Positions 1-63,756 are shown, numbered from the whole stretch's first letter. The stretch is DNA of 63,756 nucleotides, filler included, from Folioceros fuciformis (GCA_049999805.1; 20 parts of 20 records of this genome joined end to end with filler, not necessarily neighbours in it), one strand, 5' to 3'. Made by a program: numbers and translations. Notes: generated by a model not told the origin, from the letters alone.

Positions 1-68
1 AGTGGGATAAGTGTGGCCACTAAAGGTGGAACCCATCGGCAATCAGTGCCCGGGGTTTTGCCTCCACA
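1..68 (-). mobile_element. Terminus of a large LTR (TGTGGAGGCAAAACCCCGGG family, probably Gypsy) inserted into the downstream transposase
   Basis: Reverse complement nearly identical to termini at 31672, 33852 and 34445; ends in TG/CA. Confidence 0.8.
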
Positions 69-2360
69 AAAGCACACCATAGACCATGCTACGGCCACAT
101 GTGTTTGGATGGATCAATTATTTTTGCTTATAGTAGAACGCATGCCGAACGTCGAAGTGTACCACCTTCCAGACTTGTACACAAAAGAGGAAATTTTTCT
201 GGAGTACAAGAGGCAAATGCAACAAGTGGAACAATATAGTATGTCATACTCTTATTTTTGTCAGTTGTGGGCTTCACAATTTCACAAAGTGCGAATTTAG
301 AAGACCAATAGGTTTTCATTATGTACTACTTGCGACTACCTGAAAAGGAACATATGATCTGAGTCTGATAAGAAGAAACAAGGTATGTAACTGTGCTCCT
401 AAAGTGTGTTTGTTGCGGGTATTTCAAGTGCACCGGTCTACCGGTGCACTTCCCTTCCTCCTTGCGTTATAAGTGCGCCAGTTGACGGGCACACTCACTC
501 TACTGGGCATTACAAAGTACGCCGGTCTACTGGCGCACCTCTCAATGCACTGTTGATGGGTGTGCGCCGGTCTACCAGCACACCTCTCAACACACTGTTG
601 GTGGGTGTGCGCCGGTCTACCGGTGCACCTTTCAACGCACTGGTGGTGGGTGTGCTCCGGTAGACCAGCGCACACCCACAACTAGTGCGTATTCATTCAT
701 GTTCTGGTTTGAGGTTCCATGCGTTTTTGGTAGAGGGCTTTGAATATGACTTGAAGGTACATAGACATAGGTTGAAAGTAGAGCACGAGAAGAGTATTAA
801 ACATCAGGTCAAATGTTATGGCAACCCCGAGAAGTACATTGGGATATTAGTGGATGGAATGGATCAACAAAAGACTCAGGTGCCCCATTTTGTTCAAGTA
901 CCAAAAGATTTGGCGGATGTTGGCCTCCTTGATGTGCATTTGGTAGGGTATATGATATACAATAGGAAAATGACACCCAAGCTCTTCGAGTTTGGGAACA
1001 TCCGAAACGATTCGAACTTAACAATATCAATTATTCAGCGCATGATACACGAGTACGACNNNNNNNNNNNNNNNNNNNNNNNNNNNNNNNNNNNNNNNNN
1101 NNNNNNNNNNNNNNNNNNNNNNNNNNNNNNNNNNNNNNNNNNNNNNNNNNNNNNNNNNNTGACCAAGTAGACCAGATGTTTTCCAGGTTTTCAACAACAC
1201 TCAGCCAGAAATAAGCTTTGACTTTACCAAAACTTATTACAATCATGCAGAACGCATATACCACCATGCTAGAGGTTCATGAGGTGAAAGAGGTACTGGA
1301 CTTTTGAAAGTTTGTGTGGCCTATACCATATGGGAAAGCTGGTTATCAAAATGTTGCGGCGGTTCATCAGTTCCATAATATATCTTTTTAACACTAATTC
1401 AAGATCACGAGGGAGAGCCGTGGAGATCGTGGATCTGTTACAGTGATGAGAGGGAAACAATATTGCACCGATCAATATTGGTCGCCTGATGGCAGTATAG
1501 AATTTCTCAAACTAGTTCCGGATGGGGTTATGAAAGCCGCTCCACTGATGCATCTACAAGTGAGGAGTAAGAAACAGAAGACTATTAGACAAAGTGCCAG
1601 GATATAACCTGTTGCAGATTCGATCAAGATTGGAGTGCAAATTACGGCAGCACCTAGGTGTGGGCAAGGAAGTCTGGTGGGATTCTTTTTGGGTAGAGGA
1701 GGAGGCCATTGTTCAAATAATAAATTCGAGTGTGGAGAAAGACCTCTTGTGGCTATAGCGATGGTATAATCGCGATGAGGAAAAGTTGTTGAATACACCA
1801 ATACACTTACCAGACGCATTGGTGGTGGAAAACCCACGAATACAAGAAGTTCCGAGAAGAGACATGTATGTGGGTGCGTATAGAAGAGAGGCTCATGTCG
1901 CAACGACCACGACAGCTTGAATGGAGATGTATCAGAGATAGAAGCGGGGCACATGATTATTGTCCCATGTGAGACAGACAAAGACAATAGGCCTTTTTGG
2001 ATCACCAAAGTGTTGGATGTACATAAGGACAATGACATTCCAACTGTTAGAGTCCATTGGTGGGTCACCAAATGTTCAGATGCATTTGAAGGTCAATACC
2101 AAGAGGAGATGATATTGCCAAATGAAGATCCTTCCAAGGGTTCTAGACAAGGATGAAAATGACGGCCAAGCTAAAGACTTCGGAAGCATATTGACACACT
2201 GTCTATCACAGACACTTTTATTTTAGTGTATGGATTTGCTTTGACTCGTCAAAAACAACTTCATGCTCGCACTCGAAACCTTATTAGAAAGAACTTGTAT
2301 GTGCTTAAACGAGATCAGGAAAATCCTCCGAATGGAATCGATGACCAATTGGTAGATACT
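69..2360 (+). pseudogene. Decayed Sola-like/DUF7869-type DDD transposase; intron 383-733
   Basis: Motifs YFCQLW..F.KVRI, RFSLCTTC, ILVDGMDQQKTQVPHF, NDSNLTISII, DQVDQMFSRFS (1161+), C-terminal RPFWITKV...VRVHWW; in-frame stops; GT-AG phase-1 intron rejoins the frame (KKKQ-E-GFEY). Confidence 0.7.
428..673. repeat. Intronic array of six 22-bp palindromes (GTGCGCCGGT-CT-ACCGGCGCAC) at 44-45 bp period
   Basis: Copies start at 428, 473, 517, 562, 607 and 652. Confidence 0.9.
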
Positions 2361-2502
2361 TAGACTATCCTAGTAAAGTACTTTCATATATACCCCACAC
2401 CCTATCATATGTCCATGTCCGAACACTATTTGCAGAGAGTTGTGGTTGGCTATCCGTAAGTGCATCCCTCGGTTTGCTAGTGCCATGAATGCCTCTTCTA
2501 GT

Positions 2503-2691
2503 ACTGCTCTGGTCCACCGACGCAGATCTTGTGGGGGTGCGCAACTAGACTGGTGCACTCGGTCTTGGGGGTGTACCGGCCTACCAATGTGCTCTCATGA
2601 ATGCATGTGCCGGACTTCCCCTAGACCCTCTCTGGGTGTCCGCCGGCTGATCGGTGCACTTCCTCGAGGAGTACGCTGGCATACTAGCGCA
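2503..2691. repeat. Second, degenerate array of the same 22-bp palindrome, after a GTAAGT donor at 2456
   Basis: e.g. gtccgccggctgatcggtgcac, gtacgctggcatactagcgcac. Confidence 0.7.
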
Positions 2692-2759
2692 CGTATGCGT
2701 AAATGATTGATATTCAAAAAGCCCCTCACATTTACCAGCTTCTAGTAATGCCGATTTAG

Positions 2760-3245
2760 GAAATTATCATAGCAAGTGGCTGCAGCCAGGAACAGTAGTC
2801 CGACCATGGAACTGGATAGTATCAAGGAAGTTTATTGTTCCCAACCCGCAATTTTGCCTGGTTTCTTGGTGAACATGATGAATACGAATTGTGTCGTGAG
2901 TGTTGTTCAGTTTATTTTGGCATCTTCCACATGAAACAACATGAATCGTGGATATGTGCCATGGAAAAAAAAAATGAAGAAAATCTTCCGAAGCTCGATT
3001 TGGTAGAATCCGACCGTTAGGCGCAGACCTTGTTCCCCACTCTTTTGCTCCACACTTCTTACCATTGGAGGTGTTTAGTAATAGGAACCAAGAGTGGCAC
3101 ATTCGCTCTCGAGGACAGACTGGGAAAGCCTTCAACAATAGTGGGTGTGGACACTACACGAGGAATCTCAAGGTTTTGGAGTTCTACGACCTCATTTTTG
3201 GCATCGATGCCAGGGAGTGAAGCTATTTTTGATGAACAAAGATGA
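2760..3245 (+). pseudogene. Possible Ulp1/C48 peptidase relic
   Basis: LFPTLLLHTSYHWRCLVIGTKSGTFALEDRLG resembles the C48 P-x-HW-x-L-VI...D-S-L pattern; stops present. Confidence 0.35.
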
Positions 3246-3549
3246 ATGGATGCTATTCATGTGTGATGCACAACTCATTATCTCAACCTATGCAATGAGC
3301 ACGATACAAGTGAGCAGCTAGACGCACTTAGCTAAGGGAATCTAATTCCCATGCAACCCAATCCTTGAGTTTGAGGGAAAGAGCTACCAACAAAACTATT
3401 CGCACCCAGGGAAGTTGGTCCCATACGCTTGCTAGTGACTTGCCAATTTCTAGTTTTTCCCCTTTTGCTACTATTACTTTTGCTCAACCTATTACCAATG
3501 TGTTTTATGCCTTAGGGAATGCAACAGGAAGAGCTCATAATACTCCTCG

Positions 3550-4250
3550 TAAGATGGCTACAACACTTCACACCCCCCAATCGTACATCAAATTTGGAGA
3601 CAAAAGCAAGGATATTGACATTGAGTCATTCAACCAAACGTTTGAACACGTTTCGAAATGCATGCCAACTTGGAGAAAATTGTTTCANNNNNNNNNNCAA
3701 CCAAACTTTTGAACACGTTTCGAAATGCATGCCAACTTGGAGAATATTGTTTCAGATTGACTTCATATTTTTCCAAGACTTCTATCGGGTAACGCACAAC
3801 AATGGTATATTCGTCCCTATGGTGCTACCACCCCCATGGAATGGGAAATCTTGAAATTGGCTTTGTGGAATGCTTTAGGGGGTTGGGTTTGTCTTATGAC
3901 ACCTTTGCCAAACTTCAAACACTGAAGCGTCAAAGGAAGGAGTAATTGTACGACTACATTGGAAGATTTTATGGTTATCTCAAGTGAGTTTCGAAGTGCC
4001 TACCAATCACGCTAGGAGGACCATTTACTCCTGGATACTCCCAAGGACAAGTAATGGACTAGTTCACTAGCGGATTAACTCAACCAATGAATGTACATTG
4101 CCAGCGTGGTACCAAGACCCTTAACACTGCCATACGACTAGTGGAAGAGTGGGAAGTAGTAGAGATGGGAAAGGGGAAAGAGAAGAAGAAGAACAGAATC
4201 AGTCTAAGGAAGAAAATGACCTCCAAGAAGGCAACCTTTCAATATCTTAA
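3550..4250 (+). mobile_element. Gypsy-type gag relic
   Basis: YIKFGDK..DIESFNQTFE, FPRLLSGNAQQWY and WEILKLAL fragments; frameshifted. Confidence 0.5.
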
Positions 4251-4830
4251 ATGACCCCAAACATTGCTTGTGTGACCAACAACTATCCCATCGACCTCAT
4301 TGTAGTGTTCATCCATTAAGCCCAAGATTTCAAATTGCGGCTTGTGTACATGCTGACATGCATGCATGTGATGGGAGCCCCAAGTGTTTAAGACCCCTTA
4401 TGATACTGGCCCGACTGGCTTTGGGAGATTTTGGGCTTCAACATAATGCTTTCCAGCTTGTTGTAATAGAGCATCTTGAACTATGGATTGGCAAGTTGAC
4501 CCTGCCTACATTTCAAATCCAAGGGTGTCCGCATTATGCGCTTTAAGGAGCAATTGCTATGATCTTGCTACATGTTCCCATTGACCTCAATTGTGCAGTC
4601 CATCAATTAGGCTCATGATTTCAAATTACTGTTTGTACATGCTGTCGTGCCCCCATCTGATGGGAGCCCCTAGGGTGTGAGCACCTTTTTGTACTGTAAA
4701 AGATTTTGTCCTTCAACATACTCTTTTCTTGCATTTTTTTCAATCACGTATCTTCAAAGCTAAATGGGCAAATTACCTTGCCCACATTTAACATTCACGG
4801 GTAGCCACAAGGTGTGATCTAATGAGCCTT
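4250..4830. repeat. Diverged tandem duplication, about 290-bp unit x2
   Basis: Shared cccat(c/t)gacctca, gatttcaaatt, tgtacatgctg, tgatgggagccc, cttcaacata. Confidence 0.65.
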
Positions 4831-5167
4831 ATTGAAAATCCTCCCCCACCATCCTCATGGTAGGGGAGCAAGGTTGCAGCACTTCTTATTTGAAAACGCC
4901 TTCCCTTTGCTTTATTGACCACATGTCATAATAATGTAGTTGCTTCGCAATAAGTGTTGTATGACATCGGTACAACCACATCCATGGCAAAGAGGGGAGG
5001 CTACCAACCCTCAGTTTGTAACACTTTTTAGTGCTGTAATAAGAACTGTGTTAAGTCCAAACGTTGCTAAGAATCTAAGTTTTTAGTAGTGACTCTTATG
5101 TAATTCATTTTCTTCTACTACAAGAGTTTTTCATATGCTTGCCAGTGTCACTATTTGCCATGTTCTC

Positions 5168-5295
5168 AAATGGAGTTGCAGCAGAGCCATCATTATTGAA
5201 TTGAGTTGTAATGGTAGTGCCATAAGTACTAAATTGAGTTGTAATAATACAATCATCACTGAACTAAGTTGCAGTGGAGCCACCATCATTGAAAA
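5168..5295. repeat. Imperfect 30-33 bp minisatellite (ga/aattgagttgta)
   Basis: About four visible units. Confidence 0.6.
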
Positions 5296-6736
5296 AGTAT
5301 GTGTAACTTATAGTGGTCCTCCTAGATTGATGTGCAAGGTTCTAGAATATATATGCATTTTACAAGAAAAATAATATAGAGGGTGTATTTGTGATTGAGT
5401 TAGCTAATACGTATGAGCTTGGGGCTTATATGATGACATGGTGCACCTCAAATGAGAACAAAATTTTTAATCTTTTTTTGAAAAGAGATGGCATATCATT
5501 TATCCCTAAACGGAGAGGAACAATCCTAAGACGGCTGAAGGTGGTGGCAAGATATATTGAGTAAGTAGATAGATATCTACAAGAGTTCATATGAGAGGTG
5601 AGTGCAAATGAGATGTTTGATATGTTATTCGAGATATTTTCTATTTTTAAGATATATTATCCGCATGTCCTAAACTTGAAACCTTCATTCTAAATCCCTT
5701 ATATGAATATTTCTTTTATGCATTTTATATAGTATATAAATATTATAAATAGAGAGTATAAGGTGCTAGGCATAGATATATAACCAGTAGGTCTCCCAAA
5801 ACAGAGACGCCTAGATAACAATACGCCGGTAAGGTGGTGTTGTGGGAAGGCGAGGGTATGCGTGAACCCTGAACTTTCCTCCTTGCTCCCTCTGCCCCTC
5901 CGTCACCTCCTCCCTCCCGGGCTTGTAAGAGGAGCCTTCTCTTGTTTGCGACACGCCGCGCGGCAAGCTTGGTCTGCAGCTAGGCACAGCGGTGATCCGA
6001 GAGCTTCAGCTTCTTCCGACTAGCTGGTGCTTGCTGCGGAATCTCGTGATTTCATCCATGTGGTCCTGTAGCTGTGGGTCGATCCTGCACATTCCCTTAC
6101 ATTTTCAGCTACTCCAGTCTCTCCCCCGGACTGTGTATCCAGTCACTCAGCGATTTGTGCCTGGCAGACTTGGCAGCTCAAGCGGTACGTTCAAGCATGA
6201 ACGCTTGCATGCGTCACTTCTTCTTTGAGCGACTGGCCTAGCAGTGTCACACGTCTCGTCCCCAGGGTTTTCTCATCTATCGTTGCTGGCTTCTGCCTCA
6301 TTTTGCTCGTTTTGCTTCACCTATGGCGTTAGCTGGCAGAGATTGAGGGCCCGCTCATAGTTCCAGGTATGTTTCGAAGACGAGTTGTACTGGATACAGG
6401 ATTCGGGTTGTCTTCTAGCTGTTTATCCAATGTATGGAGTAGGTACTGCCGTTTTCTTGCTCCCTTCTACAAACGGGTTCTCTCGGCAAGGCCCGGCGAT
6501 CAGCACTCCCCGTGATTGTATTGGTGTTGGGATACTGTCATCTCCTTTCTTGCAGGCGGGTACTTGAAACAGGCGGATATGACTGTCGAGCTTATTTGTC
6601 TCGCATTCCCTTTCGTTGAGAGGTGATTTTTTTGCCTAGCCGGGTGGCTATAGCTCAGAGTCTGTCAACGCAGTCCACGGTCGGACAATCGGGCTTTTAT
6701 GCTCTGGTCACTCTCAGGCAGTTACATAGTACGAGC

Positions 6737-9700
6737 ATGGCTTGCAGGGACAGCCCCTCGGCCAGCATCGGCGACGTCGGTGTTGCTGAGCATGTAGGCC
6801 CACTGCAAGCAATCGGGTCTCAGCTAGGTGATACTCGTGAGAACTGCTCCGTGGTAGATTCGTCCGGGATAAGGCATGAAGCTCGGGATGAAGAGGAGAG
6901 TTTGTTTGCGCCTGTTTGCAATTCCGAAATGACAGAGGCATCTGAAATTCGGGCTCCCAAATTCAAGATCGTGATCAAGCGGAAATCTGTGTATTCTGAT
7001 GTTGTGGAAGAGGATTCCAATGTTCCCTTCCTCAAAAAACAGAACGTTGACAGCGCTGGGATTGTCAGCAGTGGGGATGGCGGTACGTGCAATCGAAGCT
7101 CCCAAGGGGAGATTGTGGCCTGTTCATCCAATCAAATGCCGACCTCTGATGCAGTAAGGCCGCAGCTTACAAGCAGGGGAATATCTGCTGTGTCGAGTCA
7201 CCGGATGGAGTTATCTGGGGACTTTCCGAGCAATCAGGAGTGTGTATCAGGAATTGGAAGCTCAGTCTCTATAGACTCGGAACTAGCTGGAGCACGTCTG
7301 TATGCTACAGCTGTTGTCTCAAATCAATGTGATGTCCGGGGCTCAACGTCTGCGCAGGTGTCATGCGTGCCAAGAATCGTGGATTTCGCTAAGATATTGG
7401 AGCAGTCCTCGTCTTCTACGGTGGTCTCGAAGCCCACTGTTGTTGATATTGACAAGTCAGCGACTCCGAATGTGGGATCAGTTGATGCTGAAGGTTGCTG
7501 CAACCAGATAGCACTGGACGTCAGTGAGGGAATGGACGGGCTTATTGCTACAGGGTATGGTAATCCTACTTCAACAGCCAGAAGAACATCTCTTGCCATA
7601 CAATCAGTGTCAGAGCTGGGTGGGGGCAATCTGGAGAGTCTATTAGCGGGTTCAGCAATTGTACTGCCAGCAAGACGGTCACCGCTTCCTTTGCCTGTGG
7701 TAAGAAGCTGCGGTTGATCCCATTTGCAATCTACGTTGGTCATCTTCTGGCTTAGAGTTTGGAGCCTGGAGTTGAAGGTGGCAACATGGTCGTACTTTTG
7801 GCTGCCGAGAATTTGGCCTGCCCGCAGGCTTGCTGTCATGTGGTTGTTGTTTGGATGAGTTGGCTGTAGCATCATATGTTCTGCAGGCACTCTTTGAGTC
7901 GACCTTTTTGCAATTGCAGGCTGCGGACACGGATCCGGATCTCTGCGAGTCTGGTCAAAGCAAAGGGATGATTGCTGATGGGGAAGATTCAGGCCTGGTG
8001 GTTGGAGTGCCTGGTGTGGGACATGATGGTATCGAGAGCAGGATGAACACTGATGATTTTGCCAGCCAGTTTCCTGGCAGGCCAGGCGTGCTAGGAAGGG
8101 AGTCGGGATACAAAGTGATCTCTCAATTACTCAATCAATTCAGGAGACATTTGAGATGAACTTAGCTGATTGTTCTGGAATCTGAACTCCCTTTATGCAA
8201 GGAAATTCACGTTTGGTGGTGCCTTTGTGCAGCGTGAAGACAATAACACTCTAGGCTGCAGGGTTCAACCAGTGGACTGGTCTCTGCCTCTGGAGACGGA
8301 TGGAAGTGTAAACCTTGAGACATCAAGAACTGGTGGGCGTTGCCCCAATGGTTGTAGTGGTGTTTTGTATCCGTCTGGTGAGTCCAGGGCAGTGTCACCA
8401 GCTTGTCGTTGTTGGCCCCTAACCTCGGTCAATTCTTGCAGACTTGTAAATGAGAACCCTCTGCTATTGTATGTACTGAAGTAGTTGTCGGTTTTTTCAC
8501 AGGTACAAGAAGTCATATTCCGTACTCTCTGGATGTCACTCAGGATGAGGACGTGTCAAGCACGCAATTCCATAGTAAGCTTGCTGCTGTTTACCGATGC
8601 AATAACTGTCTTGCCCCGAAGTGGGGACCTTCATGTGCTGCAGATAAATGTTGACCCTGACCCTGCATGTTATGTGAGCGAACCACCAGCTGATGTGTGC
8701 ATAAAGGTTCAAAAGGCAGAGTTATCTGGCTCTGGACCCTTGCGCACTGATTTGTTACCACAACCGGTGACGACAGTCTTGAAGCTGAAGATCAAGCCAC
8801 CAACTGAATGTGTAATAGTGGATCCACCGACTACTGCTAAATCACTGCTGGCTACTGGACTAATTGAAGGGCATCGTGTTAGCTATCGGGATCGAGCAGG
8901 AGTGGTATGCTTGTTTCACGATTGTAAGGCATCTATTCCTTACAGCACGAAGAGCGTACTGCCAAATTTTTGTCGTCACACTGTCTGCAGGTCCTGCTCA
9001 CTGGAGTTGTGCGAAAAAATGGAATTCTCTGTGACTGTTCTGACTGCAAAGGCAGTGAGGTAATCTGATGGTGACTCTTTATGTCCCTGATCAGCAAGTC
9101 CTTCCTGTTCCCTTTTCTTGGTTGATTCAGCTAATAATATCGTTCTTACTGTTGAATTGATTTGTCTGGCTTCCTTGTTAGATTGTCAATGTTTCTGCTT
9201 TTGAGAAGCATGCTGGTAGCTCTGCTAGGCATCCAAGTGATTTTATTTGCCTTGAGAACGGCAAGTCACTTCATGATGTTCTTGAGGCTGGTAAAAAAGC
9301 CAGTCACCCTGGGAAGATAAAAGATGCCTTGAGAACTGCAATTGGTGACATTGAAGAAGAGAGGAATGTAAATGTGTGTGCAGCATACCGAGGCAATGAA
9401 GGTGACTGTGGTATTGGATTTATTGATTGCAGCTCATCTTTCTCTGCAAGTTTTAGTCTTCTCACAGGTGACCTGTCACAGACTATTTGGAAGATTTAGA
9501 GGAGTCTCAGCCTGGAGAGCGAGGCTGCTTGTCCTGCACATTGGTTGATGCTAAGCAGCATGGAGGAGGTTGTCTCTATCCAAGCCGCCCAAGGTATGGC
9601 CCAGCAGTGTCATCGTTCCTCGCTAGATGCATGTTGATCCCCATTCCTGGAGACTCAGCCTCACATTTGAGGAGGAGGAGATGTGCATTTCTGGACAGCT

Positions 9701-12700
9701 ACTTGTGGAGACTTAAATCCGGCTTTGATATGGTGTAGGCCTTCTGCCTCCCTGCCAGACTCTGCTGGACAATCAAGAGTTAGGTGTGCCCCAAATACCA
9801 AGCTGGTAACCTGAATCTAGTAACAACTTGTAACTTCAATGTGTGTTCGTTCACAAGTTAGTGTTGTTGGACAGATAACAGACTCTGCTTTGGGAACATT
9901 ACAGTAAGGGTTTCTGGTTTTTTGATAGCACTGCTTGCTGTATCCTTCTTGACAGAGGGGCTGCTGATTTTTCAGAGATACCAATGCTGCCATGCATAAG
10001 GCACTTTTTTTGCCAGGTGGATTGCCAGACGATGTGGAGGTGGCTTACTATATTAAAGGGCAGGTAGAGACATCTGTTCTGCCTTCCTGACTTTGAAAAA
10101 AAATTCTGACTGTAAAGTCTCTTTCATTCTGGTATAGTCTCTGTAATAAGAAGGGCTGTTATAAATAGAGATTGAAACAAGAAGAAGTAGAGCTGAATTT
10201 ATTGTCTTGACTTCTGGTTTCTTCGTTGTCACTGCAGAAGCTCCTAGAGGGTATCAAGAAAGGAGTTGGAATTTGCTGCCACTGCTGCAATCAAGTGGTG
10301 AGAAAAGTGATAAATAGGAGCTCTCACCTGCCTCCAATTGGCACTAATTTTACATATATCCTTGCAGATAAGCTGCTCCCAGTTCGAGCAGCATGCTGGA
10401 ATGGGTTCTCGACGTAATCCGTGAGTGCTGGCCGTATGCACCTTTGTTGTCGTTTGCAACTTGATTTTTTCAGGTGTGTTCGTATTAATGATTTAAAATC
10501 TTCTGGTAACGTCAGATATAATAGCATATACCTTGGGGACGGAAGATCTCTACACGAAGCAGCTGAGGACTTGTTTGCTGTGAAGAGTATTCGAAACAAT
10601 GTGCTGGACAACTATGATCATTGTGTCGAGTGTGGTGATGGTGGTGAGCTGCTGCTCTGTGATGGTTGCCCAGGTGCTTATCATGCAGGTGTGTAGCAGT
10701 TTCTTCAGTTTCTTACTTTGTCTTCAAGCATGCTATGTAATGTGCTTGCTCCTGTAGAACTTGTTGTCAATTTAGACTGCTCTGGTCAAGCAGTCTATCG
10801 TTCATTTGTTTTAGTATGTATGGTTGGACGTGAGGTGCAGATGACTGAGTGGGATATCTTGTGCAGATTGCCTGTCACTTTCAGACATTCCGGATGGTGA
10901 CTGGTTTTGTCCTTCCTGTGAGGATCGGCGATCTGGGACTCTTGGAATTGTGAGGAAAACCCATAGCCGAAGGCGTGATAGAGCCATTGCTTCAGAGGAA
11001 AGGCAGTCCGGTCGCTGCAGTCGTCTATTAAAAGCAGTTGAGAATGTGGGAGGTGGATGTGTGCTATGCAGGTTAGCAACCTATTGGCTTGAGCGTATGG
11101 TTCACTACATGATCGCTTTCATATGTCTCGGGCGGGAGTTTTTTTGTCGTGCCTATGTCCACTTGTCCATAATATCTTTCATAATTCTGCTTCCTAATCC
11201 ATCAAGTTCTGACCTGGATGATGACTGTCAGGGAAGGCGATTTTGCAAAATCTGGTTTTGGAGCGAGAACCATAATGCTCTGTGACCAGGTAAGATTTCT
11301 TTGCATGACGCTTTCTGATTGGTGTTTGCATCTGTCCCATTCGCATAGTGGAATAAGTAGTCTACATCTAAACCTGCTGGCAATTGGTGTTGTACTATGT
11401 CTGTCTTGATATCTGTTCATCTGTAACTAGTATTGGGGGATATGTATGCTAATCATCATAAAAAAAACACGAGCTGCTGCCCTACTGCCAACAAATACAA
11501 CGTGTCGAATTGTTAATCTAACAGGATTATCCTGGGTCAGCCCTGTTTTGTGTTGCTCGAATTCGGTCTCAACTTTTTTTGTATTTGTTTGGTTTTGTCC
11601 AACGATAGTTCTTGCGGGCTTCTGACTTTGCAGTGTGAGCGAGAGTTTCACGTTGGGTGTTTGAAGAAGCATGGCCTGGAGGATTTGAAGGTGAATCCCC
11701 TGTAATCTCTTTGCTTTCTCTGGTGGCGTCTGGTATTGTGTAGCTGGGGGCTTAGTGTGGCAGAGACACGTTACTCTTATGCTCTCCAAATTAATGTGAA
11801 ATTGGACGTCCTGCCCATTCAGGAACTACCAAACGGAGAGTGGTTTTGCTGTAAAGCCTGTGAGCAAATACACGAAATTTTAAACTCTCTCGTAGAGTGC
11901 GGGCCAAGGCCCCTTGTGGATGCTGCGGCAGACAGGGTTCTCAGTCACCAGCAACAAGAACCTGAAGAAGGAACAGCAGCTCAGTTCTCATGGCAGTTAC
12001 TGCATGGTAGGAACGGAGACCTGCCGAAAGACAAGACACTGAATGAGGCCATAGCCATCTTTTCGGTACGTAGTGTAATATGTTTGACGTTTCGTGAACA
12101 TAACTTTGTCAGCTATCTAACTCGTTTCCACATGTCCAGGAATGTTTCGACCCCATTGTTGATAGCTCTTCAGGACGGGACCTCATACCCCTAATGGTCC
12201 ATAGGTAGTTACATGCTTGTTGGCTTCACGTAGCACTGACTAGTGAACTGTGGGATTCGTCAGTAGTATCCTCATCAGATTGTTCCTGGATTTTGTTACT
12301 ATGAGGCAGCAGCTTGACTTTTTTCCTTGCCACAGTCGAAGTCTTCGCGATCAAGAGTTTGGAGGGATGTTCTGCATGGTTCTGAAGCACAAGTACGTCT
12401 TGTAACCGTTTTGTCTAATAGCAGCTGAGGTGTAGGTGGGAAAAATTCCGAGTATGCATGTAGTCAAAGTTGCAGGAATTGCTCTGTTGTCTTTAAGATG
12501 CCCAAACCTCAAACTCCATGCGTTCTGCTAACTCCTCACTCTGCGTACTTTGTGACAGTGACACTGTTGTGTCAGCAGCAATTATCCGAATTTTTGGAAG
12601 GCAGCTGGCTGAGATGCCGCTCATAGCAACCAGTGCTAATAGCTGGGGCCAGGTATAACAGCTCACGTACGTTTCCTCTAAATGAGGTGTTATCATTTGT

Positions 12701-13098
12701 GGAATGGGTTTCCATAAAGGTTGTGGCTCCTGTGTCAGGGCTTTTGTCAGGCTCTAATGCTCAGTATTGAGCGGTTGTTGGGTATGTTAAGGGTAAAGCT
12801 GCTCGCTTTGCCGGCTGCCGAGGGTGCTGAAGGCATCTGGTTGAATAAGTTTGGCTTCAAGCAGATCTCAGTGGAGCAGGTAGTGTCTGAATCTAACGCC
12901 TTTGAGTTTGTACTAAGGTAACCGAATTCAGGAGTACTGGATGTAGATGTTTGTGTTGTGACAACGACATCATTTGGGTGCCTTCTCTTTGTGCAGCTCC
13001 AAAAACTCAGGGCCGAAGTTCAGATGATGACATTTGCTGGTTCATCTATCATGCAGAAAGCCATCTCTGCCCTGGACATATTTCCAGACGATTTGTAG
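6737..13098 (+). CDS. Multi-exon IDM1-like protein: two Tify-domain-binding domains, two PHD fingers, C-terminal GNAT acetyltransferase-like domain
   Basis: LLATGLIEGHRVSY, FEKHAG..HPSDFICLENG, LPDDVEVAYY, FEQHAG.GSRRNPY, CVECGDGGELLLCDGCP.AYH, CDQ|CEREFHVGCL, ELPNGEWFC, ECFDPIVD..SGRDLIP, AEMPLIAT, LALPAAEGAEGIWLNKFGF; GT-AG introns; stop TAG 13096-13098; N-terminal exon structure approximate. Confidence 0.9.
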
Positions 13099-15473
13099 GT
13101 TTGTGGAATCTGCCGTTTAGATCTTGTACCATTCTGAGAATTTAATGAAACTCGTTCTGGATCGGTTCTTGGAAGGATCCATCAACTCGTTGCAGACAAA
13201 TTGTTTTGATTCCGTTGAACTGTCTTCCACCTTTAGGGGACTAGCACGCAAGAGTAGTCGGCATCCTACGGCAGTTCCAAACTGGCAGTTCAAACGGAAC
13301 TCTGTACCGCCAGGCACTGCCTTTTCGCACAGAGAATTTGTGGATTTCGTAGAAGACGTAGCACACGAGCTGAATCAAACGCTAGGGACAGCATAAATAA
13401 CCCAGATCGGAACCCGAGACAGGTGCTCAGGTGCCGAGCACGTCTGAATGACAGAAAACAAACGAGGCGACGCCGGCCGTGCCAACGTCAAATACGAGGC
13501 GGCAGGGCTGGGTCAGCACGACTAGAAAAGACGTCCGGTTGTACGCATATTTCTATTAGACGCTTGTCTCCGTGTTCCTTTTTCAACTTCGGCATGCACC
13601 GGTTTTTTTTCCTTTTTGAAATATCGACCTCCCGTCACCGTCGTTTTCGCACTGGGATCCGGAAGTTTCCCAACTCGTATCCGGACAGGGGACTAAAAGG
13701 TCATTAAAAGTCATTTTCGCACGGGGATTTGTGTTCAAAGCACTCTAAAGTTTCATGAGAGTGCAAGCTTCTAGCAAGGTCTAGGTTGGACTTAGTGGGA
13801 ATGGATGATATTTGTTTAGATCTGGGAAGGCGCCTGAAGTGGTGTCTTTTGCTTGGTCATGCTAGTGAGACGTGAGTGCGTGAAAGTTGTTGGGGCCCTT
13901 CACCCTCATCATCTTTGCCCTTTATGCCCTCCACCCAAGGTTGGGCACCCTCATTTTGCTAGACATTCAAGACTTCTTGGCTGTTAAGCCTTTTTTTTTC
14001 TAGATCTAAATTGGTCTAGTCATCTTTGATTGAGTCCTTACCTCTACCCCATAACTTTGCGCAAGAGTTCTATCAAGGATGGTCATCTTCAGTTGAGCCC
14101 TTACTTGTGCCCCATGACTTTGTGCGGAAGTTCTATCAAGGATGGTCCACTACCATTTTAGGGATTACTTTAGCTCAAAAAATTCTTTTAGTGTTTTCTC
14201 GAATTGTTCTCTTAGTAGTTGCAATAGCAAGAAGGAGACCTCGTTCTTGAAGTTGTTCTCTTAGTAGTTGCAAAGTAAGAAGGAGACCTTGTTCTGGATT
14301 TTTCAAGTGTTGGGGTTTAGTTACTTGTTGGCTATGGAGAAGCCCATCCACAAGGTTGTTGTATTATGATGGGGAAGTTCTTTTGGAGTTTATTAGTCCC
14401 AACATTGTTTTCCAAATTTAGAAGCAAATTTATGGGTAGACTAGCTCACATTAATATAGCTTTATTTCCCTAGGAGGTTATTAATCCCACATTAATGCAA
14501 CTTTATTTCTCTAGTGGGTTGTCAATCAGTTTCTCTTGGAGTCCCATTATTATTGGGTAGGGTTGTAAGTCGACATTAAAAATTGCTTTATCAAAGTTTG
14601 GAAGGCGACTATTTTCAACGAGCTTAGAAACATAGGTCAAAAGCTAGCCAAGCTAATCTCTTTCATACATGGGTTGAGGAGGAAGCATTGATAAGTAGAT
14701 TGAGCTAAGTAGACCAATAAGTTCATAAGTGAAAAATGGTAAGACTTGGAGTAGAGTCACAAAGGGCATATAATGGGTCTTGACAAGCTCTGGTGGTCTA
14801 TGTCAAGCTGAATGGAATCCGTACTCCAATTATGGCTAGCGAAGAGTGAGCTAGTTTGTCTCTATATAGGTAGAAAACCTTATTACATAAAAGCCATATA
14901 TAATGTATTTAGGCATTACTTAGGTATTTAGTTCCTTCTTTTTGGCATGAGGTTAGTGGCACACAATCAAGACAATAGGGCAATAGTGAGGCATTACTCA
15001 TTTCAATGTTAAGCCAAAGAAAACCCCTCATTTTTCGGTTCTCGGACTCTTTGAAATGCATGATTCTATATGATTGAGAAAACTAGATCTCCCAAACTTA
15101 TATAATATTAAATTGGGTGTCTAAGAAAACCCTAAAATATATCCTTTTCTTCATACACTTAATCCATTTTCAAATTACTCTCTATACTTGTTAAGAAAAA
15201 TAATTAAAGAAATAGACGAGAATTGCCCCTTTTAGCCTAGTCTTCAATTTATGTTAAAGGAACAGGACTTCAACTTAGCATACAAATTGTTCCAACTTGT
15301 GAAGACAGACTCCTGGTTTTACATTGCTCCTACATACAATTGTGTGCACTAGTGAAGTGTTCACATTCAAATTGATTGCTAGCAAACCAATTGAAAAAAA
15401 GGTTTGTGTATGTTTCATTCGATACTTCATAATGTAAAGATTTCATCCCCATCCTAGATTCTAATAACACTTA

Positions 15474-16026
15474 CTAGTAAAATCCGCAGTGCTTTGCAAC
15501 TATTTTTTATAATTGTGCTTGTAACATATGTAAATGTGTTACAAAAGTTTGCATAGAAAGCGACTTATCCTTTGAGGCAAAGCATACGAGGCTACGTCAT
15601 AACACATATTGTTATAAAGTCCTCTTTATTGTGACATATTATGAACATTATCCACAAATTGGTAGTATGCTTAGTCACAACTTTCGTTCAAAAGTGAAAA
15701 TGAAAGTGAGAATAATTAAATTGTTGTGATGCTTGTGGTGAGCACCAAGAGAAATCCCAGACATAATAAAACTATTGAATAGGAACCCAAGTGGTATGTT
15801 GGACCTTCTCATGGTCCGAGATTGTTATCATATTGTGTTCATTTCTAAGACCCATAAGCATCATACTCTTGAAGCCAAATGTCACGAGCCTTGTACCCTT
15901 ATGGGAGAGGTCAACTCAACCTTAATCAACTCACCATCAACAAAATAAGCCACCATGCCCTCTAACTTAGCCTTTTTACAATGGAGAAGAAGAAGTTTTT
16001 TTTTTCCCCACTATAACGGAGTTAGA
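15474..16026 (-). mobile_element. Non-autonomous Helitron (about 550 bp)
   Basis: Minus strand starts A|TCTAACTCC and ends tagttgcaaagcactgcggatttta-CTAG|T (subterminal hairpin, CTAG, A|T target). Confidence 0.55.
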
Positions 16027-16242
16027 TCTTGTTAAATATCTTATCTACCCGGGCTACGTTAGCTATTAGTTAAGTTTTTACTAGTTAGTTAATAGATGCT
16101 GAAAAGACACCACAGTTGGATAGGCATGCCCATGACAGTATTTAAAAATTCTTTTGTATCAAATTTATAACCTTCACCTTTTAATAGAAAATATAGTANN
16201 NNNNNNNNNNNNNNNNNNNNNNNNNNNNNNNNNNNNNNNNNN

Positions 16243-16254
16243 TTAATTAATTAA
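16243..16254. other. Artificial scaffold linker TTAATTAATTAA in a 100-bp N spacer (first of 19; others at 17675, 33208, 34648, 35961, 38485, 41072, 42487, 43892, 45300, 46672, 47976, 49307, 51219, 53483, 55563, 56887, 58225, 62069)
   Basis: Identical N44-12mer-N44 structure; stops in all six frames. Confidence 0.97.
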
Positions 16255-16298
16255 NNNNNNNNNNNNNNNNNNNNNNNNNNNNNNNNNNNNNNNNNNNN

Positions 16299-17229
16299 TG
16301 ATGATGAGCAACAACAAGACAACCAAGCAACACGTGAAGATTTGTTCAATAGAGATCACGCAGAAATAGAAATGCTTCTTTGTTAGCTGAGGGATTTACG
16401 ACTTGGCACAACAGGATTGACCCCTACTATGTCTGCGCAAGAATTTGTGCAAACATAGTAGGGGTTTTGATTATGAGGTGACAAATGCATGTGCTATCTT
16501 TTCTACTCCGGATGCAGATGATATATGGGCTTCTGTCCAACCTCTACCCGAAAATGAAGTTGTCGATGTCGAAAATTCTTTTGAAGAATATTATGAAGAA
16601 AGGCCTATTTTAGGTCGTGCTCAAGTAGAAGATGCACTTGGGGTGATACNNNNNNNNNNNNNNNNNNNNNNNNNNNNNNNNNNNNNNNNNNNNNNNNNNN
16701 NNNNNNNNNNNNNNNNNNNNNNNNNNNNNNNNNNNNNNNNNNNNNNNNNGCCTATTTTAGGTCGTGCTCAAGTAGAAGATGCACTTGGGGTGATACGCAT
16801 GTTTTTTGGAGCAACAACCAAATGATATATGATGTCTACAATTAGGAATTTGCAACAAATCGAGAAAGAAGTTTTAAAGTAAGTTAGGTCCTCTTTGAAA
16901 CAAGTAGAAATAATCCATTTTTTCAAGCTATTTTGAAGTTCATTTTTTTAATTTTATTCATTATAAATTTATATTATTATTAAATATACAATATATAATA
17001 ATATATTTTCAATAAATTTAATTATTTTATTTTTGATAAATACTTAAATTCTCTATATGTTACACCTCCTTAAATGTTACNNNNNNNNNNNNNNNNNNNN
17101 NNNNNNNNNNNNNNNNNNNNNNNNNNNNNNNNNNNNNNNNNNNNNNNNNNNNNNNNNNNNNNNNNNNNNNNNNNNNNNNNTTACCCAATGCCCTACTTCC
17201 AACAGGTAACATTTAGGGAGGGTGGACAG
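16299..17229 (+). mobile_element. 3' end of pogo/Tigger-like DNA transposon (transposase C-terminus and TIR)
   Basis: MSAQEFV...DDIWASV...acidic...AQVEDALGVIRMFF...KQVEIIHFF; subterminal cctccttaaatgttac (17065-17080) inverted at gtaacatttagggagg (17206-17221). Confidence 0.65.
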
Positions 17230-17340
17230 CTTCGGGTTTGCGGTGGCCGGTTGGCGGATCCCGACACGAAACGACATTGTAAAAGGGTGTGCTCGCAGTG
17301 GAGTACCTGCCGTGCCGTCCTGTCATAAAACATGGCTACC

Positions 17341-17347
17341 TATAAAA
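17341..17347 (+). promoter_or_regulatory. TATA box of the secreted-protein gene
   Basis: cTATAAAAg 44 bp upstream of gccATGg. Confidence 0.6.
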
Positions 17348-17384
17348 GAACACGTTAAGATGGCGACCGGGCGGCATCCCAGCC

Positions 17385-17630
17385 ATGGATACCTACGGGC
17401 GCGCTGGATTATATGTCGCGCTGTTGCTGCTGCTGGCCGCTTCGTCGAGGGCGGCCGAGAACTGCGGTCGTCAGGGTCGAAGTCGGCCGGTGCGCGTCTA
17501 CATCAGAAACTGGAGTCCTGCCTCGGGCATCACGTTGAGCCAGGGAGCGCTCTTCGATCGCAACGGCTCCTTCGTGCAGCTGATCGGGCCTGGCTTCCCC
17601 AGGGCCACCTCGGCGGGGGCCTTCCACAGC
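17385..17630 (+). CDS. Secreted protein, 3'-truncated; possible Cry34/aegerolysin/actinoporin-like beta-sandwich
   Basis: Signal peptide LYVALLLLLAASSRA; RPVRVYIRNWSPASGITL...NGSF; GC-rich codons; TATA and Kozak context. Confidence 0.6.
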
Positions 17631-17730
17631 NNNNNNNNNNNNNNNNNNNNNNNNNNNNNNNNNNNNNNNNNNNNTTAATTAATTAANNNNNNNNNNNNNN
17701 NNNNNNNNNNNNNNNNNNNNNNNNNNNNNN

Positions 17731-19016
17731 CCCTAGCAGCCTGATCCAGGAGGTCTGCTTGGGCTTGTACCATTGCAGCAGTCAATCCGGGTAAGTCCAG
17801 CTCAGGACCCACCTGGCCAATCCCAACAGCTGGGGACTTGCCATGTCGCGCACCAGCCACCCGTTCGCTTCCTTTCTCGTGCCTGCCTTGAGCAGTGCTT
17901 CCGCCGCTCCCGTTCCGCCACGCCTCTTTAGGGACTCCAACACCAGCCCCCCTTCCTCCTGTTGGTCGCACCCGTAGACCCTCCTGACCAACTCCAAGTT
18001 CTATTCCTGGGGTCTGCCTCTGATCCCCTCCTCGCGTACGGGCTCTATTAGCCTCAGGGCGAACTCCCTGACCAGCTGAGGTGCTGCATGGTTCCACTTC
18101 TGCGTCATAAAAGTCAAACCCAGCTCTGCCACCAATTTTCCTGCCCTGGCTCTCCAATGCTCCATGTTGGGCCACAGAAGCAAGGCGATTTGGGGGACAG
18201 GAGGTCCCCTCTCCTGTCTAGAGGGTGCTGCTCCAGGGATCAGTTCAGGTCGCGACCTCATCCTGGCTGCCCCCCCCCTCTCGCGCTCGGACTCAGAACT
18301 CTTCTGCCCTGGTCGCGCTCTGGCCCTTCCTCTGTTCGCCCAGATCCCTCCACCGCTCGCGCCTTGGAGNNNNNNNNNNNNNNNNNNNNNNNNNNNNNNN
18401 NNNNNNNNNNNNNNNNNNNNNNNNNNNNNNNNNNNNNNNNNNNNNNNNNNNNNNNNNNNNNNNNNNNNNGCCCTTCCTCTGTTCGCCCAGATCCCTCCAC
18501 CGCTCGCGCCTTGGAGGTCTTCCACTCCCCTGCGCTTGCTCGACCCTTACGCCCTGCGCCGTCTGTCGCGTCGTCCTGGCGCTTTCACCTTCCTCAGCCA
18601 CTTTACGCTTCACGTTACTCCCGCTCCCCACACTTTCGGATACTGGGCAAAGCTCCCCTTTCTCTAGGGTTTTTATACCCTGCCTGCTTCCTCCGCCCAT
18701 CGGGCTACCACCAGTCGTTCCTCCGGCGACGGTTGCCCTGTCGGCTACCATCGCCTCGTCGTCTCGGCCCTTACTTTGGCCTACATGAATGTTCCCAAGG
18801 ACTCGAGGGTTAGGGAGGCACTCGCTGCTCCCTCCTTCCTCCTTGTCCCGATCTCCAGTACACCCCCAAACCCCGAAGCCCAAGGTGGACTTTGGGTATA
18901 AACACCCTGGTCTTGCTCGCTTACTAAGCCGATTCGCCTGTCCCTTCACAAAAAAAATCACAACCTGCTCATTCTGTCGCTCAAAATGGGGATTCCGAAA
19001 GTTTTTTTCGTTCACA
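17731..19016 (-). mobile_element. GC-rich repeat/retroelement fragment with TG terminus inserted in Copia B gag
   Basis: Gag frame (YWLKQL) switches at TGTGAACG (19016) to unrelated sequence. Confidence 0.55.
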
Positions 19017-19197
19017 AGCTGCTTCAACCAATACACTTGAGAAGCCGCACTTTGCTTCTCATACAGGTCATACAACTTCTGCCATAGCTCGTAACTTGTG
19101 GTCTTGTCTTTCACATTGAAGTAAACGGACTTCAACAATGTTAGCATGATCGTAGACCTAGCAAGCTCATCTAGATCCTACCACTCATCCTAAGTCA

Positions 19198-22100
19198 TAT
19201 TAGAAAAGCTAGAGCCATTATGTCAAGTTAAGAATAAACGGTTTAGGTAGTTTTGCATTTCCAGTTTAGATGGTTAGGTAGACAGTTTAATAACCGTTCA
19301 ACATTTTGTATAAGACAGTTCGTTTTCCAGTAATCTATAACCTTTTTTGCTTGGCACTCGTGAGAACGTCTCAACAATGGCTCCCAAGAACACTTGTCGC
19401 CTTAGCCTGCTTACACTTTGATCCTAGCATAGCTATTCTCATAGCTTTTATGGTATCAGAGCCGGCTCAATGAGTTCTTGGCGAATGCGATGGGTGTCAA
19501 CGCATCCGATTCACCTTAAAGACATCACCTCACGATCATGATGCCAAGACGAAGATTTCCTACACTAGACACACAATCTTCCTTGACACGTCCATCTTCA
19601 ACTTGTTTGGACTAGGTTCTTTGTTCCTTTTGCAAATCTCTAGAGAAGAGGGTGACTTCGCCAACTCCCCGGAGTTATTCTGCACATCTTCCGTCGCCAA
19701 CACATGAATGCCAACACTGACATTCCGCCACAGCGTCCGTTCTTCACTGTGTGATCGGGAGAGGTTTACATTCGAAGAAATCCTCAACTCCAAGATGTTC
19801 GAACGAAGATAAAATTGCATCTCTTCACAGAGAGCTCTACACCCTACACATGCATGTAAGGGAGCAGGATGCATTCATCGAAAGGATATTTGAAAGCATC
19901 AAGGTTCTCCACTTGTCTTGTGTAGAACGTTTTAAGACAAATATCAAATCTGCTAGTCCTTCTCGAGCCAGAACACACATGCCTAGCACCATGTTCTAGT
20001 TCTTCCTTTGTTTATGACAGATAGCTTAGACTCTGAAGATGAAATTGAATTCAGGGACAAGGACAGGTTTAATGGCACAGACTACAACATTTGGGCTATG
20101 AGACTCACCCAAATCTTTGAGGAGAATGAGCTGCTGTCCATCGTGGATGGCACAAAACCTAAGGTGATGACACTTGCTAGAATGGCTGAAGAAATCCTAG
20201 CCGGGGAGCGTAAGGATAGACGTGCACGTTCCATACTCATTGCTGCCTTAGATAGAAATGTCATGCCACACACAATAGATGTGAAGACATCGGCATATGT
20301 GTGGAAAGTTTTTTAGTCAATATATTAGGATAAGAGTTCAGCGTCCCTTGTGCATGCGCACAGAGACTTTTTCAATTTGAGAATGCGGGACAATGAGCCT
20401 GCCGAGGCTTACATCAACAAGTTTAGGACTCTTCGTGCTAATCTTGTGTATTGTGGCACAATGCTGACGGAAGTACAAGCAGCGATAAGCATCTTGGCTT
20501 CACTTCCAGAGAGTTATCAGCACTTTGTTGGCAGTCAAAATGCCACAATACATGCAGCATTTGAGGCAGCAACATCTGGTCAGCCACCAAAGTAACTCTC
20601 GAGGAAGTAATTGGTGCCCTTATAATATATGAAGAGCGCACAAGGAGCTTTCACAAGAATAAGAATTTTACTTCCAACAACACAAGAGTACTCTTCACAT
20701 CAAGAGGATTAGGTGGCTTTTGTGGGCGTGGTTCCTACACAAACTCATAGCGTGATTTGACCACTAAGAAGACCTTTGTTTGCAACTGGTGCAAAATTCC
20801 TGGACATTATGAACGTGATTGCCGCAAGAAGAAGGGAGGTGAACCCAGACGTGATCATCCTCTAGACAGCAATATCACTACCGGCAAGGCTAAGCAGCCC
20901 ACCATCCTGGCAGTTTGTTTGTGATCCACACAAGTACAATCTGATACACGATTTCTTGATTCTGGAGCCACTAGTCATATTTGCTTCCACAGGCGTGCTT
21001 TCTCTTCTTTCACTCCAGCTGTAGATTCAAAACATTTTGTCTTATTAGGAGACGATGGTGGACTTTCCATCAAAGGCTCAAGCTCAGTCATTATTTCCTT
21101 GCCTAATTCTTCTAGACTAACACTCACAAATGTTCTTTATGTCCCTTCAATGACCAAGAAGTTGATGTTTGTTCTAAAGTTGTCACAAGAACATTATTGC
21201 CAAGGGTGCTTTGATCAGCAAGGGTGCTATGTCACAAGTACCAAGTTAGGGCATGATCTTTTCTCAGGCTCACCTTTTCATGACTTGTACCTTCTAAATG
21301 TCAAAAATGTGATCAGTGCCATTCAATCAGTTCATTCCACAAAAGTATCATCCACACAATTGTGGCACTGTCATCTTAGACATGTTAACTTTCAATGTCT
21401 CAGTTCCCTTGTCAAAGGTGAGAGTTATAGAGAGCCTTTGGAATTTTCTTTTGACATGAATGCCTTTTGTGAAGCCTGTTAGTTGAGTAAAGCTCATTTG
21501 CTGCCTTTCAAGGATGTGGCCCTTAGCCGTGCTGATAGCTTACTTCACATTGTGCACAATAACATATGTGGCCCCATGTCTACCAGCTCCTTTGGATGAG
21601 CAGACTATTTCCTAATCTTCATTGATGAATGGAGCAGATATTGTGTGGTTTACTTACTTTGACACAAGAGTGAGACTTTTGACTACTTCAAGTCTTATGT
21701 TTGCTATGCTCAATGCCAGACTACAAGTGAGGTCCGAATTTTGCAAATAGAAAATGGTGGTGAGTACACCAGTCATGCATTCACATCATTCTATGCACAG
21801 GAAGGGATCCTTCATCAGTTGACAGTCCCCTACACTCCAAAACAAAATGCCTTCTCAGAACGCAAAAACAGAACTTTACAAGAAGCTACTTTGGCTTCGC
21901 TATCTTTTGCTGGATTAACCCGTGGATATTGGGCCGAAGCTTTGATGGCCGTCAACTATGTGCAGAATTGATTGCCAACAAAGGAGCTTGGTCCCATAAC
22001 CCCATATGAGAGATGGACGGGCAAGAAGCCCTGAGTTCATCATCTATGAATGTTTGGTGCTCCTGCGTATGCGCTTGTACCTCCATCATTGCGTTCTAAG

Positions 22101-25100
22101 TTAGATCCTAAGGCATCGAGATATGTTTTTGTCGGCTACTTAGAAGAAGTGAAGGGTTACAAGTTGTTCAATCCTGGCACTCATCAACTTACCATATCTC
22201 GGAGTGTGGTTTTTCATGAAGCAGCTCTTCTTCGCCGTCACACTGCAACCTTGCTTTTGGATGCTACTCTTGTTCCTTCCTCTATTCACGACATCGAAGA
22301 TTTAGCACTTACAGATACTGATGAGATTAGTTTCTTTGACGATGAGGATGCTTCTCCTTCTTAGGAGCCAACAGGAATAGTTTCCACTTCTGATTATCAA
22401 GATGGTGAGGATGATAAGGTTTTGGATGTAATGCATCCTTCAACACCTTTGTTATCACTAGCAGGGCCTTGTGATGCAAGAGATTCTTCAGCTATGTCTA
22501 ACACAGATGTTTCTTCAGCTGAGCCTATTACCACACCTGTTGTAGAGAGTGACATTGGTGAGATAACTTCACCACCTTGTTGGTCAACCCGAATTCGTCG
22601 ACCTATGCATGAGTGGAAGGAGCCTCCCTATTCTGCACAAACAGNNNNNNNNNNNNNNNNNNNNNNNNNNNNNNNNNNNNNNNNNNNNNNNNNNNNNNNN
22701 NNNNNNNNNNNNNNNNNNNNNNNNNNNNNNNNNNNNNNNNNNNNGATCTGTAGGTCGGTACAAAGCTCGTCTAGTGGCCAAGGGCATAGTCAAATCCTAG
22801 GTCTTGACTACAATGAAACATTCGCTCCTATTGTCAAGTCTACTTCTGTCCGCATTCTGTTAGCCCTTGCACTTCATTACAATCTTCTCGTGCACCAACT
22901 GGACGTTAAAACAGCCTTTCTCAATGGCTTGTTGGAGGAAGACATACACATGACTCAGCTTGAAGGTTTCATCATCGACAAAGACAAAGTTTGCAAGCTT
23001 CTCAAAACCCTGTAAGGGCTCAAGTAGGCTTCACGAGCCTGGCATGAAGTTTTTCATAAGCTCTTGATGGAGGTTGGTTTCACTTGCCTGGATGCCAACA
23101 TTAGTGGCTACATCCTTTGGAATGGAGAAGACTTTTTTATTCTTATTTTTTATGTCGATGACAACTTCCTCTTCAGTAACTCTGCCACTCTTATGGCCAG
23201 AATCAAGTCAATCCTACTTTCTAAGTTTGACATGACTGACCTTGGTGAACTTACCTTCTCCCTTGGTGTCCAGTTTCATCTCAATTCGTCTGCAGGCAGC
23301 ATTGACATACATTGGGATCACTTTGTGCGATAGCTTCTCCAACATTTCAACATGCTTGATGCTAAACCAGTGGCAACTCCTATGTCTCTAGGTGAAAAGC
23401 TGTTAGTAGAACAGTGTCCCACCATTGATGAGAAGATAAAGGTCATGGCCCACATTCCCTACCGACAAGCTGTTGGCTCTTTGATCTACCTTTTTGGTTG
23501 GACTCGAATGGACATCACTCGTGCAGTGGGAGTTGTGAGTAAGTTCTTAGAGAGTATTGAGGCCCGTCTCATTGGACTACTGTCAAACGCATTTTTTGAT
23601 ATTTAAAAGGCACACCTCGCCTTGGCTTGCGTTTCTCCAAGTCCCACAATGGATTGGACCTTTCAGCTTATTGCGATGCGGATTGGGTGGGGGATCTTGA
23701 TACACGACAAAGCGTAGCTGCCTATTGCACTTTCATAGGCACATTAGCTGTTTACTGGTCCAGCAAGAAACTTTCCACCATATTTCTTTCTTCAACGGAA
23801 GCCGAGTGTGCAGCTATGACCCAAGCTTCCAAGGAGATCATATGGATACAAAGCTTCTCAATGGACTTCAGCAACCCCAGACAGCTCCTACTCCATTATA
23901 CTGTGACAATCAATTCGCCATCGCACTCTCAAGAAATCCAGTTTTCCATGCGAGGTCCAAGCACATCCAGATCAACCACGATTTCATTCATCAAGCAGCA
24001 GATTCAAGAGAGGTAACAATGTCATATGTTCCTACTACAGACAATGTTTCGGACCTTCTCACAAAGGCCCTGTCGAAACCACTACATGAAAAACATACTG
24101 CTTCTGCTGGTATTTGTGAGATTCATGTCGCTAACACTAAGGGCACTGCCCATTAGCTAGACTAGTGTTGCTAATCATCTAGTGGGAGCTTGTTTTGTTT
24201 CTTGAGTGTCTTCACCAGATCCTTTCTAGCTTCACCTGTTTTGGCAAACTCTTATGTCAAAGCTAGAAACCCACAGAGATGATAAGTTATTTGGCACCAC
24301 AACTCATCATCTGCTAATACTTGAACACATGTCGCTTACGTTTCTTTATTACTTGTCTTCTTCATGCTCTAAACAAACCTGGCAGGCTTGTATCCCCACT
24401 CTTTCTCCATGTATGTCTCGTCGTCAGAATCCACTGGAAGGGGGACCTTCATGTAGGCCTGCATTTCTTCAGGATTAGGCATTAGAGCTACCCATGCTAT
24501 GCCTGCCTTGCCCTTCTCTTCAGTCTCCTTGCAGGTCATCTTGTGGAAGTTGGCTGCTGGAGCTGCGCACACTTTTCCAGGGACGCCCTTATCGTCAAAG
24601 TTCTGGTCTCTTCTCGCCATCTTTCTTTTTGAGCTATCTAAAGGAAGTGGAGCACTAGCTAGAGACTCGAAGGAGATTATGTTAGAATCAAGGCAGTGCA
24701 TTGCATGCAAACATGACTGTCTTTTAGAGAACTTCCTAACAGGAATCCATATCCTATCACAACCTAGACACTTCAAGCCTTGTGTAACATCATCCATGGT
24801 TGATCACACAAGTCGACAACAAGCACACCTGCCAAAAGAAGAAGAAGAAGATATTGATCTACATAAGAAAGCAAGACACAAGGCTGTGAACACCAAGACA
24901 TTAGCTTTAGAGGACTCAAGACTGTCATAGCTCTATTTATAGCGAGCGTTTGAGAGTAATTGTGGAGAGTAACTCAGACATGAGTGGGAGTGTCACGATA
25001 TGCATGCAACCGTGCATCCGTCATCAGTACTTTTACAGGCTTTAATTTCCTCAGAATTGAAACATGCTTCAACTAAGTCGGAGTATTAGAAAAGCCAGAG

Positions 25101-25324
25101 CCGTTATGTCAAGTTAAGAATACACGGTTTAGGTAGTTTTGCATTTCCAGTTTAGACGGTTTAATAAGCGTTCAACATTTTTTATAAGACAGTTTGTTTT
25201 CCAGTAATCTATAACCTTTTTTGCTTGACACTCGTGAGGACGTTTCAACAATGGCTTCCAAGAACACTCGTTGCCTTAGCCTTCTCACACTTTGATCCTA
25301 GCATAGCTTTTCTCATAGCTTTTA
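19198..25324 (+). mobile_element. Copia A, full-length but decayed: LTRs 19198-19450 and 25084-25324, TSD AGTCA, PBS 19451-19462, gag-pol about 20014-24156
   Basis: Matching LTRs (12-bp indel); tRNA-iMet PBS; gag DRFNG, CNWCKIPGHYERDC knuckle, LDSGATSH protease, integrase, RT (QLDVKTAFLNG, YVDD), RNase H (DADW). Confidence 0.95.
24171..24797 (-). CDS. Antisense accessory ORF in Copia A 3' region (142 aa open; possible second exon 24171-24235)
   Basis: TATAAATA at 24934-24941 (minus), caaccATGg start, N-terminal CxxC...CxxxxHC; candidate intron 24236-24352. Confidence 0.55.
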
Positions 25325-27748
25325 AGTCATGCTAACAGGTTTCACTCCTAGCAACTTTACGGGCTTGATATGCTTCTGCTGCACAGGAACATTATACACT
25401 TGTTCTTTCCAGAACGGGAAGTTAGTACCATCTAACTTCTCGATATTGAACATGAAGTTTTCTGAGGACGTCATGATTTAAAATTGATGCAAATCAAGCG
25501 AAGGGCTAGTTAGAAACTATCGAAATGTAATGTAGATTTTGATAGTTACCCTCACACCTCCTTGTTCTGAATTGGCTATCACAACTTGTAGACCCCGGTC
25601 ACTCGCGACTACAGTGTTCCGTCGTCCGATCGAGATCCCGATGCCTTGCGGCTGGGATCAGTTTGGCACCCGCGTCCGTGCCGCTTCGGCGCCCACTCTT
25701 TGGAGCCCACGCTCCAGCGTCCGCGGCATCCTCGTCCAGCGGCACCCCGCGACCTCGCCGCACCCCGGCACCCACGGCCGATAGCTAGGGGGCTTGCGTC
25801 AGGCGGCGCCCGCGAGCCTGGTGCTTAACGCCTGCACCCGTGCCTTGCTCGCCGGGCACATAGGGCCTTGCACCCCCTCAGCGGGGCCTAGTGGCCCACA
25901 CGACCCGGCGGCCGGGGCAAGCAGCCCGCGCGGCCCGGAGGTCGGGGTTGGCAGCTTGCACGGCCGAGCGACCCCGAGGCTGGGCGCCTGTGGCGCCCTC
26001 CTGGCACCTACGCCTGCGACGCCTGTGTGCCCGTGCCTGGCACGACCCGGTGCCTTGGCGTGACCCGACGCTCAAGCGCCTTGCGTCTGTCCTCCCGCAA
26101 CCTAGGCGCCCCGCGCCCCGTGGCCTAGTGTCGCTCCCACTTCTAGCTCCCGCTCTTGCTCCGCGCTATCTTGAGCTCCTAGCTCCTGCTGCCTAGCTCG
26201 CGCTCTTGCTCCGCACTGTCTTACATGGCGGGGTTGAAGACCCCTGCACCTCGGGATGCTGCATAAGGACCCCTGATGCCGAATGTGTCTTCACTCACTC
26301 CGGTGCACTATTCACAGGCTTGCGCACCTTGTCCGCAGCACCTAGAGCCATCACCCTCTTGCTCCACAATCCATGCTCTGATACCAGTTGAAGGATCGCT
26401 AGAGGAGCCACATGGTGAAGGAGGAGAGAGGAAAAAGAGAGGTCACTCTCTCACAATGTCTCTCTTGCAAGGGAACTTAAGGGGGTATTTATACCTTCTA
26501 GGAGAGCTCCCAAAGAAGCTTCACAAGAAGCGCATAGGAAGGTGCCCAAGAAGCTTCCTACATATTATCTTAAGTTAATCTAAATGAATGATACTTAACT
26601 AGACACTAATCTTAGACTAAACACAATAGTCAAAGCACATTGGGCTTTAATAACCCTACAGCCCTCACGTCCCAGAGCTGAAGGAACTTTTTGCCATGTC
26701 ATCGGGGCAGTGCCTATAGGCTCAATGCTAAGCAAATCCAGACGTGTTTGTACCTGAACCTGGACCCTTGGATAACAATGGCCGGCGACCTCATGAAGCA
26801 ATGGGAACTGGGAATCTTCCAGTTCCCCTGGGGGATCAATTCCCCGTCACTGTCCAAGAATTTGCTAAGACCATGTTGCAGTGCACCTGCGGGAAGGTGG
26901 CCTCTGCCAAGGTTTGGGCCTCTGGACAATCTAGGTGATGCACGAGATGTACAAGAGGCCAGCGGAGGAGTAGAGTGGCTCTACCTCAATTCTCAGCACA
27001 ACAAGGACATGGTGAAGGAGGTAGTGGCTGCGCTCCTACATGAGTACTTCGCCAATACCACCAACGGGTAGTTAATCCATGATATCTTGGACCCCTGGAT
27101 CAGGGGAGTGGCCTGACTCATTGTCAATTGGCTCCCTGTGACTAAGACGGACCACATCGCGGACAGAGTACTTCTCCTCCTTTATGGGCTTGCCAGGGTA
27201 CCCCAGTCGACTAGGGAAAGGTGGTGGCACATCGGATTCAATCCGATGTCAGAAAGCTCAGGCAGAGAAAACTCCTACTTCGGGGTTGTCTCCTTCCCTT
27301 TTCCATATTTAAGATCACTATAAGGTCTTGACGGATTCAGAAAAGGCGTCCCTAGCCCGACTACCTCCTGCCCCTACTCCTTTTGATGTCACTCCATCCC
27401 AAGCTCCCAGGAAGAAGACTTCAGTATCGACCACCCAGCCCAAGGCTATTACTACAGCTCCGGTACCTCTACCAATTTCGGAGCCCTCTAAAGACAGCCG
27501 CGGAGCCGCACCAACCTCACCCTCGATGGCCTCAGCTCCCAATTCCCCAACTAATCGGCCTTTGAAGCGAAAAGCAGAGGAACCCTCCGTTCAGGCGCCG
27601 CAAACCAAACATTGGACCATTTGAGCCATGTCCACAACAGGTAGATGGATTTCGCCACCCACCAACTTGGACCTGGAGGACCTCTTGGCCTGACACTAGC
27701 AACAAGACTTGCGCTAAGAACCAGAGAGGAGCAGACCGTGTTGATATT

Positions 27749-30095
27749 TGTTATCAACTGGCACATGACCTTAGGCGCAGCTGACCACAAAGCATGTAGA
27801 CTTGCATTAAGGAAAAACAAGAAAGCAAAATAAAGTATATAGTCTAGCAACCTGAAACGGTATGTAACCGCCACTAACCCTAAGTGGTAGCAATGTTTAC
27901 TTAGGTCTAAATAATACCTTTAACACTCCCACTCATTGCCAACCAGCTTAGTGAGGTTCATGCATTTACAAGTTAATCGAATTAACAACCAACTGGAACC
28001 CTAAACCCCAAGTCTACATAGGGTTTCTCAGAGCTCCTTCACTCGTGCAATTGCACCGACAGAGTCTTCAAGTACCAGGACGCTCCTTGAAGCTTGCATC
28101 TCCAACCTTAGAACCCTATAGCCAAAAGAATCAGCTAGGCGAACTGAGGTGGAGCAGGAGCGACCATAAGCGTCCCAATTCAGATCTTAGACTCAGAGAC
28201 TAGCGACTCTGAAGCAGCTCTCTTCAACCAATAGATCCAGCTCCTTGATGTGAGACACTTGGCGTCGGAGGGGAGTCAAGTTGAAGACATGGGCGCTGCT
28301 CCCACTGCCTCCAACAAGTTTTGCGAGTATCCTTTGCCAATTCTTGCTCCAAGATATCCAACTTTGGAAGAAAACTGAGCTATGTGCATCTGCCCTGAGC
28401 GTCTGCCACACTGTCCTTGGCATGGGCAAACACCCAAGTGGCTTCACATGTGCAGACGAGAGAGCCGCCGCATGAACAGATATTAGGAGGACTGGATAAA
28501 CAAGCTGGAGCAGCAAGAGAGTGAGCTCAAGAGGGAACTGGAGGAGTGAAGGATGTGTCACAACCCAACTGCTCACTCTGCTGATCAAATTCCTAAACCC
28601 GAGACTCCTGTCCTGCCTAATTTCATTTCATCTTGTGGTCCCCTTGACAGTGCTATTCTACCTCAGGGAAGAGAGACAAAGATTGTGTTGCCCACGAGAA
28701 ACAGAGGGAGAACTTTTTCCTTGCCAAGAGGCCACCCTAACAAGACGGTGAGGTTGATCTCCGACGGTGACGGTGTAAACGACCCTCTAACTCCAAAGAT
28801 GTATATATGTGCTGAGACAGGAATAGCCATGAAGAGGAAGGAGTGGTACAGGTGGGGAGGTTCTAGCGGGAACTTTATATCCTTTTATGGTAAGCAACTT
28901 CAGAACTCTAAGGCCTCCCACTCTTGTTGTGGTTTAGAGAAGGACTAAATGGCTTACTCTGAGATACTAATTGTGCGTGTGTGTCACTTGCAGTTTCCAG
29001 GGACAGACCAAATGAGGACGCAGTGATACCCTATGCAACTGAAGACAAGGACACTGAAGAGGAACCAGAACATGATTTCAACTCCAACTACCTCGGGATA
29101 CTAAAAGCAAGGGGGAAAGAAAGGAGATCGTTGTTCTTTGACGGAACAAGCTCTGGATCTGAAACTCCCTAAGAACTAAGAGCATAATTACCCTACTGGT
29201 AACACACAAGAGTCAGTCACTCCTCAAACAGACATTTCAATGCTACTAGAGCCTAAGACTCCTAGCATCTCCTTAAATAGGTTGTGCATTACCTTAGGAA
29301 GGGCTTTTGTGAGCAGGTCAGCTGCATTAGATTATGTTGGTATGTACTCAAGACAGATCTGACCTGAAGCAACTGCATCACGAATGAAGTGGTGTTGAAC
29401 TTCAATATGTTTTGTCTATGCATGAAAGACCGGGTTCTGAGCCAGGGTAAGTGCAAACTGATTGTCGCAGTAAATTAACATTAGTTGAGTCTACTCCTGT
29501 CCCACATCCTTGAGTAACCTTCTCAGCCATATGCCCTCCTTTGCAGCTTGAGTGAGAGTAGAGTATTCTGCCTATGTAGAGGATAGAGATATTGTGGATT
29601 GTTTCTTAGATGACCAGGTAACCACGCAACCAGCTAATAAGAAGACATAGGCCGACACCAACTTTCTTGTGTCATGGTCTAATGCCCAATCGGCATCACG
29701 ATAGCCAGTCAGTGTAAGAAAATCCTTGGATGACTTCTGTTTTGAGTAGTGTATCCCATGTTTACTGGTACCTTGCAGGTATCTCAAAATACGTTTTGTT
29801 GCTAACCAATGTATTTGTCCAGGGTCCTTCAAGAATTGAGAGGCCATACCTAGTGGAAGGGAGATATAAGGTCTCGTATGGTTAGAGCAAAAGATCAAGG
29901 AGCCAATAGCTTGAGAATACGGTACGCTCATCATCTGGTCTTTCTCTAAAGTAGTTTGAGGTGACTGCTCTTTCAGTAGCTTACTGCCGCCCTCCATAGG
30001 GGTTAAGGCAGGTTTAGCATCCACGAGCTTGTACTTATGCAGCATATCAAATATGTACTTTTCTTGGTGTACAACTAAAGTGCCTTGTTGAGGAT
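27749..30095 (-). mobile_element. Copia C 3' part: RT/RNase H about 29250-30095, PPT 27926-27935, 3' LTR 27749-27925
   Basis: PYSQAIGSL, KRILRYLQGT, DADWA, WSSKKQ, KHIEVQHHFIR; TGAGTGGGAG|TGTTAA...ATAACA. Confidence 0.85.
28118..29172 (+). pseudogene. Two-exon antisense accessory gene inside Copia C (exons 28118-28889 and 28994-29172; about 316 codons; six nonsense codons)
   Basis: Single frame without frameshift; GTAAGC donor 28890, TACTAAT branch 28965, TTGCAG acceptor 28993; phase-1 splice joins in frame; CICPERLPHCPWH motif and coiled-coil segment. Confidence 0.65.
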
Positions 30096-31671
30096 TGTTA
30101 GGGCATAAGCTTAACGTTGCTTAGGGTTAGGGTTATGTTATAACCAATTAGGGTTTGTATGTACAGAGGGCACTTAGTGAAGGGTTACTTAGTATATAAG
30201 AAGTAACACTTGTTCAATTTATGTAATGTATTATTCTGAATAGAAATATGCTTCTATTCCCTTATATATAAAAGTATGGATTTATGTGATCATGGTATCA
30301 GAGCACCGCTCTTGATTTCCATCTTAAGGCAATGACCAAAGTATGACGGGAAATTGAAGTATATTTATTAAAGGCTGATGTTTAGTGTTCAGGAAGAGCA
30401 ATAGGAACTTTAGCAAAATCCAGCAATAGGAACTTTAGCAAAATCCCACAATTATTCTAAATAACTGGGAGTTTCTGCTGAAGCCAAGGGTACTCTTCCT
30501 GCACACAATTGTCAGAAATAATAATAATAAAAAATGATGAGGAAATTATGACAGCAATTCCTAAATTCCTAATTCCTGGAAAATGCCTTCTCGATCTGAC
30601 AGGGTGAATAGATCTGCAAATGACAGAGACAGGCGTTAGTCTACTCCCAAAGATCTCGAGAAAGACGGCAGCCCTATCTACACCCCCACAGATCTAGGAC
30701 GAGAAGAGCATCAAGAAATTGCAGCATTATTTCTAGACAATTCTCCAAGATTACCTGAGATTCTTGGAGCATACAGAGTACTAAGTGACAGACTTGCCAG
30801 CACTAAAGAAATCCTACTAAGACTCCTTGCCAGATAGGGTTTGAATGCGGCACAGTTGTACATACAAGTCACTGATAGGATAGATTCTTTTTCAACAAAA
30901 ACCAACGGACCACTGGAAATGCTCACCCAAGAGCGCTCTCTCATTTGATGGAAGTTGTATGAAGTTTGAATCGTCGGGACACAATAATCTCTGCTGTGCA
31001 ACCTGCTATTACATTGCATTTGCCTACTCTGCTTCTTGATCTTGCGAGGCAGGACGCAGAAAAGTGATCAATTTTCTGCAATAGGAGCCAGTGGCGGCCC
31101 AGATGCCAAGCATCGTGGTCAGTGGCTGTTCGCAGGAAGAGGTGCCTCCATGCAATGCACCTTTCCTGCTCCCCTGACACTTCGCCAACATCAACTGTCA
31201 CAGAGTTGGTTAGTTAGGGTTTCTTTCAAAACTCATGAATAGAAAACTAACAACTAAAGCAACATTTCATACTCACCGTTTTGTTTTGACTTGAACAATA
31301 TCATCTAGAATGCCTGTAGGCTAGTGCCATTGTTGGCTCTTGTCCACACGCATGACAGAAACTTCTTCTACGTCTCACAAGGATGGTTATACCTTGTCCC
31401 TAAGCAGCTCTAGCTCAAAAACAGATCTTCAGGATCCCCTTGTCGATCTCCTTGCATAGCAACTTAACACACTTAGTATAGTGCCCATTTCTTTTCAAAT
31501 GATGGGAACTATTCCACCTCCTCCTCCTCCTCCTGGCTACAATAGCCCAACCTTCACATCTGAATTGAAAGAAAAAGACAGGTTCAATGGGCAGAAGTAT
31601 GAAGTCTGGAGAGTTAGAATGAAATCTAAATTGCTAGCCAGAGGTGTATGGGGCATAGTGGATGGGGCTAT
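30096..31671 (+). mobile_element. Copia D 5' part: LTR 30096-30292, PBS 30293-30304, 1.2-kb leader, gag start about 31499
   Basis: TGTTAG...GATCA then TGGTATCAGAGC; KEKDRFNGQKYEVWRVRM gag; inserted into RT of Copia C. Confidence 0.85.
30583..31242 (+). pseudogene. Decayed extra ORF (about 220 codons) between PBS and gag of Copia D
   Basis: One frame from ATG 30583 to TAG 31242, with five internal TAG/TGA/TAA and no frameshift. Confidence 0.45.
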
Positions 31672-33163
31672 TGTGGAGGCAAAACCCCGGGCACTGATTA
31701 CCGATGGGTTCCACCTTTAGTGGCCACACTTATTCCACTGTCGTTGAGACATTGGGTTCCGTTCCCACGAAGGAGCGATGGGGTTCCTTGCTGCTGTGCA
31801 TGGAGGGTCGGACTCAATCGACTCGATGATGGATTCGAGGGCTCCCCTCTAGCTTCGATTAAGCGTAGGACAGGCCTCGCTGTCCAGCGGTCAGCTGCAC
31901 CTCTCTCGGTGCCCACAAACTCACTCCAGTCACTACAACGACCCTAACCTTTCAAATCTGCGACTTCCCTCACTCACTTCACTCGCTCTCTCACTCCAGC
32001 ACCAACACCAGCAACTAAAAACGACACCACTACTTCTACACTTCCCTACTGACTCCTCCTACTCGGCAAGAGTCACTGGACTAACCCCAAAGAAAAGAAA
32101 GAAGGGAACACACTCCCCTTTCGGATATCTCCTCCCCACAACCTTACCAGACGCCATGAAGCCGGCCTATAGCACTTGTCCAAACAGGGAACAAGAGTGG
32201 ACAGGTCGAGAGAAATACACATCCTTTACAATCAAGAGCTAGGGGCAAGCCCCTCTACCCTAGTCATTACACCTTGTGATCCTACCAGACACTGTACAAC
32301 CGGCAACACACGGCTTGCGATCCTACCGGACGTTGCACAGCCGACAACACAATGTAGGTCCTAACCCAAGCAGGGACAGACCACAAGAGCTCATGTAGAG
32401 AGTACCTCCAAGAGCTCACGAAGTGACAGACTGACTCCCAAAGTGAATGACTACCTCCTCCTACAGGCTCACCTGATCTAATAGGAGCCTCTCTCTCTCT
32501 GACTTCGCCTCTCTAACTTGACAAATATTATTTTAATAGGACCACTAGCCTAGCCGGCTGTCACCAGCCACTTATTTAGACTTCTAGCACATCCTACCAC
32601 CAATGAGCTGGCCCTACCACCACAAGGATCTACCACCTCTTAGACTATCCTGAGACTTCAGAGGATGTCTGATCTTCAAAGATCTGCAGACGCCGCCTCT
32701 TCCTTGCTGGATGGCCGCCCGCTAAGTCTTTCCCTACAACTATTCACCCTTGGTGGCTGAGCCAGTCTCTAGGGGAGGAGTATGAGTAGTGGGAAAGATA
32801 GAGAGGAGGTAAGAAGCAATGGGATCAACAGCCGGAACCTAGCCTGAAAACAGTAGCTTATTCAGCGGAATCTGCTTCCAGCCAAAATGGTTCCTCGGCC
32901 ATGGAAGACTGACCCTGGGGTGCTGGAATAGGCCCCAGACTAGGAGGAGAAGAAAGCAGGTGAAACAGAGTTGAATTGGAATTTCTAGAATTAAATCTAG
33001 AAAAATAGGGGTGAAAATAGAAAAGGGGAAATTAGGAAAATAAAAAGAAAAGAAATACAAGGCTACGTATATGGTATACATATCTAAACCATATAAAATA
33101 CAAGGGGGGTACGTATATGGACCGTATACAGTCCCTAAAACAGATTAGGGGCCAAAGGGAGGG
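31672..33163 (+). mobile_element. Large LTR (TGTGGAGG family) inserted in Copia D gag
   Basis: Sharp junction at GCTAT|TGTGGAGG; same terminus at 1-68, 33852 and 34445. Confidence 0.8.
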
Positions 33164-33263
33164 NNNNNNNNNNNNNNNNNNNNNNNNNNNNNNNNNNNNN
33201 NNNNNNNTTAATTAATTAANNNNNNNNNNNNNNNNNNNNNNNNNNNNNNNNNNNNNNNNNNNN

Positions 33264-33560
33264 AACCTCAGTCTGACCTAACCCTAATCCAAGCCTGACC
33301 TAGACCTAACCTAGGTCTGACCTAAACCTAATCTAAGCCTGACCTACTTGATCCAGGCCTGACCTAGACCTAATTCTGATCGCAGCCTAACCAAAGCCTA
33401 ACTCTAACCTACCNNNNNNNNNNNNNNNNNNNNNNNNNNNNNNNNNNNNNNNNNNNNNNNNNNNNNNNNNNNNNNNNNNNNNNNNNNNNNNNNNNNNNNN
33501 NNNNNNNNNNNNNGACCTAATTCTGATCGCAGCCTAACCAAAGCCTAACTCTAACCTACC
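33264..33560. repeat. Degenerate short-period (CCTAA/CCTGA/CCTAG) repeat
   Basis: gacctaaccctaatccaagcctgacctagacctaacc iterations. Confidence 0.65.
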
Positions 33561-33851
33561 TCTGCACCTAATTGCCCATTACCCCCCTTGGACACCGCTG
33601 GTTGCCCTCTATCCAACATTGTCAGCCTCTCCCAACTAGCAAGAATCCGGAGTGCTCCTCAACACTCTCCTCTCCTCTCTCAGATTATCCCTTTCCCTTC
33701 GATCAACTTGCAACCCTTCAGAGTCTCCCTCTTCTTTCAATCTTGCCACCCCCATCCTGACCAACCACCCCCCATGCTGCTGATCAGGAGGCCCATGACC
33801 CGGCCTAGCTGCCCGTCCAGTACCCCTGAGGAAGCAAGCTAACAAGCAAGC

Positions 33852-33990
33852 TGTGGAGGCAAAACCCCGGGCACTGATTGCCAACGGGTTCCACCTTTAG
33901 TGGCCACACTTATCCCACTGTCGTTGAGACATTGGGTTTCGTACCCACGAAGGAGCGATGGGGTTCCTTGCTGCTGTGGATGGAGGGTCG
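33852..33990 (+). mobile_element. TGTGGAGG-family LTR terminus
   Basis: Near-identical to 31672 onward. Confidence 0.8.
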
Positions 33991-34188
33991 NNNNNNNNNN
34001 NNNNNNNNNNNNNNNNNNNNNNNNNNNNNNNNNNNNNNNNNNNNNNNNNNNNNNNNNNNNNNNNNNNNNNNNNNNNNNNNNNNNNNNNNNTCGATATGCT
34101 ACTGCTAGACTATACTAATTTCAAGTACTTTCTTTACTCCCACTTAGGCTTGCTGGCAACATATCAAAAAACTTTTTCTTTTCTTCTT

Positions 34189-34444
34189 TCAATTCGAACC
34201 TATTGATAGTTCGTGACTTGAACTTGCTGGCGCCTGTGTGACTTGAACGACACCTAGACCAGTTGTGTGCCTCGCATGTACACTCTTTCCTAATGCCTTT
34301 GTAAGCTGATCAGCAATATTTTCAATGGTGTTTACATAATTTAATTCAATAACTTTGTCCTCGACTGCCTTGCGGATAAAATGTTGTTTGACTTCTATGT
34401 GCCTCGTTCTGGAATGTGCAATAGGGTTTCTTGCAATCGCCATT
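34189..34444 (-). mobile_element. Copia RNase H C-terminal fragment
   Basis: AIARNPIAHSRTRHIEVKQHFIR...NIADQLTKAL. Confidence 0.85.
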
Positions 34445-34603
34445 TGTGGAGGCAAAACCCCGGGCACCGATTGCCAACGGGTTCCACCTTTAGTGGCCAC
34501 ACTTATCCCACTGTCGTTGAGACATTGGGTTTCGTTCCCACGAAGGAGCGATGGGGTTCCTTGCTACTGTGGATGGAGGGTCGGACTTGATCAACTCGAT
34601 GAT
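34445..34603 (+). mobile_element. TGTGGAGG-family LTR terminus inserted in Copia RNase H
   Basis: Near-identical to 31672 onward. Confidence 0.8.
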
Positions 34604-35069
34604 NNNNNNNNNNNNNNNNNNNNNNNNNNNNNNNNNNNNNNNNNNNNTTAATTAATTAANNNNNNNNNNNNNNNNNNNNNNNNNNNNNNNNNNNNNNNNN
34701 NNNGTGCACACCTGATCCATCATTCTCTAGCTTGAGCATATTTATCGTGACTTCAATTTTCATCTACTACGGTTTCAGATTCATGAACGATTACAAATGA
34801 TTGCAAAGGAATTGTATCACTAAGCACACATGGCTTGTGCTCTAGAGAGTCGCATGCAGCTTGAAGCTCATGTATTTGATAAAGGCCGGACCATAGGTGT
34901 TGCTTACTGGAGTGCAGCTTGAAGCTCATGTATTTGATAAAGGCCGGACCATAGGTGTTNNNNNNNNNNNNNNNNNNNNNNNNNNNNNNNNNNNNNNNNN
35001 NNNNNNNNNNNNNNNNNNNNNNNNNNNNNNNNNNNNNNNNNNNNNNNNNNNNNNNNNNNCATGAATATC

Positions 35070-35195
35070 GCGCATACTTCTAGCTAAGTATAAATATCAC
35101 ACATACTTCTAGTTAAGTCTAAGCATAATTATCGCACATCCTTCTAGTTAAGTCTAAGTATAAATATCACACATACTTCTAATTAAGCCTAAGAC
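35070..35195. repeat. About 30-35 bp tandem repeat (cacatacttctagttaagtctaag) x4
   Basis: Direct inspection. Confidence 0.7.
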
Positions 35196-36566
35196 ATTTA
35201 AACATCCAAGGATGCAAACCACGCTTAAAGTCCTCACTATTTGTTCAAGGTTTAGATCATCAAAAGAAAGATAGAGACTAGTCAAGATGAACTCATATTT
35301 TGACTACAAAACTATGCAAAACAGGGTTCAAAATGATAAAAATGGACTTTTTATACAAAATTATAAAAATAGGGAAAATAATTATAGGACCTTGAGGTGT
35401 TGGTGCACACCATGTCTCTAAAAATGAGATTTTTTTGGGTTCTTTTGCTCTTTATTAGGATGTTTTTGATCATTATGCACTTAAGATGTGTGTTAGCCAA
35501 CTTATGGTGTGCACAAGTGCACACCTGATCCATCATTCTCTAGCTTGAGCATATTTATCGNNNNNNNNNNNNNNNNNNNNNNNNNNNNNNNNNNNNNNNN
35601 NNNNNNNNNNNNNNNNNNNNNNNNNNNNNNNNNNNNNNNNNNNNNNNNNNNNNNNNNNNNGTGCACACCTGATCCATCATTCTCTAGCTTGAGCATATTT
35701 ATCGTGACTTCAATTTTCATCTACTACGGTTTCAGATTCATGAACGATTACAAATGATTGCAAAGGAATTGTATCACTAAGCACACATGGCTTGTGCTCT
35801 AGAGAGTCGCATGCAGCTTGAAGCTCATGTATTTGATAAAGGCCGGACCATAGGTGTTGCTTACTGGAGTGCAGCTTGAAGCTCATGTATTTGATAAAGG
35901 CCGGACCATAGGTGTTNNNNNNNNNNNNNNNNNNNNNNNNNNNNNNNNNNNNNNNNNNNNTTAATTAATTAANNNNNNNNNNNNNNNNNNNNNNNNNNNN
36001 NNNNNNNNNNNNNNNNCGGCATGTCTGCTCCCAATTCGGCCGGCTCATAGGACCACACGCGTGGAGGACACAAACTCTTGCGGAGCCGAGGGAGGCAAGA
36101 TGACCGTGCCCCGAGGCGTGCAGTAACTAATGAGCATACTGATGCCCTGTAGAGCGATATGATTATAAGCGAAACGTGCCATCTACCACACGATCCATCG
36201 TCTTGACGAGATGCAGGGCCACAAAGAAAGTACAACTCTCGTTCGTGGTCACTCTCTGCCGTCTGTCCAACGTCGGTTATTTCGCTGCACTAAAATCCTT
36301 GAGAGTATTCTTTTTGTCTTTTGTATAGGACATGATGCAATTAAAATTCATTGCATACAAATTGGGAAATGTACCGACATAACAGCAGCCCAAATCAACT
36401 TCAACGATTTAGATAACACGCGTATGCATTGTTTAACGAACAGATGAAGATGTAGTGTACAACACAGACCCAACGGCTTTACGCTTCCTTCGTTTGGTCT
36501 CCTCATTTAACCCGCCATAGCGGGTGCTTCGAACAACCCTCAGAACTTGGCCAGAGATGATCCGAA

Positions 36567-37949
36567 TCAATCCACGTGTTGGGCAGGCACTGCCGCGCCT
36601 ACCGGGCGCCACGCAGCCGAGGGCCTTGCAATCACTATTTCTTCCTCAGGAAACATAGCCTTGATAATCCCGGGAGTCCTCAAAATCCTACGTCCAGTCA
36701 TGAGAGGGTACACGTCCTCCAGAAAGTAATATGCGTGTCCAGCAACCATGCCCTGCAGAATGCCCTCACGAAACTACTTTTAGTGGTGAGACAGAGGAAA
36801 GGAACAAGTTTGCACGCCAGCTTGTAAAACGCCAGCTTGTAAAGAAAGAAAAAACAGTGACTCACCAGGAGATCAACCCATGGTTTGCTGCCAACCATGA
36901 TTGAGAAGCCCAACAGAACCTGCACGAAGCCCACACAGTGAGTCACGACAATGTGCATGCAGCCAATACTGGCCTCGTTGAANNNNNNNNNNNNNNNNNN
37001 NNNNNNNNNNNNNNNNNNNNNNNNNNNNNNNNNNNNNNNNNNNNNNNNNNNNNNNNNNNNNNNNNNNNNNNNNNNNNNNNNNTGAGTCACGACAATGTGC
37101 ATGCAGCCAATACTGGCCTCGTTGAACAGAGAATGCTGCTGATAGCCGAGCTCTGGCGGAAAGGCATTGTGAAAAAAGGTAGACTAACCCATGGAAGGTA
37201 AGGTGCTGTAAAACTGAAGAGACCAAGGAAACTCATTTGGACATGGGGATTGCGCTTGCTCCAAACGTACACCTGTAGAACAAAGAACCAAAGCTTCAGA
37301 CCCACTTACTAGCAGACGGCAAGCTTAGTGTGAACAAGTCAGGTCTCAATTGCTTAAGGGACCACGTACCATCATGAATGTGAGGGAGCTGCTCAAGAAC
37401 ACAATTCTGGCAAAATGAGAAAACCATGGAAGTGCACATCCCGCGACCACCATGAAAGTCAACAAGGTGGCTCCAAAGAGAAGCATGAAGAAGAAGTCTG
37501 CTGTTCGACCTCGAAAAGAGGTTTCCTCAAGAAGCTTGCAATATCGTGCAAGGAAGAACATGTGAAAAAGGAAATCCAGATCTGTTGTACAAAGGGATTA
37601 CAATGAGGCGCTAAGGGGAAAGCAGCACGACATCAAGGTACCTACTCCAGAAGTCTGGAACTGTAAGTAAATCAACTTGGATACGGGTATACGCCTAAAA
37701 AAAACAGTACGTACAGGAAAGAAACAGACCACCGACCGTGACTGGTTACTAAGATCTAGACAAGACTGCAATGCCCNNNNNNNNNNNNNNNNNNNNNNNN
37801 NNNNNNNNNNNNNNNNNNNNNNNNNNNNNNNNNNNNNNNNNNNNNNNNNNNNNNNNNNNNNNNNNNNNNNNNNNNNTCACAAGTCTCCAAACTTCATATT
37901 GCTTCACGACAAGCGTGGGATTCAAGTACAATTGAAGAAAGGAAATGAC
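36567..37949 (-). CDS. DER2: Derlin-2 (ERAD), lacking exon 1; exons 37878-37949 (partial), 37370-37581, 37189-37272, 36866-36919, 36567-36752
   Basis: [86 protein letters not shown]; canonical GT-AG boundaries. Confidence 0.93.
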
Positions 37950-38540
37950 CTGCAACAAGTTGCAGATTAGTAGACAAGCAGGCAAGAGTGAAGCCATGCA
38001 CAATATTTCAACCGCACCCACATCCGTCTAAGTTGAGAAGTGAAGTAGAGTGAGGAAAACCACCACACACGGAACAAACTATGAACTCATACTCTCAGTC
38101 TCGGAGGGGGAGTCTGTCGATAGGCTTCTGCTGCAAAGTAGCGCAGTTATGAGCGAACTGCGAGCCACTGGCCATGACGTTCCTGGTGGCTACCATGTTG
38201 CTAAGCTTTACCTCCATCCTGCGCTCAATTTGTGCTTACTGTTGTCCACTAAGAGAGACTGATTGACTACGAATGTTTGGAGAGAGAATTTGGTCACAGA
38301 ATGGGATAGGCATGCAACAAGCTTCCTCCAAGGAAGAAGCTGTACACGCTCAGACATACAAAACTTACGAAACAAAGGGACTACGCCTATTGATGGTAGT
38401 GACGCAGCTCTCACACCCTGCGCAGAAGACTTGCGAAGGGNNNNNNNNNNNNNNNNNNNNNNNNNNNNNNNNNNNNNNNNNNNNTTAATTAATTAANNNN
38501 NNNNNNNNNNNNNNNNNNNNNNNNNNNNNNNNNNNNNNNN

Positions 38541-39795
38541 CGCCCTGGGTGTGCCAGGCTTTAGGAGCGCTGGTGTCGGCCGGAAAGGAGGAGGAGGTTG
38601 AGACGCAGGCACGTGATTGATGACTTTTGTCCTTGAGCTGTGGAGTGGATCTGGATGCCTGCCTGCTTGTCTGGGAGCGGCGTGGATCTAGTTCTGGTTG
38701 TGGCGCGGGAAGGAGGTGCTGGAGAGGGAGGATCAGGATGTCTGAGGTCCTTGTTGTCGATGCAGGCGCGCTTCCTCATTGCAGTTTACAATCTGGCGGT
38801 CACGGCACCGCAATCGTTTGAGAAGCTGCGGGAGCTGAGCGGGCCAGTGGAGGTGGACGATGGCGTCCGGAATGTCCATCAGCTTGTACATGATGTGGTC
38901 GGGGACGCCGTTCTGCCGAAACTGTTCGATCTTGATCTCTCCGGCTCGCTCTTGGCTAAAGATCGGATCAACGCCTTCGGTTTGCTGGCGCCGCCAAGCA
39001 AGGACGATGAGCGCCGGGTGAGAGCTTATGCTTTCTACTTGCAGGCTTCCCTGTTCAATCACAACTGCCTTCCCAATGCCTGCAGGTAAAAGATCACGCT
39101 GTCTTCTTTGCTATCCTCCCATGACGGAAAGGCCTTAGTNNNNNNNNNNNNNNNNNNNNNNNNNNNNNNNNNNNNNNNNNNNNNNNNNNNNNNNNNNNNN
39201 NNNNNNNNNNNNNNNNNNNNNNNNNNNNNNNNNNNNNNNCTCCTCCGCTTGTCTTCTGTCTCTACGTGTTCGGCGATTCCACTGTCCCCTCTCATCCCCT
39301 CACGTTGTCCAGATTCGACTACTTGGAGAGGCCCGGCACCAGCAACACCGACATCTCTATCAGAGCGTTGGATGACATCGACCCTGGAACAGAAGTGTGT
39401 GTCAGCTACTTCCCTATCAATTGGCCTTATGCGGCTCGGCAGAAGAAACTGTCCCAAGAGTACGGCTTCCAATGCGAATGCTCCAGGTGCCTAGTGGAGA
39501 GGAAATGGGTTGAGAACGTCAACGCAGAAGATGCGGACGAAGGCGAAGACGACGACGACGAAGATTCAGACGACGAGGACGACGTTTCCTCACCGACTGA
39601 GACAGACAAGGATATCGNNNNNNNNNNNNNNNNNNNNNNNNNNNNNNNNNNNNNNNNNNNNNNNNNNNNNNNNNNNNNNNNNNNNNNNNNNNNNNNNNNN
39701 NNNNNNNNNNNNNNNNNGAATGCAATATGTGCGGGATCATACGGAGCAACGAAGCCCTGGTAGAAGCCCTCCGACTGCACAGCATCCTGACGTGA
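38541..39795 (+). CDS. ASHR2: ASHR2-type SET/MYND histone-lysine methyltransferase, 5'-truncated; exons 38541-38608, 38766-39085, 39313-39795 (gap inside)
   Basis: PWVCQAL, QARFL, VRAY.FY..ASLFNHNCLPNACR|FDY, EVCVSYFP, YGFQCECSRC, acidic tract, ECNMCG; stop TGA 39793-39795. Confidence 0.88.
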
Positions 39796-42632
39796 TCACG
39801 GAATGCTCTCTGCTGTGCTGCTGCAACTGTAGAGTCCGCACGGATCTGGTCACAAAGCTTTGTACTTGGAGCTGCTTCCATTTGCCAGAATACGAAACTA
39901 CCGCAGGGCGTACTAGCAGGCGGGTAACGGCTCGGTGCCAGGATATGTGTGCGAGTGACGCGGCAGCACCCGTTGCGACGGTGCCGTGTAGCAAGTTCGA
40001 GCAGGAGAGAGACGTATTGGCGGTCGACCGGTCAGTGGCCAAACAAAGTGTGTGAGGCGTCTGAGAGATCAAGCTGGTTAGGTTGAAGTCACTGGTTAGG
40101 TTGCAGTGGCGAGCAACGAAAGTGCGCGACGAACGGCGAGCTGGTGGCCAGGTTTTGGACACTTGGGCGCTGACATTCCACTTGTGCAAGGGCTGGAAGA
40201 TGCACGCGAAGGGTGGAGACAATTATTTTTTTTGAGGACGAAATGGGTTTTGCCTGGAGCCACGTTCCATAGATGCTGGACTAATGTGTGGCCCAGAAAT
40301 GGTGAGGAAGGTAGAGGCCGGGCTCCAAAATATTCGCCAAGCCGAGGGTACGGACAAAAGGGCTTGGCCGACTTGGAGCTTCCGCGGGGCAGCATTTTCC
40401 GTCGACAATTCCTTGTGCTGCTGTGTGGGTGCCGAAAGAGGGCCTGCCCCGGGGCCCGCCTTCCTCCAATCATGCTCCGCCCTGAATGAAGGAGCTCCTC
40501 CTTGGCCTTCTTCCGCGTTGCCTCTGGACCGGTCGTCTGCGTTTGCCGCGGTGCCGCTGTGTATGGGTCTCGCCGCTGCCATGGCCGCTGGACAGCTTTG
40601 ACTCGGTCGTTGCCGATGCGCGGCTCTGGGACTCGGGAACTTGCTGCGCTCCCGCTCCCGGGGCCTTAGCCTTGTTGTTGAGGCGCGGGTCCTGATCTGG
40701 ACGCCTCGGAGTGGCGCAGCAGAAAGCCCGGCCCAGCCGAGCCCAGCCGACCATGCTAGTAGCGGTCTGCGGCGTACCGAGATTTGGTTACTGATTCTGG
40801 TCACAGGGAGGCCGCAGCTACTGTACCGCGATATACATGCGGACTGGGGTGCAGGGGCGGAATTCAGATCCAGGGATTTCGCTGCGTTTGTGGATTTGTG
40901 TGTTGTGAGCGGAGAGCGAGTTGGGCGGTGCAATGGCGGTCGCTGCCGGGCTTGGTGACGGCGCGTCCACGATCGTGTTGATCGGGCTTGTGGTTGGCGC
41001 CGTGGTTGTGAGTGTCGGATTGCTGCTNNNNNNNNNNNNNNNNNNNNNNNNNNNNNNNNNNNNNNNNNNNNTTAATTAATTAANNNNNNNNNNNNNNNNN
41101 NNNNNNNNNNNNNNNNNNNNNNNNNNNATGCTGCTTAGAGCCCATCCAGCCACCCCAAGCGGGATGGGCTCATGTTGCAGACCGAGCAAGCCTAAACTGC
41201 TGCTCGGAACCCTAAATTTAAAGGGGTATCGCTAATGCTGCGTTAACGTCGTCAGCTGTAATGGAATTGCTGTGAGGTCAACCTCGGATCATAGTAATTT
41301 GGAGCATAGGGACTGAATATGTGCCTTATTTTCAGGCTGCGTCGTCAATGATTTCTTGAACATATCAATACCTTGAAGCCAAGCAGGGTGACAAATCATA
41401 AACTTGCTCTACGTCATATGGGGTTCACCTTTTTCCAAGGCCATCGTATGGATCATGAAGGCCGAAGTGCCAAAATCGACATGCAGAAACAGTTGTTCGA
41501 GGCGCTTTCTCACTGTCTTTCGCAGAGCCATTTCTTCATCTCCATTCACCTTCTGTCGGACNNNNNNNNNNNNNNNNNNNNNNNNNNNNNNNNNNNNNNN
41601 NNNNNNNNNNNNNNNNNNNNNNNNNNNNNNNNNNNNNNNNNNNNNNNNNNNNNNNNNNNNNATCTCCAATCTCCCTCGGCCAAAAATTGAACTCGCGATC
41701 GCAGCCTTAAATGCGCCCATGGCGAAGAGACCGTCACATTTGGTCGCTGCGGGTTTGTCACATGACCCTGCTGCACCCCGCTCGGCGGAAAACCTGCGGC
41801 AATGCAGCCGGATTGTCCTGTAGATATCGAGACCAGCTGCAAGAGTTGTCATGTCCTCAACTAAGAGGCCAACACTGCGCCTTGCGTCATGGAAGAGCAG
41901 ATCCGCTCNNNNNNNNNNNNNNNNNNNNNNNNNNNNNNNNNNNNNNNNNNNNNNNNNNNNNNNNNNNNNNNNNNNNNNNNNNNNNNNNNNNNNNNNNNNN
42001 NNNNNNNNATGCTGCTTAGAGCCCATCCAGCCACCCCAAGCGGGATGGGCTCATGTTGCAGACCGAGCAAGCCTAAACTGCTGCTCGGAACCCTAAATTT
42101 AAAGGGGTATCGCTAATGCTGCGTTAACGTCGTCAGCTGTAATGGAATTGCTGTGAGGTCAACCTCGGATCATAGTAATTTGGAGCATAGGGACTGAATA
42201 TGTGCCTTATTTTCAGGCTGCGTCGTCAATGATTTCTTGAACATATCAATACCTTGAAGCCAAGCAGGGTGACAAATCATAAACTTGCTCTACGTCATAT
42301 GGGGTTCACCTTTTTCCAAGGCCATCGTATGGATCATGAAGGCCGAAGTGCCAAAATCGACATGCAGAAACAGTTGTTCGAGGCGCTTTCTCACTGTCTT
42401 TCGCAGAGCCATTTCTTCATCTCCATTCACCTTCTGTCGGACNNNNNNNNNNNNNNNNNNNNNNNNNNNNNNNNNNNNNNNNNNNNTTAATTAATTAANN
42501 NNNNNNNNNNNNNNNNNNNNNNNNNNNNNNNNNNNNNNNNNNATGTTACATTACGTATAATATATATTGCAACTAAGAAGGATATGACGATAGTATACAA
42601 ATCGAACTTAATAATATGGTCAATTTTTTTTT

Positions 42633-42952
42633 TTATTCCCACGGTGGCCACGTCGGCCATTGCGGGAAATCGACTGAATCGGTGTACATTGCGAAACAAT
42701 CATTAGCATATACTGCACCAGTTGTATATGGCCTGCAATTTATTGACAAAGTTTGGGTGACAGCTATGAGGCATTTAGCACATTCCTTTTGATTTGTGCA
42801 AGTTCTGGATTCTCTACACCCACCCATGTAGAGCACAAATCCAGAACATGCTCCTTGACCAATTGTGGAATAGAAGTGCCAACCTTTTTCTTTCATGTAA
42901 GTGCCTCGATATTGAACAAATTTTCGTTCTCCCCAACGCAGAGGTACTTGAC
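42633..42952 (-). CDS. DUF26/Gnk2-like cysteine-rich protein, C-terminal part (duplicated at 43528-43847 by assembly)
   Basis: GGC...ECAKCL...L...C..TTGAVYANDCFAMY matches the DUF26 C..CxxC..C..C-x-x-x-Y layout; frame open to the gap. Confidence 0.65.
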
Positions 42953-43927
42953 NNNNNNNNNNNNNNNNNNNNNNNNNNNNNNNNNNNNNNNNNNNNNNNN
43001 NNNNNNNNNNNNNNNNNNNNNNNNNNNNNNNNNNNNNNNNNNNNNNNNNNNNAATGAACTCACATATGTTGGTAATTGCAAGTTAATAAACATTTATTCC
43101 TTTTATTTCTTTTTCGAGAAGATTTGATGTTCATTCATTAATTTGTGGAGCTAAAGAGCTCATTTTTCTATGCCCTTTTTCATATCTTATATATTATTCC
43201 GGTGAACATTAAAATATCATTTAAAGTGTTAAATACTGTTTTATAATATTTAAATAATATATATACTCCTCTACCAAAGATATGAGCTAGATGCAATATA
43301 GATAATTTAACAACACACTATGGGCATTCATATTACCNNNNNNNNNNNNNNNNNNNNNNNNNNNNNNNNNNNNNNNNNNNNNNNNNNNNNNNNNNNNNNN
43401 NNNNNNNNNNNNNNNNNNNNNNNNNNNNNNNNNNNNNATGTTACATTACGTATAATATATATTGCAACTAAGAAGGATATGACGATAGTATACAAATCGA
43501 ACTTAATAATATGGTCAATTTTTTTTTTTATTCCCACGGTGGCCACGTCGGCCATTGCGGGAAATCGACTGAATCGGTGTACATTGCGAAACAATCATTA
43601 GCATATACTGCACCAGTTGTATATGGCCTGCAATTTATTGACAAAGTTTGGGTGACAGCTATGAGGCATTTAGCACATTCCTTTTGATTTGTGCAAGTTC
43701 TGGATTCTCTACACCCACCCATGTAGAGCACAAATCCAGAACATGCTCCTTGACCAATTGTGGAATAGAAGTGCCAACCTTTTTCTTTCATGTAAGTGCC
43801 TCGATATTGAACAAATTTTCGTTCTCCCCAACGCAGAGGTACTTGACNNNNNNNNNNNNNNNNNNNNNNNNNNNNNNNNNNNNNNNNNNNNTTAATTAAT
43901 TAANNNNNNNNNNNNNNNNNNNNNNNN

Positions 43928-44243
43928 NNNNNNNNNNNNNNNNNNNNGAAGGAGATATGTGATGACGACTCCCTAGGGTTTTAGAGGTTTTATATAATTT
44001 ATTAGTAAATGATAAGTTATTAGATAAATAACATATATAGATGAAAACAGGTGTACCTATTTGCTAAGAGCTGTGTCCTTAACCAAAAGGCACACCTCTA
44101 GGTAGTGTTTAAAAACAAACTTATTTTTTTTATTTTAATTAATTTAATGTATATTCTTAATAAAAAATATTCTTCTTTAATATGTAATTATTTAAGTGTA
44201 ATTGGTCTACATAACCCTTAACTAATTTCATGGTATCAAAACA
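43928..44243 (+). mobile_element. AT-rich LTR fragment with PBS-like TGGTATCA
   Basis: tttCA|TGGTATCAaa at 44229-44240. Confidence 0.45.
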
Positions 44244-45625
44244 AGTTATGTAGATTGCATCATTGAAGAAACACATAAATTTTGTGCATCACAGAATGTA
44301 CAAAATATTTATTCTATTGCATCTCTTGTTTAGAAATTAAGTTTAAATATAAANNNNNNNNNNNNNNNNNNNNNNNNNNNNNNNNNNNNNNNNNNNNNNN
44401 NNNNNNNNNNNNNNNNNNNNNNNNNNNNNNNNNNNNNNNNNNNNNNNNNNNNNCTCTAGAGCAGATGACGGTAAGGTACGTTTGTGGTGAACCCCTTATT
44501 TAAAATTTTCAGACCGAATACGCAGCATAAATTAAATATTTTTATTTTATATTAAGTATATTATAAATATATCTAAGAAGCAAACAGGTAAGAAATTTTC
44601 TTAGGAAGGGAATTCTTACTCCTCATCTTCATCAATTCTACCAATCGGAGCACAAGAAACTACATTACCATTGATTTTTTTTTCTTTCTTTTGATTATGT
44701 TTCTCACAAACCCTTTATTTTCTCTTACCTTGCTGCCCCTAAACAACTTNNNNNNNNNNNNNNNNNNNNNNNNNNNNNNNNNNNNNNNNNNNNNNNNNNN
44801 NNNNNNNNNNNNNNNNNNNNNNNNNNNNNNNNNNNNNNNNNNNNNNNNNGAAGGAGATATGTGATGACGACTCCCTAGGGTTTTAGAGGTTTTATATAAT
44901 TTATTAGTAAATGATAAGTTATTAGATAAATAACATATATAGATGAAAACAGGTGTACCTATTTGCTAAGAGCTGTGTCCTTAACCAAAAGGCACACCTC
45001 TAGGTAGTGTTTAAAAACAAACTTATTTTTTTTATTTTAATTAATTTAATGTATATTCTTAATAAAAAATATTCTTCTTTAATATGTAATTATTTAAGTG
45101 TAATTGGTCTACATAACCCTTAACTAATTTCATGGTATCAAAACAAGTTATGTAGATTGCATCATTGAAGAAACACATAAATTTTGTGCATCACAGAATG
45201 TACAAAATATTTATTCTATTGCATCTCTTGTTTAGAAATTAAGTTTAAATATAAANNNNNNNNNNNNNNNNNNNNNNNNNNNNNNNNNNNNNNNNNNNNT
45301 TAATTAATTAANNNNNNNNNNNNNNNNNNNNNNNNNNNNNNNNNNNNNNNNNNNNGCCTAGTGCTGTGTCCGGTGTTTAAACTTGGGTGTTACTATCTTG
45401 GTATATATTTTCAATTATCCAACATAACATTAGTTATATTCTACGGATACGGCTCCCGCACAAGTTGTGCATTACGAGACATGTTTGGTGGGAATTAGGG
45501 ATAAGCCTCGGAGCCCGAAGCAAGCAGGTGAGGTGAAAGTCAAGCGCGGTGAACCACCTTTCCTCAGGCAATTGCTCGTGCAAGCTGGGCTGAGTTGCGT
45601 GCTCCCACCTTCTCTCTTTCCGAGC

Positions 45626-45690
45626 CGCCTCGCCTCTGCCTCTGCCCCTGCCTCTCTTCGCCTCTGCCTCTCTGCCTCTGCCTCTCCTCG
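45626..45690. repeat. (GCCTCT)n degenerate microsatellite
   Basis: Direct inspection. Confidence 0.8.
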
Positions 45691-46942
45691 CCTGGCCCCG
45701 GCCCGCCTGCCGCGTCGCTACTCCAGCCCNNNNNNNNNNNNNNNNNNNNNNNNNNNNNNNNNNNNNNNNNNNNNNNNNNNNNNNNNNNNNNNNNNNNNNN
45801 NNNNNNNNNNNNNNNNNNNNNNNNNNNNNATCCGTCACTACCCCACACTCGCCCCTCCTGCCTCTCTTTTTCTCCGCTGTCATCTTCCTTTCCTTCCACT
45901 CCTGTCCACTTGCTGTTGCCTCCGGGTCTCTTGTCCCTCACCCACACTGCTCTGCAATTCGCACAACAGCAGATCTGGTTGCACTCTACGTCCGGAGCCC
46001 AGGTTGCCTGGCTCCTCAATTCTGCTTCTTGCCGATGTGTCTGTCTGCAGGTTTGGTCTGCTGATTGGGTTCCCGCCTCTTTTGCAGCCCGCCCTGCATC
46101 GCCTTCCCCTCTCTTTTCTGGAACAGCCCTCCGCTTTTAGTCTTCCTCGTGGGNNNNNNNNNNNNNNNNNNNNNNNNNNNNNNNNNNNNNNNNNNNNNNN
46201 NNNNNNNNNNNNNNNNNNNNNNNNNNNNNNNNNNNNNNNNNNNNNNNNNNNNNGCCTAGTGCTGTGTCCGGTGTTTAAACTTGGGTGTTACTATCTTGGT
46301 ATATATTTTCAATTATCCAACATAACATTAGTTATATTCTACGGATACGGCTCCCGCACAAGTTGTGCATTACGAGACATGTTTGGTGGGAATTAGGGAT
46401 AAGCCTCGGAGCCCGAAGCAAGCAGGTGAGGTGAAAGTCAAGCGCGGTGAACCACCTTTCCTCAGGCAATTGCTCGTGCAAGCTGGGCTGAGTTGCGTGC
46501 TCCCACCTTCTCTCTTTCCGAGCCGCCTCGCCTCTGCCTCTGCCCCTGCCTCTCTTCGCCTCTGCCTCTCTGCCTCTGCCTCTCCTCGCCTGGCCCCGGC
46601 CCGCCTGCCGCGTCGCTACTCCAGCCCNNNNNNNNNNNNNNNNNNNNNNNNNNNNNNNNNNNNNNNNNNNNTTAATTAATTAANNNNNNNNNNNNNNNNN
46701 NNNNNNNNNNNNNNNNNNNNNNNNNNNACCCTTTGATGATGCATATGTTTTACATTATTTAGTCTAGACTGATTCCTAACCATATGCCAATTTTTGTTAT
46801 GTATAACATCTAGGAAAATGCACTCCTTGTGCCTTGTTCTCCATTAACCTTGAAGGAGGCACGTACCAAGGGAGTCTTGTCAATATTTCTAGAATATGCT
46901 ATCGTGGACCGAAATTGGGTTCAAAACAATACACAACTAATC

Positions 46943-47067
46943 ATGTGTGGGAAATACGACAATACTCCTGAAAGTAAAGCTGAAGACACAAGAGAGAAGC
47001 AAAAAGCATCCAAGTATCATGGTGTAAATTTCTATCGTCGGACCAATCGCTGGGAGTCACATATTTG
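46943..47067 (+). CDS. euAP2-type AP2 domain exon fragment (duplicated at about 47778-47902)
   Basis: SKYHGVNFYRRTNRWESHIW followed by a GTGAGT donor at the conserved euAP2 intron position; start uncertain. Confidence 0.7.
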
Positions 47068-48031
47068 GTGAGTAACATATAACCTATAAAATTTTTNNNN
47101 NNNNNNNNNNNNNNNNNNNNNNNNNNNNNNNNNNNNNNNNNNNNNNNNNNNNNNNNNNNNNNNNNNNNNNNNNNNNNNNNNNNNNNNNNNNNNNNNCTTG
47201 TCGTTTTGTGACTAACTTATGGCAAGTAGTAGTGATCCATATTGCGTCAAGCATGGTAACTGCATTTGATTATTTTGATTTCTTTTATTGATTCTTGAAA
47301 AATCTTTTATGTTTTCCTAATCAGCTTTCTTTGTTGCTCTGCAATAGAAGAATGCGCACTTGTTTTTCTATTGAAAATATACAAACTTGCATGTTTTTTT
47401 TCGGATTGCTTATTAACATTTTTTTTTCTTTATTATGGATTATGATGAGTGTATGTAGATGGNNNNNNNNNNNNNNNNNNNNNNNNNNNNNNNNNNNNNN
47501 NNNNNNNNNNNNNNNNNNNNNNNNNNNNNNNNNNNNNNNNNNNNNNNNNNNNNNNNNNNNNNACCCTTTGATGATGCATATGTTTTACATTATTTAGTCT
47601 AGACTGATTCCTAACCATATGCCAATTTTTGTTATGTATAACATCTAGGAAAATGCACTCCTTGTGCCTTGTTCTCCATTAACCTTGAAGGAGGCACGTA
47701 CCAAGGGAGTCTTGTCAATATTTCTAGAATATGCTATCGTGGACCGAAATTGGGTTCAAAACAATACACAACTAATCATGTGTGGGAAATACGACAATAC
47801 TCCTGAAAGTAAAGCTGAAGACACAAGAGAGAAGCAAAAAGCATCCAAGTATCATGGTGTAAATTTCTATCGTCGGACCAATCGCTGGGAGTCACATATT
47901 TGGTGAGTAACATATAACCTATAAAATTTTTNNNNNNNNNNNNNNNNNNNNNNNNNNNNNNNNNNNNNNNNNNNNTTAATTAATTAANNNNNNNNNNNNN
48001 NNNNNNNNNNNNNNNNNNNNNNNNNNNNNNN

Positions 48032-48319
48032 CTCTTCTACTCTCAGCGGCCGATCCGACTACCATTCTTCCACGCTCAGTGGCTGATTCGACTACAGCTC
48101 TTCCACGCTCAGCAACCGATCCGACTACCATTCTTCCACGCTCAGCATACGCGTATGGGTTTACGGATTCCCCTTGCTTATTGGAGGAATGAGTATTCCT
48201 CTGCACTTGCTCCGCGGAGGAACAAGTATTCGTTTGCACTTGCTCAGCGATTAACGAATTCCTCTTGCTCATTGGAGGAACGAGTATTCCTTTGCACTTA
48301 CTCAGCGGCGGAATAAGTA
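48032..48319. repeat. 33-bp and about 36-bp tandem repeats
   Basis: ccgatccgactaccattcttccacgctcag x3; gaggaacgagtattcctttgcactt x3. Confidence 0.75.
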
Positions 48320-49677
48320 NNNNNNNNNNNNNNNNNNNNNNNNNNNNNNNNNNNNNNNNNNNNNNNNNNNNNNNNNNNNNNNNNNNNNNNNNNNNNNNNN
48401 NNNNNNNNNNNNNNNNNNNCTGCCTTCCACCATTGCAATGAATGTATAACTTCACGCTCATCACAATTCCATAGGTTGCTGCATGTGTTCTGATTATGCC
48501 AAACCACTCGTTCACTCTACTCACACTTAACCTCCTCCCTTTCAATCCTTGTTATCAGCCTAGATCGGGCCGATACCTGTGTGCTGATCTGCAACCCACA
48601 CCATAATGCACTGTTAGGGTTTACTAGCTGACCTCTGATGTCTACTAGAAGGGCATGCAGTTGCCTGCATTCTCACCTTCCGTTCCATGTTTAAGGACCC
48701 CAACTTTACTGAATGCTAGTCACATTTTGATGGCTGGCCACATGCCACGAAGAAAGACATGGCTAGTGATTTGCCATTGCTGAATGGAGAATGACTCGGT
48801 GAAGGAGGAGACGAAGAGCATGCTGTCTTCAGTTGGGTTCCCTTCCGTGTGATGGCATGGAACCCTGAAACCCTNNNNNNNNNNNNNNNNNNNNNNNNNN
48901 NNNNNNNNNNNNNNNNNNNNNNNNNNNNNNNNNNNNNNNNNNNNNNNNNNNNNNNNNNNNNNNNNNNNNNNNNNCTCTTCTACTCTCAGCGGCCGATCCG
49001 ACTACCATTCTTCCACGCTCAGTGGCTGATTCGACTACAGCTCTTCCACGCTCAGCAACCGATCCGACTACCATTCTTCCACGCTCAGCATACGCGTATG
49101 GGTTTACGGATTCCCCTTGCTTATTGGAGGAATGAGTATTCCTCTGCACTTGCTCCGCGGAGGAACAAGTATTCGTTTGCACTTGCTCAGCGATTAACGA
49201 ATTCCTCTTGCTCATTGGAGGAACGAGTATTCCTTTGCACTTACTCAGCGGCGGAATAAGTANNNNNNNNNNNNNNNNNNNNNNNNNNNNNNNNNNNNNN
49301 NNNNNNTTAATTAATTAANNNNNNNNNNNNNNNNNNNNNNNNNNNNNNNNNNNNNNNNNNNNAAGCTTTTAAGCATAGCCATTTCTGAGAGAAAAATCGA
49401 GAGTATGCCTTGTGAGTTTGGATTGGACTTGTTCGAAACATGCTATCATTCACTGTATAACTTAAGTTCTCCATATCTTGCTTAGTCATATGAATGTCAC
49501 AGGTTTATTAACCATGGAATTATCTTTGTGATTTTGATTAAGTGTTTAACGTGAAAGCCATGAGTTTGGAGTCTCTGNNNNNNNNNNNNNNNNNNNNNNN
49601 NNNNNNNNNNNNNNNNNNNNNNNNNNNNNNNNNNNNNNNNNNNNNNNNNNNNNNNNNNNNNNNNNNNNNNNNNNNNN

Positions 49678-51174
49678 TTTTGCTTAGTTATTCCTTAACG
49701 AATCGATTTTTAACTTAATTTCTAATTTTAGGTACATTGGAGTAGATGAAGAAGAAATGAGTGTTACGTCCATAATTACCTAGAAATGATGGAGAAGAAT
49801 GAAAATGCACTAAAAAGTCAACCTTGAATATTTTCTTACTCCGGCTAGGAGAATCAGAGCCAAGCAAGGAAGAAGGAGCGGCCACCTGACCAAATGAACT
49901 CGAAATGAGCTGAAACTCTCCAGATCCATTCTAGACACCCAAATGATCATTTCTTATGAAGAGTGCCAGAGAAAAATATGAGTGGAAGGCCTTCAAACAA
50001 TCAGCCCAATTTTCTACAGAAGCAAAACCGGAAAACTGGACCTGTAAGAGGTCCAGCAGCATTTCCGGCCCAACCACATGGAATAAAGCTCTGAAAATTT
50101 GTCAGGATGATCTACACTCATAGTGGAACATTTTTTATGAAGAAGTCGAAGGCTCATTCTGAAGTTTTGATGGAGAAATAATTGAAGGAATAAAGGGGAA
50201 GAAACTGACCTGAAAACAGCTCAACACCACATATTCATGTTTCCCACCCATATGAAGAAAGCATTTCTTTTTCCTTGGATACAATTTTTCTACCCTAAAA
50301 GATCATCATCACTTCCACATTTCTTCACCTTCATGCTTTGCTTTCATCATTACCTCATCTTTTACATATTTTACAAACCACTCTCATACTCCACTTTCAT
50401 TATTTTTCTTCATCTCATCATTTCACTCTTCTTTTTCTTCCCTATTTAAACACATTCTCCTCTCACTCTCAATCACCAATTCCTTNNNNNNNNNNNNNNN
50501 NNNNNNNNNNNNNNNNNNNNNNNNNNNNNNNNNNNNNNNNNNNNNNNNNNNNNNNNNNNNNNNNNNNNNNNNNNNNNNNNNNNNNACCAATTCCTTCATC
50601 CATTCCATCTTCTTTGTCTCTCCATTTCCTTTCCATTTTCTCTCCATCCTCTAGTGCATTCAACGTTTCAAGCAAGGGAGAAGAAGAAGAAGAAGGAGCC
50701 GTGAGCATCATCATCCATCCTCCACCTTGAAGCTTGCTTTCGAGATTCAAGAATCCATAACGTTTCATCCTTCATCCCCATCTCCATCTCACGGTGTAAT
50801 TCAACCTCTTTCTTTGTAATCTTGCTTAGTTTCGTGAGAATTGTTTTTAGTTAACATTTATGTTTGAACAAGGTTTATATTCTGAAATTTTATGATTGAA
50901 TAAAGAATTTCGATTCTTATGTTGTGATTCCAAAGTTGCTTATGTGTGATTGTTCGATTGAATTTGCTTGATAGAAAACTTTTATATGTTTATCTTATTT
51001 GGGTCGACACTTATAGGATTTGCATGTAATTGGTGCTAGGTTTAAGAACATGAAATCGACTTTTCGTTTTGTGTAAACTTGAATCAAAGTAGTAAAGGTT
51101 TTGGACAAAAATCGAATTCAATTGAAGAGGATTGCAATTAGGTGAACTTATTCATACTAAGTTGTACACTTGAG
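49678..51174 (+). mobile_element. Probable Gypsy (Athila-like) LTR/UTR fragment
   Basis: Non-coding; internal diverged duplication (cat..ttatgaaga); TATTTAAA followed by pyrimidine-rich then T-rich tract; family call from recollection only. Confidence 0.4.
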
Positions 51175-51274
51175 NNNNNNNNNNNNNNNNNNNNNNNNNN
51201 NNNNNNNNNNNNNNNNNNTTAATTAATTAANNNNNNNNNNNNNNNNNNNNNNNNNNNNNNNNNNNNNNNNNNNN

Positions 51275-52330
51275 CATTGATTCCATCTTCACTTGTGGAT
51301 TTTCCAGAGCTATTGTCTACTAGAGTAACTTCTCTAGAAATGCTTGTAATAATAACTTCTTTTGTTTCAATATGCTCATTTTCATCCAACACATTGATTC
51401 CATCTTCACTCGTAAATTGTCCAAAGATGATATTATCTACAAGAGTAACTTCTTGTGCTTCAATGTGCTCATTTTCATCAAACACATTGATTCTATCTTC
51501 ACTCGTAAATTGTTCAAAGATGATATTATCTGCAAAAATAACTTCTTGTGCTTCAATGTGCTCATTTTTATCCAACACATTGATTCCATCTTCACTTGTA
51601 AATTGTCCAAAGATGATATGATTTACAAGAATAACTTCTTGTACTTCAATGTGCTCATATTCATCCAACACATTGATTCCATCTTCCCTTGTAGATTTTT
51701 CAGAGGTATTATCTGCAAGAATAACTTCTTCCGTTTCAATGTGCTTATTTTCATCCAATCCATTGATTCCATCTTCACTCGTGAATTGTCCAAAGATGAT
51801 ATTATCTGCAATAATAACTTCATGTGCTTCAATATGCTCATTTTTATCCAACACATTCATTCCATCTTCACTCGTAAATTGTCCAAAGATAATATTATCT
51901 GTAAGAATAACTTCTTGTGCTTCAATGTGTTCATTTTTATCTAACACATTGATTCCATCTTCACTCATAAATNNNNNNNNNNNNNNNNNNNNNNNNNNNN
52001 NNNNNNNNNNNNNNNNNNNNNNNNNNNNNNNNNNNNNNNNNNNNNNNNNNNNNNNNNNNNNNNNNNNNNNNNTCACTCATAAATTGTCCAAAGATGATAT
52101 GATCTGCAAGAATAACTTCTTGTGCTTTAATGTGCTCATTTTCATCCAACACATTGATTCCATCTTCGCTTGTAGATTTTTCTGAAGTATTATCTGTAAG
52201 AATAACTTCTTCCGTTTCAATGTGCTTTTCATCCAATCCATTGATTCCATCTTCACCTGCATATTTTTCAGAGATAATATTAGCCTTTGAAAATAACCTA
52301 CTTTGTTTCAATGTGCTCATTTGTACTCAA
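51275..52330 (-). repeat. Coding-frame tandem repeat, 90/93-bp units, encoding acidic 30-31-aa repeats (TSEDGINVLDENEHIEAQEVILADNIIFGQF)
   Basis: Unit anchors at 51392, 51485, 51578, 51671, 51761, 51854, 51947; frame stays open. Confidence 0.85.
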
Positions 52331-54366
52331 CACGTTAATCTTATCATCATATGAGGCTCTCACTAGTTTACTCGCTTATCTATGAGCTATTTAACCCCCA
52401 TGTACTTACTTTGAACCAACTTGGCAATATCATCTTGGATTGGTGATTCTAGTGAGGTAGAAGAAACTTGACAATCATTAATAAGTTCTTCAAATTTTGT
52501 ATTTTTATTTTCCGCTAAGATATGAATGACTCTGTCTTCGTTACTTGGTGCTTTGCAAGTAGAAATAAAAGCATGAAATTCAACTTCATCTATACCCCTG
52601 CATTCAATTATGTCATCATATTTTAAGTTTTTGAGATAGAAGAAAGAAGAAGTTCGACAAATATCTCAGGCTTGTCTTGAGGAGAATTACTTTCAATTTC
52701 TCAATAGCATGAATATTAATCCAAGGAGAAAGTTAAACTTACAAGTTAGATGCATTAGAATTGGTTAAAACTTCCTTCTTAATACTATCATTCGAGGGTA
52801 ACTTCTTTGTCTTATTACGATGACGCTGCTGTTTCTTTGGTATGGTAATTGATTTCGTCATTGTCTACACNNNNNNNNNNNNNNNNNNNNNNNNNNNNNN
52901 NNNNNNNNNNNNNNNNNNNNNNNNNNNNNNNNNNNNNNNNNNNNNNNNNNNNNNNNNNNNNNNNNNNNNNAACCTAAGGTTGTTCAAAGTCCGTAGATAA
53001 AATAACTTGAGGTATGAATCGAATATTAAGTTAATACGAATTGCAATGTAATTCTTCAATGCAAAATAATGTGATCACCTAGATACATATATAGACCAAA
53101 TGCATAAAATTAATCTCGATTCAAATTAAAATTGAACTCTTATTAATAGTATAGCAATAGCGAGAAATTTTAAACAGCGTGTGGAGTTTAAGACTTACTT
53201 TCAATAGTTAAGGGGTTCCTTTTTATACCTTGCAGTGTGAACAATAATGGAAAGTTTCTCTCATAGTAGAAGGTATTTTTTTAAAAGTGTCCATCAAGCT
53301 ACTAGACCTTTTATTTTTTTACTTAAAAATTATTATATGTTTATGATCACCCATGATTTAAAACTTGAAGAAAACTACTAAAACCTAATATGACCTAATT
53401 AGTATGCCATACGCAGTTAATCATCTAACGTAATAACCNNNNNNNNNNNNNNNNNNNNNNNNNNNNNNNNNNNNNNNNNNNNTTAATTAATTAANNNNNN
53501 NNNNNNNNNNNNNNNNNNNNNNNNNNNNNNNNNNNNNNTTTAAGGAATGTTAGAAATGGGTAACAAATAAAATAATAAATTAATTTTCTTAATTTTGAAA
53601 TTTTAAGATTATATAATTCCTTAAAAAAATAAAATGAACTTATCATCAAAATATCCACGATATCATGAATTTAGTATCAACATAAGATACATAGGTGTCC
53701 AATAGATATGAGACGTGGTTGGGTTAGTTTAGTTTCATTTGTACCCTAAACCCTTCATTTCCTCACTCTTTATTACTTAGCAAAAGGATTTCATAGATAA
53801 AAGACACAAGATGGGAAATCCATTAACCCCTAAACAAGTGAGACAAACCACCAAAGGTGACTGACTCACTAGAGGTTAGCACCTAACATATCATGGTCCA
53901 AAAGGAGGAAACATCTACTTACCGCTAGAGTTATTGAGTTGTTGATGGCAGCTCGCCTGCCATTGTTGTTTTTATACATAGAACATTAGCTGACGCTGGC
54001 TCTCCAACCATTGTGATTGTCTTACATATAGCATATAGCAGAAGCTTGACGTTGTGTCTTGTATCGAGATTAGCCAACGCTCGTTGCAGTGCAATGGAAA
54101 ACCCTTTGTCGAAAAACCCACTAGAAGACATAAAACAAGAAGACCAAGACCTTTTTTTATGTTGTAAACCACCTTACTAAACTACAAATTTAAAGTACCA
54201 TCTATTTGAATAAATAAATTTCATGATTTAAATATAAAAATAAAATATTTTATCTATGAATTGAGGNNNNNNNNNNNNNNNNNNNNNNNNNNNNNNNNNN
54301 NNNNNNNNNNNNNNNNNNNNNNNNNNNNNNNNNNNNNNNNNNNNNNNNNNNNNNNNNNNNNNNNNN

Positions 54367-54651
54367 AACACATATGTCTTCGGTTGATAAACCTATGTAA
54401 TTTTGAAATCTAGTTCGATGTATTGCAGGGTTGAATCGGGCTTGCTCCCATTGTCCCCATCGTTCAAACCCTTCTGCACTTAGTGATGCCATTGCAACCT
54501 CAACATCTTTGTAAAACATGTCTGTTGTTTCGTATGGAAAACCATATGCACAATTCCAAATTGTTGGCACACTATTAGGTTTGCTCATTGCTTGAATGCA
54601 ACATAACATAATAATAACCACACATTTCATCCAAGTGGTTTGAACAAACAT
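54367..54651 (-). CDS. Secreted protein, N-terminal half of a probable DUF26/Gnk2-like domain
   Basis: Signal peptide; PN....WNC...Y...D.F..DV..AM.SL resembles the Gnk2 N-terminus. Confidence 0.5.
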
Positions 54652-55139
54652 TAGGATCTATTTGTTGAAGAATTGCAATCAAATATGAGTTATTCAACTC
54701 GTAAAATTGATAAAATTATTTAGTATTGATTTGGTTTTTTTTTTCTTCTGATTTTATTATTGTGTGCAAGATATCTCCATATTTTATAATGAAGCGCCAT
54801 TCCAATTGTGCTTGCACACATGTATAAGTATATATTATTTTCAAATGAATGATTATAATAATGAATAATTAAAATCTTCAAATATTATTTAAGTTTTAAA
54901 TATTATGTGCAAAAACTTATAAGACACTAGTGTCTTGAAACTTATTATTATTATTAGTATTTTTTTGTCATTGCGTAGATTATAATAAATTAGTTTTTTG
55001 AAGTTAAATGACAGGAAATAAGAAAAGGCACTTTGTAGAAAACGAGGGAATAGAATACCTTTAAGGAATGTTAAACATATAAGAATTAATATCTAATTTA
55101 TTTATTTACTTTAAAATACAAAATAATTCAATCCATCTC

Positions 55140-55330
55140 TAGCGTGGCTAGTGTCCATCTTTACACNNNNNNNNNNNNNNNNNNNNNNNNNNNNNNNNNN
55201 NNNNNNNNNNNNNNNNNNNNNNNNNNNNNNNNNNNNNNNNNNNNNNNNNNNNNNNNNNNNNNNNNNACACAAGGGTGTCCCTATATTTATTTGGATGAGA
55301 GAATAAAACCTTCTTGTTGTGGTTGCGGCC
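55140..55330 (-). pseudogene. Possible A1 aspartic-protease N-terminal fragment
   Basis: FYSLIQINIGTP [gap] VKMDTS resembles Y..I.IGTP...V.MDTGS. Confidence 0.35.
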
Positions 55331-56942
55331 ATCACAAAGATGGCCTCATCAGCTGTACGCCCCAATTTGGAATGCCATAATTGAAATACGATATCCTTAG
55401 ATCGCCATTTTTGTGATGCAAGTTTCTTCTTTTCTATAAGAAACTTTCTAGCATGGAAAAACATGCGTCTGTTCTGAGATTGAGTGACAAAGAACTGACA
55501 AGGAGGGAAGCCTTATGGNNNNNNNNNNNNNNNNNNNNNNNNNNNNNNNNNNNNNNNNNNNNTTAATTAATTAANNNNNNNNNNNNNNNNNNNNNNNNNN
55601 NNNNNNNNNNNNNNNNNNGAAACGGGCCTATCCTGTTTTTGGCTTTTATTTATAGGCCGTTGTTATGGCCCCCGTCTATTTTATTTTTGATTTTCTTTAT
55701 GCCTATATTAAGTCTTTATTTATGACTTGATTATATGTTAGATGCGTAAGTTTTTTAAAACTTTATTCTTAAGCAGATAACTTTAGTTTTAGTGGGAGCC
55801 TATTTAACAATTAGGCCTCATTTTAAAAAGCTAGACTTCACCCCTATATTCATAGTGAATGGCAGTGATGAAATAGGTCTAGATTAGGGCACTATTCATT
55901 AGGGCCTCATAACTTAAACATTATTANNNNNNNNNNNNNNNNNNNNNNNNNNNNNNNNNNNNNNNNNNNNNNNNNNNNNNNNNNNNNNNNNNNNNNNNNN
56001 NNNNNNNNNNNNNNNNNNNNNNNNNNGACTTGATCGCAGCTGGATCGCGACAGGATCACTGGCTGAAGCAGGCAGAAATTTCTTGCTGGAGTGATGGATT
56101 TTCTGGCAGATCGGATGCGCGGCTGGCTGGCTGGATGGCGCGAGGCTAGATGGCGCGCATCTGGCTGGATGGCGGCCTGGCCGATCAGAAGATCGAGGCG
56201 CGGCAGATCTTGGCGCGCTGAATTATGGCACCCGAGTTGCGCGGAGCGCGATGCGGGGGGAGAAGACGGTTTTTGTCTCCCCCGTTTCGTAAACTGCAGG
56301 AAGGCGCGGCCGACTAACGGCCGCAACCGGCCCCTACCCGCGTTCACAACGGGCGCGAGAGGGGCTGTTCGGGCCATTTATAGGCCCGAAACGGGCCTAT
56401 CCTGTTTTTGGCTTTTATTTATAGGCCGTTGTTANNNNNNNNNNNNNNNNNNNNNNNNNNNNNNNNNNNNNNNNNNNNNNNNNNNNNNNNNNNNNNNNNN
56501 NNNNNNNNNNNNNNNNNNNNNNNNNNNNNNNNNNGAAACGGGCCTATCCTGTTTTTGGCTTTTATTTATAGGCCGTTGTTATGGCCCCCGTCTATTTTAT
56601 TTTTGATTTTCTTTATGCCTATATTAAGTCTTTATTTATGACTTGATTATATGTTAGATGCGTAAGTTTTTTAAAACTTTATTCTTAAGCAGATAACTTT
56701 AGTTTTAGTGGGAGCCTATTTAACAATTAGGCCTCATTTTAAAAAGCTAGACTTCACCCCTATATTCATAGTGAATGGCAGTGATGAAATAGGTCTAGAT
56801 TAGGGCACTATTCATTAGGGCCTCATAACTTAAACATTATTANNNNNNNNNNNNNNNNNNNNNNNNNNNNNNNNNNNNNNNNNNNNTTAATTAATTAANN
56901 NNNNNNNNNNNNNNNNNNNNNNNNNNNNNNNNNNNNNNNNNN

Positions 56943-58180
56943 TGACACCACAGACGCTCAGGGAATCCTGGAGACCCTTTGTGATGCTGTGGAACTGCAT
57001 GGAACCCTGGCTCTACTTTGGCACCACAGAAGATCGGGGAACCCCAGCAGACCCTTTGTGATGCTAGGGAAGCTGATGGATCCCTGGCTCCCTTGTGACA
57101 CCACAGAAAATCTGGGAACCCAGGAGACCCTTTGTGATGCTGAGTTACTGCATGGAACCCTGGCTGCACTGTGACACCCCAGAAGATCGGGGAACCCTTG
57201 AGTTTCATTGTGATTTCGTGGAACTGCATGGAACCCTTGCTCGACAGTGACACCACAGGACTCCAGGGAACCCTGGAGACCTATTGTGATGCTGTGGAAC
57301 TGCACGGAACCCTGGCTTAACTGTGACACCACAGGAGCTCAGGGAACCCTGGAGACCCATTGTGATGCTGTGGAACTGCATGGAACCCTTGCTCCACTGT
57401 GTCCCACAGAAAATCTGGCAACCCCAGCAGACCCTGTGTGACACTCGGGAACCTGATGGATTCCTGNNNNNNNNNNCCAGAAAATCTGGGAACTAAGGAG
57501 ACCCTTTGTGATGCTGTGGAACTGCATGGAACCCTGGCTCCACTGTGACACCACAGNNNNNNNNNNNNNNNNNNNNNNNNNNNNNNNNNNNNNNNNNNNN
57601 NNNNNNNNNNNNNNNNNNNNNNNNNNNNNNNNNNNNNNNNNNNNNNNNNNNNNNNNTGACACCACAGACGCTCAGGGAATCCTGGAGACCCTTTGTGATG
57701 CTGTGGAACTGCATGGAACCCTGGCTCTACTTTGGCACCACAGAAGATCGGGGAACCCCAGCAGACCCTTTGTGATGCTAGGGAAGCTGATGGATCCCTG
57801 GCTCCCTTGTGACACCACAGAAAATCTGGGAACCCAGGAGACCCTTTGTGATGCTGAGTTACTGCATGGAACCCTGGCTGCACTGTGACACCCCAGAAGA
57901 TCGGGGAACCCTTGAGTTTCATTGTGATTTCGTGGAACTGCATGGAACCCTTGCTCGACAGTGACACCACAGGACTCCAGGGAACCCTGGAGACCTATTG
58001 TGATGCTGTGGAACTGCACGGAACCCTGGCTTAACTGTGACACCACAGGAGCTCAGGGAACCCTGGAGACCCATTGTGATGCTGTGGAACTGCATGGAAC
58101 CCTTGCTCCACTGTGTCCCACAGAAAATCTGGCAACCCCAGCAGACCCTGTGTGACACTCGGGAACCTGATGGATTCCTG
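56943..58180. repeat. Satellite with 76-bp unit built from two about 38-bp TGTGA...GGAACCC subunits
   Basis: gtgacaccacagg at 57247 and 57323; whole scaffold is made of it. Confidence 0.9.
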
Positions 58181-58280
58181 NNNNNNNNNNNNNNNNNNNN
58201 NNNNNNNNNNNNNNNNNNNNNNNNTTAATTAATTAANNNNNNNNNNNNNNNNNNNNNNNNNNNNNNNNNNNNNNNNNNNN

Positions 58281-59783
58281 GTGGATCTTCCTCCAGGAAG
58301 GACTACTGTCAAATGTAAGTGGGTGCTGAAAACCAAGTTTCAAGAGGTAGAGCCCCGCATAAGACACAAAGCAAGGTTGGTGGCTAAGAGTTATAGTCAG
58401 CGAGAGGGAGTCGACTATCAGGGTGACCAGGTTTATTCACTTGTAGTCAAAGCCGCGTCTATAAGGATGCTACTGGCCCTGTGTGCTGAACTTAACCTTA
58501 CCATCTACCAATTAGATGTTTGCACAACCTTTCTGTATGGTCATTTAGAAGAAGAAATCTATATGGATCAGCTTGAGGATTACGAAGATAAGAAATATCC
58601 TCATAAGGTGTGTAAACTTCTACGTTCTATATACGGGCTTAAACAAAGCCCACGTCTTTGGTACAAGCGGATTGATACATATCTCAAGAAGATTGGCTTT
58701 GTGCAAAGTGAAGCTGACACTAATCTTTATGTACTGCGAAAAGATAGTTCGCTTGTGTTAATAGCTTTGTATGTGGATGACTTAGTCATTCCTGGTAATA
58801 ATGTAGAGTTGGTTAACCAGATCAAGACTGATCTCAGTAAAGAATTTGAGATGAAAGATCTTGGTCAAGTTAAGTATATATTAGGAATGCACGTACATAA
58901 AGATAGATCCACAGGAGCAATCTATCTTTATCAAGGGAGATATGTAGTAGGCATGCTGAAGAAGTTTAATTTGGAGAATGCTCGTGCAGCTGCGACTCCA
59001 GGTGCTATTGGTATTAAGCTGTCCTCGTCGTCATGTCCTCAGTCTGAAGAGGATAAAAAGGAAATGGAAAGTGTGCCTTACAGAATGGCAGTGAGCACTC
59101 TCATGTTCCTTAGCAACTGGACGAGACCAGACATATCTAACACTGTGAATGCAGTTGCGCAATTCTCTGAGAATCCAGGTAGAGACCACTGGGTTGCAGT
59201 TAAAAGGATAATGCGATACCTTAAGGGCACTCCTAACTTTGGTCTCTGCTACAAACCTAGCGGGAAGAAGCATTTGCAGCTCAGCTGTTATGTAGATGCA
59301 GATTGGGCTTCTGATGTTGATACCCGCAAAAGCCTTTCTGCTTATTGTTTTCTGGCTGGTTCCACAGTAATTAACTGGTCTTGCAGGAAACAAGCCTCCA
59401 TCTCTCTGTCTTCTACAGAATCAGAGTATAAGGCATTGACAGAAGCCACAAAGGAAGCTGAGTGGGAAAGGAAACTATGTGAGGATCTGGGAATGCTCCA
59501 AAAGGGCCCTACCATCCTCAATTGTGATAATATGTCAGCCATTGCTATGGTGGCTAATCCTGTTTTCCATGCTCGCACTAAGCACAACGAGATCCAACAT
59601 CATTATGTGAGGGATGCTACTGAGCGAGGTTTAGTGAAGATTCAGTATGTGTCTACAGACCTTAATGTAGCTGATGTTCTGACAAAGTCACTTCCTAAGT
59701 TTCGACACTGTTTTCATAGGGAAGGACGTGGTCTTGTAGATTGTAGTGGTTATGTAACTCAAGAGAATTTGAAGACGTGGTAA
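58281..59783 (+). CDS. Copia pol C-terminus (RT and RNase H), uninterrupted
   Basis: KCKWV, KARLVA, QLDV..FLYG, YGLKQ, LYVDDL, DADWA, ADVLTK. Confidence 0.93.
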   Translation: MDLPPGRTTVKCKWVLKTKFQEVEPRIRHKARLVAKSYSQREGVDYQGDQVYSLVVKAASIRMLLALCAELNLTIYQLDVCTTFLYGHLEEEIYMDQLEDYEDKKYPHKVCKLLRSIYGLKQSPRLWYKRIDTYLKKIGFVQSEADTNLYVLRKDSSLVLIALYVDDLVIPGNNVELVNQIKTDLSKEFEMKDLGQVKYILGMHVHKDRSTGAIYLYQGRYVVGMLKKFNLENARAAATPGAIGIKLSSSSCPQSEEDKKEMESVPYRMAVSTLMFLSNWTRPDISNTVNAVAQFSENPGRDHWVAVKRIMRYLKGTPNFGLCYKPSGKKHLQLSCYVDADWASDVDTRKSLSAYCFLAGSTVINWSCRKQASISLSSTESEYKALTEATKEAEWERKLCEDLGMLQKGPTILNCDNMSAIAMVANPVFHARTKHNEIQHHYVRDATERGLVKIQYVSTDLNVADVLTKSLPKFRHCFHREGRGLVDCSGYVTQENLKTW

Positions 59784-60007
59784 TGATATTCCTTCTTGCT
59801 CCATCTAGTGCAAGGGCAGCCGTACTTGGAGTATTACTTCTGCTCTGGTCATGACCGGTGCGCTACTATACAGGTTGTCGCCATCGACAGACTTCTTGAC
59901 AGTGTCAGCGACTGGAAGATCTGACAGCTGAGCTAAAGTAGATAGCTCTAGAGTACAAACTTGCTAAGCACTGATCTCTAGTAGAGCTCTCATAACCTCT
60001 ACGTGAC

Positions 60008-60220
60008 TGAGAGGGAGAGTTAGAAGGAGTACCAGTCCACTAGAGTTATTTAACCATAGGTTATGTTAGCTTATCTACCTGAGAGTTAGGTTAGTTAGCT
60101 AGGCTAGCGAAAGGTCACACCCTTTGGGGTGAAACCTATAAAAGGACAACTGTTTGTATTTTTGATTATTCTGAATTTATCTTTTGTATTGAAGACACGC
60201 TTCCGCATGTAGTCTTCCAA
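60008..60220 (+). mobile_element. PPT and 3' LTR of that Copia, inserted in a Gypsy RNase H
   Basis: GAGAGGGAG purine tract, TATAAAA, then abrupt switch to Gypsy frame. Confidence 0.65.
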
Positions 60221-62024
60221 TTCTCCTTGCAACATTTCTTCTCACAACCCAACCTCAACTCCAAACAGTGCAGGTGGGCCGAATACCTGGCGGATTTTGA
60301 CCTTGGGATCAAGTATGTCACTGGGACTTCTAACGTGGTCGCAGATGCCTTGAGCAAGAGAGCCTGCACACTCATGACCACACAGTCCCAAACGGTGCAG
60401 TTAGTCCGGGATGGATTGCCTCAAGACCTAGAGTTGTGGCAGCTGTATCAAAATCTCTTAGCAGATGNNNNNNNNNNNNNNNNNNNNNNNNNNNNNNNNN
60501 NNNNNNNNNNNNNNNNNNNNNNNNNNNNNNNNNNNNNNNNNNNNNNNNNNNNNNNNNNNNNNNNNNNCCTCCTAGCTCACTGCTGTCAAACAGGCCATCC
60601 TCCATTATCTGCATGATTCCCCAATCTCGGGGCACTTGGGTATTGACAAAACCTATGCCAAGGTTCGGGAACATTTCCACTGGGAAGGCATGCGCTCCGA
60701 TTGCATAGAGTAGGTGCGCTCCTGTCAATCCTACCAACAAGCCAAACCTAGCCATCAGAAATACCCAGGTCTACTCCAACCCCTTCAATTCCCCAGTGGC
60801 CGTTTCCTGTCAATAGCCATGGACTTCATTACACACCTACCTCGTACACGCTCTGGTAAGGACAGCATCTGGGTGGTGACAGATAGGTTTTCCAAGGTCA
60901 GCCACTTCATTCCAGTCACCTTGACCATCACTGCCCCCAAACTGGCCACCCTTTTTGTCCGTGAAATCTTCCGATTACACGAAACACCAGAGGACATTGT
61001 GTCAGACAAGGACGCAAAATTCACCTTCGAGTTTTGGCGGAACTTCATGGACACATTAGGCATCAAACAGAACATGTCTTCAGCCTATCATCCAGAGACG
61101 GACGGCCAGACAGAGAAGCAGAATCAGGTGTTAGAAAACATGCTTCGTCATTTCACACACGAGAAGCAGACGAAGTGGGAGGAACTCCTTCCCTTATTGG
61201 AGTATGCGTACAATTCCTTGAAGCATGCAGCCATAGGGGTTACTCCCTTCAAACTCCTGTATGGTGAGACACCCCCACCTTCAGGCTTATGGCCCGACAG
61301 TCAAGACAAGTGACGAAGCGCTGTTGAAATCGCCGAGGACATCTGGCACGAGGCCAAGATGGCTCGACAAAACTCCAAGCAGCACAAGACCGGACTTGCA
61401 TCACAGCAAACCGTCACCGACACGACGTCAACTACTCCGTTGGCCAGTTTGTTTGGCTCCGAGTCAAGCCCCACAGGTATCCTGACATGATTCAGCAACA
61501 CAGCAAACTCACCTACCGCTTTGCAGGTCCTTTACGGGTGTTGAAATGCATCAACAAGGTCACGTACCAGCTTGAACTGCCTGCCGACTGGCACCTCTGC
61601 TGAACATGTGTCCCTATTGAAACTAGTGATCCACCGCTGTGCTGAACTTCCCTCATTGCCGACACCAGCTGAGTCTGTGCTACTAACCAGCCAACCCTCA
61701 GTCACCCATTCTAGGACACAGACTCCCATTCCCTCTCCGGAGGNNNNNNNNNNNNNNNNNNNNNNNNNNNNNNNNNNNNNNNNNNNNNNNNNNNNNNNNN
61801 NNNNNNNNNNNNNNNNNNNNNNNNNNNNNNNNNNNNNNNNNNNGGAACTCCTTCCCTTATTGGAGTATGCGTACAATTCCTTGAAGCACGTAGCCACAGG
61901 GGTTACTCCCTTCAAACTCCTGTATGGTGAGACACCCCCACCTTCAGGCTTATGGCCCAACAGTCAAGACAAGTGGTGAAGTGCTGTTGAAATCGCCGAG
62001 GACATCTGGCACGAGGCCAAGATG
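60221..62024 (+). mobile_element. Ty3/Gypsy pol fragment: RNase H end, integrase zinc finger and core, GPY/F
   Basis: QCRWAEYL..FD..IKY..G..NVVADALS; HDS..SGHLG..KT; MDFITHLP; DRFSK; SSAYHPETDGQTE; RFAGP. Confidence 0.9.
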
Positions 62025-62125
62025 NNNNNNNNNNNNNNNNNNNNNNNNNNNNNNNNNNNNNNNNNNNNTTAATTAATTAANNNNNNNNNNNNNNNNNNNN
62101 NNNNNNNNNNNNNNNNNNNNNNNNC

Positions 62126-63756
62126 TTCACAGACAGTGTAAAAGAAAAAGACAGGTTTAACGGGACTAAATATGAGGTTTGGAGGGTGAGAATGAAAACC
62201 ACCTTGCTAGCCAGAGGTGTCTGGGGAATTGTGGATGGCTCCATCCCTGAACCTGATTCCTCTAAGCCGCAGGATGAGAAGGACAAATGGGCCCATGCCA
62301 ACAGTATTTCCATGGCACTTCTGATAGGTGGTCTTGCAGAGGATATGATCCCTGCAGTAGAATATCTCACCAAAGCCAGTGAGATTTGGAATCAGCTTTC
62401 TAATCAGTATGAAGTACGCAATGTACTTACCTTGTGTGCACTTCGTCAAGAATTCTATGGGCTCAGGATGAGGGAGGGAGACAAAGTGCTTGCTTACACC
62501 AGCAAGCTCAGACATCTCCGAGCCCAACTTGCGGCTATAGGCACTGTGATGGATGAAGTAGACGTCATTGCACAGTTGCTCACCAGTTTACCTCCTAGCT
62601 ATCAGAATTTCGTGTCTGCACACAATGTGCCCATCCGTCAGGCACATGCTGCTGGTGCTGCCGGTAAAACCTCCACCCTTACCTTAGATGAGGTAATAGG
62701 GGCCCTGTTCCAGGAAGAGCAGAGCAGGCTCATGTCAGGGTCTGGTTCTAAGACCAAAGCTGACAGAGTGCTAACTGCTATCCGTGGAAGACAGGGGCAG
62801 AGGGGCAAACCTAAGACAACACCATACCGTCCAAATTCACGACAGGATGCAGGATCCTCTAATTCCAATTCAAACAAGAAAACAGGTACTTGTAATTGGT
62901 GTGGTATTCCTGGTCACTGGGCTCGTGATTGCAGAAAAAAGAAGGCTGGGGAGCCTCAAAAACAGTCTCCCAAATCTGCAGCCACTGTCACTGTTAAAGA
63001 CAAAACTGGTGATTCAAGTAAGCCAGTTGTAAAAATTCTGACAATCTGTCTATCTACATCTATTGGAGACAAGACAGCTTGGTACCTAGATTCGGGTGCC
63101 ACTTCACACATCTGTAGAGATGCATCTCTGTTCAGTTCCCTTGAACACACAACCTCTGTAGATAGGGTATATTTAGGTGACGAACAGAAGGATACAAGCT
63201 TGGAGATCCGCGGACGGGGATCTTGCACTTTTTTATTAAGTGACGGAACAACTCTTACCTTAACAGATGTATTGTTTGTACCTTATATGGCAAAGAATCT
63301 TCTTTCCCTGAGCAGGCTTTTACAACTCAAGACTTTTGAGCTCACTGCTGGGGATGACTGCTGTTGTTTCTCCAAGAAGACTTCTCCAGAAACTTGTGCC
63401 TTCAAGGCTATTCCAGAGAATGATTTGTATCGTCTGGATATGGTTTTTGTTCCTGGTCACAAGAACACAGCTTATTCAACAAGTGCTGGCAACCTAAACA
63501 CCAAGCAGCAATCTATTCTGTGGCATGCCCGTTTAGGGCACATCAACAGGAATACCATGACTTCTATGTCAAAGGCTAGCTTGTATAGGGAGCCCTTACC
63601 ATCTTGTTTGAAGGAGCTGCCACTCTGTGAGACTTGTGCCCTTGCCAAGCAAAAGGAACAACCGTTTCCTTCTATCCCTGCTCACAGAACAACTCAGCTC
63701 CTTGAGCTTGTTCACTGTGACATTTCTGGCCGTCTTCAGGTTCCATCACTTGGAGG
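62126..63756 (+). CDS. Copia gag-pol (gag, zinc knuckle, protease, integrase N-terminus), open to the window end
   Basis: KDRFNGTKYEVW, CNWCGIPGHWARDC, WYLDSGATSH, LWHARLGH, CETCALAK, LELVHCDI; no stop seen. Confidence 0.9.

Follow-up and report, generated by a model that had tools for sequence, protein, structure and literature searches.

A candidate two-exon antisense gene in an extra module between pol and the 3′ LTR of a Copia remnant from Folioceros fuciformis

In a 63,756-nt stretch of DNA from Folioceros fuciformis (hereinafter the window), we detected a frame on the strand opposite to the pol gene of a Copia retrotransposon remnant (Copia C) that runs unbroken from an ATG at 28553 to a TAA at 29172; its two exons, joined in phase across a candidate intron, give 171 codons with no internal stop. 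This core lies in a region added to the element between the pol stop and the polypurine tract. A plausible reading, which we put forward as a candidate falling a little short of an even chance, is that the added region is a real antisense two-exon gene module carried by a Copia family. The initial annotation had described here an intron-containing antisense gene of about 316 codons, read from an ATA at 28118; the intron and its open flanks, a combination unlikely by chance, survive from that description, whereas the wider frame and its ATA start find no support. The features on which the argument draws are the following, with coordinates counted from the first letter of the window.

27803-27925, minus strand: putative short 3′ LTR, recognized from a rise in read depth and a CA end near 27803; its end is uncertain
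27876-28118, both strands: four AACCCTA motifs (27876, plus; 27997, plus; 28019, minus; 28112, plus), straddling the polypurine tract/LTR junction upstream of the plus-strand frame
27917-27934, minus strand: end of the polypurine tract (27934-27926) and the first nine bases of the 3′ LTR, starting with TG (27925-27917), recognized from an exact 18-mer match
27935-29223, no strand assigned: extra module, about 1.29 kb long, that separates the pol stop from the polypurine tract, delimited by comparison of junction spacing with five Copia loci
28118-28552, plus strand: upstream part of the frame, with six stops, a Cys/His motif and a predicted helix, set apart by its stops and by indels in other copies
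28193-28627, minus strand (the Copia sense strand): mirror open frame of 144 codons, codon-aligned with the plus-strand frame, with its only Met near the middle
28553-28889, plus strand: exon 1, 112 codons and one base by translation, basic (pI 9.4)
28890-28993, plus strand: candidate intron of 104 nt, phase 1, with GTAAGC at 28890-28895, TACTAAT at 28965-28971 and TTGCAG at 28988-28993
28994-29172, plus strand: exon 2, two bases, 58 codons and TAA by translation, acidic (pI 4.55)
29224-30120, minus strand: pol remnant of Copia C (end of the reverse transcriptase and RNase H), recognized by alignment and translation

The host element appears to be a member of the Ty1/Copia superfamily, to judge from the Copia-type end of the reverse transcriptase and the RNase H that its minus strand encodes. 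Translation of the remnant gives 296 aligned codons (30120-29233) with four in-frame stops (29574, 29493, 29418 and 29334) and no frameshifts, and the pol stop codon itself is at 29226-29224. A reference within the window is a second, fuller Copia (Copia B), in which Pfam recovers Retrotran_gag_2, Pol_BBD, gag_pre-integrs, rve_3, SH3_retrovirus and RVT_2 in the Copia order; the remnant aligns with the part of Copia B that follows RVT_2 (42% identity over 73 aa, E 2e-16), and it is 34-44% identical to the pol of five metagenome loci (L001, L002, L006, L007 and L011). Pfam gave no match for the remnant itself, nor for 30100-31500. Nothing Copia-like lies upstream of about 30120, and self-comparison of the window recovered neither an LTR partner nor a 5′ LTR; accordingly, this copy of Copia C is a decayed, 5′-truncated 3′ remnant of about 2.3 kb, in which the full set of two LTRs, primer-binding site, gag, protease, integrase and target-site duplication is not present. 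At one of the four pol stops every contig from X1 and X2, two DNA runs of one sample that we compared with the window, has another letter, so that this stop is private to the copy in the window, which has thus gathered private changes in pol.

The other end of the element is marked by 18 nt at 27934-27917, a purine run followed by TGTTAAAGG. This string, which combines a polypurine tract with the beginning of an LTR that starts with TG, recurs exactly in 11 metagenome loci, and in five of these (the same five that yielded pol alignments) Copia pol stands directly before it; the other six have no pol similarity and were taken as chance matches. Two landmarks, and only these two, place the antisense frame inside a Copia, namely the pol remnant and the polypurine tract/LTR junction; the setting originally claimed for it, on the antisense strand between the end of pol and the 3′ LTR, is borne out by the pol alignment and the shared junction. 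The far end of the 3′ LTR is uncertain because the window has no 5′ LTR for comparison. Summed read depth, which is not to be equated with copy number, amounts to about 220-255 in 27785-27978 as against 15-25 in 27300-27687, and a contig identical to the window (0 differences) covers 27300-27811.

The spacing between these two landmarks sets Copia C apart from its relatives. In the five Copia-bearing loci the junction follows the last aligned pol residue at a distance of 13 nt (L001, L006 and L007), 4 nt (L002) or 58 nt (L011), whereas in the window about 1.3 kb intervene; judged by this comparison, 27935-29223 is a module added between pol and the polypurine tract. An 18-mer scan of metagenome contigs returned the junction only and no copy of the module, and DNA self-comparison together with tblastn of three translated frames found no other copy within the window. 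Contigs of X1 and X2 that cover the module include, beside those identical to the window, others with 18-38 differences per 181-292 nt (8-13%). The module is therefore repeated rather than confined to one copy, and at least two further versions of it are present in the same sample. The module has no Rfam family; separately, one chance-level lncRNA match to Rfam fell in the pol part. We also considered a nested DNA transposon with terminal repeats, an idea that found no support since the module lacks terminal inverted or direct repeats; it contains no direct repeats at all and one weak inverted pair.

Spliceosomal introns are marked by consensus strings at the donor, the branch site and the acceptor. 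The candidate intron of the module displays all three, with the branch site TACTAAT 22 nt before the acceptor, and its removal joins exon 1 to exon 2 in phase. It is 56% A+T, and its T content of 31% stands out against the 18-25% of its flanks. A second DNA version from the sample (X1 record 7, X2 record 16; 28822-29034) spans the whole intron with 22 differences from the window and no gaps.

The chief alternative, to which we accord a substantial probability only slightly below that of the gene reading, is that the module is non-coding filler (a 3′ leader-like region, or else what is left of an old insertion) in which the frame and the intron-like signals coincide by accident. What lends it weight here is the ease with which frames can be rescued: 130 GT..AG pairs are compatible with the frame, so that rescue by such a pair is as such trivial. 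A stricter scan for introns of the form GTAAG..CTRAY..TGCAG, 50-400 nt long, recovered seven candidates in the window, three of which have at least 50 open codons in phase on both sides; shuffled sequences held a mean of 0.063 introns with such flanks, and 0 of 300 reached three. The intron of the core is flanked by 113 and 58 open codons in phase, and flanks of at least 58 codons each and at least 171 together were seen in 11 of 1000 shuffled windows (about 1%), a figure that is optimistic because the pattern was set post hoc on this very case, a circumstance that again favors the non-coding reading. Even so, a consensus intron between open flanks of this length is unlikely by chance, which speaks against coincidence. 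The same holds for the position of the ATG at 28553, which follows the stop at 28547 with a single codon in between and hence stands at the very start of the open run.

The integrity of the core points in the same direction. At the stop rate of the pol remnant (4/296), 171 codons should contain about 2.3 stops; none is observed, a mild surprise (chance about 0.1). Among the indels listed (12 of 19), none falls in 28553-29172, which again goes against the non-coding reading, as compared with three in 28118-28552 and three in pol. Among the differences listed (40 of 617), three fall inside the frame, two of them synonymous and one not, which is far too few for any statement on constraint.

The features that had first drawn attention to the region are all present where they had been reported. 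The plus-strand frame over 28118-28888, antisense to Copia pol, comprises 257 codons and is interrupted by exactly six stops (TAG or TGA in every case; first bases at 28136, 28145, 28232, 28376, 28484 and 28547); removal of 28890-28993 joins it in phase to 58 codons and the TAA at 29170-29172, making 316 codons; and the Cys/His motif CICPERLPHCPWH, the intron signals, the acidic tail and the upstream AACCCTA motifs are likewise in place. In its full form, the original interpretation held that an ATG had decayed to the ATA at 28118 and that the six stops arose by C>T changes in the gene for an anti-silencing factor with a Cys/His motif and a coiled coil. We consider this version improbable. It can call on a single frame throughout with no frameshift, on the restriction of its six stops to TAG and TGA, and on the transition-rich differences among copies, which are compatible with stops that arose by C>T changes (among 378 places in X1, 66 are C>T, 89 G>A, 54 T>C and 55 A>G). 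In a bisulfite-like run, moreover, the CG and CHG sites immediately upstream seem to be protected, which makes deamination at methylated sites plausible. As for the coiled coil, AlphaFold2 predicts a helix in the corresponding place (residues 107-142), which agrees with the claim, but that place is in the stop-ridden part of the frame.

The number of stops, however, carries no signal. Within 28118-28948 the plus-strand frame has seven stops (the six and a closing TAA), the codon-aligned minus frame has six and the other four have 12-16; 936 of 5000 dinucleotide shuffles contained a frame with six or fewer stops, and 467 of 5000 contained one open for at least 132 codons. As the shuffles match it and the mirror frame also has six stops, the low stop count of the 316-codon frame is within chance, a result that tells against the full version and fits the non-coding reading. 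The lack of TAA among the six stops has a chance of about 0.11 (9 of the 29 stops in the other two plus-strand frames are TAA), which is equally little help to that version.

Other copies do not favor it either. One extra letter at 28137 is found in most of the depth (21.6 of 37.2 in X1 and 27.5 of 35.3 in X2), placing 28118 out of frame with the following sequence in those copies, and other copies have a gap of 11 letters at 28207 and a single added letter at 28501. These indels argue against both the ATA start, which the letter at 28137 uncouples from the rest, and the 316-codon extent; a leader, a promoter or decayed sequence is a likelier reading of 28118-28552 than coding sequence. Frameshifts in other copies had been named beforehand as an outcome that would speak against the gene: they were found in this upstream part, and none among the indels listed (12 of 19) lies in the core. 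All six stops are upstream of the core, before 28550, and with the core intact, decay has to be assumed for the 435 nt upstream and nowhere else. The unbroken stretch from the ATG at 28553 had been overlooked in the initial annotation.

The mirror frame on the minus strand (28627-28193) raises the converse possibility of an extra ORF in the sense orientation, a leucine-rich remnant of a SIRE-type env-like gene with a membrane-like stretch. Its 144 codons are the longest open run in the spacer and lie on the element's own strand, yet there is no Met until the middle of the frame, it has no Pfam family, it ranks below the plus-strand frame on codon usage, and the minus frames over 28550-28888 hold 3-7 stops. 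A run of this length was reached in 118 of 2000 shuffles of the spacer, which weakens the case for a sense gene and at the same time suits the non-coding reading. Being codon-aligned with the plus-strand frame, it may owe its openness to a mirror effect. Taken together, we regard a sense ORF as highly improbable.

Coding potential was assessed by scoring codon usage against a table derived from 1351 codons of Copia in the window. The plus-strand frame came out as the best of six in each segment, most clearly over 28550-28888 (-4.0 as against -18 to -44), a ranking that runs counter to the non-coding reading; the test is a weak one, with scores near zero and a held-out fragment of real RNase H scoring only +2.1.

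Searches for relatives, in contrast, support the non-coding reading, as relatives of no kind were found. Pfam recovered no families for 28118-28888 and, for exon 2, only a chance-level DUF5817_CT match (E 0.16); neither TRP28 (PF04195) nor an SMC-like domain was recovered by Pfam. A word-index protein search gave no relative among proteins of near or shorter length, and phmmer gave no matches among 1.84 billion representatives; the query in the Pfam, word-index and phmmer searches was exon 1 as a read-through with X. A protein search of metagenome loci returned 89 pattern matches, none of which was confirmed, PDB sequences yielded nothing below E 0.6, and a language-model atlas had no usable match. 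The language-model recognition of 28550-28888 was 1709, below the 2300 reached by 91 of 100 known-family proteins. Single-sequence AlphaFold2 of 28118-28888 had a mean pLDDT of 39.6, with residues 149-257 (the exon 1 core) all below 50 and the helix noted above as the only one predicted without an alignment, so that the model offers no confident fold for this region. Low recognition and the lack of a confident fold also fit the non-coding reading. The missing relatives are a greater difficulty for a captured, conserved host gene than for an orphan borne by the element, because in Gypsy antisense ORFs, too, relatives are as a rule lacking (main text of PMC7264820).

If the two-exon gene is real, its nearest counterparts are the aORF-3R of plant Ty3/Gypsy elements, ORFs that lie antisense between pol and the 3′ LTR; examples are those of maize Grande (gene23), rice RIRE2, Silene Retand and bean pvRetro13, as described in the main texts of PMC7264820, PMC11963269 and PMC4093653. 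According to the same main texts, these ORFs exceed 600 bp in Retand and span 211-939 aa in bean, a TRP28 domain (PF04195) is found in 97% of Retand clusters and some aORF-3R encode SMC; they usually lack database relatives, and an own promoter on the LTR side has been proposed for them (main text of PMC7264820). The candidate frame has the position and orientation of an aORF-3R, and it further resembles them in its long pol-to-LTR region, its lack of relatives and the LTR-side promoter proposed for it. It differs from those of the Tat/Retand elements in having a Copia host, in being shorter (171 codons), in having no Pfam domain and in being split by an intron; the word 'intron' is absent from the main texts of PMC7264820 and PMC11963269.

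Within Copia, the extra coding regions described in PMC4093653 are of another kind. In bean, 63 of 65 Copia families are without an extra ORF and the other two have sense, env-like ORFs (main text of PMC4093653); the env-like ORFs of the SIRE type (SIRE1, ToRTL1, pvRetro3 and pvRetro4) are in the sense orientation, 381-793 aa long and mutually related (same main text). Like these, the candidate would add coding sequence to a Copia between pol and the 3′ LTR, but it is antisense and unrelated to them, and thus does not show the combination of sense orientation, several hundred residues and similarity to SIRE1/ToRTL1 that marks the type. Full-text searches and the main texts we consulted yielded no antisense extra ORF in a plant Copia, nor any that bears an intron, and Neumann et al. 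2019 (PMC6317226) makes no mention of antisense or extra ORF terms. The antisense extra genes of Gypsy are an accepted but unexplained feature of some plant lineages. A real case in Copia C would occupy the same place and strand in another superfamily, with no shared domain and with an intron, and an intact Copia example would offer a compact case for what such genes do for the element.

A spliced antisense gene in a retroelement has a precedent in HTLV-1 HBZ, which is transcribed from a promoter on the 3′ LTR side and encodes a bZIP protein of known function. The candidate would resemble it as an antisense gene toward the 3′ end of a retroelement, for which a promoter of its own and splicing are here proposed; HBZ, however, belongs to an animal retrovirus, and its sequence is unrelated to that of the candidate. 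In retrotransposition reporters, an intron placed antisense to the retroelement RNA is not removed from that RNA. Antisense introns are also described for Drosophila TART (PMC1636488). Both share this logic with the module, although the former are man-made constructs and the latter belongs to the non-LTR elements; by analogy, the logic could explain why an intron might persist in the module, and only that, not that it does. Were the gene real, the survival of an antisense intron through reverse transcription would be a principle used in nature.

As to how such a module might work, we infer the following for its transcription, splicing, translation and any function. A Copia family would have gained some 1.29 kb downstream of the pol stop and ahead of the polypurine tract, carrying a small gene opposite to the genomic RNA with its start at 28553, an intron at 28890-28993, its stop at 29172 and 171 codons in all. 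Lying antisense to the genomic RNA, the intron could not be spliced from it, and would therefore be copied by reverse transcription and stay in every copy. The gene may have a promoter of its own near the polypurine tract/LTR side, where AACCCTA motifs cluster, so that its transcription would converge on pol. In the window AACCCTA occurs 20 times as against 6.6 expected (0 of 100 shuffles reached 20), and 4 of the 20 fall within 243 nt. Splicing would take place at 28889/28994, and exon 2 ends 52 nt from the convergent pol stop. The upstream 435 nt with its six stops would then be leader, promoter or decay and need not be coding; were transcription to start near the LTR, the long leader, with four in-frame ATGs upstream of 28553, would be unfavorable to translation. 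The product might be a small nuclear nucleic-acid-binding regulator serving the element, as proposed for Gypsy antisense ORFs, or else a passenger captured from the host via read-through. If the module is a passenger, or its frame a product of chance, it is an ordinary case, with the lesson that a long frame interrupted by six stops does not on its own amount to evidence.

A broader proposition is that Copia elements of this genome acquired antisense accessory genes beside the 3′ LTR, in one case or more including an intron that comes through retrotransposition by being antisense, in parallel to the aORF-3R of Gypsy Tat/Retand; we hold this to be unlikely on balance, though not far-fetched. 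Its starting point is Copia B, an unrelated Copia in the same window, whose antisense frame has no similarity to that of Copia C. The pol-to-LTR region of Copia B at 24157-25083, 927 nt long, also holds a long open antisense frame, which suggests that the habit of carrying antisense genes may be recurrent in this genome rather than a one-off.

Remnants of Copia elements crowd the window. Alongside the decayed, minus-strand Copia C remnant and a second, fuller element (Copia B), we recovered the following pieces:

58233-59783, + strand, Copia piece with an open frame of 516 codons (RVT_2, E 3.5e-63)
60714-61313, + strand, Copia piece whose frame carries an integrase core (E 2e-7, slightly under Pfam's cut-off)
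34189-34563, - strand, RNase H end of a Copia piece

Copia B retains an LTR pair, with 89% identity between the two repeats, and Pfam domains in Copia order, and has a long region (927 nt) between pol and the 3′ LTR, in which two open frames on opposite strands overlap each other:

19198-25324, + strand, Copia B
19198-19450 and 25084-25324, + strand, Copia B LTRs
24157-25083, Copia B pol-to-LTR region
24369-24803, antisense open frame, 144 codons
24457-24930, sense open frame, 157 codons

An open run of such length was seen in 10 of 2000 shuffles, and codon usage in the region favors the antisense frame (+15.3). Searches of Pfam, protein and atlas collections with the antisense frame recovered no relatives, and its comparison with the candidate antisense two-exon frame of Copia C revealed no similarity.

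The 18-nt polypurine-tract/LTR-start junction of Copia C (27917-27934) is identical in five metagenome loci with Copia pol (L001, L002, L006, L007 and L011), the Copia of L011 being of another family than those of the other four; pol identity between the window and the Copia elements with this same junction is only 34-44%. At the other end, where the remnant breaks off and a higher-depth repeat starts, there is a second cluster of AACCCTA motifs at 30122-30155 (three motifs, AACCCTAACCCTA among them). Across the window, AACCCTA occurs 20 times against 6.6 expected, an approximately threefold excess.

Two further introns with the consensus GTAAGT..CTRAY..TGCAG, both with in-phase open flanks, were detected in the window:

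62352-62430, - strand, consensus intron, flanks of 52 and 75 codons
52257-52409, - strand, consensus intron, flanks of 85 and 60 codons, within an acidic, tandemly repeated, coding-like stretch

Pfam assigned no family to either of them; they may mark exons of unannotated genes. The window, noted here over 33164-62124, is a scaffold riddled with gaps, with 76 N runs of 10, 44 or 100 letters each (5292 N in total), and 100% identical blocks recur across its gaps (e.g., 41128-41561 and 42009-42442; 56943-57466 and 57657-58180), which looks like assembly redundancy rather than biology.

One of the sequencing runs of the same sample compared with the window as contigs (X3) behaves like a bisulfite-type library: its 352 changed places include 121 C>T and 141 G>A. 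Among the X3 changes listed, 13 of the 15 minus-strand CHH cytosines at 27950-28065 are converted in all X3 contigs, with conversion at 0 of 3 CG and 0 of 3 CHG cytosines, a pattern tentatively consistent with a locus methylated at CG and CHG sites.
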